IMG/VR virus record: IMGVR_UViG_3300033067_000266
Coordinates: 1-36,308 of that record
Length of the DNA stretch: 36,308 bases
Origin: a virus
Lineage: Duplodnaviria > Caudoviricetes
Direction: 5' to 3' (one strand)
Part shown: piece by piece, positions 1 to 36,308 of the stretch
How positions within the stretch are numbered: position 1 is the first letter of the stretch
Layout of the letters: each line of letters starts with the position of its first letter
The notes under the pieces: model-generated
The model's database searches: none
Told to the model about the DNA's origin: nothing
What the model saw: only the letters and a program-made list of their open reading frames with translations
Translations under genes and position numbers: made by a program

Positions 1-195
1 GCCCTAGCAGCGGCCCCAGCAGCGTCCCAAGCAGCGGCCCCAGCAGCGTCCCAAGCAGCGTCCCTAGCAGCGTCCCCAGCAGCGGCCCTAGCAGCGGCCC
101 TAGCAGCGTCCCTAGCAGCGGCCCTAGCAGCGTCCCAAGCAGCGTCCCAAGCAGCGTCCCTAGCAGCGTCCCAAGCAGCGTCCCAAGCAGCGGCC
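1..195. repeat. 12-bp coding tandem repeat (about 16 units)
   Basis: Units such as gcagcgtcccaa, gcagcggcccta and gcagcggcccca encode DAAW/AAAR/AAAG on the minus strand. Confidence 0.95.
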
Positions 196-503
196 AGTTC
201 TGCATCTGTTGCCAAACCGTCTGCATGTCGTTCTGCAACATAAAGCGCCGCAATGCTGCGGGGATCTTTCATAAGGTGCTGCACGCTTCTAGCACAATCA
301 ACCGCGTACAAGCGCATTTCCCGCTGATGGCCTTCGACTGCACGAAGACACCACAGAGCATCATCAAGACCATTGCTATCAAGAATGGTGGTGATTGCCA
401 GAGGTTCGTCGTCGGCTTTTGTCTTGCCTAGATTGCCAAGCAGTTTCGACCAGCCCAAAGCGCAAGGACTTTGTGCGCGGATTTTGTTTAGCGTTGTTTT
501 CAT
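1..503 (-). CDS. N-terminal part of a phage protein with (D/A)AA(W/R/G) tetrapeptide repeats; continues across the contig junction into 36308-36139
   Basis: Manual translation from ATG at 503: MKTTLNKIRAQSPCALGWSKLL...LDDALWCLRAV...MKDPRSIAALYVAERHADGLATDAELAAAWDAAWDAAR..., open to base 1. The ATG overlaps the TGA of the 500..796 ORF. Confidence 0.88.
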   Translation of the reverse strand, partial: MKTTLNKIRAQSPCALGWSKLLGNLGKTKADDEPLAITTILDSNGLDDALWCLRAVEGHQREMRLYAVDCARSVQHLMKDPRSIAALYVAERHADGLATDAELAAAWDAAWDAARDAAWDAAWDAARAAARDAARAAARAAAGDAARDAAWDAAGAAAWDAAGAAAR

Positions 504-796
504 ACTTGCACCATGTCCGCAGTAATCACACCAGCACGCCCGTAAACAGCAATGCTTGCGCGGCTTGCAATCAAAGACCTGCGCTCCCTCTGGATGATGT
601 GGCCCACCTCAAGCAGATCGCCATCTTTCAGCGCTGCATTGAGGGCATCGAAAATCTCACCGACAATGGTTTGCAGATCATCAACATCAAAAGCAAAAAC
701 ATGCTTGTTGATGGCTTGCGTGCGCTCGTATTGCGTGGCTTCGATGCCGTGGAATGCGTCTAGCTCTGCGTTTGTTACTGCGTTCATTTCATCCAC
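500..796 (-). CDS. Hypothetical phage protein
   Basis: 98-aa ORF overlapping both neighbours in the leftward operon. Confidence 0.75.
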   Translation of the reverse strand: MDEMNAVTNAELDAFHGIEATQYERTQAINKHVFAFDVDDLQTIVGEIFDALNAALKDGDLLEVGHIIQRERRSLIASRASIAVYGRAGVITADMVQV

Positions 797-1458
797 CTAG
801 CTTTTGTGATGCGGTTGTATGCAACTTCGATCAGCAGCCGATATTCAAGGTGCGTGTCGTCGTCGTGCCTCTTTTCAGAGGCTTCTAGGAATTCGTCAAT
901 CGATCCTTTGAAGCATCCACGAGTAACCTCAATCGTGTTGTCTTTCGAGTTGTAGACGGTCAGCGTCCCATACTCATAGCCAACGCCTGTAAACCAGACA
1001 ATCAAGCCTCTGCCGTACACCCACGCATCGCCGTACACCCGCGCATTGCCGGACACCCGCGCATCGCCGTACACCTGCGCATTGCCGGACACCCGCGCAT
1101 CGCCGGACACCCGCGCATCGCCGGACACCTGCGCATCGCCGTACACCCGCGCATTGCCGGACACCCGCGCATCGCCGTACACCTGCGCATCGCCGTACAC
1201 CCACGCATCGCCGTACACCTGCGCATCGCCGTACACCCACGCATCGCCGTACACCCGCGCATCGCCGTACACCTGCGCATCGCCGTACACCCACGCATCG
1301 CCGTACACTGACAAACAGGCTTCACTTTCGATGTATCCACCAAGAGAACCTGGCGACACAAAGTAAGAAATTGCAACCAGCGCACGAATACGCTTAACCG
1401 TTCTCCCAGGTGCGATTACTTTCTCATCGCCTGGGACAAACTCATATTTCTCGTTCAT
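784..1458 (-). CDS. Hexapeptide-repeat (V[YS]G[DN]A[WQR]) left-handed beta-helix-like phage protein
   Basis: GGAG RBS upstream of ATG 1458 (MNEKYEF), followed by GSLGGYIESE, 16 hexapeptide repeats and a C-terminal VTRGCFKGSIDEF motif typical of this phage family. Confidence 0.85.
   Translation of the reverse strand: MNEKYEFVPGDEKVIAPGRTVKRIRALVAISYFVSPGSLGGYIESEACLSVYGDAWVYGDAQVYGDARVYGDAWVYGDAQVYGDAWVYGDAQVYGDARVSGNARVYGDAQVSGDARVSGDARVSGNAQVYGDARVSGNARVYGDAWVYGRGLIVWFTGVGYEYGTLTVYNSKDNTIEVTRGCFKGSIDEFLEASEKRHDDDTHLEYRLLIEVAYNRITKARWMK
1012..1308. repeat. 18-bp coding tandem repeat (16 units plus a partial unit)
   Basis: Units like cgcatcgccgtacacccg, varying only at three codon positions. 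Confidence 0.95.
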
Positions 1459-1459
1459 T

Positions 1460-1716
1460 TCGTTCACTCCTGTAAATCCATTTGGCAGCGCACCTAATGC
1501 GCTATCAGATGAAGCCCCGAAGGGCGGCAGGTTCACTTGTTACTGCTTCGCCTCATGGAAGTCCGCCGAACGACTGACCATGCGCCTTGCCACACCTATC
1601 TGCACTCTCTCCAATCGCTCCAAGCCACTGCGCCCCTCTGGAGCTAGACTTCTCTCTGCTTACTTTCGGTTAACGCCTTGTCGCCGCGCTAAGTCGTGTT
1701 GTGGTTGCTTGCGATG
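1460..1716 (-). ncRNA. Putative structured 5' leader RNA of the leftward early transcript
   Basis: No convincing ORF. Successive hairpins on the minus strand: gctcca..tggagc, catgg-agtc..gact-ccatg, gcag..ctgc, gccc-UUCG-gggc, agcgca..tgcgct. Confidence 0.45.
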
Positions 1717-1721
1717 TAGTA

Positions 1722-1750
1722 ACTGTAATTCAACGTAATACGAAATGCAA
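1722..1750 (-). promoter_or_regulatory. Sigma70-like leftward promoter (pL-like)
   Basis: TTGCAT-17 nt-TACAGT on the minus strand. Confidence 0.65.
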
Positions 1751-1783
1751 GCATTATTTGCATAAACCCGCAAAATAAATTCC

Positions 1784-1812
1784 TTGCAGTTTGCCAAAAA
1801 GTGTACTACCAT
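1784..1812 (+). promoter_or_regulatory. Sigma70-like rightward promoter (pR-like), probably giving a leaderless mRNA
   Basis: TTGCAG-17 nt-TACCAT; the ATG at 1820 lies 7 nt after the -10 box and has no RBS. Confidence 0.6.
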
Positions 1813-1819
1813 TTGCGAC

Positions 1820-1972
1820 ATGAAAACCAAACAAACCAAAGAAATAGGCAGCATTCGGCTTATTCCATCCTATTGGATAAAGTTGCGTCAAGTATGGAAG
1901 CTAGTAGGAAGTGCATGGCTTGAGAAAGCCATTGACCGCGAACACAAACGCATTATTGGTGAAAAAAAATGA
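1820..1972 (+). CDS. Small basic putative DNA-binding regulator (ribbon-helix-helix/Cro-position protein)
   Basis: 50 aa, MKTKQTKEIGSIRLIPSYWIKLRQ...WLEKAIDRE (strand-helix-helix pattern); first gene after the rightward promoter. Confidence 0.6.
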   Translation: MKTKQTKEIGSIRLIPSYWIKLRQVWKLVGSAWLEKAIDREHKRIIGEKK

Positions 1973-2835
1973 AAACTTTACTACTAGCAGCATCCATCCT
2001 GCTAACCGCATGCGGAGGTCAAGCCACACCGCTTACAAGCCTACCAGTCCTTTGCTACACACCGGTTGACAAGGCAACGCCTTCCGCTGGCTGTCTTGGA
2101 CAACTGCAAGGCAGCACAAGCAAAAACCCAGTGCAATCCGTGCACACGCAAGCTCTGCTATCTGGGCCGCTTATTCTTTGGGCTGGTGCGAAGAGGGATT
2201 TCGCAGTCAACGCGCCAAACTTCCAGACACTAATAAACACTGCGATGCAGTACCCTGGAAAGTTCCCTTACGTATTTTTGTACGACGAACCCGGATGGTG
2301 CGGTTTTGGTGCTTGCCCATGGACTGACGAAGCCACGGTTTTGCAGCAGGCCGCCATCGCACATCAAGCGGGTATCGGAACAATGATAAACATCATGCCA
2401 GACGTTATCCTAGACGACCGATTTGCAATGCAAAACATCAATGCGTTTGACGTTATTTCTATTGATGTATACCCGAGTGCAAGGCCTGGAGTTGCAACGC
2501 CGCCATACCTTACTTTGGTTCCAAATTCCCGAGGTTGCAATTGGAGCAATAACCAAGGTTCAAATCTTGCCTACTGCGCCGCTCAAAGACTTCGTTCAAA
2601 TGGATTCCGTGGATACATCGCCCTTGTATACCAGGGTTTCGGAGTGCGTACTATCCCGTCACAAACTCTATACGACCAGCTAATGCAACAGCGCGAAACA
2701 GTCTCGCAAGCCCAAGCAATGGGATTTGCTGCGGTTATGCCATGGGGTCTATATCTTGGTGCTGCAGAGACTGCGGAAGACGGTAATTTATTTCAGTTGG
2801 CTGGCACGCAGTATGAATGGATGATCCTTCCATGA
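1969..2835 (+). CDS. Lipoprotein with a glycoside-hydrolase-like (TIM-barrel) domain
   Basis: Signal peptide with lipobox LTAC; motifs FLYDEP, DVISIDVYP and LVYQGFG. Confidence 0.65.
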   Translation: MKTLLLAASILLTACGGQATPLTSLPVLCYTPVDKATPSAGCLGQLQGSTSKNPVQSVHTQALLSGPLILWAGAKRDFAVNAPNFQTLINTAMQYPGKFPYVFLYDEPGWCGFGACPWTDEATVLQQAAIAHQAGIGTMINIMPDVILDDRFAMQNINAFDVISIDVYPSARPGVATPPYLTLVPNSRGCNWSNNQGSNLAYCAAQRLRSNGFRGYIALVYQGFGVRTIPSQTLYDQLMQQRETVSQAQAMGFAAVMPWGLYLGAAETAEDGNLFQLAGTQYEWMILP

Positions 2836-2933
2836 AAGAATTCCTAGAACACCTTAAATACGTGATCGCATACGCCCTGCTGGTGGTCGGTGTGGTTGGT
2901 CTTTGTATTGCTTTTATCGGGAGCATCAAATGA
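2832..2933 (+). CDS. 33-aa single-pass membrane microprotein
   Basis: MKEFLEHLKYVIAYALLVVGVVGLCIAFIGSIK; ATGA overlaps at both ends. Confidence 0.7.
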   Translation: MKEFLEHLKYVIAYALLVVGVVGLCIAFIGSIK

Positions 2934-3151
2934 GCCTCATTGATTACACCTGGGTCAAGACCGCGCCCCCGAAGCCCAACGCATTCACCATCCCCGCCAA
3001 ATCAATACAGATAGGCGGGCCATCGACTAAGCAGATTCGAGATTCTGCAACTCGTGTGAACCGAAATACGCACATGCCCACCAGCCAGGCAGACAAAGAC
3101 CGTAGCGCTGCGCTTATCGGTCGGGGCACATGCAATTGGAAGGACCAGTAA
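2930..3151 (+). CDS. Hypothetical phage protein
   Basis: MSLIDYTWVK...; coupled to both neighbours. Confidence 0.65.
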   Translation: MSLIDYTWVKTAPPKPNAFTIPAKSIQIGGPSTKQIRDSATRVNRNTHMPTSQADKDRSAALIGRGTCNWKDQ

Positions 3152-3882
3152 TGGCATCTGCAAACCCATGGTTTCGCATGTACTCCGAGTTTTCGCACGA
3201 CCCGAAAGTACAGATGATGACCGAGGCAATGCAGCGGCGTTACATGATGCTTATGTGTATGCGTTGCAGTAACACGCTTGTAACGTTACATGAAACAGAG
3301 GTGGCGTTTCACCTCCGCATTACAGAGCAAGAACTGGCAGAAACAAAAGCGCTTTTTGTGCAGAAGGGTTTTATCGATTCATCATGGAACCTGCTGAATT
3401 GGGAAAAACGCCAAATGTTGTCAGATACCTCAAACGTTAGAGTGGCTAGGCATAGAGCGCTGCAAAAAGAGAAGCAACAGGAACAAGGTAACGGCGATGT
3501 AACGTTACAGAAACGGAAAAGTAACGTTCTAGATACAGAAGAGATAAGAAGAGATAAGAATAAGAAGAATACAAAGGCAACTGTCGTTGCAACGCCTGAC
3601 GGCGTTTCGCAAAAGGTCTGGTCGGACTTTCTCAAAACTCGAAAAACAAAGGTCACCGACACGGCGATAGACGGCATACGCCGAGAGGCTGAGAGGGCAG
3701 GCATCACCTTGGAGACAGCTTTGGAAACATGCTGCGCCAGAGGCTGGCAGTCGTTCCGTTCCGACTGGCTACGCGAGACAAAGAACGGTCAACCCGTGAA
3801 CAAGCAAACCGCCCTTGAAGACCGAAACCGCGCAGTTGCGGAGCGTTGGGCTAGTCGCGGCATGCTGCCAGGAGCAATCTGA
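3151..3882 (+). CDS. Phage replication initiator (lambda O-analogous)
   Basis: N-terminal WFRMYSEFSHDPKVQMM and NWEKRQ...RVARHR, internal iteron-like repeats, C-terminal VWSDFLKTRK...CCARGWQSF domain. Confidence 0.8.
   Translation: MASANPWFRMYSEFSHDPKVQMMTEAMQRRYMMLMCMRCSNTLVTLHETEVAFHLRITEQELAETKALFVQKGFIDSSWNLLNWEKRQMLSDTSNVRVARHRALQKEKQQEQGNGDVTLQKRKSNVLDTEEIRRDKNKKNTKATVVATPDGVSQKVWSDFLKTRKTKVTDTAIDGIRREAERAGITLETALETCCARGWQSFRSDWLRETKNGQPVNKQTALEDRNRAVAERWASRGMLPGAI
3488..3575. promoter_or_regulatory. Putative replication origin (iterons plus A-rich tract) inside the initiator gene
   Basis: G(T/A)AACG at 3488, 3499, 3510 and 3521 (11-bp period), palindrome TGTAACGTTACA at 3498-3509, then an AGA(T/A)AAG purine tract. 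Confidence 0.6.
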
Positions 3883-4520
3883 TGCACGAATCTGAACAGC
3901 CTGAATTTGCCACGTTGATGACCAACGTAATGGCGTATTACGGCAAAGACGCCAGCGATTTTTTACTGGATGCGTGGTGGAGTGCTTGTAACGGCGTGAG
4001 CTTTGAAGAGTTTCAAAAGGCCATCAACGCGCACATTCGCAATTCGGAATTTGCTCCGAAAGTTTCGGATGTGGTCAAGGTGTTGCACGGTTCAACGACA
4101 GACCGGGCGACGTTGGCATGGGGCAAGGTGCTTGGTGCAATCTCTGCCGTTGGTGCGTACCAAGACGTTGTTTTTGATGACCCTGCGATCCATGCCGCAA
4201 TTGTCGACTGTGGTGGATGGCAAAAGGTTTGCCGTGGCGACCTGAAAGAACTCAGCTACCTACAGCACCGTTTCTGCGCATCGCACAAAGCCTACACCGA
4301 GCGCGGAGCGTTCGATTACCCAAAGCAATTGAGCGGTGATCGTTCGCCAGATTCTGAATATGAAAAGTTCGGCCTGCCACTGCCTAAACCAGCCATTGTT
4401 GGCGATCAAAAGAGGGCGGCAATGGTACTGGCGCATGGAGGCACTGGAGGCCCGCAAATCGCGTTTAAAGCCGTCGTTGATTTGGTGGCAATCCCCAACA
4501 ACATGAAGGCGGCAGCATGA
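3882..4520 (+). CDS. Replication accessory protein (helicase-loader position; DUF6475-like)
   Basis: Follows the initiator; motifs FAPKVSDV, AWGKV, VVFDDPAIHAAI..GGW. Confidence 0.7.
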   Translation: MHESEQPEFATLMTNVMAYYGKDASDFLLDAWWSACNGVSFEEFQKAINAHIRNSEFAPKVSDVVKVLHGSTTDRATLAWGKVLGAISAVGAYQDVVFDDPAIHAAIVDCGGWQKVCRGDLKELSYLQHRFCASHKAYTERGAFDYPKQLSGDRSPDSEYEKFGLPLPKPAIVGDQKRAAMVLAHGGTGGPQIAFKAVVDLVAIPNNMKAAA

Positions 4521-4627
4521 CACGCGCCCAAGCCAATGAAATCCTAACGCTCTGGAAATTGGGAGCGCAGCACTACCCGCAGGCAGTAATTACGCAGTGT
4601 CTGTATCTAACCGGGGACATCGAATGA
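4517..4627 (+). CDS. Small hypothetical phage protein
   Basis: MTRAQANEILTLWKLGAQHYPQAVITQCLYLTGDIE; ATGA overlap with the previous gene. Confidence 0.7.
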   Translation: MTRAQANEILTLWKLGAQHYPQAVITQCLYLTGDIE

Positions 4628-4911
4628 ATGAAAACACTAGCCGACTACGTGGCCCACTACATGTGGATAGCCTCGATGGACAAGAAATACGCATGGTGGG
4701 CGGTGAACAACCTGGCCGAATCGAACGCAGAACTAACCGACCTGCCGAGGTTGCTTACCGAAGCGATGCAATCCGCGAAATCGCAGCCAACCTTGAAAGA
4801 CTCTGCATCGAGTACGCCTGTCACTCCAGAGTAAACGGCACAGGAAACGAAACGCGTGCTGTGTGGGCGCAATTCAAGGCGCAGATTGAAGCGCTGAAGG
4901 CCGCAGCATGA
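4624..4911 (+). CDS. Hypothetical protein (overlaps 4628..4834 in another frame; true start uncertain)
   Basis: ATGA-coupled at 4624 and at the ninG start; helical C-terminal half. Confidence 0.45.
   Translation: MNENTSRLRGPLHVDSLDGQEIRMVGGEQPGRIERRTNRPAEVAYRSDAIREIAANLERLCIEYACHSRVNGTGNETRAVWAQFKAQIEALKAAA
4628..4834 (+). CDS. Hypothetical phage protein
   Basis: 68-aa ORF starting directly after the previous stop codon. Confidence 0.55.
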   Translation: MKTLADYVAHYMWIASMDKKYAWWAVNNLAESNAELTDLPRLLTEAMQSAKSQPTLKDSASSTPVTPE

Positions 4912-5468
4912 AAAAGTGCAGGTTCTGTAAATCACAATTCACACCACTAAGAACAGATCAAGTGGTATGCAGCTATCAATGCGCGATTAACTTGAACGCA
5001 GCGGCCAAGAAGAAGAAACAGCGCCAAGCGGAATTGATTGTGCGCAGGGCTGACAAGGTTACGCGCGAGAAGCTGAAGACCCGCAGCGACTACATCAAGG
5101 AGGCACAGATTGAATTTAACAAATACGTCAGATTGCGTGATTCTGGACAGGGTTGTATCTCTTGTGGATCAGCCTGCGGAGAAGGTTCTATCGGTGGTAG
5201 CGGCGATGCAGGACATTTTCGGAGCCGTGGAAGTGCGCCGCACCTCAGATTCGACGAAAGAAATTGTCACCTCCAGTGCAAACGGTGCAACCGCTATTTG
5301 TCGGGGAACGTGGCTGATTATCGCGTTGGACTGGTCCGACGAATCGGCCTTGATGTAGTCCTGGCGCTAGAGGAAGACCAAGAGCCACGCAAGTACACGG
5401 TGGACGAATTGAAGGCCATAAAAAAACATTACGCAGAACTTGCGAAAGAACTAAGGATTAAGGAATGA
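4908..5468 (+). CDS. ninG: NinG/Rap-like recombination endonuclease
   Basis: CxxC...CSYQCA N-terminus, FNKYVRLRD, CISCG, DAGHFRSRG, NCHLQCKRCN. Confidence 0.92.
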   Translation: MKKCRFCKSQFTPLRTDQVVCSYQCAINLNAAAKKKKQRQAELIVRRADKVTREKLKTRSDYIKEAQIEFNKYVRLRDSGQGCISCGSACGEGSIGGSGDAGHFRSRGSAPHLRFDERNCHLQCKRCNRYLSGNVADYRVGLVRRIGLDVVLALEEDQEPRKYTVDELKAIKKHYAELAKELRIKE

Positions 5469-5878
5469 GCGACAGCGCAATAACTTTGGAACTGCACAAC
5501 AGACAGCAAGCCTTCGCAGTTATCAAGGAACGGCTTTACCCGTTTCTAGGCCGCTGGCTACAGGCTGACAAGACGCTAGTGCTAACCGCTGGCCTAAAGA
5601 AGCGCACCAAGCCACAGAACCGGCGTTACTGGGGGCGCGGAGTGCTGGCACAGATAGCAGAGCAGGCCACGGTAGGTGGGCGACTGTTCAGCGCAGACAC
5701 ATGGCACGAGCAATTCAAGCGCCAGTTTATCGGCGTGATTGAGTTGCCAAACGGCCAAGTGCAGGGAATGAGCAGCAAAGACCTGAACACCGCCGATTTC
5801 TGCAAATTCAGCGACCAAGTAGAAGCTTACGCGGCAACCGAGCTTGGCGTGAGATTTATTGACCTAGGCAACCACTGA
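5465..5878 (+). CDS. ninB: NinB/Orf-like recombination protein
   Basis: KRTKPQNRRYW, WHEQFK and SSKDLNTADFCKFSDQVEAYA motifs. Confidence 0.85.
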   Translation: MSDSAITLELHNRQQAFAVIKERLYPFLGRWLQADKTLVLTAGLKKRTKPQNRRYWGRGVLAQIAEQATVGGRLFSADTWHEQFKRQFIGVIELPNGQVQGMSSKDLNTADFCKFSDQVEAYAATELGVRFIDLGNH

Positions 5879-5888
5879 AAGGAAGACC

Positions 5889-6098
5889 ATGTACAAAGAC
5901 CATGAACCATCGAAGCCCTTTGAAGACTTCCGAAACATCGAAGTAGGTCAGGCCCGTGTGATCTTTGAAGGAAATGATTGGTACGGCCTTTCAGGCTGGC
6001 GTCTACCTGGTGGCCGGATGACGCAAGACCGGTACGAAGCATACAGATGCGCGACTGAAATGAATCGCCTGATGGGTGGTGTACAGGTGACAGCATGA
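5889..6098 (+). CDS. Hypothetical phage protein
   Basis: AGGA RBS; GWRLPGG motif. Confidence 0.7.
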   Translation: MYKDHEPSKPFEDFRNIEVGQARVIFEGNDWYGLSGWRLPGGRMTQDRYEAYRCATEMNRLMGGVQVTA

Positions 6099-6451
6099 CG
6101 GCATCGAGAAGAATAGGGTTGCAAACCCGCCAGATATGCGAGTTGCTTGAAAAGATTGGCCCCAGTGGAACGGCTGAAATAGGGCGGAATTTCCCAGGCG
6201 TGGAAAGTAGCAATCTCAGAAAGCGACTGAATAAAGCTGTGGATTACAAACTGCTTACCGTTTGTGTCGGAGAGGGGCATCTATCCAATTTCAGTCTGTT
6301 TTCTGCTGTGGTGGATTGGAAAGAGATCGCGGACAAGAGGGCCGCGCAGCCAAAGGTTTCAAAACCAAAGCCACGGAAAAAGCCTGATGTGCCTAGCGTG
6401 GTTACGCAATGGACTGGTGTATCCAGTGTGTTTCAGATGGGGGCTATGTGA
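6095..6451 (+). CDS. Hypothetical protein, possibly with an N-terminal winged helix
   Basis: 118-aa coupled ORF; ICELLEKIGPSGTAEIG...NLRKRLNKAVDYKLL. Confidence 0.65.
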   Translation: MTASRRIGLQTRQICELLEKIGPSGTAEIGRNFPGVESSNLRKRLNKAVDYKLLTVCVGEGHLSNFSLFSAVVDWKEIADKRAAQPKVSKPKPRKKPDVPSVVTQWTGVSSVFQMGAM

Positions 6452-6579
6452 ATCAGTACGGTTGCCACAATCGCCCGCCAATAGTCACCTTTGGCGCTAC
6501 TACCTGTCAATACACCTTAACCAAGCTGGGCGCGGTTGATAAAAGGTGCGAAGGCTGCAAACACAAGGGGAATGCATGA
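6448..6579 (+). CDS. Small Cys-rich phage protein
   Basis: GTG start; MNQYGCHNRPP...CQY...DKRCEGCKHKGNA; overlaps both neighbours by 4 nt. Confidence 0.65.
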   Translation: MNQYGCHNRPPIVTFGATTCQYTLTKLGAVDKRCEGCKHKGNA

Positions 6580-6953
6580 AAGACGACACAAACGAGCTAC
6601 TGAGCGCCCTCTTGTGTGACTGGCACCGCTGGGCCTGCGGTTACAAGCATGTGGGCGGCATAAACACCTCCCCCATGTTTCGCGAAGTAAAGACCGGACG
6701 GCAATGGGACACCGTAGACGAAATAATAGATAGCGACATAGAACACAGCCGCATGGATGCCCTGGATCACATCATCATGAGCCTGTGCGATGTTTACCGT
6801 ACCAGCTTGCAGCTACAGGCGAGAAATCTGCACACCGGTCACTCTGTCTGGTTTAGCGCCAGATTGCCGCCAGATGAGCAGGCTAGGGCGGTGCTATTGG
6901 GAGAGGCTAGGGCCGCTCTGCTGTGCAAATTGCGTGATTGCGGGATTATGTGA
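6576..6953 (+). CDS. Putative late antiterminator (Q-position protein)
   Basis: LLCDWHRWA N-terminus and helical C-terminus; lies between the nin region and a promoter-terminator late leader. Confidence 0.55.
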   Translation: MKDDTNELLSALLCDWHRWACGYKHVGGINTSPMFREVKTGRQWDTVDEIIDSDIEHSRMDALDHIIMSLCDVYRTSLQLQARNLHTGHSVWFSARLPPDEQARAVLLGEARAALLCKLRDCGIM

Positions 6954-7312
6954 TGGACGAGCAGCGACTTAAATATGAGGAGCATCGCCGCAACGCAAAG
7001 AAACGCGGGATTGAGTTTGAAATTACGTTTGAGGAATGGAAGGACATATGGTCTGGCAAATACCATATGAGGGGGCCTAAGTCCGGCCAATTAGGGATGT
7101 TGAGGACTAGAGACGAAGGAGCCTATAAGGCTGGGAATGTTCGGCTTGGCACGCCAAAGGAGAATCATCAGGAGCGAGCTGTGTGCGACTTGGTATCGAG
7201 GGCTCAGAACTGGCGAAGAGAGGCGGTAGTCACTAAGCAACCGGCATTGGCTGATACCGCCTTGATTAGGAAACGCTACGTTTTTGACGAATATCTTGAA
7301 GAAGATGAGTAA
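6953..7312 (+). CDS. HNH-like (beta-beta-alpha-metal) endonuclease-related protein
   Basis: NAKKRGIEFEITFEEW followed by RTRDEGAYKAGNVRLGTPKEN. Confidence 0.65.
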   Translation: MDEQRLKYEEHRRNAKKRGIEFEITFEEWKDIWSGKYHMRGPKSGQLGMLRTRDEGAYKAGNVRLGTPKENHQERAVCDLVSRAQNWRREAVVTKQPALADTALIRKRYVFDEYLEEDE

Positions 7313-7317
7313 AACGC

Positions 7318-7346
7318 TTGACAAGTGCAAAGAAACACCCCAAAAT
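7318..7346 (+). promoter_or_regulatory. Late promoter (pR'-like)
   Basis: TTGACA-17 nt-CAAAAT upstream of the terminase operon. Confidence 0.6.
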
Positions 7347-7377
7347 GTCTCCAGTAGGACAGGTGCCTCTAAAAATT

Positions 7378-7407
7378 AGCCCTTAGCAGCAATGCTTGGG
7401 GCTTTTT
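7378..7407 (+). terminator. Intrinsic terminator (tR'-like)
   Basis: agcccttagca-GCAA-tgcttggggct followed by TTTT. Confidence 0.75.
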
Positions 7408-7510
7408 GCATTCTGGCGGCGATCAAACACACCTATGCGCGTATTGCCTAAGTGATCGACCGCCAGAACCCATTACTCCTTGGTTGGTTTTTGAAAAGTT
7501 CCAACCTTCC

Positions 7511-7540
7511 GCCCGCACTGGTAACGGTGGCGGGTTTTTT
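7511..7540 (+). terminator. Second intrinsic terminator in the late leader
   Basis: gcccgcactg-GTAA-cggtggcgggt followed by a T run. Confidence 0.7.
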
Positions 7541-7573
7541 ACATTGGTCCACCCCGAAAGGCGGCGACACAGC

Positions 7574-7906
7574 ATGTCTCAGAACAGACAAGAATCAGAC
7601 AAACCCAAGCGTAAAGCGCCCAAGACGGCCTTTGCAAAGGGAAAGAGCGGCAACCCAGGCGGTAGGCCCCCCAAGACAGCGCAGGAGCTTGATTTAATCG
7701 CTGCTTGCAAGGCTAAGACGCCTGAAGCGCTGGGTGTGATTGCGGACCTTATGACCAACGGCGAGAAAGAGCAAACACGCCTAGCCGCTGCTCTTAGCAT
7801 CATTGAGCGTGCATATGGCAAGCCAGTGCAGCCGCAGGACGTAAGCCTTACCGGGCAACTGTTCACCGCTATCGAGCATCGAATTGTCAAACATACTGGC
7901 AATTGA
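7574..7906 (+). CDS. terS: Terminase small subunit (DUF5681-type motif)
   Basis: FAKGKSGNPGGRPPK and IIERAYGKPVQ motifs; directly upstream of TerL. Confidence 0.8.
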   Translation: MSQNRQESDKPKRKAPKTAFAKGKSGNPGGRPPKTAQELDLIAACKAKTPEALGVIADLMTNGEKEQTRLAAALSIIERAYGKPVQPQDVSLTGQLFTAIEHRIVKHTGN

Positions 7907-9107
7907 GACTGCGCCGGTTTACGAGCCGCTATTGAAGCCAGCACGATACAAGGGCGCACACGGGGGGCGGGGTTCGGCGAAATCGAACTTCTTTGCTGAC
8001 CTGTGGCTATCGGAGAACGTAAGGCAGAAATACGACTTTGTTTGCTTGCGCGAGACGCTGAAATCTCTAGAGTTCTCGGTTAAAAAGCTGTTCGAAAGCA
8101 AGATCACAGCGCACAACGCGGGGGCGTACTTCGATGTACAGGACCGGCGAATCCTCACAAAGCATGGTGGTGTCACCATCTTTGAGGGTATGCAGAACCA
8201 CACCAGCGAGTCGATAAAGAGCCTAGACGGGTTTGATAGGGCATTCTTTGAAGAGGCGCAGAACGCCAGCGATAAGAGCCTGACGCTGCTTAGGCCAACG
8301 ATTCGCAAGCCTGGGTCGCAACTGTGGTTTGCCTGGAATCCAGATTTGAATACAGATCCTATTGACGTTCTGTTGCGTGGCCCCGAGTTGCCACCGGATT
8401 CCGTGGTGGTGCAGGCGAACTACATGGACAACCCATGGTTTCCTGACGAGCTACGGGCAGAAATGGAGTACGACAAGCGGCGCGACCCAGACAAGTATGC
8501 GCACGTTTGGCTAGGCCAGTACAGGAAGAACAGTAGCGCCAGGGTGTTCCGCAACTGGAAGATAGAAGAGTTCACACGGCCAAAGGGCACGGTTCACCGG
8601 CTTGGTGCTGATTGGGGATTCTCGATTGATCCTTCTGTCTTGGTCCGCTGTGACATTGACGGCCACCGGCTGTATGTGGACTACGAGGCATACCGCGTAG
8701 GTTGTGAGATTGACAACCTACCAGAGTTGTTTATGAGCGTGCCTGACGCGGAAATGTGGCCGATTACGGCGGACTCTGCCAGGCCGGAAACGATCAGCTA
8801 CATGCAGAAGCACGGCTTTCCCAAGATGACCTCCGCTGTAAAGGGTGCGAAGTCACTAGAGGAAGGTGTCGAGTTTCTGCGTAGCTTTGAGATCGTTGTC
8901 CATCCTCGTTGTGAACGCACGATTAACGAGCTAACTATGTACAGCTACAAGACCGACCAGCTAACAGGCGAGGTCATTCCAATTCTGGAAGACAAAAACA
9001 ATCACGTTATCGACTCTCTACGCTATGCCTGCGAGGGCGCTAGACGGTCACTAAGAGGTAAAGAATGGACAAAACCATTGAAGGTGGCGAATCGCTACAT
9101 CGTGTGA
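7884..9107 (+). CDS. terL: Terminase large subunit (PBSX-like)
   Basis: Walker A GGRGSAKS, Walker B FFEEA, WNP, nuclease motif GADWG, NHVIDSLRY. Confidence 0.95.
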   Translation: MSNILAIETAPVYEPLLKPARYKGAHGGRGSAKSNFFADLWLSENVRQKYDFVCLRETLKSLEFSVKKLFESKITAHNAGAYFDVQDRRILTKHGGVTIFEGMQNHTSESIKSLDGFDRAFFEEAQNASDKSLTLLRPTIRKPGSQLWFAWNPDLNTDPIDVLLRGPELPPDSVVVQANYMDNPWFPDELRAEMEYDKRRDPDKYAHVWLGQYRKNSSARVFRNWKIEEFTRPKGTVHRLGADWGFSIDPSVLVRCDIDGHRLYVDYEAYRVGCEIDNLPELFMSVPDAEMWPITADSARPETISYMQKHGFPKMTSAVKGAKSLEEGVEFLRSFEIVVHPRCERTINELTMYSYKTDQLTGEVIPILEDKNNHVIDSLRYACEGARRSLRGKEWTKPLKVANRYIV

Positions 9108-9295
9108 AGCGTGGCAGACCCGCGAAGGTTGCAGCCATTGAATCGCCTGATGAAACCGTTAGCCCGGCGCAAGCCTACGCCATGCGCGTGTGGGATGGCC
9201 AATCGGTGGACGTTTCACGGTCAGAGCGCATCGAGCGGTGTTTGAATGCATTGTGCGGCCAAAACCTGCCTATTGACGGCGTGACTTTCCCATGA
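9065..9295 (+). CDS. Hypothetical protein with an AT-hook-like KRGRP motif
   Basis: GAGG RBS; ATGA overlap with the portal gene. Confidence 0.7.
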   Translation: MDKTIEGGESLHRVKRGRPAKVAAIESPDETVSPAQAYAMRVWDGQSVDVSRSERIERCLNALCGQNLPIDGVTFP

Positions 9296-11445
9296 TGACT
9301 AACGAGGAATTGCTTAAGATCATCGAAGCGCACCGGGCCGACAGCCTAGGCGTTGAAGATGGTGAATTGAGCAATGAGCGGGCGATTGCATTGGATCGCT
9401 ACCACGGCAGGCCATACGGCAACGAAATGGAAGGCCGTTCGTCTGTCGTGTCTAGAGACTTGAGCGAGGCCGTTGACTGGGTGATGCCCGCCATCATGCG
9501 TATCTTCACGCAGAGCGGCACTATCGCCGAGTTTGGTCCGGTTGGTCCCGAAGATGAAGAGCAGGCAGAGAAAGAAACTGATTACGTCAGCCAGGTAATC
9601 ATGAAGGACAACGACGGCTTTATCGCGTTGTACGATGCCATCAAAGACACATTGCTGCTGAAGAATGGCTATGTAAAACATTTTTGGGAAGTTACCGAAA
9701 AGATCGAGGAGCCTTGTTATAAAGGCTTGTCGATTGAGGAAGTCCAAAAGATGATGGGCGACCTGCAGCAGGACGGCTGTGAGGTAGAGATAAAAGGCCA
9801 GGAAGAGGGCGTAGTACAGACCCAGATGGGGCCTGTACCAGTCTTTGACTTGGAGCTAAAAATCAAGCGCAAAAAGGGTCAAGTGCGTATCTACGCGACG
9901 CCCTGCGAAGAGGTTCGCGTATCGCGTAAGTGCCGTGGCTCGTTGCAGGAGTCGCCATTTACAGAGCATGTGACGCGCAAGACCCGATCGGACTTGATCG
10001 AAATGGGAATGGATAAGGAGTTTGTGAATCAACTCCCAGCCTACGAATCGAACCGCTACAGTGTGCAATCTCTCAGCCGTGATTCGGTGAGTGATGAGTA
10101 CCGCATTACCAACGGGTCTAGTGTCAATGATAGCTCGATGGATGAAATCGAGTATTGCGAAGCTTACATCCGGGTTGACTGGGATGGTGATGGCGTTGCA
10201 GAGCTACGAAAGGTAGTTTCGGTTGGAAATCAGATTCCAGAAGGTGACGACTGGAACGAGCCTGTTCCCGCTGTTGGTCTGACCGGCTTTGTGGCAAAGC
10301 GTGTTCCTCACCGTCATGTTGGCGAATCGCTGTATGACGAACTAGGCGATTTGCAAGAGATAAAGACCACTCTTCAACGCCAGTTGCTGGACAACATCTA
10401 TCTGGTCAACAACTCGGAGGTTGCGGTAAACGAATTGTGCAACCTGGCCGACTTCATGACGCGCCAGCCCGGAGGCATCAAGCGTATCAGCGGCATGGAC
10501 CCGGTAGGCGGTTCGTTCCAGCAGTTTGTAACGCCTAACATTTCTGGCGACATCCTGCCAGTGATCGGGTACATCGACAGCGTGAAGGAATCGCGCACCG
10601 GTATTAGCAAGGCAAGCGCTGGCTTGGACCCTGACACGCTCTCCAACGTGACTAAAGGCGCGTACATGGAGAACATGAACCGCGCCAGCCAGAAGGTGGA
10701 GATGATAACCCGCTTGCTGGCTGAAACAGGCGTGAAGGAGCTTGTATTGCAGGTGCATAGCCTGTTGATGCGCTACCAAGACAAACAGCGCATGGTGCGG
10801 ATGAAGGGCAAATACGTAACCGTCAACCCGCAAGAGTGGAAAGAGCGCACAGACTTAACCGTGAAGGTCGGTCTAGGCACTGGCACTGAAGAACAGCGCA
10901 CGCAGAAGCTAGGCGCTATCAGCCAGTTGCAGCGCGAAACCCTGGGGCCTATTGGTCTGGTTGGGCCTAAAGAGGCATACGCCATGTTTTCGGACATAGC
11001 TAAGGCGATGGGCTTTGATATGCCTGAGCGATACGCCATGGACCCGGCAAGCCCTGAGTTCCAACAGAAGATGAACCAGCCTCCGCAGCCTCCATTGCCA
11101 ATCATGATTGAGCAGATGAAGCAACAGGCCGATGCGCAGAAGTTCCAAGCGCAACAGCAGGGCGACATTCAGAAGTTCCAAGCTGAAACGCAGATGACCC
11201 GCGAAGTGGAGCAGATCAAGGCCAATGCCAAGCTGCAAGAAATCACGGCCAATCTGGAATTGCAAGCTGCTAACGATGCCCGCGACTCTGAGCGCGAAAC
11301 CATGAAGGCCATGCACCAGCAGGAGCTAGAGCGCATGAAGCTGGAGCTTGACAAGTACAAGACTGATCGCGACAACGAAACACGCATCATCGTGGCGCAG
11401 ATCAGCGCAGGCGCACAGCAGATGACGCAGGAGATGCCGATATGA
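9292..11445 (+). CDS. Portal protein (P22-like)
   Basis: 717 aa after TerL; GRSSVVSRD, DWDGDG and a Gln-rich C-terminal coiled-coil barrel. Confidence 0.93.
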   Translation: MMTNEELLKIIEAHRADSLGVEDGELSNERAIALDRYHGRPYGNEMEGRSSVVSRDLSEAVDWVMPAIMRIFTQSGTIAEFGPVGPEDEEQAEKETDYVSQVIMKDNDGFIALYDAIKDTLLLKNGYVKHFWEVTEKIEEPCYKGLSIEEVQKMMGDLQQDGCEVEIKGQEEGVVQTQMGPVPVFDLELKIKRKKGQVRIYATPCEEVRVSRKCRGSLQESPFTEHVTRKTRSDLIEMGMDKEFVNQLPAYESNRYSVQSLSRDSVSDEYRITNGSSVNDSSMDEIEYCEAYIRVDWDGDGVAELRKVVSVGNQIPEGDDWNEPVPAVGLTGFVAKRVPHRHVGESLYDELGDLQEIKTTLQRQLLDNIYLVNNSEVAVNELCNLADFMTRQPGGIKRISGMDPVGGSFQQFVTPNISGDILPVIGYIDSVKESRTGISKASAGLDPDTLSNVTKGAYMENMNRASQKVEMITRLLAETGVKELVLQVHSLLMRYQDKQRMVRMKGKYVTVNPQEWKERTDLTVKVGLGTGTEEQRTQKLGAISQLQRETLGPIGLVGPKEAYAMFSDIAKAMGFDMPERYAMDPASPEFQQKMNQPPQPPLPIMIEQMKQQADAQKFQAQQQGDIQKFQAETQMTREVEQIKANAKLQEITANLELQAANDARDSERETMKAMHQQELERMKLELDKYKTDRDNETRIIVAQISAGAQQMTQEMPI

Positions 11446-11723
11446 CCCCAGAAGATCGCACGATTCGCGCAGCCGATGCACGCCAGTTGCTTGAGCATCC
11501 GATGTTTGTAGAGGCATGGGAAGCAGTTGAAAAGCATTTGCACATGCAAGCGATTACTTGCGACAGCGACAACGCACAGAAGGCATTGCGCATCGTCATC
11601 AGCCAGCAGTTGCTTGCTGGTGTTAAACGAGAGATTCAGAGAATTGTTACCGATGGAATAGTTGCCGAGGTGCAGCTATCCGAGTTGGAACAGAAACGCA
11701 AGTTTGCGCTATTCCGTAGATAA
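11442..11723 (+). CDS. Conserved small protein between portal and scaffold
   Basis: ARQLLEHPMFVEAW motif; coupled to the portal gene. Confidence 0.8.
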   Translation: MTPEDRTIRAADARQLLEHPMFVEAWEAVEKHLHMQAITCDSDNAQKALRIVISQQLLAGVKREIQRIVTDGIVAEVQLSELEQKRKFALFRR

Positions 11724-11808
11724 CAGCTAGACACCTAGCATTTAGCGAACGCAGCGATGCGCCGCAATCCTCTCTGGTGTCGTGAGAGGGGATTTTGATT
11801 GAAACCAC

Positions 11809-12825
11809 ATGGATACAGAATCTTCCACCTCCGATGGAGGCGAATCGACTCTGGACAGGCTTGATGCATTTTTGTCTGCTGACGATGCACCGCAAGAGCC
11901 TTCCGAGCCTCAACAAGAGGCAAAAGCAGACGCACCCGCAACAGAACCGGCAGAAGCTGACGTTCCAGAGCAGGAAGGCGAGACACCTAATGAGTACCAA
12001 CTAGCTGACGTTGCAAAGCTACTCGGGGCAGATGAAAGTCTGCTTGATGTAGCTGATGACGGGTCGGTCATGGTTAAAACCAAGATCGACGGCGAAGAGG
12101 GAAAGGTGAAATTCGCAGACCTGATAAAGAGCTATCAACTCCAAGGCCATGTTGATAAACAGGTACGAGAGGCCGCTGATATGCGAAAGCAGGCGCAGGA
12201 ATATGCGCAGGCAGTGCAACAGCAAACGCAAGTGCAGCAAGCTGTGGTTGGAAAGATTGCCGAAGCCAAGGTAATCGAACAACAATTAGCGCAGTACCAG
12301 GGCATTAACTGGAACGCACTAGAAGACAGCGACCCCGTGCAAGCGATGCGTTTACAGCGTCAGTTTGGTGAGCTTAAACAGGCTTATCAAGCAAAAGTAG
12401 ACGAAGTAAACCAAGCGCAAAACTACGTTCAACAGCAGCAAAGCCAACATACAGCCGCCTCCCTCGAAACCGAGCGACAAGCGCTGATGAAGGCATGCCC
12501 TGAATGGAGTAGCGAAGCCGTCGCCACGAAAGAAAAGCAGGCCATTACAGCCGACTTACTTTCACGAGGGTATAGCGAGCGGGACATTCAGGGATTGAGC
12601 GACCACAAAGCCGTTCTCCTTGCCCGTGACGCGATGTTGTATCGGCAACAAAAGGCAGCAGGCAGCACCACCGAAAAGCTGGTCCGCCAAGCGCCAAAGA
12701 TTATCAAACCGGGTTCAAGTGCTCCACGGAACACGAACCAAATCCAAAAAATTCACCAAGAAGTTCGGCGCTCGGGCTCACGTCAATCAACGATTGATTA
12801 CCTGTTGGCGACCGGAAAAGTTTAA
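11809..12825 (+). CDS. Capsid scaffolding protein
   Basis: Acidic N-terminus, KIDGEEGKV..LIKSYQ, INWNAL..DP, coiled coil; directly upstream of the capsid gene. Confidence 0.85.
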   Translation: MDTESSTSDGGESTLDRLDAFLSADDAPQEPSEPQQEAKADAPATEPAEADVPEQEGETPNEYQLADVAKLLGADESLLDVADDGSVMVKTKIDGEEGKVKFADLIKSYQLQGHVDKQVREAADMRKQAQEYAQAVQQQTQVQQAVVGKIAEAKVIEQQLAQYQGINWNALEDSDPVQAMRLQRQFGELKQAYQAKVDEVNQAQNYVQQQQSQHTAASLETERQALMKACPEWSSEAVATKEKQAITADLLSRGYSERDIQGLSDHKAVLLARDAMLYRQQKAAGSTTEKLVRQAPKIIKPGSSAPRNTNQIQKIHQEVRRSGSRQSTIDYLLATGKV

Positions 12826-12843
12826 ACAAATTAAGGACACATC

Positions 12844-13791
12844 ATGGGACTCCCAGCAGGCACACTCTCTTCGTATGCAGCTATCGGCAACCGCGAAGAC
12901 CTCTCCGACATCATCTATGACATTTCGCCAGCAGATACCCCGTTTTTGTCGGCCATCCCCAAAACCAAAGCTACCGGCACAAAGCACGAATGGCAAACCC
13001 ATAGCCTGACCGCAGCATCTGGCACGAACAAAGTGTTGGAAGGTGATGATGCGACAACCGACGCGGCTACCACTACAGCACGCGTTTACAACTATCGCCA
13101 AATCTCTGACAAGGTGGCTCGCGTGACCGGCACGCAGGAAACTGTGAACAAGGCTGGTCGTCGCTCTGAAATGGCTTTCCAGATGGAAGCACGCATGAAA
13201 GAGTTGAAGCGCGACGTTGAAACACGTTTGCTTGGCAACTACGCTTCTGCTGTTGGTGCGGCTGGTACTGAGCCAGAGTGCGCAGGCTTGCAGGCTTGGA
13301 TTAAGACCAACGTCGACAAAGCCTCTGACGCTACTGCATCTACTGGGAACGGTACCGACATTCACACTGACGGCACCGCACGCGCTTTGCAAGAGTCGCA
13401 AGTAGAAGCAGCTTTGGCTCTGGCCTGGACTAACGGCGGCAACCCAACTATGGGTTTCTTGAACGCTTTTCAAAAGCGCAAGTTCGCATCGTTCAGCGGC
13501 TCCAGCACAAAGACCAGCGACGGCGACAAAAAGAAGGTTGTGAACTCGGTGGATATTTACATTGACCCGCTGGGTAATGAAGTTCGCCTGGTTCCTTGCC
13601 GTCAAGCGCCAACCGACGTGATCTATTTTGTTGACCCTGAGTATGTGAAGTTCGCCACTCTGCGCGACTTCAAGACCCATGATCTGGCAAAAACTGGCGA
13701 CAGCGAGCGCAAACAGATCATCGTGGAATACACGTTGGAAGTGTGCCAAGAGAAGGCCCACGGCGCTGTCTACGACTTGGCTACAGCCTAA
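12844..13791 (+). CDS. Major capsid protein (DUF5309/SU10-like)
   Basis: GNREDLSDII..ISP.DTPF, HEWQT, ELKRDVE, LAKTGDSE..EYTLE motifs. Confidence 0.93.
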   Translation: MGLPAGTLSSYAAIGNREDLSDIIYDISPADTPFLSAIPKTKATGTKHEWQTHSLTAASGTNKVLEGDDATTDAATTTARVYNYRQISDKVARVTGTQETVNKAGRRSEMAFQMEARMKELKRDVETRLLGNYASAVGAAGTEPECAGLQAWIKTNVDKASDATASTGNGTDIHTDGTARALQESQVEAALALAWTNGGNPTMGFLNAFQKRKFASFSGSSTKTSDGDKKKVVNSVDIYIDPLGNEVRLVPCRQAPTDVIYFVDPEYVKFATLRDFKTHDLAKTGDSERKQIIVEYTLEVCQEKAHGAVYDLATA

Positions 13792-13799
13792 CAATCAAT

Positions 13800-13813
13800 G
13801 CCCCTTCGGGGGC
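13800..13813 (+). terminator. UUCG hairpin after the capsid gene (weak terminator or mRNA stabiliser)
   Basis: gcccc-TTCG-ggggc with a poor T tail. Confidence 0.5.
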
Positions 13814-13830
13814 TAATTTAGGAGCAACAA

Positions 13831-14436
13831 ATGCCAAGTTTTAAGACACTACAGCCGCCAACGGGCAGCATTCACATCATTGATGGTGACCCGCTAGACA
13901 AAGCAGGTTCGTCAACTGCACCAGCTATCGGCGCGATTGTTGTAAAGCATGCGCAGTTCGGCCCATTCTGCCAAACCACGCTTGTTCTGAATAACGTCGG
14001 CCAAACCGTTGTGAACGGTGTGGAGTACCAAGGCACAAAGATTTACGACTTCCCAGAAGGCCGTATTTCTATCTTGGGCGTCACTGCCACGCTGCAACAG
14101 AAGACCACCAGCGTATTAGCTTCTACTCTGAGCGCAAGTTCGGTTGGCGCGATTGCTTTGGGGACGGTAACGGCAAGTTCAACCACGCTTGGGTCTAATG
14201 CACTATCAGTAAACCTATTGCCATCAACAGCGTTCACATCGTCTGCGACGATCAACGTAGCGGGTACTGCTGTATCTGCTGCCTTGGCTGCTGCTGCGCA
14301 GTTTGACGGCACCTCTACGCCTATAGATGTTTACCTGAACACTGCCTATGCAACCACTACCGACGTGGACGCAGACGCTACGCAGACCATCAGCGGAACC
14401 ATCGTAATCACATGGATAAATTTAGGTGATTACTAA
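13831..14436 (+). CDS. Putative capsid decoration/minor head protein
   Basis: AGGAG RBS; Thr/Ala/Ser-rich, beta-rich protein right after the capsid gene. Confidence 0.6.
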   Translation: MPSFKTLQPPTGSIHIIDGDPLDKAGSSTAPAIGAIVVKHAQFGPFCQTTLVLNNVGQTVVNGVEYQGTKIYDFPEGRISILGVTATLQQKTTSVLASTLSASSVGAIALGTVTASSTTLGSNALSVNLLPSTAFTSSATINVAGTAVSAALAAAAQFDGTSTPIDVYLNTAYATTTDVDADATQTISGTIVITWINLGDY

Positions 14437-14452
14437 GCAATTGCAAAACCAT

Positions 14453-14479
14453 AAAGGGGGCTTCGGCCCCTTTTCTTTT
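14453..14479 (+). terminator. Intrinsic terminator
   Basis: aaagggggc-TTCG-gcccc followed by ttttctttt. Confidence 0.8.
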
Positions 14480-14489
14480 GGGGTAGCCA

Positions 14490-14801
14490 ATGAGTAAGAA
14501 ACGTGAATACACGCTAGAAGAATCAGTTGTGGCGCTCAAGGGCGGGACCTGTGAGTCTGTAGCGGTTTCCACCACTTCAGCCGTATCGTCTGCCATTTTG
14601 TCTGGCCGCGTGGTGCTGTATAGCAGCGTGGAATGCTTCTTTCGGCAGGGCAGCGGAACACCGGTAGCCCTGGCTACTGGCGTAGATCAAATATTGCCAG
14701 CCTCGACCATGCTGCGGGTTGTCGATATTGAGTCTGGCAACAAGCTTGCATTTAAGACCGCGTCGGGCACAGGTACGGTTTACATTGCGCCAGCAGCATG
14801 A
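14490..14801 (+). CDS. Small beta-rich virion protein (possible spike base)
   Basis: 103 aa ending in GTGTVYI; coupled to the SGNH gene. Confidence 0.6.
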   Translation: MSKKREYTLEESVVALKGGTCESVAVSTTSAVSSAILSGRVVLYSSVECFFRQGSGTPVALATGVDQILPASTMLRVVDIESGNKLAFKTASGTGTVYIAPAA

Positions 14802-16321
14802 GCCTCGGCATTCGGTGTGGGTTGCGCGTTGGTAGCGTGGGTGCGTCAGCGCTTGTTCCAGTATCAAACCCACGCTTTGCGTTGGTCGGTGATTCGCTGA
14901 CCCAGTACGGCAGCAACTACGCAGCGCTGAACACAAAAACATTGACGCGCGACGCGGCGGGTCTTGTTACTGTTGCGTTTACCAATCACGGTATTTTCGG
15001 CACTCCAGACATCAACATCGTCAATTGTTCAGATACATCGTATGAATACTATGGGCCAAAAATAACGATTGATGCCAACAACTTCAGCTACCAGACCAGC
15101 GTAACAGGCTCGGCTGGCAGCATTGCAGGTACTGCGAACACAGCAGCGGTTATCCAAAACCGCATTCAAGGCGTTGGCTATTGGATGTGGCTGCAAAACC
15201 TGATGGGTGGTGGTGGTCGGATGCTGGGGAATTACGGCCAGGGTGGTGACCTAGCCTCTGAAATGGGCGCGGCAGTAACGCTGGCATGCGCTACGGCAGC
15301 CGAGTTTGTCATCATCTGCGCAGGCATCAACGACATTAATAGTGGTGGCGCAAGTGGTGCTACGGTTATTTCTCGTGTTACGACTCACGTTAATACGATC
15401 ATTGCGGCAGGCAAAAAGTGTGTGATTTTGAGCATTACGCCGCTTGGGTCTGCCTACGCGACATCTGGAAAAAACACAGCCACGCTGGATGCCAATGCTG
15501 GCCTATCAGCGCTGGCAAATGGAACAACGATCTTCTATGCTGATGCCCACCAAGACCTAGTAGACACTGGGGCTACACAATTTACAGATGGCCGCGCCTG
15601 GACATGGGCTACATCGGATGGCGTGCATTGGGGGGAACGGGCGGCAAAGCTAATCGCTGGGCGGCTCTATACCGCTATCAGTGCAGCTATCACAGTAACC
15701 AACTGCCTACCAACGGCAAGCGGAAACATGCCGACGATCCCGGGCTACACAGCAATCCGCGAGTATGGGGAGTGGGACTCCACTGGTGGCGGAACGCAGG
15801 GCACAGGATCAACAGGGACACTGGCAACCAAGCAAACTGCACTGAGCAGCAACGCAGCTACCACCATCGTCAATAGTTTGGTTGACCGTGGAAGTAGTGC
15901 GCTTGGCTATTACAACCACCAAGTTATCACGCCCAACGGTGCGCACATTGTTGACAACTACTGGATGACCAACAGCGGAGTGACGATCGGCTCACTTGGG
16001 CTTACGACATCAGACACCGTTATTTTTGCAGTCGAGGTCAGTTTGACAGGTGCCATCGCGGCCAATATGTCGATGTTGTCTCTGGTGATTCAAAGCAACT
16101 CAAGCGGTGCGTTCGGTATTTCGTCCGCTGGTGACTATGTGGCGCTGTCATCGTCTGCTTATCGTAACGACGACCTGACCGATGTCATCCTGATGACTGG
16201 TCCGCTGCTACTCAATGCATCAGTTACCCATTTGCTCTCCAAACTGGAAACGCGTTACACGGCAGCTGGGACAGCCCACACCCTGCGCCAAGGTCGGGTT
16301 GTTTTGTTTAAGAAGGACTGA
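14798..16321 (+). CDS. SGNH/GDSL hydrolase-domain virion protein
   Basis: Blocks LVGDSLT, GQGG, GIND and DGVH, plus a C-terminal beta-sandwich-like region. Confidence 0.88.
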   Translation: MSLGIRCGLRVGSVGASALVPVSNPRFALVGDSLTQYGSNYAALNTKTLTRDAAGLVTVAFTNHGIFGTPDINIVNCSDTSYEYYGPKITIDANNFSYQTSVTGSAGSIAGTANTAAVIQNRIQGVGYWMWLQNLMGGGGRMLGNYGQGGDLASEMGAAVTLACATAAEFVIICAGINDINSGGASGATVISRVTTHVNTIIAAGKKCVILSITPLGSAYATSGKNTATLDANAGLSALANGTTIFYADAHQDLVDTGATQFTDGRAWTWATSDGVHWGERAAKLIAGRLYTAISAAITVTNCLPTASGNMPTIPGYTAIREYGEWDSTGGGTQGTGSTGTLATKQTALSSNAATTIVNSLVDRGSSALGYYNHQVITPNGAHIVDNYWMTNSGVTIGSLGLTTSDTVIFAVEVSLTGAIAANMSMLSLVIQSNSSGAFGISSAGDYVALSSSAYRNDDLTDVILMTGPLLLNASVTHLLSKLETRYTAAGTAHTLRQGRVVLFKKD

Positions 16322-16323
16322 CG

Positions 16324-16650
16324 ATGACAGACCTCAAAGAAACAAGTCACTACGATGCGGACAGCGACACACTTGTCGTGAAAACACAGTACGACAGTTC
16401 TGCTGTGATCGCGGACAACATCATGACCAAGAATCTCCAGCCAGAAACAGGGCGCTACAAGGGGAATTTGGTCAAGGTGGCGACGATTCACATGGGTGAT
16501 GTTGTGAGGCTGAAAAACCTTGGCTACAACATATTGAGTCCAGACCCTGACGAAGTAAAGCGCGCACTGCTTTACATCCAATCGGAGGAAAAAGCACTCT
16601 TGTCTATGCCTGGAACCCCATTTAGCAAGAAGCGGCAGTCTTGGTCATGA
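16324..16650 (+). CDS. Conserved hypothetical phage protein
   Basis: 108 aa with a KVATI motif; precedes the adaptor gene. Confidence 0.75.
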   Translation: MTDLKETSHYDADSDTLVVKTQYDSSAVIADNIMTKNLQPETGRYKGNLVKVATIHMGDVVRLKNLGYNILSPDPDEVKRALLYIQSEEKALLSMPGTPFSKKRQSWS

Positions 16651-17255
16651 TTACTTCCTACGCAACCCTCCAAACGTCTATCGCGTCATTCCTGCACCGC
16701 ACGGATATGACAGACATTATCAAAGAGCTAATTGCAGACGCAGAAACCCGCATTGCAAACGAATTGCGCATTAAGGCTATGGAAGCTGCATTTAGCAGCG
16801 CCATATCTGCTGGTTCTGTTGCTTTGCCTGCTGGTTTTCTTGAGTGGAAATTCCTCTACGTTGACGGAGACTCTGCACAGAAGCTGACGCGCAAAGACCC
16901 CGAATGGATATACACCAACTACCCCACACGGTCCGGCTCTGGTAAGCCGGTTTTTTTTGCCCGTGAGGGTGATAACGTGATCTTTGGACCATACCCAGGC
17001 TCATCCTACACGGTCAAGGGCCGCTACTACAAAAAGCTTACGGCGCTAAGCGACTCAAACACAACGAATTGGTTTATCACGGATGCGCCCGACCTGTTGC
17101 GATATGCAACTTTATGCGAAGCCGCCCCATATCTGCAAAACGATGAACGCATACCAGTCTGGGAGGGTAAATATCAGATGGCTAAAAAACGCATCGAACA
17201 CACTGAACGCCGGGAAAGCTTCAGCGGCTCGGTCTTGTCTGCGAGGGCTGGATAA
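16647..17255 (+). CDS. Head-tail adaptor (tail tubular A-like)
   Basis: ITSYATLQTSIASFLHR, IFGPYP, NWFITDAPDLLRYATLCEA motifs. Confidence 0.82.
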   Translation: MITSYATLQTSIASFLHRTDMTDIIKELIADAETRIANELRIKAMEAAFSSAISAGSVALPAGFLEWKFLYVDGDSAQKLTRKDPEWIYTNYPTRSGSGKPVFFAREGDNVIFGPYPGSSYTVKGRYYKKLTALSDSNTTNWFITDAPDLLRYATLCEAAPYLQNDERIPVWEGKYQMAKKRIEHTERRESFSGSVLSARAG

Positions 17256-17630
17256 ATGACCGTAGAAACCGCAACTGATGTAACACAGCTTAATTCAAGC
17301 TACCCGGAATCTACTAGCACTGTTGGCCGTGGCGATGACCATATCCGACTAATCAAGTCATGCCTGACTTACACGTTTGCAGGCGCTACATCTACCGGCG
17401 TTATTGGCTTCAACGTCTACACGCAGGCGGCTGGCAATAACACCACATTGGCGGCTAGTACGGCGTTTGTGAGTGCGGCCGTGGCCGCTGCTGCTTTTTC
17501 TACGGTGCTTCCGAGCCAAACAGGCAACAGCGGAAAGTTCGTAACCACAAATGGAAGCGTGGCGAGTTGGGCGACCGTCCCACAAGCAGGACAAAACATC
17601 TATCTAAAAGTCAATTTCGGAGGTCTATAA
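17256..17630 (+). CDS. Tail-fibre N-terminal anchor-like protein
   Basis: GDDHIRLIKS and LPSQTGNSGKFVTTNGS..SW motifs. Confidence 0.75.
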   Translation: MTVETATDVTQLNSSYPESTSTVGRGDDHIRLIKSCLTYTFAGATSTGVIGFNVYTQAAGNNTTLAASTAFVSAAVAAAAFSTVLPSQTGNSGKFVTTNGSVASWATVPQAGQNIYLKVNFGGL

Positions 17631-18038
17631 ATGGCAGTTACAGCTACCCCAATTTTCGTACAAACGCCAAAGCAGTATGTGGCAACGTTAACAACGCCTA
17701 CAGCCATTACATCGAGGGCGAATATCACCGGAACAACTGGACTTGTTGTACTTGTACCGGTTGGCGCGACAAACGGTTTCCGGTTAGACAACATTACCGT
17801 AAAAGCTAAAGCGTCGCATGCTGCGGCAATGGTTGGGATTTGGCTGTACGACGGCACTACTTCATATTTATGGAAAGAAATTGATATGGGTACGGCCATC
17901 ACGGCATCTACTACAACTGCATCAAAAGAGACTTCTACAGACTATACGTCTGAATATTTGTTAAGTACGCAGGGGCTTTATGTAAGTATCACGGTGCAGC
18001 AAGACATCAACGTGTTTGCCACGGGTGGAGCCTGGTAA
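17631..18038 (+). CDS. Tail-fibre-associated protein
   Basis: 135 aa, beta-rich, PIFVQTP N-terminus. Confidence 0.7.
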   Translation: MAVTATPIFVQTPKQYVATLTTPTAITSRANITGTTGLVVLVPVGATNGFRLDNITVKAKASHAAAMVGIWLYDGTTSYLWKEIDMGTAITASTTTASKETSTDYTSEYLLSTQGLYVSITVQQDINVFATGGAW

Positions 18039-18961
18039 TGGGATCGTTTGACTATGGCAATGCGTCTGGCGGGGCTATTACAAAATTCACGCAATCAGGC
18101 GTATTGATAACGTCTGGGTCCATTACGGTTCCGCTTGGCACAAAACGCATTGAAGCGATGTTATGCGGCGGAGGCGGAGGTGGCGGGTCTACCGCTCCTG
18201 TTGCTGGTGGTGGCTTTGGAGGTTGCCAAATCTACTTGTTAAACATGGTTGGGGCGTCAACGCTTGACTATGTTATCGGAGCTGGAGGCGCTGCTGCTAC
18301 TACTGGTGGCACAACTACTGTATCCGCCAATGGCGCATTACTTGCCGCTGTCGGCGGCGGTGGTGGGGCCGGGACTGGTAACGATGGCAAAGATGGAAAA
18401 TTTGGCGGCGGCGGTGGCGGTGGCAGTGTTTCATCTGGCGGGGCTGGTGGAGCGCCATTTAATACAAGCACATTGCGATGGTCTGCCCTGGATGTTTGCA
18501 CTAGAAACAGCTCTGTTGCGGTTGGGTCTTACTACTTGGTAGCAACTGGAACATATGGAACGTGCGTTCCAGGGCAAGGTTTTGCCGCAGTCGACACCGC
18601 GTCAGGCGGCGGGGTTGATGGGATTTTGGGGTATGGCGGCGGTGGCGCTGCCATAAATAATATCTGCGGCTGCGGTGGTGGTGGGTGCAATAGTGTATCA
18701 AACCTTTACGGCGGTGGAGGCGGCGGCGTGTCTAACGCTGGCATGTCTCTGGCATCAGTCAGCATTTGGGGCCTTACTGGGTTTGCTGGTGGCGCAGGGG
18801 CTACAGCGGCAGGAGGCGGTGGCGGTATGTTGGCTGTTGGGTCTGCTGCGTCTGGCACGAACGGCGGTAACGGAGGAAGCGGTGGCGGTGGTGGTGGCGG
18901 TGGTACTGGGACTCCCGGAACTGGCGGCAACGGCTTTGTAATATTCCGTTTTTACTCATAA
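18038..18961 (+). CDS. Glycine-rich tail fibre / receptor-binding protein
   Basis: Many poly-Gly runs; C-terminal GGNGFVIFRFY. Confidence 0.8.
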   Translation: MGSFDYGNASGGAITKFTQSGVLITSGSITVPLGTKRIEAMLCGGGGGGGSTAPVAGGGFGGCQIYLLNMVGASTLDYVIGAGGAAATTGGTTTVSANGALLAAVGGGGGAGTGNDGKDGKFGGGGGGGSVSSGGAGGAPFNTSTLRWSALDVCTRNSSVAVGSYYLVATGTYGTCVPGQGFAAVDTASGGGVDGILGYGGGGAAINNICGCGGGGCNSVSNLYGGGGGGVSNAGMSLASVSIWGLTGFAGGAGATAAGGGGGMLAVGSAASGTNGGNGGSGGGGGGGGTGTPGTGGNGFVIFRFYS

Positions 18962-18970
18962 GGTCCAGCC

Positions 18971-19285
18971 ATGAAATACGCAATTATTGAACTCGGCAAA
19001 GTGGTGAATGTAGCCATTGCCGACGCACCCCTAGGGCCGAATTGGGTTCAGCATGACGCGGCAGCAATTGGGTGGCTGTGGGACGGACAGAGCCTATCGG
19101 CACCCGTGGCGCAAGTCCCAACACGCCGCGAAGTAATCACGGCCCGACTGTTGGAAATCGACGCCACAACAGACAAGCCGCGCACACGGCGTGAACTGGA
19201 GTTGAACAAAGGTCCGACCAAAGCATGGTTACAAACGCTGGACGATGAGGCAATTGCATTGCGGACTGAACTGGCGGGGCTGTGA
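18971..19285 (+). CDS. Tail-fibre assembly-like protein
   Basis: MKYAIIELGKVVNV..AAIGWLWDG..; C-terminal LRTELAGL. Confidence 0.7.
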   Translation: MKYAIIELGKVVNVAIADAPLGPNWVQHDAAAIGWLWDGQSLSAPVAQVPTRREVITARLLEIDATTDKPRTRRELELNKGPTKAWLQTLDDEAIALRTELAGL

Positions 19286-19404
19286 TGACTACATTTCTAA
19301 ATTGGATTCGCTCAAAAATCTGCGCGTGGTGCAAATGCAAACCGAACGACGAGAAGGTAAAACCGCAACTTGGGGGCGGCGGTGGGCCAATTGAGCCGGG
19401 TTAA
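19285..19404 (+). CDS. 39-aa peptide with a C-terminal GGGGGPIEPG motif (not in the ORF track)
   Basis: MTTFLNWIRSKICAWCKCKPNDEKVKPQLGGGGGPIEPG; TGATG coupling to the upstream gene; fills the gap exactly. Confidence 0.7.
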   Translation: MTTFLNWIRSKICAWCKCKPNDEKVKPQLGGGGGPIEPG

Positions 19405-19765
19405 TCAGCTAGCTATCGCGTTGTTGCTTATGGGCGCAGCGCGTAACTATGGCTGGCTACTGGCTGACCCACAAGTTATGGGCGTGGCAAGCAAGGCCAT
19501 TGGCGCTATTGCGGCGATCTGCTTCCTTCTGATTATCTGGATGAACTTTCCGCGCAATCTGTTGCTTACGCTTGTCATTGCATGGTATGCGTTTGAAGAA
19601 TTGCAGACTGCAATGTGCAGTGTGATGTATTTGATTAAGCCATGGCCCGTAGAGGCTGGGCAATCAATGTGCAGTGCCCGTATCGGGTTTGATGTTGGTG
19701 CTGTTGGTGTGTTTGTCGTTGGATTATTGGCCTTCAAATTGGTGCATAGCAATGGACCCGAATGA
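19391..19765 (+). CDS. Polytopic membrane protein (about 4 TM segments)
   Basis: Probable TTG start overlapping the peptide gene; four hydrophobic segments; two Cys flank a PWP loop. Confidence 0.75.
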   Translation: MSRVNQLAIALLLMGAARNYGWLLADPQVMGVASKAIGAIAAICFLLIIWMNFPRNLLLTLVIAWYAFEELQTAMCSVMYLIKPWPVEAGQSMCSARIGFDVGAVGVFVVGLLAFKLVHSNGPE

Positions 19766-20099
19766 AATGCAGGACGTAAGCAAAACAGTATCTATAGAAA
19801 TACTGGACGTCCACCTTGATTACATGCGCAAGGACATTCAAAACGTCCTCAAGGGAATGTCGAACATGGCGACAACCGACGACATACAAAAATTAAGCGA
19901 AAGAATGGATAAGTTTGTCACAACTGACCGTTTCGATGCGCTTGAAAAGAAAGTAGATACAGGAACTCTAGGGAGCACATTTTCCAGAGCAATGAAAACT
20001 ATCCAAAGCATCAGCGTAACTGCTGCTGCGGTGGTCGCTTTGCTTGGGATGATTGCCGCACTGGTTCACTTCTATGACAAGCTAAAGGGCGTAATCTGA
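19752..20099 (+). CDS. Coiled-coil protein with a C-terminal TM segment (XhlA/holin-like architecture)
   Basis: Heptad-rich N-terminus followed by ISVTAAAVVALLGMIAALVHF. Confidence 0.65.
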   Translation: MDPNEMQDVSKTVSIEILDVHLDYMRKDIQNVLKGMSNMATTDDIQKLSERMDKFVTTDRFDALEKKVDTGTLGSTFSRAMKTIQSISVTAAAVVALLGMIAALVHFYDKLKGVI

Positions 20100-21640
20100 T
20101 GTTAGCTCTTGTGGACAACTGCGGAACAGGTCTAAACGCAGATTTGACGCCGGAAGAGTTGGGAACTGGTGTATGGACATCCGCATCAAACATTCGGTTT
20201 AACAACGGCTACGCAGAGCGCTTTAAAGGCACTGCTCAGGTGTTTTCTACGCCATCTGTCACCCCATACTACATATCCCCATACGCGACCTCTACGGTGC
20301 GCTATTGGATACACGCAGGGCTAGCATCTACTTATGCAGACGATGGCACCACGCGGACCAATATTACCGGGCCTGCGGGGACTGGTGCGGTAGATGATCG
20401 CTACACAGGCGGGTCTATCAACGGTGTTTACATCCAAAACAACGGTATAGACATTCCTACCTATTGGGCTGGCACTGGTGTGTTGGCAACTATCCCAGGC
20501 TGGGGCGCGACATGGCGGGCGACTGCACTGCGCCCATTCAAGAACTTCATCTTGGCGATGGGAATTACCAAGGGCACGACGTACTACCCACACATGATTA
20601 AGTGGTGTACCGAACTAAACCCCGGCTCCATTACTTCCGCTGGTGATTGGGATGAGACAGACCCAACAAAAGACGCAGGCGAAAAAGACCTGGCCGAAAC
20701 GCCCGACATCATGGTCGACGGTATGCCGATGGGCGACACGTTCATCGTCTACAAAGAGCGATCAATGTATGCAGTTACCTACATCGGGGCACCGTACATT
20801 TTCCGATTCCAGCGTCTGCCAGGTGAAACCGGGATGCTTGCCCGTGGGTGCGGCGTAAACACTCCACTAGGCCACGTTGTATTGACCGCTGGTGACGTTG
20901 TTTTGAACACCGGACAGGGGGTGACATCGATTGCAAATGGAATCGTTAGAGACCTGATTTTTAAGAACATCAGTGTTGACAACTACAAGCGCGCTTTTGT
21001 CACAGCCAATCCGCAGAAAAACGAGGTGTGGGTTTGCTATCCGCATGGAACGGTGACGACATGCAATAAAGCATGCGTGTGGAACTGGGTAGACAAAAGC
21101 TGGAGCGTGCGCGAGTTGTCGAATGTTACCTATGGCGCATTTGGGCAAATCAACTACTCGTCTACAGCGGTGACATGGGACAGCATTGACGCCCTTGGTA
21201 CAACGTGGGATCAGATGGGGTCAACGTGGGACGAGAACGAATATTCCCCAGCAGAAGCGCGTTTACTCATGTGCCACACAACCCCGTACATCAGCTTGCA
21301 GGACAGTGGTACAAATGATTTCGGGGTGCTGATTTCGGCAAGCGTTGAGCGCACAGGTATGACTCTTGGCGACCCGCACACGGTCAAGCTGGTGAGGTCT
21401 ATCTACCCACGCATTGATGGCGAGTTGGGGTCGACGGTATCTGTGCAAATTGGATCGTCAATGTACGCAGACGCCTCGCCAACATGGGGCACCGCACAGA
21501 GCTTCACCATTGGGCAGTCGGAAAAAATCGACTCAATGGCTTCTGGCAAATATATTGCCGTGAGGTTTTCAAATAGCGATTATTACCAGTGGCGCATGAA
21601 GTCTTTCAGCGTTGACTATGACAAGGCCGGGAGGTACTGA
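20099..21640 (+). CDS. Tail hub/nozzle (packaged-DNA stabilisation, beta-propeller type) protein
   Basis: 513-aa beta-rich protein between the adaptor/fibre genes and the ejection genes. Confidence 0.78.
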   Translation: MLALVDNCGTGLNADLTPEELGTGVWTSASNIRFNNGYAERFKGTAQVFSTPSVTPYYISPYATSTVRYWIHAGLASTYADDGTTRTNITGPAGTGAVDDRYTGGSINGVYIQNNGIDIPTYWAGTGVLATIPGWGATWRATALRPFKNFILAMGITKGTTYYPHMIKWCTELNPGSITSAGDWDETDPTKDAGEKDLAETPDIMVDGMPMGDTFIVYKERSMYAVTYIGAPYIFRFQRLPGETGMLARGCGVNTPLGHVVLTAGDVVLNTGQGVTSIANGIVRDLIFKNISVDNYKRAFVTANPQKNEVWVCYPHGTVTTCNKACVWNWVDKSWSVRELSNVTYGAFGQINYSSTAVTWDSIDALGTTWDQMGSTWDENEYSPAEARLLMCHTTPYISLQDSGTNDFGVLISASVERTGMTLGDPHTVKLVRSIYPRIDGELGSTVSVQIGSSMYADASPTWGTAQSFTIGQSEKIDSMASGKYIAVRFSNSDYYQWRMKSFSVDYDKAGRY

Positions 21641-21891
21641 TGGCACGTTACACGCCCGGAAACGTACCAAATGATGCCGCTTCACTAGCGGATTTTTTAC
21701 GCCTGGAGCTATCAAACATAGCCCAGGCAATGGATACCTCAAACGAACGCATTACGTTGGACACGCTCTATGCCGCACCTGAGAAATACCGGGAAGGGAC
21801 TTGTGCGCTGGCTGACGGCGTTACGTGGAATCCCGGCGCTGGTGCTGGAGTCTATGTGTATCGCGGTGCTGCTTGGCATTTACTTGGATAA
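21640..21891 (+). CDS. Small tail protein
   Basis: ADGVTWNPGAGAGVYVY..W motif. Confidence 0.7.
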   Translation: MARYTPGNVPNDAASLADFLRLELSNIAQAMDTSNERITLDTLYAAPEKYREGTCALADGVTWNPGAGAGVYVYRGAAWHLLG

Positions 21892-21903
21892 AAAGGATTA
21901 GAC

Positions 21904-23121
21904 ATGCCTATTAGTGTGAACGGTCAAAGCATTACAGATCAACAAATCAAAGACTTCTATGCCCAAGGTGGAAACGACAACCAATGGTTGCAACAGAATG
22001 GTGTTACTGATCTGAATCAGATCCACCAGTTAGCAAATCAGGCGCGCGATATTGCTGGTAAGAAGTATTCCTCACAGGACTACTTCAAGCAGTATCAAAG
22101 CGCATCGCCTAACGGCGCGTTTGCCAATGACTACAACGGCTGGATGAACAACACCAGCCCAACGCAAAGAGCAGCTATTGAAAACGGTTCTTACACGGGC
22201 GTTGCAAACGCTGGCGGACAAGATTACGGATTCGGCGGCATTTACGGCCCTGGAAGCGCAAATTATGGTACGCCAGGCTATGGGTCTGGACTAGGCAAAA
22301 ACGGCATGGGTGATGGTTGGGACGCTGCTGCTCCATCTGGTGGCTCTACCGGTGGCGGCAATCTAGGCTTCGGCAGTGGCAGTAGCGGGTCTGGCTCTTA
22401 TTCCAGCATGGGCACACAATCTAGCGGTGGGCAAAACCCATACTTGCAACAGCAAGGGCAAGACATCATCCGCCAGATGACGGACAACTACAACCGAAAC
22501 GAGTTACCCGCTATGCGCTCTGGTGCTATGGCTGCTGGTGGCTTCGGTGGGTCGCGTCAAGGAGTTGTCGAGGCTAACGGCTTGAACGACTTGAACCGTG
22601 GCATTGGACAGAACCTGACGAACCTCTACGGGCAGGATTGGACAAACGGGCAGAACCGGAACCTGCAACAACAGTCGATCAACAACAGTTATGACCTTGG
22701 CAGTCGTGGGCTGATCAACCAATATGACCTTGGACTTCGTTCTAGTGATTTGGGATTCGCAAACCTAGATGCAAACATTGCTAACAGCAACTTTAGCAAC
22801 CAACTGAACGCGGCCAACTTCGGGCTGAACGCTACCAATGCTATGAACGGCCAAACCGGCTCAGCCATCCAAGCGGGGACCAACGTACAGCGTACTCCAA
22901 TGGACTATCACAACTATTTCACCAACGCCGCAAATAACGCCGGGGGGTTGGGCGGCAACACGACAGGATCACAGACCAGCGGAAGCAACCCATACGCGTC
23001 GATGGCTGGCGGCGCAATGATGGGGTACGACCTATACAAGCAGTGGAACCAACCGCAGCAAAACCTAGGTATGGGCAGCTCTGACAGAAGCGCCCTATAC
23101 GGCAACATGGGCCAGCCATGA
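21904..23121 (+). CDS. Internal virion / DNA ejection protein
   Basis: Rich in Gly/Asn/Gln; NPYL and AGGFGGSRQGVVE motifs. Confidence 0.75.
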   Translation: MPISVNGQSITDQQIKDFYAQGGNDNQWLQQNGVTDLNQIHQLANQARDIAGKKYSSQDYFKQYQSASPNGAFANDYNGWMNNTSPTQRAAIENGSYTGVANAGGQDYGFGGIYGPGSANYGTPGYGSGLGKNGMGDGWDAAAPSGGSTGGGNLGFGSGSSGSGSYSSMGTQSSGGQNPYLQQQGQDIIRQMTDNYNRNELPAMRSGAMAAGGFGGSRQGVVEANGLNDLNRGIGQNLTNLYGQDWTNGQNRNLQQQSINNSYDLGSRGLINQYDLGLRSSDLGFANLDANIANSNFSNQLNAANFGLNATNAMNGQTGSAIQAGTNVQRTPMDYHNYFTNAANNAGGLGGNTTGSQTSGSNPYASMAGGAMMGYDLYKQWNQPQQNLGMGSSDRSALYGNMGQP

Positions 23122-23579
23122 AAGTAACCTATGGCAAAGGGTTTGAGGTAGAGGCGCATTCCGACCTTACCCCCTATGAAAAAGTAGATGCGTTGGAGGC
23201 TGCTCTGCGAGAAATGGAGCCAGCCGATTTGCCGGTAAAGAACTACTTTTCCAAAGGCGTTTACGCCCGTGAATTGTTCATTCCAAAGGGGACAACCCTA
23301 ACCGGGAAGATCCACAAGTATGAGAACCTGAACATCATGTCTAAAGGCGATATGTCCGTGATGATGGATGACGGCACTGTCAAGCGCGTGCAGGCTCCTT
23401 TCACCATCGTGTCGCCACCTGGCACCCGACGCGCAGCCTACGCGCATGAAGACACGATATGGACAACGATCCACGGCACCGAGTCTACTGATGTTGACGA
23501 GATAGAGGGCATTTTTATTGCCCAAACCCCAGCGGAATACGCTTTGTTTTGTGAAACTCTTTTGAAGATCGGAGACTAA
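23118..23579 (+). CDS. Cupin-fold protein
   Basis: FSKGVYARELFIPKG..GKIHK, SPPGTRRAAYAHEDTIWTTIH. Confidence 0.8.
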   Translation: MKVTYGKGFEVEAHSDLTPYEKVDALEAALREMEPADLPVKNYFSKGVYARELFIPKGTTLTGKIHKYENLNIMSKGDMSVMMDDGTVKRVQAPFTIVSPPGTRRAAYAHEDTIWTTIHGTESTDVDEIEGIFIAQTPAEYALFCETLLKIGD

Positions 23580-23581
23580 TT

Positions 23582-24262
23582 ATGTCTTGGGCAGCAGTAG
23601 CATCAATCGGCGGCGCAGTGATCGGGAAAGCAATTAGCGGAAGTGGTGGAGGCGGACAATCGGCAACCACAGAGCAGAAACGTGAGCCATGGGCACCAGC
23701 ACAGCCCTACATCACAGACAACCTCAAGCGCGGCCAAGAGCTACAAGACTTCTACGAGAAGACGCCGTTCAACCCGCAACAAATACAGAACTACTCCAAT
23801 CTGTTTGCTGACACGAACAATTTCCGCAACAACACTATGCCGGGGTTGCTGAACTTCGCAAACAAAGGCATGACCAGCAGCTATCAGCGGCAAACGGGCG
23901 GCGCTCCCGGTTCTGGTGGCGGGTATGGCGGCGCGGTTCGGCCTGGTGGCCTGCTCCAAAGCGGTACAGGTGCATTTGCACATCCTGTTCAATTGAATGG
24001 TCAAGTAGGCCAGCCCAATGGATTGCTTGATTTGAATGGAGCACAAAACCCGTTTGCAGCGGCCAATAGGCCACCTCCACAGGCAGCGGCAGTTGACCCG
24101 TTGGCAGGGCTTGACCCTGAAACGCTGGCCTATATCAAACAACTGATGGAGCAGAAGAAGTTGAACGACTCGGTTAATTTCCGCGCTGGCGGACTCGGGG
24201 AGGGCGACAGCGGAAACGGCGGGCCGGGTGACTTCGGTGGCTTTGGCGGATTGGGAGAGTAA
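23582..24262 (+). CDS. Internal virion / DNA ejection protein
   Basis: MSWAAVASIGGAVIG amphipathic N-terminus; EPWAPAQPY motif. Confidence 0.75.
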   Translation: MSWAAVASIGGAVIGKAISGSGGGGQSATTEQKREPWAPAQPYITDNLKRGQELQDFYEKTPFNPQQIQNYSNLFADTNNFRNNTMPGLLNFANKGMTSSYQRQTGGAPGSGGGYGGAVRPGGLLQSGTGAFAHPVQLNGQVGQPNGLLDLNGAQNPFAAANRPPPQAAAVDPLAGLDPETLAYIKQLMEQKKLNDSVNFRAGGLGEGDSGNGGPGDFGGFGGLGE

Positions 24263-24265
24263 ACA

Positions 24266-25639
24266 ATGGGACTACTAGACAATCCTGACGGCCTGATGGC
24301 TAGCCCAACCTTTCGCATCGGCTTGGGCCTATTGAGCGGTGGCGGGCAGTCTTCCAACTTCGGACAAATCTTGCAGAACGCCATGCAAGGCAGTGACGAT
24401 TGGAAAATGCGCCAAGCCAAGATGGCGCAGGAAGCGCAGCATGCAGAGATGCAGAAGATGCAAATGCAGCAGATGCAGACCCAAATTGCCCAACAGCAGG
24501 CAGCGGCACAAGAGCAGGCGCGAGTAAACGGAATACTGCCTCAACTAATCAAACAGTCAAGCCCCGGCGCACCAGCAATGAACATGGATTCAATGCTGCC
24601 GCCAGAGCTTCGTGCAGGCACTCCAACTATTGGCGCTATTGCGCCTAGTGCTGGTGGGTTTGATATGCAAGAGGCGTTGCGGCAACGGGTTCCTCTGAAA
24701 ACCATAGAGGAATTGCAGAAGCTAACGGCTGGCCCGGAATTTTCGCCAGAGGTTCGCTACGACCAAAGCGGCAGAGCGTTCGTTACCGCTAAAAACGGCG
24801 CTGTGAAGTTCTTAGACGGAATCAAAGCGCGTGACAAACTTGAAGAAGTGCGACTCGGAGACAAAGTCGGATTCCGTAGTCCGTACAGCACTGAGGTGCA
24901 GGGGAGCCTGCCAATAGGCCAATCTGCCGACAGTAAGGCAACCAACGCAGTCGCATGGGCTAATAACTCGCTTGCAAATCAACGTTTTGCCTACGACAAA
25001 TCACAAGGCGACAAGCCGCAATACATTGAATCACTTGGCGGCTTTGCAATCCCACGCACTCAACAAGTCATGCCAGCCCGCGACATGCAGGGCAACGTGA
25101 TTGAGGGAGCAGGCAAGATGACGGAAGACCAAGCGAAGGCAAGCGGCTGGCTGGTGCAGGCGCAGAACGCGTTTAAGAACATGAACTCCGCAATGGCAAG
25201 TACGCCGTCATCAGCTAAGCCAGGATTCCCGGATCTAGTTGAGGGCGCAGGCCCGTTCGGCATTACATCTGGTATTGCAAACACTATGCGCGGGGCTGAC
25301 CGGCAGAAATTTATACAGGGGTCATCGTCTCTTAGCGAAGCCCTTTTACGTGCCGCAACAGGCGCAGGCGTCAACAAGGATGAGGCTGCGCAAAAGATCA
25401 GGGAAATAACCCCAGTGTTTGGCGAGTCACCAGAAACTACCAAGCAAAAAATGGACTCTATCCCTTTGTATATCGAATCTCTAAAAATGCGATCTGGACC
25501 GGGAGCCAAGAGAGTTTCTTCAATTATGGCTAACACGGTCGATGCTGCTCCTCCTGTGCCAATGAAGGGCATGACAAGAGACGGATACAAGTTCAAAGGC
25601 GGAGACCCATCGCAGCAATCTAACTGGGAGAAAATGTAA
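24266..25639 (+). CDS. Internal virion / DNA ejection protein
   Basis: MGLLD start, Gln-rich coil, ALLRAATGAGV, C-terminal YKFKGGDP..NW. Confidence 0.75.
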   Translation: MGLLDNPDGLMASPTFRIGLGLLSGGGQSSNFGQILQNAMQGSDDWKMRQAKMAQEAQHAEMQKMQMQQMQTQIAQQQAAAQEQARVNGILPQLIKQSSPGAPAMNMDSMLPPELRAGTPTIGAIAPSAGGFDMQEALRQRVPLKTIEELQKLTAGPEFSPEVRYDQSGRAFVTAKNGAVKFLDGIKARDKLEEVRLGDKVGFRSPYSTEVQGSLPIGQSADSKATNAVAWANNSLANQRFAYDKSQGDKPQYIESLGGFAIPRTQQVMPARDMQGNVIEGAGKMTEDQAKASGWLVQAQNAFKNMNSAMASTPSSAKPGFPDLVEGAGPFGITSGIANTMRGADRQKFIQGSSSLSEALLRAATGAGVNKDEAAQKIREITPVFGESPETTKQKMDSIPLYIESLKMRSGPGAKRVSSIMANTVDAAPPVPMKGMTRDGYKFKGGDPSQQSNWEKM

Positions 25640-27567
25640 TGCCCGGACCATGGGATCAGTACGCAGCACAGCCAGAGGCTGCTAGTGGGCCTTGGTCACA
25701 ATACGCAGCACCAAAGCCGCAAACGTCGGTCATGGACGACATTAAACAAGGCGGTATAAATGTGCTGGCTGGCGGGTTGCGCGGCGCTGGATCTATTGGG
25801 TCTACGATTATGCGTGTTTTGCCCAATGCATTGGGTGGAGACAATGCGCAGGAAAACGAAGAACGCAGAGCTAGACTCGACGAGAATGCCCGCAATTTGC
25901 TTGGCGCTGAAACAGACTCTTGGATGTATAAGGGCGGCAAACTGGGCGGCGAAATCGCTGGCACTGCTGGCATGGGCGGGGTAATTGCAAAGCCAATACA
26001 AGCACTTGCGGCGACTCGGTGGGCGTCTGGCATAGAGCCACTTATTGAGGGTGGTGTTAAAGCACTGCAATCTGGAGGGTTCCGTGTTGGCGAGTTGGCT
26101 GGAACTGGTCTAGGCACAGCAATGCGTGTCGGTGCTGGCGCAACCGTTGGAGGTGCTTCTGCTGGCCTTGTAAACCCAGAGGATGCGGGGACAGGTGCAA
26201 AAATTGGTGGTTTGTTGCCAGTCGGAGCGCAGATCGCTGGAAAGGTTGGGGGCGCTCTTTATCGCGGCGCAACTGGTCTAGTTAGGCCGTTGACCCAAAA
26301 AGGCCAAGAACAAATCGCGGCAGAAATATTGCAATCCAGCGCAACAGATGCATCGAAAGCAGCATCAAACCTTGGCAATGCTAGATCGCTGGTGCCAGGT
26401 TCTAACCCAACTGTTGGGCAAGTTGCTAATGATGCTGGACTAGCCCAACTTGAAAGAACGCTTTACAACAATCCAGACGCTCAAATGGCGTTGGAAAAGG
26501 CCTACAGACAACAGGCATTGGCACGGGTAGATGCGCTACGCGGAATAGCCGGAAGCGAATCTGCTGTGGCTGCACAAGAAGCAGCAAGGGACGCAGCTAC
26601 AAAGCCCGTTTACGACCAAGCAAAAAACGCTACATATTTTGTAGATAGCCAACTGAAAAACCTGCTTGACCGGCCAATTGTGCAAAAGGCGATGGAGAGA
26701 GCAAAAACGATTGCAGAAAACGAGGGGCGTCCATTTGGATTTACAACAACATCAAGTGCTCCTTTTAGCGGCGTTGGTGGAGGGGCGGCGGTAACAAAAA
26801 GCAACATCACTGGTCATGGCTTGCAAGACCTGAAGATGGCAATGGATGACATGCTGCGCGACCCAGCATCTGGCATTGTCGGCAAAGAGGCGATGCAGGC
26901 AAAAAACTTGCGCGGGCAAATCGTTAACTGGATGGAGTCTGCAAATCCAGAATTTGGGCAGGCCAGACAAAAGTTTGCAGAAATGTCTAAGCCAATCAAT
27001 GAAATGCAGGTTGGCCAGGAGTTGCTAAATAAGCTGCAACCGGCATTGTCTGATTTTGGGGCCAACGGGCTAGAGACTGGCGCAACGTTTGCCAGACAGT
27101 TAAGGAACTCTGATAAGTTGGCTCAGAATGCCACGGGCTTTAAGGGCGCTGGATCGCTTGAAAAGGTAATGAGCCCTGAGAATATGAAGATTCTCGAAGC
27201 CATCGGGCAAGACTTGGCGCTCAAGTCGAACGGGCAGAATCTTGGCAGGGCTGTTGGGTCACCAACCATGCAGAACATGATGGGCCAAAACCTGATAAAC
27301 CGGGTTGCTGGCTCTGTTGGTCTGCCTCAGTCGTTGTCGCAAAGTGTGATTGCAAATACATTGGCGCGACCTTATGACTTTGTTATGCGCTCTGCACAGC
27401 CAAAAATCAGTGGTTTGCTGGCTGAGGCAATGGCAGACCCTGCTAGGGCTGCGGCACTACTAAAGGCCGTACAGAAACAGGGTGGGTTGCTTGGTGAGCC
27501 AGAGACGCTAGGCCTACTTACTCAGGGGGCTTATCGCGTCGCCCCTCTTTTGGGCGGGGTTCAATAA
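25639..27567 (+). CDS. Large internal virion / DNA ejection protein
   Basis: 642 aa, Ala/Gly-rich and helical; N-terminal GPW.QYAA repeated twice; GSPT motif. Confidence 0.75.
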   Translation: MPGPWDQYAAQPEAASGPWSQYAAPKPQTSVMDDIKQGGINVLAGGLRGAGSIGSTIMRVLPNALGGDNAQENEERRARLDENARNLLGAETDSWMYKGGKLGGEIAGTAGMGGVIAKPIQALAATRWASGIEPLIEGGVKALQSGGFRVGELAGTGLGTAMRVGAGATVGGASAGLVNPEDAGTGAKIGGLLPVGAQIAGKVGGALYRGATGLVRPLTQKGQEQIAAEILQSSATDASKAASNLGNARSLVPGSNPTVGQVANDAGLAQLERTLYNNPDAQMALEKAYRQQALARVDALRGIAGSESAVAAQEAARDAATKPVYDQAKNATYFVDSQLKNLLDRPIVQKAMERAKTIAENEGRPFGFTTTSSAPFSGVGGGAAVTKSNITGHGLQDLKMAMDDMLRDPASGIVGKEAMQAKNLRGQIVNWMESANPEFGQARQKFAEMSKPINEMQVGQELLNKLQPALSDFGANGLETGATFARQLRNSDKLAQNATGFKGAGSLEKVMSPENMKILEAIGQDLALKSNGQNLGRAVGSPTMQNMMGQNLINRVAGSVGLPQSLSQSVIANTLARPYDFVMRSAQPKISGLLAEAMADPARAAALLKAVQKQGGLLGEPETLGLLTQGAYRVAPLLGGVQ

Positions 27568-27643
27568 ACCCAAACAAGCCAGCCAGGAAGGCTATGGCGC
27601 AAATGGCTAAAGCCTTCCAAAGCATGAACTCGGTAAATTCCAT
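27518..27643 (-). CDS. 41-aa antisense single-pass membrane protein (superinfection-exclusion candidate; not in the ORF track)
   Basis: MEFTEFMLWKALAICAIAFLAGLFGFIEPRPKEGRRDKPPE; has its own promoter. Confidence 0.7.
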   Translation of the reverse strand: MEFTEFMLWKALAICAIAFLAGLFGFIEPRPKEGRRDKPPE

Positions 27644-27649
27644 CCCCGC

Positions 27650-27677
27650 ATTCTAGGCACTCCAAAGGAATCCGCAA
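27650..27677 (-). promoter_or_regulatory. Sigma70-like promoter for a leaderless antisense microprotein mRNA
   Basis: TTGCGG-16 nt-TAGAAT, then 6 nt to the ATG. Confidence 0.55.
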
Positions 27678-28093
27678 TGATTAATTCACGCGACCTGGGC
27701 GATTTATTGCCGCGCACTGCTGCAAAAGTATCGGCGTTTATCAATGCCTGTAAAGCTGCGGGGATTGATTGCATCGTAACCAGTACCTACCGCGACAACG
27801 AATCGCAGGCCGCGCTATACGCCCAAGGGCGCACCAAATCCGGCCCGCGTGTGACCAACGCAGACGCAGGCCACAGCCCGCACAACTTCCGAGTAGCGTT
27901 TGATTTCGTGCCTGTTGTGATGGGTAAGGCTGTATGGGATGACGCTGTGCTTTGGAACCGCTGCGGCGCGATTGGTCGGGCGCTTGGACTGGAGTGGGGC
28001 GGCGACTTCGTGACGTTCCCCGACAAGCCGCATTTCCAAGACCTAGATGGACACACCCTAGAAGACTACAGAAGCGGAAAGGTGAAATCATGA
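27677..28093 (+). CDS. Endolysin, M15-family (L-Ala-D-Glu-type) peptidase
   Basis: YR..ESQAALYAQGR, SPHNFRVAFD, LEWGGDF, DKPHFQ; AAGGA RBS. Confidence 0.92.
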   Translation: MINSRDLGDLLPRTAAKVSAFINACKAAGIDCIVTSTYRDNESQAALYAQGRTKSGPRVTNADAGHSPHNFRVAFDFVPVVMGKAVWDDAVLWNRCGAIGRALGLEWGGDFVTFPDKPHFQDLDGHTLEDYRSGKVKS

Positions 28094-28296
28094 AACTAAT
28101 TTCAAACTGGAAAAAGGCGTGGCGCATGCTGAGCGTGCAGGCAATGGCGCTAGCTGGAGCAGTGCAGGGCGCATGGATGTTTATCCCGGATGACATGCGC
28201 TCAAGCATCCCGGCTAACCTGGCGCAGGCGGTAACGATTGCGCTTTTGGTGCTTGGTGTGGTGGGGCGGCTGGTAGACCAGCCAAAAACAAAATGA
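28090..28296 (+). CDS. Holin-like membrane protein
   Basis: MKLISNWKKAWRMLSVQ..., two TM segments, GRLVDQ; lies between the endolysin and spanin genes. Confidence 0.8.
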   Translation: MKLISNWKKAWRMLSVQAMALAGAVQGAWMFIPDDMRSSIPANLAQAVTIALLVLGVVGRLVDQPKTK

Positions 28297-28778
28297 CCCC
28301 GCTAATCCTCCTCAATTGGCGCATCTGGGCTGCTCTGGTGGTAGCTGTAGCGCTTGCGGCTAGTCACTGGAAGGCTTACCACATGGGAGGCGCATCTTGC
28401 CGTGCAGAAATGGCAGAACAGACGCTAAAACTTACAAACGATGCGCTAGCTGCCAGTGAGCAAAATCGAAAAACAGAGCAGACCCTTAACGAGAAAGTAA
28501 GAAAGGTTTCCAATGATTACGCAACTGAAAAAGCGGCTCACTTGCTTACTTCTCGCAAGCTTGGTGACAGCCTGCGCGACTTCACAGCCACACTCGATAG
28601 TGCAACCGCCGAAGATGCCGCCAGCGCCACCAGTGCTGCTGGAAGAGGAGGACTTGAGTTTGAGTTACTCGGAAATTGTGCGAAAACTCTTGTCTCAATG
28701 GCAGAAGAAGCTGACCGACTGGAGAACAAGGTCGTAGGGCTACAAGAGTATGTGAAAGCCGTTGGACTGGATAAGTAG
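28293..28778 (+). CDS. i-spanin (Rz-like)
   Basis: N-terminal TM, coiled coil, C-terminal Cys and ADRL..LQEYV. Confidence 0.85.
   Translation: MTPLILLNWRIWAALVVAVALAASHWKAYHMGGASCRAEMAEQTLKLTNDALAASEQNRKTEQTLNEKVRKVSNDYATEKAAHLLTSRKLGDSLRDFTATLDSATAEDAASATSAAGRGGLEFELLGNCAKTLVSMAEEADRLENKVVGLQEYVKAVGLDK
28513..28737 (+). CDS. o-spanin (Rz1-like lipoprotein) embedded in the +1 frame of the i-spanin
   Basis: Lipobox VTAC; Pro-rich PPKMPPAPP segment. Confidence 0.85.
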   Translation: MITQLKKRLTCLLLASLVTACATSQPHSIVQPPKMPPAPPVLLEEEDLSLSYSEIVRKLLSQWQKKLTDWRTRS

Positions 28779-28826
28779 AGTCTGAAAATGCTCCTAGAGT
28801 CGCCTTGAAATGTAGTGCTATGTCAG

Positions 28827-29312
28827 TCATACCTTAGCCTCCCAGCGGTTGCAGGAAAAATTCGGCGTTGATTCGAAAAAGGCGAATTCGTAAGACTCGA
28901 TCATGTCTCTCACAGAATCGTTGCTGCAATGGTGCCGTTCGTGCGACCTAGATTGAAGCCAATGCTTGCAGTGCTGGCAGGTCTTGTCCTGCTTTGCAAC
29001 CAAGCGGTTGACACAATCTTGAAGTTCACCCCAGCACCTATCGGCATCCATTGGGTGAGCCGTCCGATAGTTCAGGGCATACCAGAATAGATCGATGGCG
29101 TATTCATCGCCTTCAATGGAAGCCGCCACAATATCCCGCACATGCTTCTGCGCATCTGGCTCGTTTGGCTTTCCGCCCCAGTAGGTCATCGGCCGCCCCT
29201 CGTGGTCTGTGATTGGCTTTGGTTCTTCCTTCCTCCCCCAGTCGATGCAGTCATATCCTGCGGAAAACGCTTTGTCGTCTCGGCCTTGGCGTGGTGCGTG
29301 GCCCTTGCTCAT
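28827..29312 (-). CDS. Hypothetical modular phage protein with a Cys-rich C-terminus
   Basis: Start MSKGHAPRQ (ATGA overlap); CQHCKHW...C...FSCNRWE. Confidence 0.7.
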   Translation of the reverse strand: MSKGHAPRQGRDDKAFSAGYDCIDWGRKEEPKPITDHEGRPMTYWGGKPNEPDAQKHVRDIVAASIEGDEYAIDLFWYALNYRTAHPMDADRCWGELQDCVNRLVAKQDKTCQHCKHWLQSRSHERHHCSNDSVRDMIESYEFAFFESTPNFSCNRWEAKV

Positions 29313-29593
29313 GGCATAGCCTTTCCAACCTCGGCGGCTGCGCGGACGATGGCGCGGCGGGTGGCGGCGTATGGGTCTCCGCAGTGCATTTCGCATTGGT
29401 ATCCAGCCGCTGGACCTGCTTCTGTGTGGCCGTATCGTGAAGAAACATCAACAAGCAGATTCAACTTCACCGCCAGCCGCAGCGCATCGCCATCGTCTGT
29501 GAGTGGCGACCACGGCTTGTCAATACACCCGTTCTTGTGGTCCCACATTCCGCATGCCTTAGCCGCGAACTCAATCAATTCACGATCAACCAT
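29309..29593 (-). CDS. Conserved phage protein (WSPLTDDGDALRLAVKL family)
   Basis: DRELIEFAAKA, W.PL.DDGDALRLA and ATRRAIVRAAAE motifs; GGAG RBS. Confidence 0.8.
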   Translation of the reverse strand: MVDRELIEFAAKACGMWDHKNGCIDKPWSPLTDDGDALRLAVKLNLLVDVSSRYGHTEAGPAAGYQCEMHCGDPYAATRRAIVRAAAEVGKAMP

Positions 29594-29987
29594 GGCTGTC
29601 TCCTTGTGCTGCAATAGTCGCTAACGCATCCTTTGCGCAATATGCTGCTGGGCCTGCTGGCTCCCACGGATCGAACGATGCAATATGCGCTAGTGCTTGC
29701 GCCATCGCATCCCTTTCCCCCTTAACCCGCTCAAGCTCTTTGCGCAGGGCTTCGGTGTCGGGTGGGGCGGTGAATAGGCGCCGATCTGTTTCAAGAAGCA
29801 AAGCTTGATTGCTTATCAATGCTGGTTGCCCATCGCGCCAAACAACACTTGGCACAGGCTACACTTCCGGCGCATCAATAGCGGCGCGTAGTGCTGTTGA
29901 CAAATTCCAACCGTCGTTATTCAACACTACATCCATCGGCGTGTTTTCGATGAATGTAAGCGCCCTCTGTAATAGCTGCTTGGTCAT
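29586..29987 (-). pseudogene. Phage gene interrupted by one in-frame TAG at 29859-29861
   Basis: MTKQLLQRAL...AIDAPEV*PVPSVVW...LFTAPPDTEALRKEL...; RBS at 29987 and the same frame on both sides of the stop. Confidence 0.7.
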
Positions 29988-30130
29988 TTCAAAACCTCAT
30001 GTGTAAGCACCGTCAAAACTTTGTCCAAATCTTCCAGCAAGTAATCTGGCAGTTTGTGCTTCTCCGTAAAGCTCCACGCTTCAAGTGCTGACAGCAGTTT
30101 GATCGTGTCTAGTATTTCTGGCTTGGTCAT
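29984..30130 (-). CDS. 48-aa hypothetical phage protein
   Basis: MTKPEILDTIKLLSALEAWSF...HEVLK; ATGA overlaps at both ends. Confidence 0.75.
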   Translation of the reverse strand: MTKPEILDTIKLLSALEAWSFTEKHKLPDYLLEDLDKVLTVLTHEVLK

Positions 30131-30489
30131 TTGGATTGCTCCTTCTGGTTTGTATCTGGGGCGGCTTGCAATGCGGCGTGGATTTCTTTCTCGACTTTGC
30201 TAGCGAAGTCTCCACGGCTCGAAACCTTGTAAGTGTCGGTTCCAAATATCGATACTGAAATGGCTTGAAGTGCGCGGCCCAGTAGCTCACGAGGAACCAG
30301 CACGTAGCCGGGTATCTGTGCTGGCTGGGCGGCCTGTGCGGCAACCCATGCAGCCTCCCAAGTGGCTAGCCTGTGACGCGGCACGATGCAATCAAGTGCA
30401 CTGACAGCGGGCGAACCAGCTTCATACATTTTTAAGGTTGTGGAATCGTTTGGGTATTTGGCCTCAAAAGCCATGCGCATTGTTGTCAT
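30127..30489 (-). CDS. Hypothetical phage early protein
   Basis: GGAG RBS; MTTMRMAFEA, WEAAW, IPGYVLVP. Confidence 0.7.
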   Translation of the reverse strand: MTTMRMAFEAKYPNDSTTLKMYEAGSPAVSALDCIVPRHRLATWEAAWVAAQAAQPAQIPGYVLVPRELLGRALQAISVSIFGTDTYKVSSRGDFASKVEKEIHAALQAAPDTNQKEQSK

Positions 30490-30490
30490 T

Positions 30491-31324
30491 TCAAACTCCC
30501 TTTGCCTCAAACGCTGCACGCTGCCTAGCCTCAACGCTCGCCTCTGTCTCAAACGGCCAAGCCGCCATCGGATTGACTACATCCGTGCGCAGATCGCCTA
30601 CTCTGGGTGTGTGGGGTGGGTGCGGCATTGGCAAGCCTGTAACCATGTTGTCGATTTGCGAAAGCACGTCATACAGTCCATCACATACTTCGAAGGTTGG
30701 CGCTTCTTTCTTATAAAACTTTTTCCACAGATAGATTGCGATGTTCTTAGCATATGCGCTGGCATCGTCTGTTGGTTGTGCCAACTTTGACTCTGCGGCT
30801 TTGGCGCGATCCGCCCATTCACCAACAACATCAAGCCAGCCTTGATGGCGAGTGCATGTTGCGATACGGTTGTCGTCAGCATCCCAACGACAAGAACAAC
30901 TTTGTAGCTCTTGGCTTGGCTGCGGGGATGCGCCTGCTGCTGCGTAAAGTGAGTCACCAGAGCGCAGTTTGTTTTCCATGCTGTAGTGGATGGTACCTGT
31001 ACGCTCATTCACGGCTACATCAAAGATGGCCACTGGCTTCTGTTCGACCAACTCCGCAAGCCGCGCCCGTAGCTCTGCATTCTCAGTGCGCAGCGCATCG
31101 TTGCCGATGTGTTTGATGTGGCCCTCAAGCCGTGAAATTTTCCCGAGTGCGTCTTGATAGTGGCCGAAGTAGGGTCCGCTTTTTTCATTGCGCAGCCGCT
31201 CAATCTCAGCCTGTGCAGCCTTCAGGGCGTCGGCGGCCTCTGTGCACCTTGCCCAACAGTAGATAGCATCCCCATCTGCGCCAGCACTGCGCAGTCGGTC
31301 TATCAGGTCTTGTGTGGTGGTCAT
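30491..31324 (-). CDS. Modular phage early protein (Ea22/EaD-like mosaic architecture)
   Basis: DLIDRLR, EAADAL..EIERLR, QKPVA and LYAA linker motifs. Confidence 0.7.
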   Translation of the reverse strand: MTTTQDLIDRLRSAGADGDAIYCWARCTEAADALKAAQAEIERLRNEKSGPYFGHYQDALGKISRLEGHIKHIGNDALRTENAELRARLAELVEQKPVAIFDVAVNERTGTIHYSMENKLRSGDSLYAAAGASPQPSQELQSCSCRWDADDNRIATCTRHQGWLDVVGEWADRAKAAESKLAQPTDDASAYAKNIAIYLWKKFYKKEAPTFEVCDGLYDVLSQIDNMVTGLPMPHPPHTPRVGDLRTDVVNPMAAWPFETEASVEARQRAAFEAKGV

Positions 31325-31557
31325 GTCAGTTCCTTGGTGATTGCGGCGTCGATGGCGGCGTCCATGTCCTGCTCTGTCTGAGCATGCATAACAGCATTCC
31401 ACCCGTCCATTGACGCAGATTCTTCAAATTCGTTAATCCACTGATTGCGCAACCAGCGATACCGCTCTGCATCCTTGCGCAACGTCTCAATCTCAGCTTC
31501 CAGCGCTTCAATCTTGCGCAACGTCGGCAGGTAGTCGCTCGTTTTTTCGTTTGTCAT
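31321..31557 (-). CDS. Phage protein with a DAERYRWLR motif
   Basis: LRKDAERYRWLR...DAAIDAAI; AGGA RBS. Confidence 0.8.
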   Translation of the reverse strand: MTNEKTSDYLPTLRKIEALEAEIETLRKDAERYRWLRNQWINEFEESASMDGWNAVMHAQTEQDMDAAIDAAITKELT

Positions 31558-31572
31558 CTTGCGTCCTTTGTC

Positions 31573-31627
31573 GCTATATTTAACGTAGCAATGTGCCTAT
31601 ATTCCACGAGGGCTAGAGGCTGGTTTT
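31573..31627. repeat. REP-like double-hairpin element resembling Comamonadaceae intergenic repeats
   Basis: Minus strand reads AAAACCAGCCTCTAGCCCTCGTGGAATATAGGCACATTGCTACGTTAAATATAGC; family resemblance is from recall and was not searched. Confidence 0.5.
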
Positions 31628-31638
31628 ATGGGTGGTAG

Positions 31639-31682
31639 CGCCAACTTATAGAGCAGAGGTTGCTCTATACATTGCGTTATAC
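31639..31682 (+). other. Degenerate attC-like (or attI-position) site A
   Basis: CGCCAAC ... tatagagca/tgctctata stem ... GTTATAC; only 44 bp, but its GTT end is complementary to the R'' box of site B. Confidence 0.55.
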
Positions 31683-31689
31683 GACTCAG

Positions 31690-32010
31690 TCATCGCTTTG
31701 GCTCCTGTGCTGCATTAATGCCACGCGCAACGCACCACGCCAGCACGTTCTTGTCGTTCCATTCTTGCGGCACAGTTTCTAGTTGCTGGGCCAAAAGCGC
31801 GTCGTGCTTTTCGATCCAGTGCGCTACTTGCTTTGCGTACATGTTTGCCGCGCTGCGTTCAGTTTCTAGGGCCAACTGCAATGCCTCGCAAGTGGCTTTC
31901 CATTCAAGTGCTTGCTTTCCAAGCGTCAAAACTTCCTCGTGCAAGCGTTGCTGCATTTTCAAAATTGACGGATTGCTGGTTTGGCGCACCAGAATTTGTA
32001 GGTCGGTCAT
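31690..32010 (-). CDS. Coiled-coil hypothetical protein (cassette 1)
   Basis: 106-aa ORF ATGA-coupled to the upstream gene. Confidence 0.7.
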   Translation of the reverse strand: MTDLQILVRQTSNPSILKMQQRLHEEVLTLGKQALEWKATCEALQLALETERSAANMYAKQVAHWIEKHDALLAQQLETVPQEWNDKNVLAWCVARGINAAQEPKR

Positions 32011-32207
32011 TTCCTAGCCTCCAGCATTGCATCGGCAGCTTTGTAAGCTGCTTTCGCGGCGTTTTCGTCGGTTGTGCAGTGGTCGAAGCAAAGTTGCATC
32101 GCCTTCGCTGCGAAATAGTCACGGAGCATCATTCCTGTAGTTCCGGGGTGAATTGGCTCGTTTGCGGGAACCGGAAATGCTGGCCCGCCTGTTTCAATAT
32201 CAACCAT
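32007..32207 (-). CDS. Conserved phage protein of the GPAFP/LRDYFAAKAMQ family (cassette 1)
   Basis: AAGGA RBS; GGPAFP, LRDYFAAKAMQ, AYKAADAMLEAR. Confidence 0.85.
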   Translation of the reverse strand: MVDIETGGPAFPVPANEPIHPGTTGMMLRDYFAAKAMQLCFDHCTTDENAAKAAYKAADAMLEARK

Positions 32208-32234
32208 TTGATATTCCTTAATAGTTCGTCGTTC

Positions 32235-32287
32235 GTATAACAGGTCAATCAAGGCCGACCTGCGGCGGCTTATCTCCGGCGTTAAAC
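32235..32287 (+). other. attC site B
   Basis: GTATAAC-aggtc-AATCAAGG...GCTTATC-tccggc-GTTAAAC. Confidence 0.8.
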
Positions 32288-32291
32288 CGCA

Positions 32292-32543
32292 TCAAATCAG
32301 CGCGTAGCCATCTTCAAATGCTTTTGCAGGGCTATACGATTCGTAGCCATCGGCGTACACCACGTAGTAGCCTCCTGCCTCTGGGTTGTGTTTGCGCTCA
32401 TAGGCTTCGCTCACAATCTTTGGCGCATAGGCTGGGTTTTCAAACGTGAGTACGGTTACTTCCTCGCTTGCAATACTTTTTATCTTTAATGCCCATACGG
32501 TTTTGTGGCTTACGTACTTTGGCATCTCCATTTGTGTGCTCAT
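32292..32543 (-). CDS. Conserved phage protein with a GYYVVY.DGYES.SP..AFE.GY motif (cassette 2)
   Basis: AAGGA RBS; MPKYVSHKTVWALKI N-terminus. Confidence 0.82.
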   Translation of the reverse strand: MSTQMEMPKYVSHKTVWALKIKSIASEEVTVLTFENPAYAPKIVSEAYERKHNPEAGGYYVVYADGYESYSPAKAFEDGYALI

Positions 32544-32570
32544 GTTCATTCCTTTTGTTGTAAAAATTCG

Positions 32571-32624
32571 GTTTAACTCAACGCTCGGCACGGATGCTCC
32601 GCACCGGGCAGCTATGCGTTATGG
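32571..32624 (+). other. attC site C
   Basis: GTTTAAC-tcaac-GCTCGGCA..cgga/tccg..GGGCAGC-tatgc-GTTATGG. Confidence 0.72.
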
Positions 32625-32897
32625 CGCATGCGCAGCAACCAGCGCCCGTACCGTTGCGACAAACTCCGCCCGCGTTTTTGGTGTTGGCGCTTCTCGAATT
32701 TCGCAAAGTGCCCACCGGTCAAAGTCGGCATATGTATCACCGCACTGGAGCATGTTGTAGCAATTCACTCGCCACTCGCGCCCATGTCCATGCAGATAAA
32801 ACCATCGGTATCCAAGGCCGCGCTTGTCACATCCCTTGTCTCGTGGGCGCAGCCGTGCGGCCCGGCACCAGTCTTTCCATTGCTTTGGTAATTTCAT
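32619..32897 (-). CDS. Hypothetical protein (cassette 3)
   Basis: GGAG RBS, MKLPKQWKDWC; the TAA stop lies within the core of site C. Confidence 0.75.
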   Translation of the reverse strand: MKLPKQWKDWCRAARLRPRDKGCDKRGLGYRWFYLHGHGREWRVNCYNMLQCGDTYADFDRWALCEIREAPTPKTRAEFVATVRALVAAHAP

Positions 32898-32921
32898 GTT
32901 CTTTCTCCAATTAAAAATGCG

Positions 32922-33023
32922 CCATAACATTTCGTTCCATGCGACCCAACACGGCGGGTCGCGCTTGTCTCGTTTACCCGGCACCGTTGCGCCGTGTCGG
33001 TCGCCTGAACTCAGGCGTTAGGT
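32922..33023 (+). other. attC site D (102 bp)
   Basis: CCATAAC-atttc-GTTCCATG-cgacc..acacggcg...cgccgtgt..ggtcg-CCTGAAC-tcaggc-GTTAGGT. Confidence 0.88.
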
Positions 33024-33352
33024 TGCTTCCCGCACTCGCCGCGCAGTTCTTCCATGCACTGCCACAAACGGCCGTCGCCGTTCTTCTGGTGCGTCGTGGT
33101 GTCCCATGCGTCCATTGCGCGCTGCATGACGTGCTGCTGGCGCTCAATCATGGCGGCGGCTTGCGACAAGGCCATCTCAAGGCCCGCGATCACGTCCGCG
33201 CTATTTGTGCCGTCCTGCGGGCTCTTGGCATACAGCGGCTGCTGCTCAATGGCAAGGTCTGTGCCCCACTTCCAGGGCGGAACCTCAGTCAACCGCCACT
33301 GGAATTTGTCCACGCCCATCGTAGGGCGGTAGCGCCACGCCACGATGTTCAT
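33011..33352 (-). CDS. Hypothetical phage protein (cassette 4); C-terminus PNA* encoded by site D
   Basis: MNIVAWRYRP, QPLY; ATGA overlap. Confidence 0.7.
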   Translation of the reverse strand: MNIVAWRYRPTMGVDKFQWRLTEVPPWKWGTDLAIEQQPLYAKSPQDGTNSADVIAGLEMALSQAAAMIERQQHVMQRAMDAWDTTTHQKNGDGRLWQCMEELRGECGKQPNA

Positions 33353-33573
33353 TTCGTCACCTGCGGCGGTGGCGTCTTGCACTCGGCCTGCAAGAACGCA
33401 ATGGTCGGCGCCTCTTTGCGCAGCGCGTAATACTCCACCTGCACCTTGGCGCTGCCGATCATCTTCCCTGCGAGGTTCGCCAGTTCGGCGGCTTCGTTCG
33501 GCTTAATTTCTCCGGCCTTTAGCTTCTCAAAAGTCAAGGCTAGCTCTTTTCTCAATTCGTCGCAGTTTTGCAT
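33349..33573 (-). CDS. Conserved small phage protein (cassette 4)
   Basis: GGAG upstream; MQNCDELRKEL...ANLAGKMIGSAKVQVEY. Confidence 0.8.
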   Translation of the reverse strand: MQNCDELRKELALTFEKLKAGEIKPNEAAELANLAGKMIGSAKVQVEYYALRKEAPTIAFLQAECKTPPPQVTK

Positions 33574-33932
33574 TTCCAAATCTCCCGTTTGAGTTTCAAC
33601 AATTCGCGGTGCGCGTCTACAAGTGGCTCCGGTATCTGCGCGTTTGGTATTGAGTACACCTGCGCAATCTTCCTTCTCACATAGCCCTCTGTCAGCGTGT
33701 CGCGTTCTTTCTTTGCTTGCGCTTTCACCTTGTCGGGGTTTGCGGCCTTGTACTTCGCTTTTATCGCATTGCTTCTGGCTCTGTTTTCCGTTCGCCATGC
33801 AAGCTGCCGCTGCCGTTCCTCGTCAAGATGCAAAGCCCTGTACGCGGCGTTTCGTGCGCTTATCCGATCTTTGTTTGCCGCGTAGTAAGCTTTCCCATTT
33901 GCTGCCTTTTCCGCTTTGTCTTTGTATGGCAT
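33552..33932 (-). CDS. Basic helical phage protein (cassette 4)
   Basis: MPYKDK..YYAANKDRI...LTEGYVRR...LKLKR. Confidence 0.78.
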   Translation of the reverse strand: MPYKDKAEKAANGKAYYAANKDRISARNAAYRALHLDEERQRQLAWRTENRARSNAIKAKYKAANPDKVKAQAKKERDTLTEGYVRRKIAQVYSIPNAQIPEPLVDAHRELLKLKREIWKCKTATN

Positions 33933-33945
33933 GGCTCACCCCATT

Positions 33946-34003
33946 ACATAACAGGTCGTTCGATCAAATTCGCTTCGCTCATTGCTCAACTCCAGCGTTA
34001 CTC
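33946..34003 (+). other. attC site E
   Basis: ACATAAC-aggtc-GTTCGATC...GCTCAAC-tccagc-GTTACTC. Confidence 0.82.
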
Positions 34004-34123
34004 ATATCTACCCCTAACCCACCACACACACCGCGCCAAGCCCTTAGCCGCGCAGTACACAGCCCAGCACGCCCACAAAAAGGGTATGCCGATGAAGAAG
34101 CAGAAGGCTAGGCGGCGGGTCAT
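33998..34123 (-). CDS. 41-aa membrane microprotein; its TAA stop is in the core of site E
   Basis: MTRRLAFCFFIGIPFLWACWAVYCAAKGLARCVWWVRGRYE; ATGA overlap. Confidence 0.6.
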   Translation of the reverse strand: MTRRLAFCFFIGIPFLWACWAVYCAAKGLARCVWWVRGRYE

Positions 34124-34338
34124 GATTGCCTTTTCAGACTCTGCCAATCTGGCCTAGAGTCGGCGCAAAGATTCATCCACCCCACATAATCACGCTGCTT
34201 TGTTGCGTTCTCACGTTTTGCCCGGTCAATCACGGACCGACAAAGGTTGCACATTGATCTAGGCCGGTTGTTTCCGTCCTGAGTGGCAAACCGTGTTTCA
34301 GCTTCAGACTTTCCGCAGGCTTTGCATGTGTGGGTCAT
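34120..34338 (-). CDS. Zinc-finger (CxxC...CxxC) protein
   Basis: CKACG...CNLC; AAGGA RBS. Confidence 0.75.
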   Translation of the reverse strand: MTHTCKACGKSEAETRFATQDGNNRPRSMCNLCRSVIDRAKRENATKQRDYVGWMNLCADSRPDWQSLKRQS

Positions 34339-34349
34339 GGTTATATCCT

Positions 34350-35375
34350 TTAATCTGTTTGCAACTCGTGTAGCGCCTTGTCTTTTTCTTCAATATCTTT
34401 TCGATGCTTGTTCAGTGCGGTCCTAATTTTGGATGGCAACTTTCTCCAAACATAGGCACGTTCATCGTTCCCGGTATCTACAACTCCGTCATACTCACCG
34501 TAAGCGCCGATCAAGTCGTCATTGTTGAAGTGGTCAATGATTGCGCCAGCAACAGCCTCTAAAACCTGTTTTATATTGACTGGCAAAGAATCCCCAATGC
34601 CATCCATCGCGCCTTGCTTAACCGCAATTACCTGGCCCGTATTTACAGGCACAACCGGCGCAAGCTCTGCCAATCCTTCTCCGGAATCCACATTCAAATG
34701 ATGGATAGCTGTATCGAGTCGTTCAGTTTTAGGCCAGTATTTGTAAGCCTGTTTGACACAGGTTTTTTTGATCATTTCGCCTTCGTCAGACAGCCATGGG
34801 CCACCACTGCGTGACTTCTTTTCTACGTAGGCTTTCCATGCACTTGAGCGGTCCCGAATAGCGTAAACGTCTGCAATCGTCATCGTGTGAGTTAGGTATT
34901 CACCGTCTGCTGTTTTGATGACAACGTACACACCAACAATCTCGCCACGATCTGTTGAGAACGGGTTAAAACCGTGGTTTGGAGGCTTGTCGTATCCCAT
35001 CAGTTGGAAGGTGTCTCCTTTGTAAACAATCGCAGCCTGCGCCCATTTAACAGACCCTGATTCCATCGCCAAGTCCATCAGCCCCATGTAGCTAATGTCT
35101 AGGCAAATTTTCTTGTCCCGTGGCACAAGATAGGCTTGCTTCTTCGCAGGGTTCAGGCTTAGGCCGATGGCTGCAATGTTGGTAACGGCATCGACAACCG
35201 ACTGACGGTTATTCATTGCTGTAGACATTGCATAGTCGTTCGCCCCGAGTGCCTGAATTGCAAACCCAGCTTCGCGCTCAAAGTTAATATCTTTGGCAGA
35301 CAGAACGGCATTGAACTGCTCTCGGACGCCGTAAATGTCGCCTGACAGCGTGGTTAGTGCGGTTGATACGTTCAT
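34350..35375 (-). CDS. recT: RecT/Red-beta-family single-strand annealing recombinase
   Basis: GLSLNPAKKQAYLVPR, ISYMGL, PW.SD.GEM.KKT.VK.AYKYWP. Confidence 0.92.
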   Translation of the reverse strand: MNVSTALTTLSGDIYGVREQFNAVLSAKDINFEREAGFAIQALGANDYAMSTAMNNRQSVVDAVTNIAAIGLSLNPAKKQAYLVPRDKKICLDISYMGLMDLAMESGSVKWAQAAIVYKGDTFQLMGYDKPPNHGFNPFSTDRGEIVGVYVVIKTADGEYLTHTMTIADVYAIRDRSSAWKAYVEKKSRSGGPWLSDEGEMIKKTCVKQAYKYWPKTERLDTAIHHLNVDSGEGLAELAPVVPVNTGQVIAVKQGAMDGIGDSLPVNIKQVLEAVAGAIIDHFNNDDLIGAYGEYDGVVDTGNDERAYVWRKLPSKIRTALNKHRKDIEEKDKALHELQTD

Positions 35376-35590
35376 GCTGGCACCTCAGAATAGTTCATAA
35401 AATCGTCAAGTGGGATGTCCGCCAATTGGCAGATCAGAGTAATGTCCTGCATTGCAATGTTGTATTGCTTGCGCAACCTAGCCAAAATTTCCAATTGCAT
35501 CGGCCGCTCTGCAACCCTCTCGCGCTGGTGTTCTTCTTCGTCGTAAAAGACTGGTGTAAGACTCTCAAAAAACTCGTCGTAATTGGCCAT
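35372..35590 (-). CDS. Acidic hypothetical protein
   Basis: 72 aa, ATGA-coupled to recT. Confidence 0.7.
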   Translation of the reverse strand: MANYDEFFESLTPVFYDEEEHQRERVAERPMQLEILARLRKQYNIAMQDITLICQLADIPLDDFMNYSEVPA

Positions 35591-35598
35591 GATTACCC

Positions 35599-35796
35599 CT
35601 AGTAAATTGGTTTACCTGCCCGAACATGCGGACGCTTTGCTACGTCTTCATTCGCCTGCTTGAGCAATGCTTCCATATCGCGCTTGCCCTGCGCTTCCTC
35701 TTCTTCCTGAGTTGGAAGCTTGCTATCGAGCCAGCATGCGGCTTTGTAGATGGCCCATATCACAAGGGCCAGCACTGGTATTGCGGCGTAGGTCAT
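35599..35796 (-). CDS. Small membrane-anchored protein
   Basis: N-terminal hydrophobic helix; coupled start. Confidence 0.65.
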   Translation of the reverse strand: MTYAAIPVLALVIWAIYKAACWLDSKLPTQEEEEAQGKRDMEALLKQANEDVAKRPHVRAGKPIY

Positions 35797-35894
35797 GGCT
35801 TAGCTCCCCAAACAGTCAGTGAAAGAATCAGCACAACGATTGCCACCGCATAGACGGTGCATAGAATCCGCTGGTAGGTGGTTAGGCGGTTCAT
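35793..35894 (-). CDS. 33-aa membrane microprotein
   Basis: MNRLTTYQRILCTVYAVAIVVLILSLTVWGAKP; ATGA overlaps at both ends. Confidence 0.65.
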   Translation of the reverse strand: MNRLTTYQRILCTVYAVAIVVLILSLTVWGAKP

Positions 35895-36142
35895 GGGGTG
35901 CCTTTCGCGTTGATGGCTGCGATGATTGCCCGTCCAAATTCGTACGGGATTCCATCCTCTTGTCCAATGCGCATATAGATCTTGTGCAGGTCGCCATCGG
36001 TCAGCCGCGCTTGGCTGGCTTCGCAGAGGGCGATGGCGGCTTGCACGCCCGCCATCATTGCGTCGTAGCTTTCCGCTGTATCTGGCCTGTTGCACACTGA
36101 TTGCAGCGCATCCATCACTTGCTGTAGTTCGGTTTTGTTCAT
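35891..36142 (-). CDS. Hypothetical phage protein
   Basis: MNKTELQQVMDAL...LTDGDL...FGRAIIAA. Confidence 0.75.
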   Translation of the reverse strand: MNKTELQQVMDALQSVCNRPDTAESYDAMMAGVQAAIALCEASQARLTDGDLHKIYMRIGQEDGIPYEFGRAIIAAINAKGTP

Positions 36143-36308
36143 GCTTTGTCCCGCTGCTCAATCTCAGCACAAACAATGCGCAGTAGGTCGGCTTGTATGT
36201 TTTTAGCAGCGGCCCTAGCAGCGGCCCCAGCAGCGTCCCAAGCAGCGGCCCCAGCAGCGTCCCAAGCAGCGTCCCTAGCAGCGTCCCAAGCAGCGGCCCC
36301 AGCAGCGT
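36139..36308 (-). CDS. C-terminal part of the DAAW-repeat protein begun at 503
   Basis: ...DAAWDAAGAAARAAAKNIQADLLRIVCAEIEQRDKA*; the TGA overlaps the next ATG. Confidence 0.85.
   Translation of the reverse strand, partial: AAGAAAWDAARDAAWDAAGAAAWDAAGAAARAAAKNIQADLLRIVCAEIEQRDKA

Follow-up and report, generated by a model that had tools for sequence, protein, structure and literature searches.

How does a phage that encodes no recombinase of its own come to carry, along its early operon, a series of sites resembling those at which integrons exchange gene cassettes? The window (the whole stretch of phage DNA that was analysed, 36,308 nucleotides) represents a phage genome that appears closed, with both contig ends lying inside one tandem repeat of one gene. 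The preliminary description had seen no tyrosine recombinase, and closer searches agree: the genome gave no PF00589 match, and tblastn with IntI or phage integrase as the query gave none under an E value of 1. We consider it probable that the region 31640–34003 is an integron without an integrase, composed of an attI (site A) and, after it, four cassettes bounded by attC, with genes reversed relative to those of bacterial cassettes, and that a host IntI likely inserts and excises these cassettes at G|TT in trans. All five sites (A–E) previously listed as attC are present where they had been placed; B, D and E are of this type and C is weak, whereas A matches an attI. A blastn search with 31500–34100 against 50,697 GenBank phage records gave no match, and Rfam returned nothing at gathering scores.

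The docking site and the cassette boundaries

The features of the region, numbered on the window, are as follows.

31554–31645 (no strand assigned): noncoding leader bounded by the attI and by the early gene next to it (start 31557); other phages have it conserved
31640–31682 (+): site A, putative attI-type docking site, not attC; crossover G 31676; attI matrix and bacterial intI-side motif
31677–32281 (+): 605 bp cassette with attC B at its end; 9 nt end complementarity; two − strand genes, 32007–32213 and 31690–32010
32235–32287 (+): attC B; crossover G 32281; 33.3 bits
32282–32618 (+): 337 bp cassette with attC C at its end; 9 nt ends; − strand gene 32292–32546
32571–32624 (+): attC C, degenerate; crossover G 32618; 13 bits, E value 0.38
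32282–33017 (+): unit of cassettes C and D, 736 bp (33017 − 32281), apparently missing from some members of the natural population
32619–33017 (+): 399 bp cassette with attC D at its end; 12 nt ends; − strand gene 32619–32909
32922–33023 (+): attC D; crossover G 33017; 43.6 bits
33018–33997 (+): composite cassette of 980 bp with attC E at its end; three − strand genes, 33552–33932, 33349–33573 and 33011–33382
33946–34003 (+): attC E, the last site, with a weak stem; crossover G 33997; 32.2 bits
34350–35375 (−): RecT-like annealing protein (PF03837, phrog_148), upstream in the same early operon; candidate agent of a rival mechanism

Site A is, by its sequence, an attI like the docking sites of Burkholderiales integrons. 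Taken as an attC, it gave no match with the covariance model and an arm-profile score below 3, and the AAC is missing from relatives' copies of the site. A matrix built from 24 bacterial first-cassette ends ranked it first of the 1248 GTT sites in the window, with a score that was equalled in two of 60 simulated genomes. Site A shares 28–29 of 33 letters with four bacterial sites, three of which adjoin intI, the search pattern being partly derived from A and fixing 21 of the 33 letters. Of the 26 bacterial matches to the motif, 17 lie 85–177 nt from the start of an intI; the motif occurs in 22 of the 401 genomes of the family holding a Hydrogenophaga MAG (G002), with no control matches among the matches listed. 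Within the window it stands at the top-strand head of the array, and the first cassette begins at its G|TT. An attI possesses two upstream direct repeats that serve as accessory IntI sites; in an alignment read by eye, the proximal repeat is present at site A and the distal repeat is degenerate, though clear in the bacterial rows. The identification of A as an attI rather than an attC strengthens the case for an integron. A 9 nt complement, at 30696, to the sequence left of site A falls in the middle of an ORF and was treated as chance.

The module containing site A recurs with different first cassettes, which begin exactly at its G|TT, in the window and in the viral loci L447, L450, L453 and L455, and the leader 31554–31645 shows 80–83% identity in L406/L453, L432/L450, L447 and L455. 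None of the 14 viral contig matches to the attI motif has an intI match within 2.5 kb, and the gene to the left of the motif is mostly not an integrase. A single position sets viral copies, 11 of 14 with G, apart from bacterial copies, 25 of 26 with A, suggesting that phages have their own lineage of the motif.

The attC layout proposed for B, D and E (AAC R'' box, 5 nt spacer, L'' with extrahelical C, stem, L', 5–8 nt spacer, GTT R' box) was upheld by a covariance model trained on 57 bacterial attC sites beside intI only (32–44 bits, E values of 1e-5 or better). Its matches to B, C, D and E are all on the + strand; in a bacterial control, 205 of 206 scanner matches fell on the strand predicted by intI. 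An arm-profile model scored D at 52.2, B at 40.7, E at 12.0 and C at 5.5; since the best of 25 simulated genomes reached 12.6, both E and C are nonsignificant genome-wide by this model. Beside its low scores, site C has a 9 nt footprint and a circular form that folds at −18.8 kcal/mol, and the circular form of site D folds at −33.4 kcal/mol (shuffles, −16.9 ± 2.7 kcal/mol), both folding well in circular form. Site E, at −3.5 kcal/mol, folds no better than shuffles, and the predicted most stable fold of site B is an alternative to the attC hairpin. The linear sites, folded as they stand, adopted alternative structures that were not taken as evidence, and a first, loose attC rule was abandoned after yielding over a hundred chance matches.

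The complementarity that had been noted between the left end of each cassette and its own R'' box is exact over 9, 9 and 12 nt for the first three cassettes, compared with 4 nt within the same site, but does not extend to the fourth (33018–33997), where only 4 nt pair. Among random pairs drawn from 27 phage cassettes, at least 9 nt was found in 2.7% and at least 12 nt in 0.3%. An end footprint of at least 9 nt is present in 134 of 237 bacterial cassettes and in 14 of the 27 phage cassettes.

With at least two attC sites within a few kilobases and no intI nearby, the window has the make-up of a CALIN. It holds neither an intI adjoining the attI, as a complete integron does, nor a Pc reading cassette genes in the top-strand direction, all cassette genes being on the opposite strand. 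A promoter-like + strand match at 31551–31580 was at chance level (five found, 4.6 expected), as were the results of the promoter and terminator scans.

Reversed genes and the phage cassette pool

The earlier account missed that all cassette genes in the window lie antisense to the attC top strand. This arrangement recurs in other viral loci: attC sites were antisense to the query gene in two locus sets (50 of 50 and 64 of 64), 62 of 70 viral arrays found by attC pattern were reversed and a single polarity was kept in all 74 multi-site viral loci. In bacterial cassettes, the forward ORF was the longer one in 210 of 237.

The − strand gene 32007–32213 matches phrog_2201. The product of 32292–32546, in cassette C, is predicted to be a stand-alone OB fold (model pLDDT of 92); its best fold match is the N-terminal domain of phage L Dec (E value of 3.5e-4, Z score of 7.7, r.m.s.d. 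of 3.1 over 80 residues), and, with OB folds as the best matches, a role as an Acb4/Tad2-type sponge found no support. This protein is present in two of 401 bacterial genomes, and an atlas search yielded unnamed clusters only. None of 76 homologues of the cassette D gene bears a functional name, and a fold search with its product gave no clear match (best Z score of 5.0); the protein had no locus in the viral scan, leaving cassette D without comparative breakpoints. One weak PADLOC match to Cas8f (E value of 0.006, 36 residues) was disregarded. In a sample of 140 viral cassettes, 17 genes had a Pfam annotation, and 13 of these encode DNA-modifying enzymes, Lar or Acb2/Tad1. Homologues in another viral locus were found for 95 of 309 viral cassettes, and homologues in 236 bacterial cassettes for two.

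These observations bear on the possibility that a piece of a bacterial integron was captured once and is now decaying, the differences in read depth described below being due to mixed related phages. The weakness of sites C and E fits such a history, as does the pooling of several organisms in metagenome depths. However, the genes are of phage type, run in the reversed direction and are hardly represented in sampled bacterial cassettes (the two of 309). The layout is seen again in dozens of viral contigs, and in relatives the same anchors enclose other cassettes. We regard a single decaying capture as very improbable.

For an integron served by a host enzyme, the bottom (−) strand of each attC would fold and then be recombined by the host IntI, and the leftward early transcript of the phage would read the reversed cassette genes, which would make a Pc unnecessary. 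If replication starts in the O-like gene (about 3.3–3.5 kb), the leftward fork would have the bottom strands on its lagging-strand template, a placement that would correspond to the excision-favouring orientation; the GC skew turns near 3 kb and cannot separate replication from transcription. Host defence cassettes landing at this attI would go unexpressed owing to the reversal, and the two cassette pools may thereby be kept apart.

Cassette exchange between phages and loss in a river population

The notion of a phage gene-shuffling system, put forward from this sequence earlier, is strengthened by relatives, whose gene content switches at G|TT junctions, and by a natural joint spanning the cut site. 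Homologous cassettes in other phages start and stop at G|TT: shared cassettes stop no more than 5 nt from the crossover at the attC end in L082/L102 and L114/L121, at the far end in L091/L103 and at both ends in L121/L132, and in L406 site A and the E cassette are kept with other cassettes between them. The unit running from the TT of one core to the G of the next moves whole, except where attC bodies have been exchanged: three distinct bodies accompany the E genes (in the window, L406 and L409), and an E-type body bears a C-type right end in the metagenome runs X17 and X2. Contigs of other runs diverge from site C directly after GTTA. Site B belongs to a family seen in other phages, extra G included, and its left arm is found between other flanks in 14 viral stretches; the first 24 nt of the E cassette recur in 18 metagenome stretches, where 13 different 12-mers precede them. 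No attC was found at 66 of 80 C-gene loci and 20 of 39 loci of one E gene, and attC sites occur at one of 80 viral and two of 23 genomic RecT loci. L455 was considered as cassette C docked at the attI and was rejected, both ends matching around a different gene; for this reason, a joint in run X8 (31630–32279) was not counted as a loss of cassette B.

The pair C and D has apparently been cut out at the integron cut site in the population of one river sample. A contig from run X3 (depth 74.7) joins 32277 to 33014, skipping exactly cassettes C and D; the depth over the pair in this run is about 54 compared with 123–138, and the joint depth (75) fits the deficit, such metagenome depths being sums over several organisms. 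The depth of C and D is lowered in X1, X2 and X3. The joint was listed in one of eight runs, X1–X3 being from one study and X1 possibly being the source sample, and no circular cassette junction was listed in the eight runs, in which the contigs drop rare variants. The short side of the joint is 22 letters, with the sequence between given as 'not known', and other phages commonly carry both halves (a B-type attC and an E-type left end); such joints often stem from other organisms. The two cassettes would exit jointly through B × D recombination, for which the degeneracy of site C may be responsible.

The crossover window of the X3 joint is the seven letters common to B and D and includes the cut site, so that microhomology recombination would yield an identical product. 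The sites might therefore be passive remnants of integrons, with RecT-type annealing by the phage or replication slippage swapping genes by means of attC-family short ends as linkers. The recT-like gene lies 350 bp upstream, attC bodies or cassette frames have been swapped between genes (both C ends around another gene in L455; differing bodies in L409 and L406) and integrase-free excision of small cassettes, attributed to slippage, is described in excerpts from PMC5371416. However, B and D are dissimilar over most of their length, and breakpoints in relatives cluster at G|TT, also after an attI with nonhomologous upstream sequence (the 13 12-mers in 18 stretches). A linker, moreover, needs no attI at the head of the array, no single polarity across 74 loci and no extrahelical C. 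We judge passive exchange unlikely.

If recombination is of the integron type, its enzyme could come from a co-infecting phage, a prophage or a plasmid, or be a tyrosine recombinase other than IntI, instead of the host chromosomal IntI. A full intI is present in one of 119 viral attC loci (L295), in L447 the A module comes after a gene for a phage integrase and the viral attI motif mostly carries its own letter at one position. Against this, the attI type adjoins chromosomal intI (the 17 of 26 matches above) and IntI scored over the cut-off in 104 of 251 genomes of the G002 family, while PF00589 had no match in five array-bearing viral contigs (11–85% complete) and the left neighbour of the viral attI motif is, as noted, mostly not an integrase. 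An enzyme from these other sources seems to us quite improbable. From RecT matches at about 50% identity and from the attI type, we infer that the host may be a Burkholderiales bacterium with an IntI that recognizes this attI type. The cassette region, the lack of a recombinase in the phage and the natural C and D joint together make it likely that the phage borrows a host integron enzyme for swapping early genes.

Relation to known integrons and phage attC clusters

Integrons are regarded as bacterial tools. Two bioRxiv abstracts show that they have lately been viewed as libraries of anti-phage defence. On balance, we lean towards the broader view that many phages run a mirror-image integron economy, with an attI lineage of their own and a reversed cassette pool (DNA modification and other counter-defence functions being prominent among its annotated members) that host IntI, the enzyme with which hosts stockpile anti-phage defences, would reshuffle rapidly enough for a single river population to be mixed for one cassette pair; reversal would provide reading from the early promoter, high turnover and silencing of host defence. 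If the host enzyme services both the phage attI and the reversed pool, a single recombinase would arm both sides, phage early regions would owe some of their mosaicism to a site-specific mechanism and hundreds of small phage genes would be marked as likely counter-defence candidates. As a short case open to direct testing, the window combines a defined attI with two good attC sites and what appears to be a natural excision product. We found no paper on reversed phage cassettes, orphan phage attI sites or excision in natural populations in a search that covered mainly literature outside subscription journals.

Clusters of attC sites in phages have already been published, with 17 CALINs reported in 10,705 genomes (Qi 2023, PMC9892861); in that study, IntI1 recombined five of six phage attC sites, and the text consulted shows no cassette turnover between phages. 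The CALINs of virulent phages described there, such as that of Tetrasphaera phage TJE1, resemble the window in having an attC cluster between small genes without intI, and DNA methyltransferases are found among the cassette genes of the class. In TJE1, however, the three attC sites are on the gene strand, whereas the genes of the window are antisense to attC. The array of the window is also headed by an attI; the sole attI-headed CALIN described in that study, from Shewanella prophage M16-3, carries intI as well. Sedentary chromosomal integrons of Burkholderiales (intI–attI–Pc–cassettes) share with the window the attI type, the attC anatomy, the G|TT unit and the end footprint, but their intI starts about 170 nt from the cut, where the window has an early gene 119 nt to the left and no intI; the window further differs in its degenerate upstream direct repeat, its reversed genes and its nearly separate gene pool. 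Insertion at attG sites and the resulting SALINs (Loot et al., bioRxiv 10.1101/2022.09.11.507474) are comparable in that IntI acting on remote sites leaves cassettes without a nearby integrase, yet attG sites have only a GWT core in common, whereas the attI-type sequence of site A is conserved and has been reused across many phages.

Recombination sites of the array

The cassette array belongs to the leftward early operon and lies 350 bp downstream of recT. The preliminary description noted five palindromic AAC...GTT sites in what it took for an array of attC cassettes; they are listed here by crossover G.

Site A, 31676: candidate attI
Site B, 32281 (+): attC
Site C, 32618 (+): weak attC, ending cassette C (32282-32618)
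Site D, 33017 (+): attC, ending cassette D (32619-33017)
Site E, 33997 (+): attC, ending cassette E (33018-33997)

The attC training source was 40 regions beside integrase (intI) genes in genomes of the bacterial family holding the Hydrogenophaga MAG G002. With a strand-asymmetric rule, 206 sites were identified in these regions, all but one (205) on the strand predicted from intI; 57 non-redundant short sites, out of 196 scoring 13 or more, were used for a covariance model. Run on the whole window, this model confirmed D (43.6 bits), B (33.3) and E (32.2), gave C 13 bits with an E value of 0.38, only slightly over three chance matches, and did not recover A. An arm-profile model concurs on B and D; the scores of sites E and C fall inside the range of 25 simulated genomes. 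The complementarity described between cassette ends is exact in the three cassettes named (9, 9 and 12 nt versus 4 nt within one site; 9 nt or more is seen in 2.7% of random pairings), but the fourth cassette, ending in site E, lacks this footprint, which is symmetrical and taken alone gives no indication of which gene an attC travels with. The array fits the definition of a CALIN (an attC cluster without integrase) but not that of a complete integron. The 3'-terminal segment of the second E gene (33349-33390) is similar to part of attC B and is, from this resemblance, perhaps a decayed attC; the same gene is followed by an intact attC in four related loci (L397, L407, L415 and L417).

For site A, 24 first-cassette 5' ends were gathered from bacterial integrons, with A left out; four resemble A. 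A matrix from all 24 ranked A first among the 1248 GTT sites of the window (18.2; runner-up 14.4), a score reached anywhere in two of 60 simulated genomes. The search pattern derived from A and the four similar ends matched 26 places in 22 of 401 bacterial genomes; at 17 of these an intI match starts 85-177 nt away on the opposite strand, and the longer ORF of the first cassette is forward in all 18 scorable cases. Fourteen viral stretches matched, near-duplicates among them; none has an intI match within 2.5 kb, and the longer ORF of the first cassette is reversed in nine of ten scorable cases. Four other phages share the leader upstream of A, lack its AAC and carry differing cassettes from the G|TT cut onward. 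The reading of A as an attC was rejected, since neither attC model recovers it and the AAC is missing from the relatives' copies; judged by its sequence, site A is an attI-type site.

Several features accompany such sites elsewhere. Two relatives (L447, 2608-3747; L406, 1895-2080) share the flank upstream of the attI module; in L447 this flank consists of the 3' end of a gene for a phage integrase that has an arm-binding domain, and the L406 array terminates at an excisionase-like HTH_17 gene. Five viral stretches (L444, L445, L446, L449 and L456) carry a CTG-N10-CAG motif, similar to a LexA box, to the left of the attI cut at a distance of about 70 nt; the motif is absent from the window. In most of L443-L456 the start of an early gene lies 115-119 nt to the left of the cut, although the upstream sequences differ, and in several the first-cassette gene runs across attI, with its stop 30 nt beyond the cut. 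One viral contig (L295, 2501-4515) holds a full intI, an attI resembling attI1 and one attC, and is probably a captured bacterial integron. Orphan attI arrays occur in chromosomes too: nine bacterial loci (L463, L464, L468-L470, L473 and L480-L482) have attI-type sites with no intI match within 1.5 kb, six of them with a downstream attC.

Gene orientation and cassette content

All seven cassette genes of the window lie on the minus strand, opposite to the attC top strand. Loci retrieved with RecT, the C gene and an E gene as queries had every attC site antisense to the query gene (50/50 and 64/64). A gene-independent attC pattern matched 119 viral stretches, one of them with a full intI; among the 70 with scorable cassettes, 62 arrays are reversed, four forward and four unclear. 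Of 230 viral cassettes, 150 have a ribosome site with a start codon at the reversed end and 15 have one at the forward end. In bacterial arrays the longer ORF is forward in 210 of 237 cassettes.

Overlap between the pools is small in this sample: two of 309 viral cassettes match the 236 bacterial ones, and 95 match another viral locus. Pfam matches were obtained for 17 of 140 sampled viral cassette ORFs, comprising 11 DNA-modifying enzymes, Lar, Acb2/Tad1 and four others; none of the window's cassette genes gave a named function. The cassette C product (32292-32546, minus strand, early operon) is predicted to be a stand-alone OB fold with similarity to the N-terminal domain of the phage L decoration protein Dec; it has 266 homologues, with no functional name among the 120 listed.

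Cassette exchange and population variation

Related phages differ in cassette content at the G|TT cut, as had been anticipated. Cassette C homologues, 78-91% identical between phages, align to within 5 nt of the crossover at one or both ends (pairs L082/L102, L114/L121, L121/L132 and L091/L103), and L406 retains both A and cassette E, between which it carries other cassettes. Eighteen metagenome stretches contain the initial 24 nt of cassette E, preceded by 13 different 12-mers; most of these 12-mers are attC arms and some are attI-like. Against movement as a strict unit, three attC bodies are found with the E genes (one each in the window, L406 and the related locus L409), a C-type right end is fused to an E-type body in metagenome runs X17 and X2, and two unrelated genes have the same left end, leader and R'' box (L455, 2531-2815, versus window 32282-32577), a sequence match suggesting that cassette frames are reused. 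Loci without attC account for 66 of 80 for the C gene and 20 of 39 for an E gene. Given the swapped attC bodies, the C-type ends around another gene and the attC-less loci, there is also a second route by which cassettes are remade or re-framed, perhaps crossover on the top strand, homology between shared ends or the repeated creation of cassettes out of free phage genes.

The region is present wholly or partly in 20 metagenome runs, and contigs of eight were compared. In run X3, contigs identical to the window have depths of 137.7 and 123.2 on the left and right flanks, 51.8 in C, 55.6 in D, and 149.3 and 131.3 in E. A further contig, of depth 74.7, joins 32277 to 33014 with seven letters fitting both sides, skipping 736 nt, the spacing of the crossover Gs of B and D; 55.6 and 74.7 together approximate the flank depth. 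The E contig begins at 33014 and the D contig stops at 33043, as expected from a fork there. Low depths for C and D recur in X2 (38 and 37 versus 56) and X1 (104 and 113 versus 125-147), with the joint absent from the contig listings of both runs. The joint has 22 letters on its short side, both halves are common in other phages, and the data are contigs from one study, whose depth is no measure of cell share; from joint and depths, C+D is apparently present or absent variably in the natural population, by loss or gain.

Genome setting and proposed mechanism

The window is an entire IMG/VR virus record of 36,308 nt, 94% complete according to CheckV. Its plus strand bears the genes for terminase, portal, head, ejection and lysis; the early genes are lambdoid (RecT, O-like, NinG and NinB). 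Both contig ends (1-503 and 36139-36308) share a 12-nt tandem repeat within one gene, phrog_18326, so the genome, though recorded as linear, is probably a circle that was opened inside a repeat, whose copy number is uncertain. Neither Pfam nor tblastn, the latter queried with one IntI and one phage integrase, found a tyrosine recombinase, bearing out the preliminary description, and no repressor or integrase was recognised. Other genes include a YdcK-type beta-solenoid repeat protein (784-1536, minus strand) near the leftward/rightward gene switch and a lipase-like protein of 507 residues (14798-16321, plus strand; phrog_6102) among the virion genes. Inside the O-like replication gene (3279-3533) a 12-nt palindrome, likely an iteron, occurs as two exact copies and one degenerate copy.

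We infer that the array works like an integron with the enzyme from outside. IntI would be supplied by the putative Burkholderiales host; it is present in 104 of 251 genomes of the G002 family and in the MAG holding the related array L165, where binning may mislead. IntI1 is described as recombining five of six phage attC sites (PMC9892861). For the attC bottom strand, recombination about 1000-fold higher than for the top strand is reported, with a further advantage on the lagging-strand template (PMC5371416). The palindromic repeats of the O-like gene may mark an origin, which would put the attC bottom strands on the lagging template. C and D would exit as a pair, weak site C being bypassed. 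Reversed cassette genes would be read by the phage early transcript, and forward host cassettes would stay silent in the phage array.

In the literature we found no description of reversed phage cassettes, orphan phage attI sites or natural excision. The published TJE1 array has forward genes, whereas those of the window are reversed. The array is real; phage CALINs are known already, and the reversed, attI-headed layout is a variant of them.

Follow-up and report, generated by a model that had tools for sequence, protein, structure and literature searches.

An attI-like site and four attC-bounded cassettes with inverted genes in the early operon of a lambdoid phage

Introduction

Integrons are regarded as bacterial platforms, and their cassettes often encode anti-phage defence. 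CALINs in phage genomes have nevertheless already been published (Qi et al. 2023, PMC9892861). According to the accessible text of that paper, these are, like the array described here, attC clusters with small ORFs in phages without intI, and their cargo includes DNA methyltransferases, as does that of arrays related to ours; two of the phages, TJE1 and PH101, are called typical. The same accessible text makes no mention of gene inversion, of a phage attI or of a phage IntI clade. Unlike the CALINs it describes, the present array has an attI-like site, with turnover shown by comparison.

Class 1 and sedentary chromosomal integrons, as described in the accessible parts of PMC4889954 and PMC5027507, share with the phage array the attC anatomy, the crossover between G and TT of the core (G/TT) and the cassette-specific pairing of ends, and in them, as in phages related to ours, intI is directed away from attI and its cassettes. 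In contrast to these integrons, the phage genes lie on the bottom strand and point towards attI/intI, a Pc would not be required and the promoter scan gave nothing above shuffles, this record has no intI, the cargo consists of phage early genes, and the IntI of the relatives forms a separate phage branch. Integrons with a flipped integrase gene likewise have intI and cassette genes in one direction, but their cassettes are conventional, whereas the phage system keeps the regular intI/attI/attC arrangement and flips the cargo genes. The attG insertions (10.1101/2022.09.11.507474), in which IntI inserts cassettes outside integrons, are a possible start for phage arrays; as far as that source is accessible, an attG insertion uses a one-off genomic GTT, whereas the phage site is a reused, conserved docking site. 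A literature search that did not extend to subscription journals or to supplements on bioRxiv turned up no report of inverted cargo and none of an IntI clade in phages.

Results

The DNA analysed (the window, 36,308 nt) is the whole of IMG/VR record IMGVR_UViG_3300033067_000266, a linear, 94% complete record of an uncultured lambdoid phage of 36 kb. Its early operon carries an attI-like site (31645-31682) and four attC-bounded cassettes. The cassettes span exactly 31677 to 33997, as the initial annotation had stated correctly; the attI-like site immediately left of 31677 was unnamed there. The features are as follows.

31645-31682, plus strand: attI-like insertion site; 11-bp imperfect inverted repeat, 5-nt loop, 4-nt spacer, then the GTT core with its G at 31676
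31677-32281, plus: cassette 1; ends GTTATAC / GTATAAC, 7/7 complementary
31690-32010, minus: 106-aa ORF of cassette 1; no family
32007-32207, minus: 66-aa ORF of cassette 1, GPAFP family; phrog_2201, E 1e-17
32235-32287, plus (top strand): attC1; 33.7 bits by covariance model
32282-32618, plus: cassette 2; ends GTTAAAC / GTTTAAC, 7/7 complementary
32292-32543, minus: 83-aa ORF of cassette 2; phrog_11049, predicted OB-like fold
32571-32624, plus: attC2, degenerate; 5/5 spacers, 10 bits only
32619-33017, plus: cassette 3; ends GTTATGG / CCATAAC, 7/7 complementary
32619-32897, minus: 92-aa ORF of cassette 3; weak phrog_30849, TAA stop inside the GTTA core
32922-33023, plus: attC3; 43.3 bits
33018-33997, plus: cassette 4, chimeric; ends GTTAGGT / ACATAAC, 6/7 complementary
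33011-33382, minus: 123-aa ORF; TGA stop inside attC3
33349-33573, minus: 74-aa ORF of cassette 4; ORF call
33552-33932, minus: 126-aa ORF of cassette 4; ORF call
33946-34003, plus: attC4, final site of the array; 32.0 bits
34350-35375, minus: RecT-like annealing protein, upstream in the same operon as the array; phrog_148, E 3e-66

The initial annotation had taken the plus strand to be the attC top strand on account of spacer lengths and an extra C. This holds for attC1, attC3 and attC4, each of which has, on the plus strand, a 5-nt left and a 6-nt right spacer and an additional C as the fourth base of L'', but not for the 5/5 spacers of attC2. It had also proposed checking the strand with an attC model, and a covariance model built from 38 attC sites of bacterial genome contigs matched these three sites on the plus strand (at the scores listed above) and gave no match to them on the minus strand. 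Weight-matrix scores (plus/minus) were +39/-14 for attC1, +45/-12 for attC3 and +36/-28 for attC4. At attC2 the covariance score had an E value of 2 and the weight matrix gave -14 on the plus against -27 on the minus strand; the call of this site is weak and rests on its perfect end pair, a bottom-strand fold and contig breaks at 32621-32622, behind which loose contig ends lie. Folding of both strands, another of the checks proposed there, was less uniform: the bottom strand was favoured at only three of the four sites, while attC1 slightly favoured the top (-5.4 top vs -4.7 bottom). As expected of a CALIN, at least two attC sites lie on one strand within 4 kb (three at 32-43 bits and one weak, all plus); R''/R' boxes, 5/6 spacers and an extrahelical L'' base are found together in attC1, attC3 and attC4, and the cassette ends are complementary as expected from a circular intermediate. 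An Rfam scan of the window gave no match, and an exact-repeat search of it did not recover the attC sites.

ORF calls place all seven cargo ORFs on the minus strand, which is the attC bottom strand. In cassettes 1-3, an RBS-like motif (AGGA/GGAG) is located no further than 24-27 nt from R'', and stop codons fall in or near the core (TAA at 32619 and, within attC3, TGA at 33011, while those of cassettes 1-2 are 11-14 nt away from it); on all three points the initial annotation had read the sequence correctly. Its description of the cargo as phage-type genes was borne out by PHROG matches for three ORFs (2201, 11049 and 30849), but not by Pfam, which gave nothing significant for any of the seven. 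No attC was found around GPAFP homologs in 80 viral loci, the cassette-3 ORF had no relative among viral contigs, and BLASTN of the array against 50,697 GenBank phages gave no match. The closest structure to the predicted fold of the 83-aa cassette-2 protein (pLDDT 89.7) was the N-terminal domain of phage L Dec (Z 7.8, rmsd 3.1, 80 aligned); with Z under 8, this predicted Dec-like fold gives no function, and an ESM Atlas search with the protein returned unnamed viral clusters only. Promoter and terminator scans were not above shuffles. The one plus-strand promoter-like match, at 31551-31580 (shuffle mean 2.0), would read antisense to the cargo if it were a Pc.

Polarity was compared between viral and bacterial sites using the same attC pattern and the same gene caller. 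The upstream gene was on the bottom strand at 46 of 61 viral attC sites (5 top, 10 uncalled; 46/51 called), against 20 of 241 bacterial sites (181 top, 40 uncalled; 20/201 called). Counted per locus, 42/47 viral and 4/79 bacterial loci were inverted. Complete integrons carry their cassette ORFs on the attC top strand, as do 181/201 called sites of the bacterial control, whereas here 7/7 are on the bottom strand. Relatives of two cassettes, whose loci were found independently of the attC pattern, were also examined: around homologs of the cassette-2 gene, 33 attC matches in 15 of 80 loci were all on the strand opposite to the gene, and relatives of cassette 4 gave 62 opposite-strand vs 2 same-strand calls in 62 loci. 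Both the orientation call of the initial annotation and its proposal of a phage-specific inverted cassette pool are supported by the viral/bacterial contrast, and by the independent polarity tests and the phage IntI clade described below. One genome (G011) has inverted arrays in both operons flanking its replication genes, and MW202573, a phage of Qi et al. 2023, is inverted as well, with four attC on the minus and ORFs on the plus strand. Inversion is not universal in phages: TJE1 in the same test and 5/47 viral loci are conventional. The attC model finds no site in PH101.

Contigs of four other studies diverge from the window behind 31679-31680, 3-4 nt past G/TT at 31676, with four different continuations beyond the attI-like site in four runs; one contig is identical across 31486-31680 and another across 31581-31679, and both then diverge. 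An attI-like site stands at the 5' end of the array, as in complete integrons, and the divergence of relatives there shows replacement of the first cassette at this core; exchange at G/TT of R', as expected of a CALIN, is seen by sequence comparison only. In related phages, the attI next to intI is spaced in the same way as this site. Six IMG/VR records hold this attI type, and in the five further records it heads an inverted array with other first cassettes. The attI pattern had eight matches, of which two (L598, L601) fall within ORFs of the plus strand and were set aside as chance matches. A strict attI inverted repeat was present at 1/34 candidate array left ends, that of the window itself; such a strict detector misses most integrase-less left ends. 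End pairing was perfect in 78 of 117 units (shuffle mean 27.5, maximum 45). Bodies of attC at least 90% identical were found in 11/15 pairs with the upstream flank alone in common and in 0/10 with the downstream flank alone, and on this comparison attC bodies are shown to travel with the gene-start side of the cassette. Since the contigs diverge just past 31676 and the attC bodies follow the gene-start side, the strand polarity of the attC sites is independently established.

In relatives of cassette 4, homology never reaches left of 32985, and 16 of 59 segments begin at 33013-33017. The left part of the cassette (33017-33507) matches cassettes ending ACCTAAC and the right part (33385-33957) cassettes starting GTTATGT; judged from these matches, cassette 4 is a chimera in which homologous recombination has fused two types of cassette within their common 74-aa gene. 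Its 126-aa gene has an attC1-type body in seven other loci and a different body here, while the attC1 body also sits on unrelated cassettes elsewhere. In one contig (depth 7), an allele of cassette 2 is connected with the attC4 body, and the junction is on the R'' side. Because of this chimera, the body swap on the 126-aa gene and the R''-side junction contig, not all exchange can be placed at G/TT.

The 94% complete record gave no TIGR02249 or PF00589 match, that is, neither IntI nor another tyrosine recombinase. The intI that stands beside the array in complete integrons is absent here and present in relatives such as G008 and G041; the TIGR02249 cut-off was exceeded in 4/50 attC-bearing virus records, with 390-454 bits for G008, G041 and G028. 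Set beside bacterial IntIs, G008, G041 and L445 have what we take to be the catalytic residues and the IntI-specific insertion. In a tree from a quick search, without bootstrap or outgroup and with most viral IntIs collected using one clade member as query, the 17 viral IntIs accompanied by an inverted array all group in a single 27-member branch (SH-aLRT 100), together with one prophage-like bacterial locus. Outside this branch are the 27 bacterial IntIs whose arrays are conventional, without exception, and one bacterial IntI scored inverted (L497); a second viral group (L452, L461) has another layout. In the related phages encoding this clade (27 proteins), intI, attI and inverted arrays co-occur.

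Discussion

These findings make it highly probable that the array is an integrase-less phage integron, consisting of an attI-like site and four attC cassettes with genes on the attC bottom strand. An integron integrase acting in trans likely rearranges it, and this enzyme would probably come either from the host or from a co-infecting phage that carries a member of the IntI clade.

It is unlikely, though worth weighing, that the array was assembled by IntI in an ancestor and survives as a relic, altered only by RecT-type homologous recombination between phages, with attI and attC serving as short homologies. The record is without a recombinase, RecT adjoins the array, cassette 4 is chimeric, attC bodies are swapped, and attC2 has decayed, all of which would suit a relic. 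However, backbones that agree fully for 99 and 195 nt separate within 3-4 nt of the core and show no homology from there on, and end pairs stay cassette-specific, three of the four here being perfect. Since homologous exchange in a common backbone could also yield such junctions, they make this explanation less likely rather than refute it. Still less probable, and in our view very much so, is action on the sites by a recombinase other than IntI, such as host XerC/D or a P4-like prophage integrase beside this attI type. None of the six records with the attI type has IntI within 4 kb of the site, and two of the five other records carry a 379-380-aa tyrosine recombinase near it; but these proteins resemble ordinary arm-binding prophage integrases and the window is without one, the attC sites match IntI-type sites of bacterial integrons, and the attI-like site is spaced like attI beside a genuine intI. 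That the minus strand is the functional top strand, making the cassettes conventional with only their unpaired bases looking reversed, is the least credible reading: the complementarity of R'' and R' is symmetric, low-rate recombination of the top strand is described for some attC (PMC5027507, accessible part) and one contig junction is at the R'' side, but the insertion site is at the left end with GTT on the plus strand and attC closes the right end, intI and attI are at that same left end in relatives, and contig divergence at 31676 together with the linkage of attC bodies to the upstream flank largely refutes it.

In an integrase-less phage integron acted on in trans, cassettes would leave and enter the array as circles, through the usual IntI reaction on the bottom strand. 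The early transcript would read through the array from its far end towards attI, and into intI where present; Pc would be unnecessary because of this read-through. If the origin position and fork direction are as we assume, the genes would be co-directional with the fork from the phage origin and their coding strand would be the lagging template. Inversion would then put the recombinogenic attC strand on the lagging template, where folding is best; a lagging-strand effect is described in the accessible parts of PMC5371416 and PMC11023631. The GC skew has its minimum near 3 kb, as would suit an origin close to the O-like gene, but this minimum also tracks transcription and hence is no proof of the origin. 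Inversion may further silence incoming host cassettes in the phage, many of them anti-phage. Chimeric cassettes and exchanged attC bodies are likely further products of RecT-type homologous exchange, and the RecT-like protein would be a candidate agent of the homologous exchanges in cassette 4.

Because attC recombination is selective for the bottom strand (PMC5027507, accessible part), the cassettes would be antisense to Pc if held in a host integron. The initial annotation had proposed as much, and this part follows, but no instance of storage in a host integron was seen. In one bacterial order, 2/401 genomes contained the cassette-2 protein, neither time within a conventional array, and 246 phage cassette proteins matched only one of the bacterial loci, itself an inverted array.

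These 246 proteins fall into 222 protein families, and the cargo includes DNA methyltransferases, a Mom-like protein, an Acb4-family protein and an Acb2/Tad1 hairpin protein. It is likely that phages run their own mirror-image gene-swapping system. More tentatively, with the balance slightly against it, phages may run an integron lineage of their own, in which a phage-specific IntI and attI keep a mirror-polarity pool of anti-defence and DNA-modification cassettes common to unrelated phages, including integrase-less freeloaders such as this one. Inversion might then act as a genetic firewall against host defence cassettes. The arrays could also be where de novo cassette formation is caught, since the same genes occur both free and in cassette form and a single attC body is attached to genes unrelated to each other.

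A reversed-polarity phage integron with its own IntI branch would let phages shuffle counter-defence genes site-specifically. Its many unannotated cassettes are ready candidates for anti-defence screens, and the origin of cassettes becomes testable, as a phage gene in its free form can be compared with the same gene in a cassette.

The phage array and its polarity

The phage genome is linear, 94% complete (36,308 bases) and, as judged by PHROG matches, lambdoid in layout, with the cassette array sitting within its minus-strand early region. Its relevant features are:

3130-3882: O-like replication gene (PHROG match)
Plus strand: terminase, portal, capsid and lysis genes (PHROG matches)
34350-35375, minus strand, early region: RecT (PHROG match)
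31676, 32281, 32618, 33017 and 33997: GTT cores bounding four units (cassettes 1 to 4)

Also encoded are a YdcK beta-solenoid repeat protein (784-1536, early region) and a lipase-like protein amid the head genes (14798-16321). At the end of the record (36205-36308) an open frame contains a 12-nt tandem repeat, probably an assembly break.

Arrays with genes on the attC bottom strand are called inverted here, and those with genes on the top strand conventional. The initial annotation had taken the plus strand as the attC top strand, and this holds at attC1 (32235-32287), attC3 (32922-33023) and attC4 (33946-34003): the 5 + 6 nt spacers and the extra C in L'' are present on that strand, and a covariance model scored these sites at 33.7, 43.3 and 32.0 bits respectively, on the plus strand only. 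The same model gave attC2 (32571-32624) 10 bits. It was trained on 38 attC sites from bacterial genome contigs, picked by length from 54 non-redundant candidates; three came from L241, a locus later found to be an inverted, prophage-like array, nor is the model independent of our search pattern. The gene caller placed all seven cargo ORFs on the minus strand, with putative ribosome binding sites and stop codons positioned as first described. A plus-strand promoter-like match at 31551-31580, directed towards attI and antisense to the cargo, did not rise above shuffles.

Polarity was also assessed without spacers, by comparing 242 phage site contexts after removal of 13 conventional, doubtful or differently laid out loci. 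Bodies of attC were at least 90% identical in 11/15 pairs sharing only the upstream flank (many of these are pattern anchors, which inflates similarity but leaves the central stem unfixed), in 0/10 sharing only the downstream flank and in 1/600 random pairs. Since attC bodies follow the upstream flank, the crossover appears to lie at R', with attC part of the cassette's gene-start end. End pairing was perfect in 78 of 117 units (shuffle mean 27.5, maximum 45 in 5,000) and, with the commonest R'' removed, in 36/65 against 6.0 shuffled; on this comparison of sequences, it is cassette-specific.

Gene orientation in viral and bacterial arrays

One oriented pattern, derived from the window, was scanned over IMG/VR (65 loci) and GTDB genomes (at least 166 loci, against an estimated total of about 940 stretches). 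At 61 distinct IMG/VR sites the upstream gene was on the bottom strand in 46, on the top in 5 and uncalled in 10, whereas at 241 GTDB sites among the matches listed it was on the top in 181, on the bottom in 20 and uncalled in 40, the sites being non-independent in both sets. Training the gene caller on the viral or the bacterial set changed these counts little. Counted per locus, with overlapping loci separate, 42/47 viral loci were inverted versus 4/79 bacterial loci among the matches listed; an IntI is present in the record of L210, one of the five viral loci scored conventional. In protein-found sets, homologs of the cassette-2 gene had 33 attC matches in 15/80 loci, all opposite to the gene, and relatives of the cassette-4 gene (62 metagenome loci) gave 62 opposite versus 2 same-strand calls. 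Both scans and both protein-found sets support the proposal of an inverted phage cassette pool: viral genes lie mostly on the bottom strand, bacterial ones mostly on the top.

In each of two phages, G011 (L420, L421) and G035 (L419), both directions of transcription have inverted attC arrays or sites. A Propionivibrio MAG contig (L241, 535-4538) also has an inverted array; its genes include Mom-like and PAPS-reductase-like ones, and the product of one has 92% identity to a protein from a phage cassette. L241 is likely a prophage, and hints at host range.

A phage branch of integron integrases

No TIGR02249 (IntI) or PF00589 match was found in the window, and an IntI exceeded the cut-off in 4 of 50 attC-bearing virus records. 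In two of these phages (G008, G041) intI is the last early-operon gene, co-directional with the cargo, and attI lies between intI and array. The G008 IntI as query yielded 50 viral loci; among its closer relatives, all upstream attC sites were opposite to the genes. A tree of 85 IntIs contained one 27-member branch (SH-aLRT 100) of 17 viral members with inverted arrays, nine viral members with no attC call close by, and the bacterial locus L521, which adjoins a phage integrase; the tree was a quick, midpoint-rooted search, the group was defined post hoc, and most viral rows came via one query. None of the 27 bacterial IntIs accompanied by conventional arrays belonged to this branch, and neither did a bacterial locus called inverted on the strength of one site. 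Terminase and replication modules are mixed among the branch phages. The nearest homolog with a name comes from Hydrogenophaga (71%), which makes betaproteobacterial hosts likely. In a second viral IntI group (L452, L461 and L451-L459) the layout differs: attC sites lie on the gene strand, downstream of intI.

Insertion site and cassette turnover

At 31645-31682 lies the attI-like hairpin, spaced 7+4, 5, 4+7, 4, then GTT; in related phages a site with this spacing is found about 100 nt or less from the intI start. Contigs matching this site came from four other studies, one run each; behind 31679-31680 they no longer follow the window, and four different continuations appear. Before that point one contig is identical over 31486-31680 and another over 31581-31679. 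The same site type occurs in six IMG/VR records, with no IntI within 4 kb, and in all five that have downstream DNA an inverted array follows it, each with a first cassette other than that of the window. Contig breaks also occur at attC1 and attC2. Homology to cassette 4 (58 loci) never reaches left of 32985, and of 59 segment starts 16 lie at 33013-33017, 7 at 32985-33012 and 36 further in.

P4-like prophage integrases stand beside or near window-type attI in G456 and G457 (L606 1432-2571, L607 1133-2275), in the position held by intI in other phages. In bottom-strand numbering, the site near 3446 of L569 is a hybrid, attC1-like in its left arm and attI-like at its right end, and a single array in L536 contains one three-gene cassette twice (498 and 3004) with different neighbours.

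Cargo of the inverted arrays

Three of the seven cargo ORFs match PHROGs of unknown function. GPAFP family genes had no attC in any of 80 loci, and for the most part they are ordinary phage genes. PHROG matches at E 1e-5 were obtained for 27/70 related-array cassette proteins (the best-scoring 70 of 206 representatives) versus 8/70 bacterial ones (every second ranked top-strand protein). Related-array cargo includes four DNA methyltransferases, a Mom-like protein, two PAPS-reductase-like proteins, an Acb2/Tad1 hairpin and a PF13876 protein (9e4w match, E 7e-4), PF13876 being Acb4 according to 10.1101/2025.07.12.664507. In phrog_9467, the N-terminal part is matched by the cassette-2 family and the C-terminal part matches the PF13876 protein, a faint hint that the cassette-2 family may act against host defence. 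The predicted structure of the cassette-2 family, an OB-like barrel, most resembles that of phage L Dec. In these small samples, phage (246) and bacterial (297) cassette proteins overlapped only at L241, and the cassette-2 protein occurred in 2/401 genomes, neither time in a conventional array.

Relation to known integrons and possible reasons for inversion

Qi et al. 2023 (PMC9892861) described 17 phage CALINs and found five phage attC sites to work with IntI1. The sections of it consulted mention neither inverted cargo nor a phage IntI branch, though its figures or dataset may bear on these, and our literature search found nothing closer. Two of their phages were scored here, MW202573 as inverted (L422 2069-3738, with four minus-strand attC sites and plus-strand ORFs) and TJE1 as conventional. 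The window array works like an integron and came out as a CALIN in the tests that were run, but differs from a classical integron both in lacking intI and in not having its genes on the top strand. The inverted phage array is a real feature and a variant of the integron, whose inverted cargo is apparently unreported.

Two reasons for inversion are proposed, each with roughly even odds. The bottom strand of attC is more prone to fold and recombine when it serves as lagging template, an orientation that chromosomal integrons mostly avoid (PMC5371416, PMC11023631). Assuming an origin at the O-like gene, a leftward fork would have the minus strand as lagging template, and inversion would hold genes co-directional while making the attC sites highly active. 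The inverted arrays of G011 lie in both operons bordering the replication genes; one inverted site of G035 lies upstream of the primase gene, which fits a replication reason less well. The second is silencing: IntI inserts cassettes via the bottom strand (PMC5027507), so that on entering the phage array host cassettes, many of which are anti-phage (10.1101/2024.07.02.601686; see also 10.1101/2024.07.02.601719), would run antisense to the transcript of the phage. A founder effect in one IntI lineage may also be the cause.

Exchange away from the crossover point

Cassette 4 is a chimera of a GTTAGGT/ACCTAAC-ended and a GTTATGT/ACATAAC-ended type, joined within a common 74-aa gene, which accounts for its single end mismatch. 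Elsewhere the GTTATGT/ACATAAC type carries an attC1-like body (seven loci, six different downstream cores); in cassette 4 it has another body. A depth-7 contig has an allele of cassette 2 fused to the attC4 body on the R'' side. The chimera, swapped body and R''-side junction therefore point to homologous exchange, plausibly by RecT, or rare top-strand recombination acting as well. In one sequencing run, X1, summed contig depth was about 3,500 at the attC1 body and about 140 beside it. The attC1 body (32235-32287) also occurs on unrelated cassettes with different R'' boxes (L563, L564, L570, L571, L589 and L591), an observation that bears on cassette genesis.
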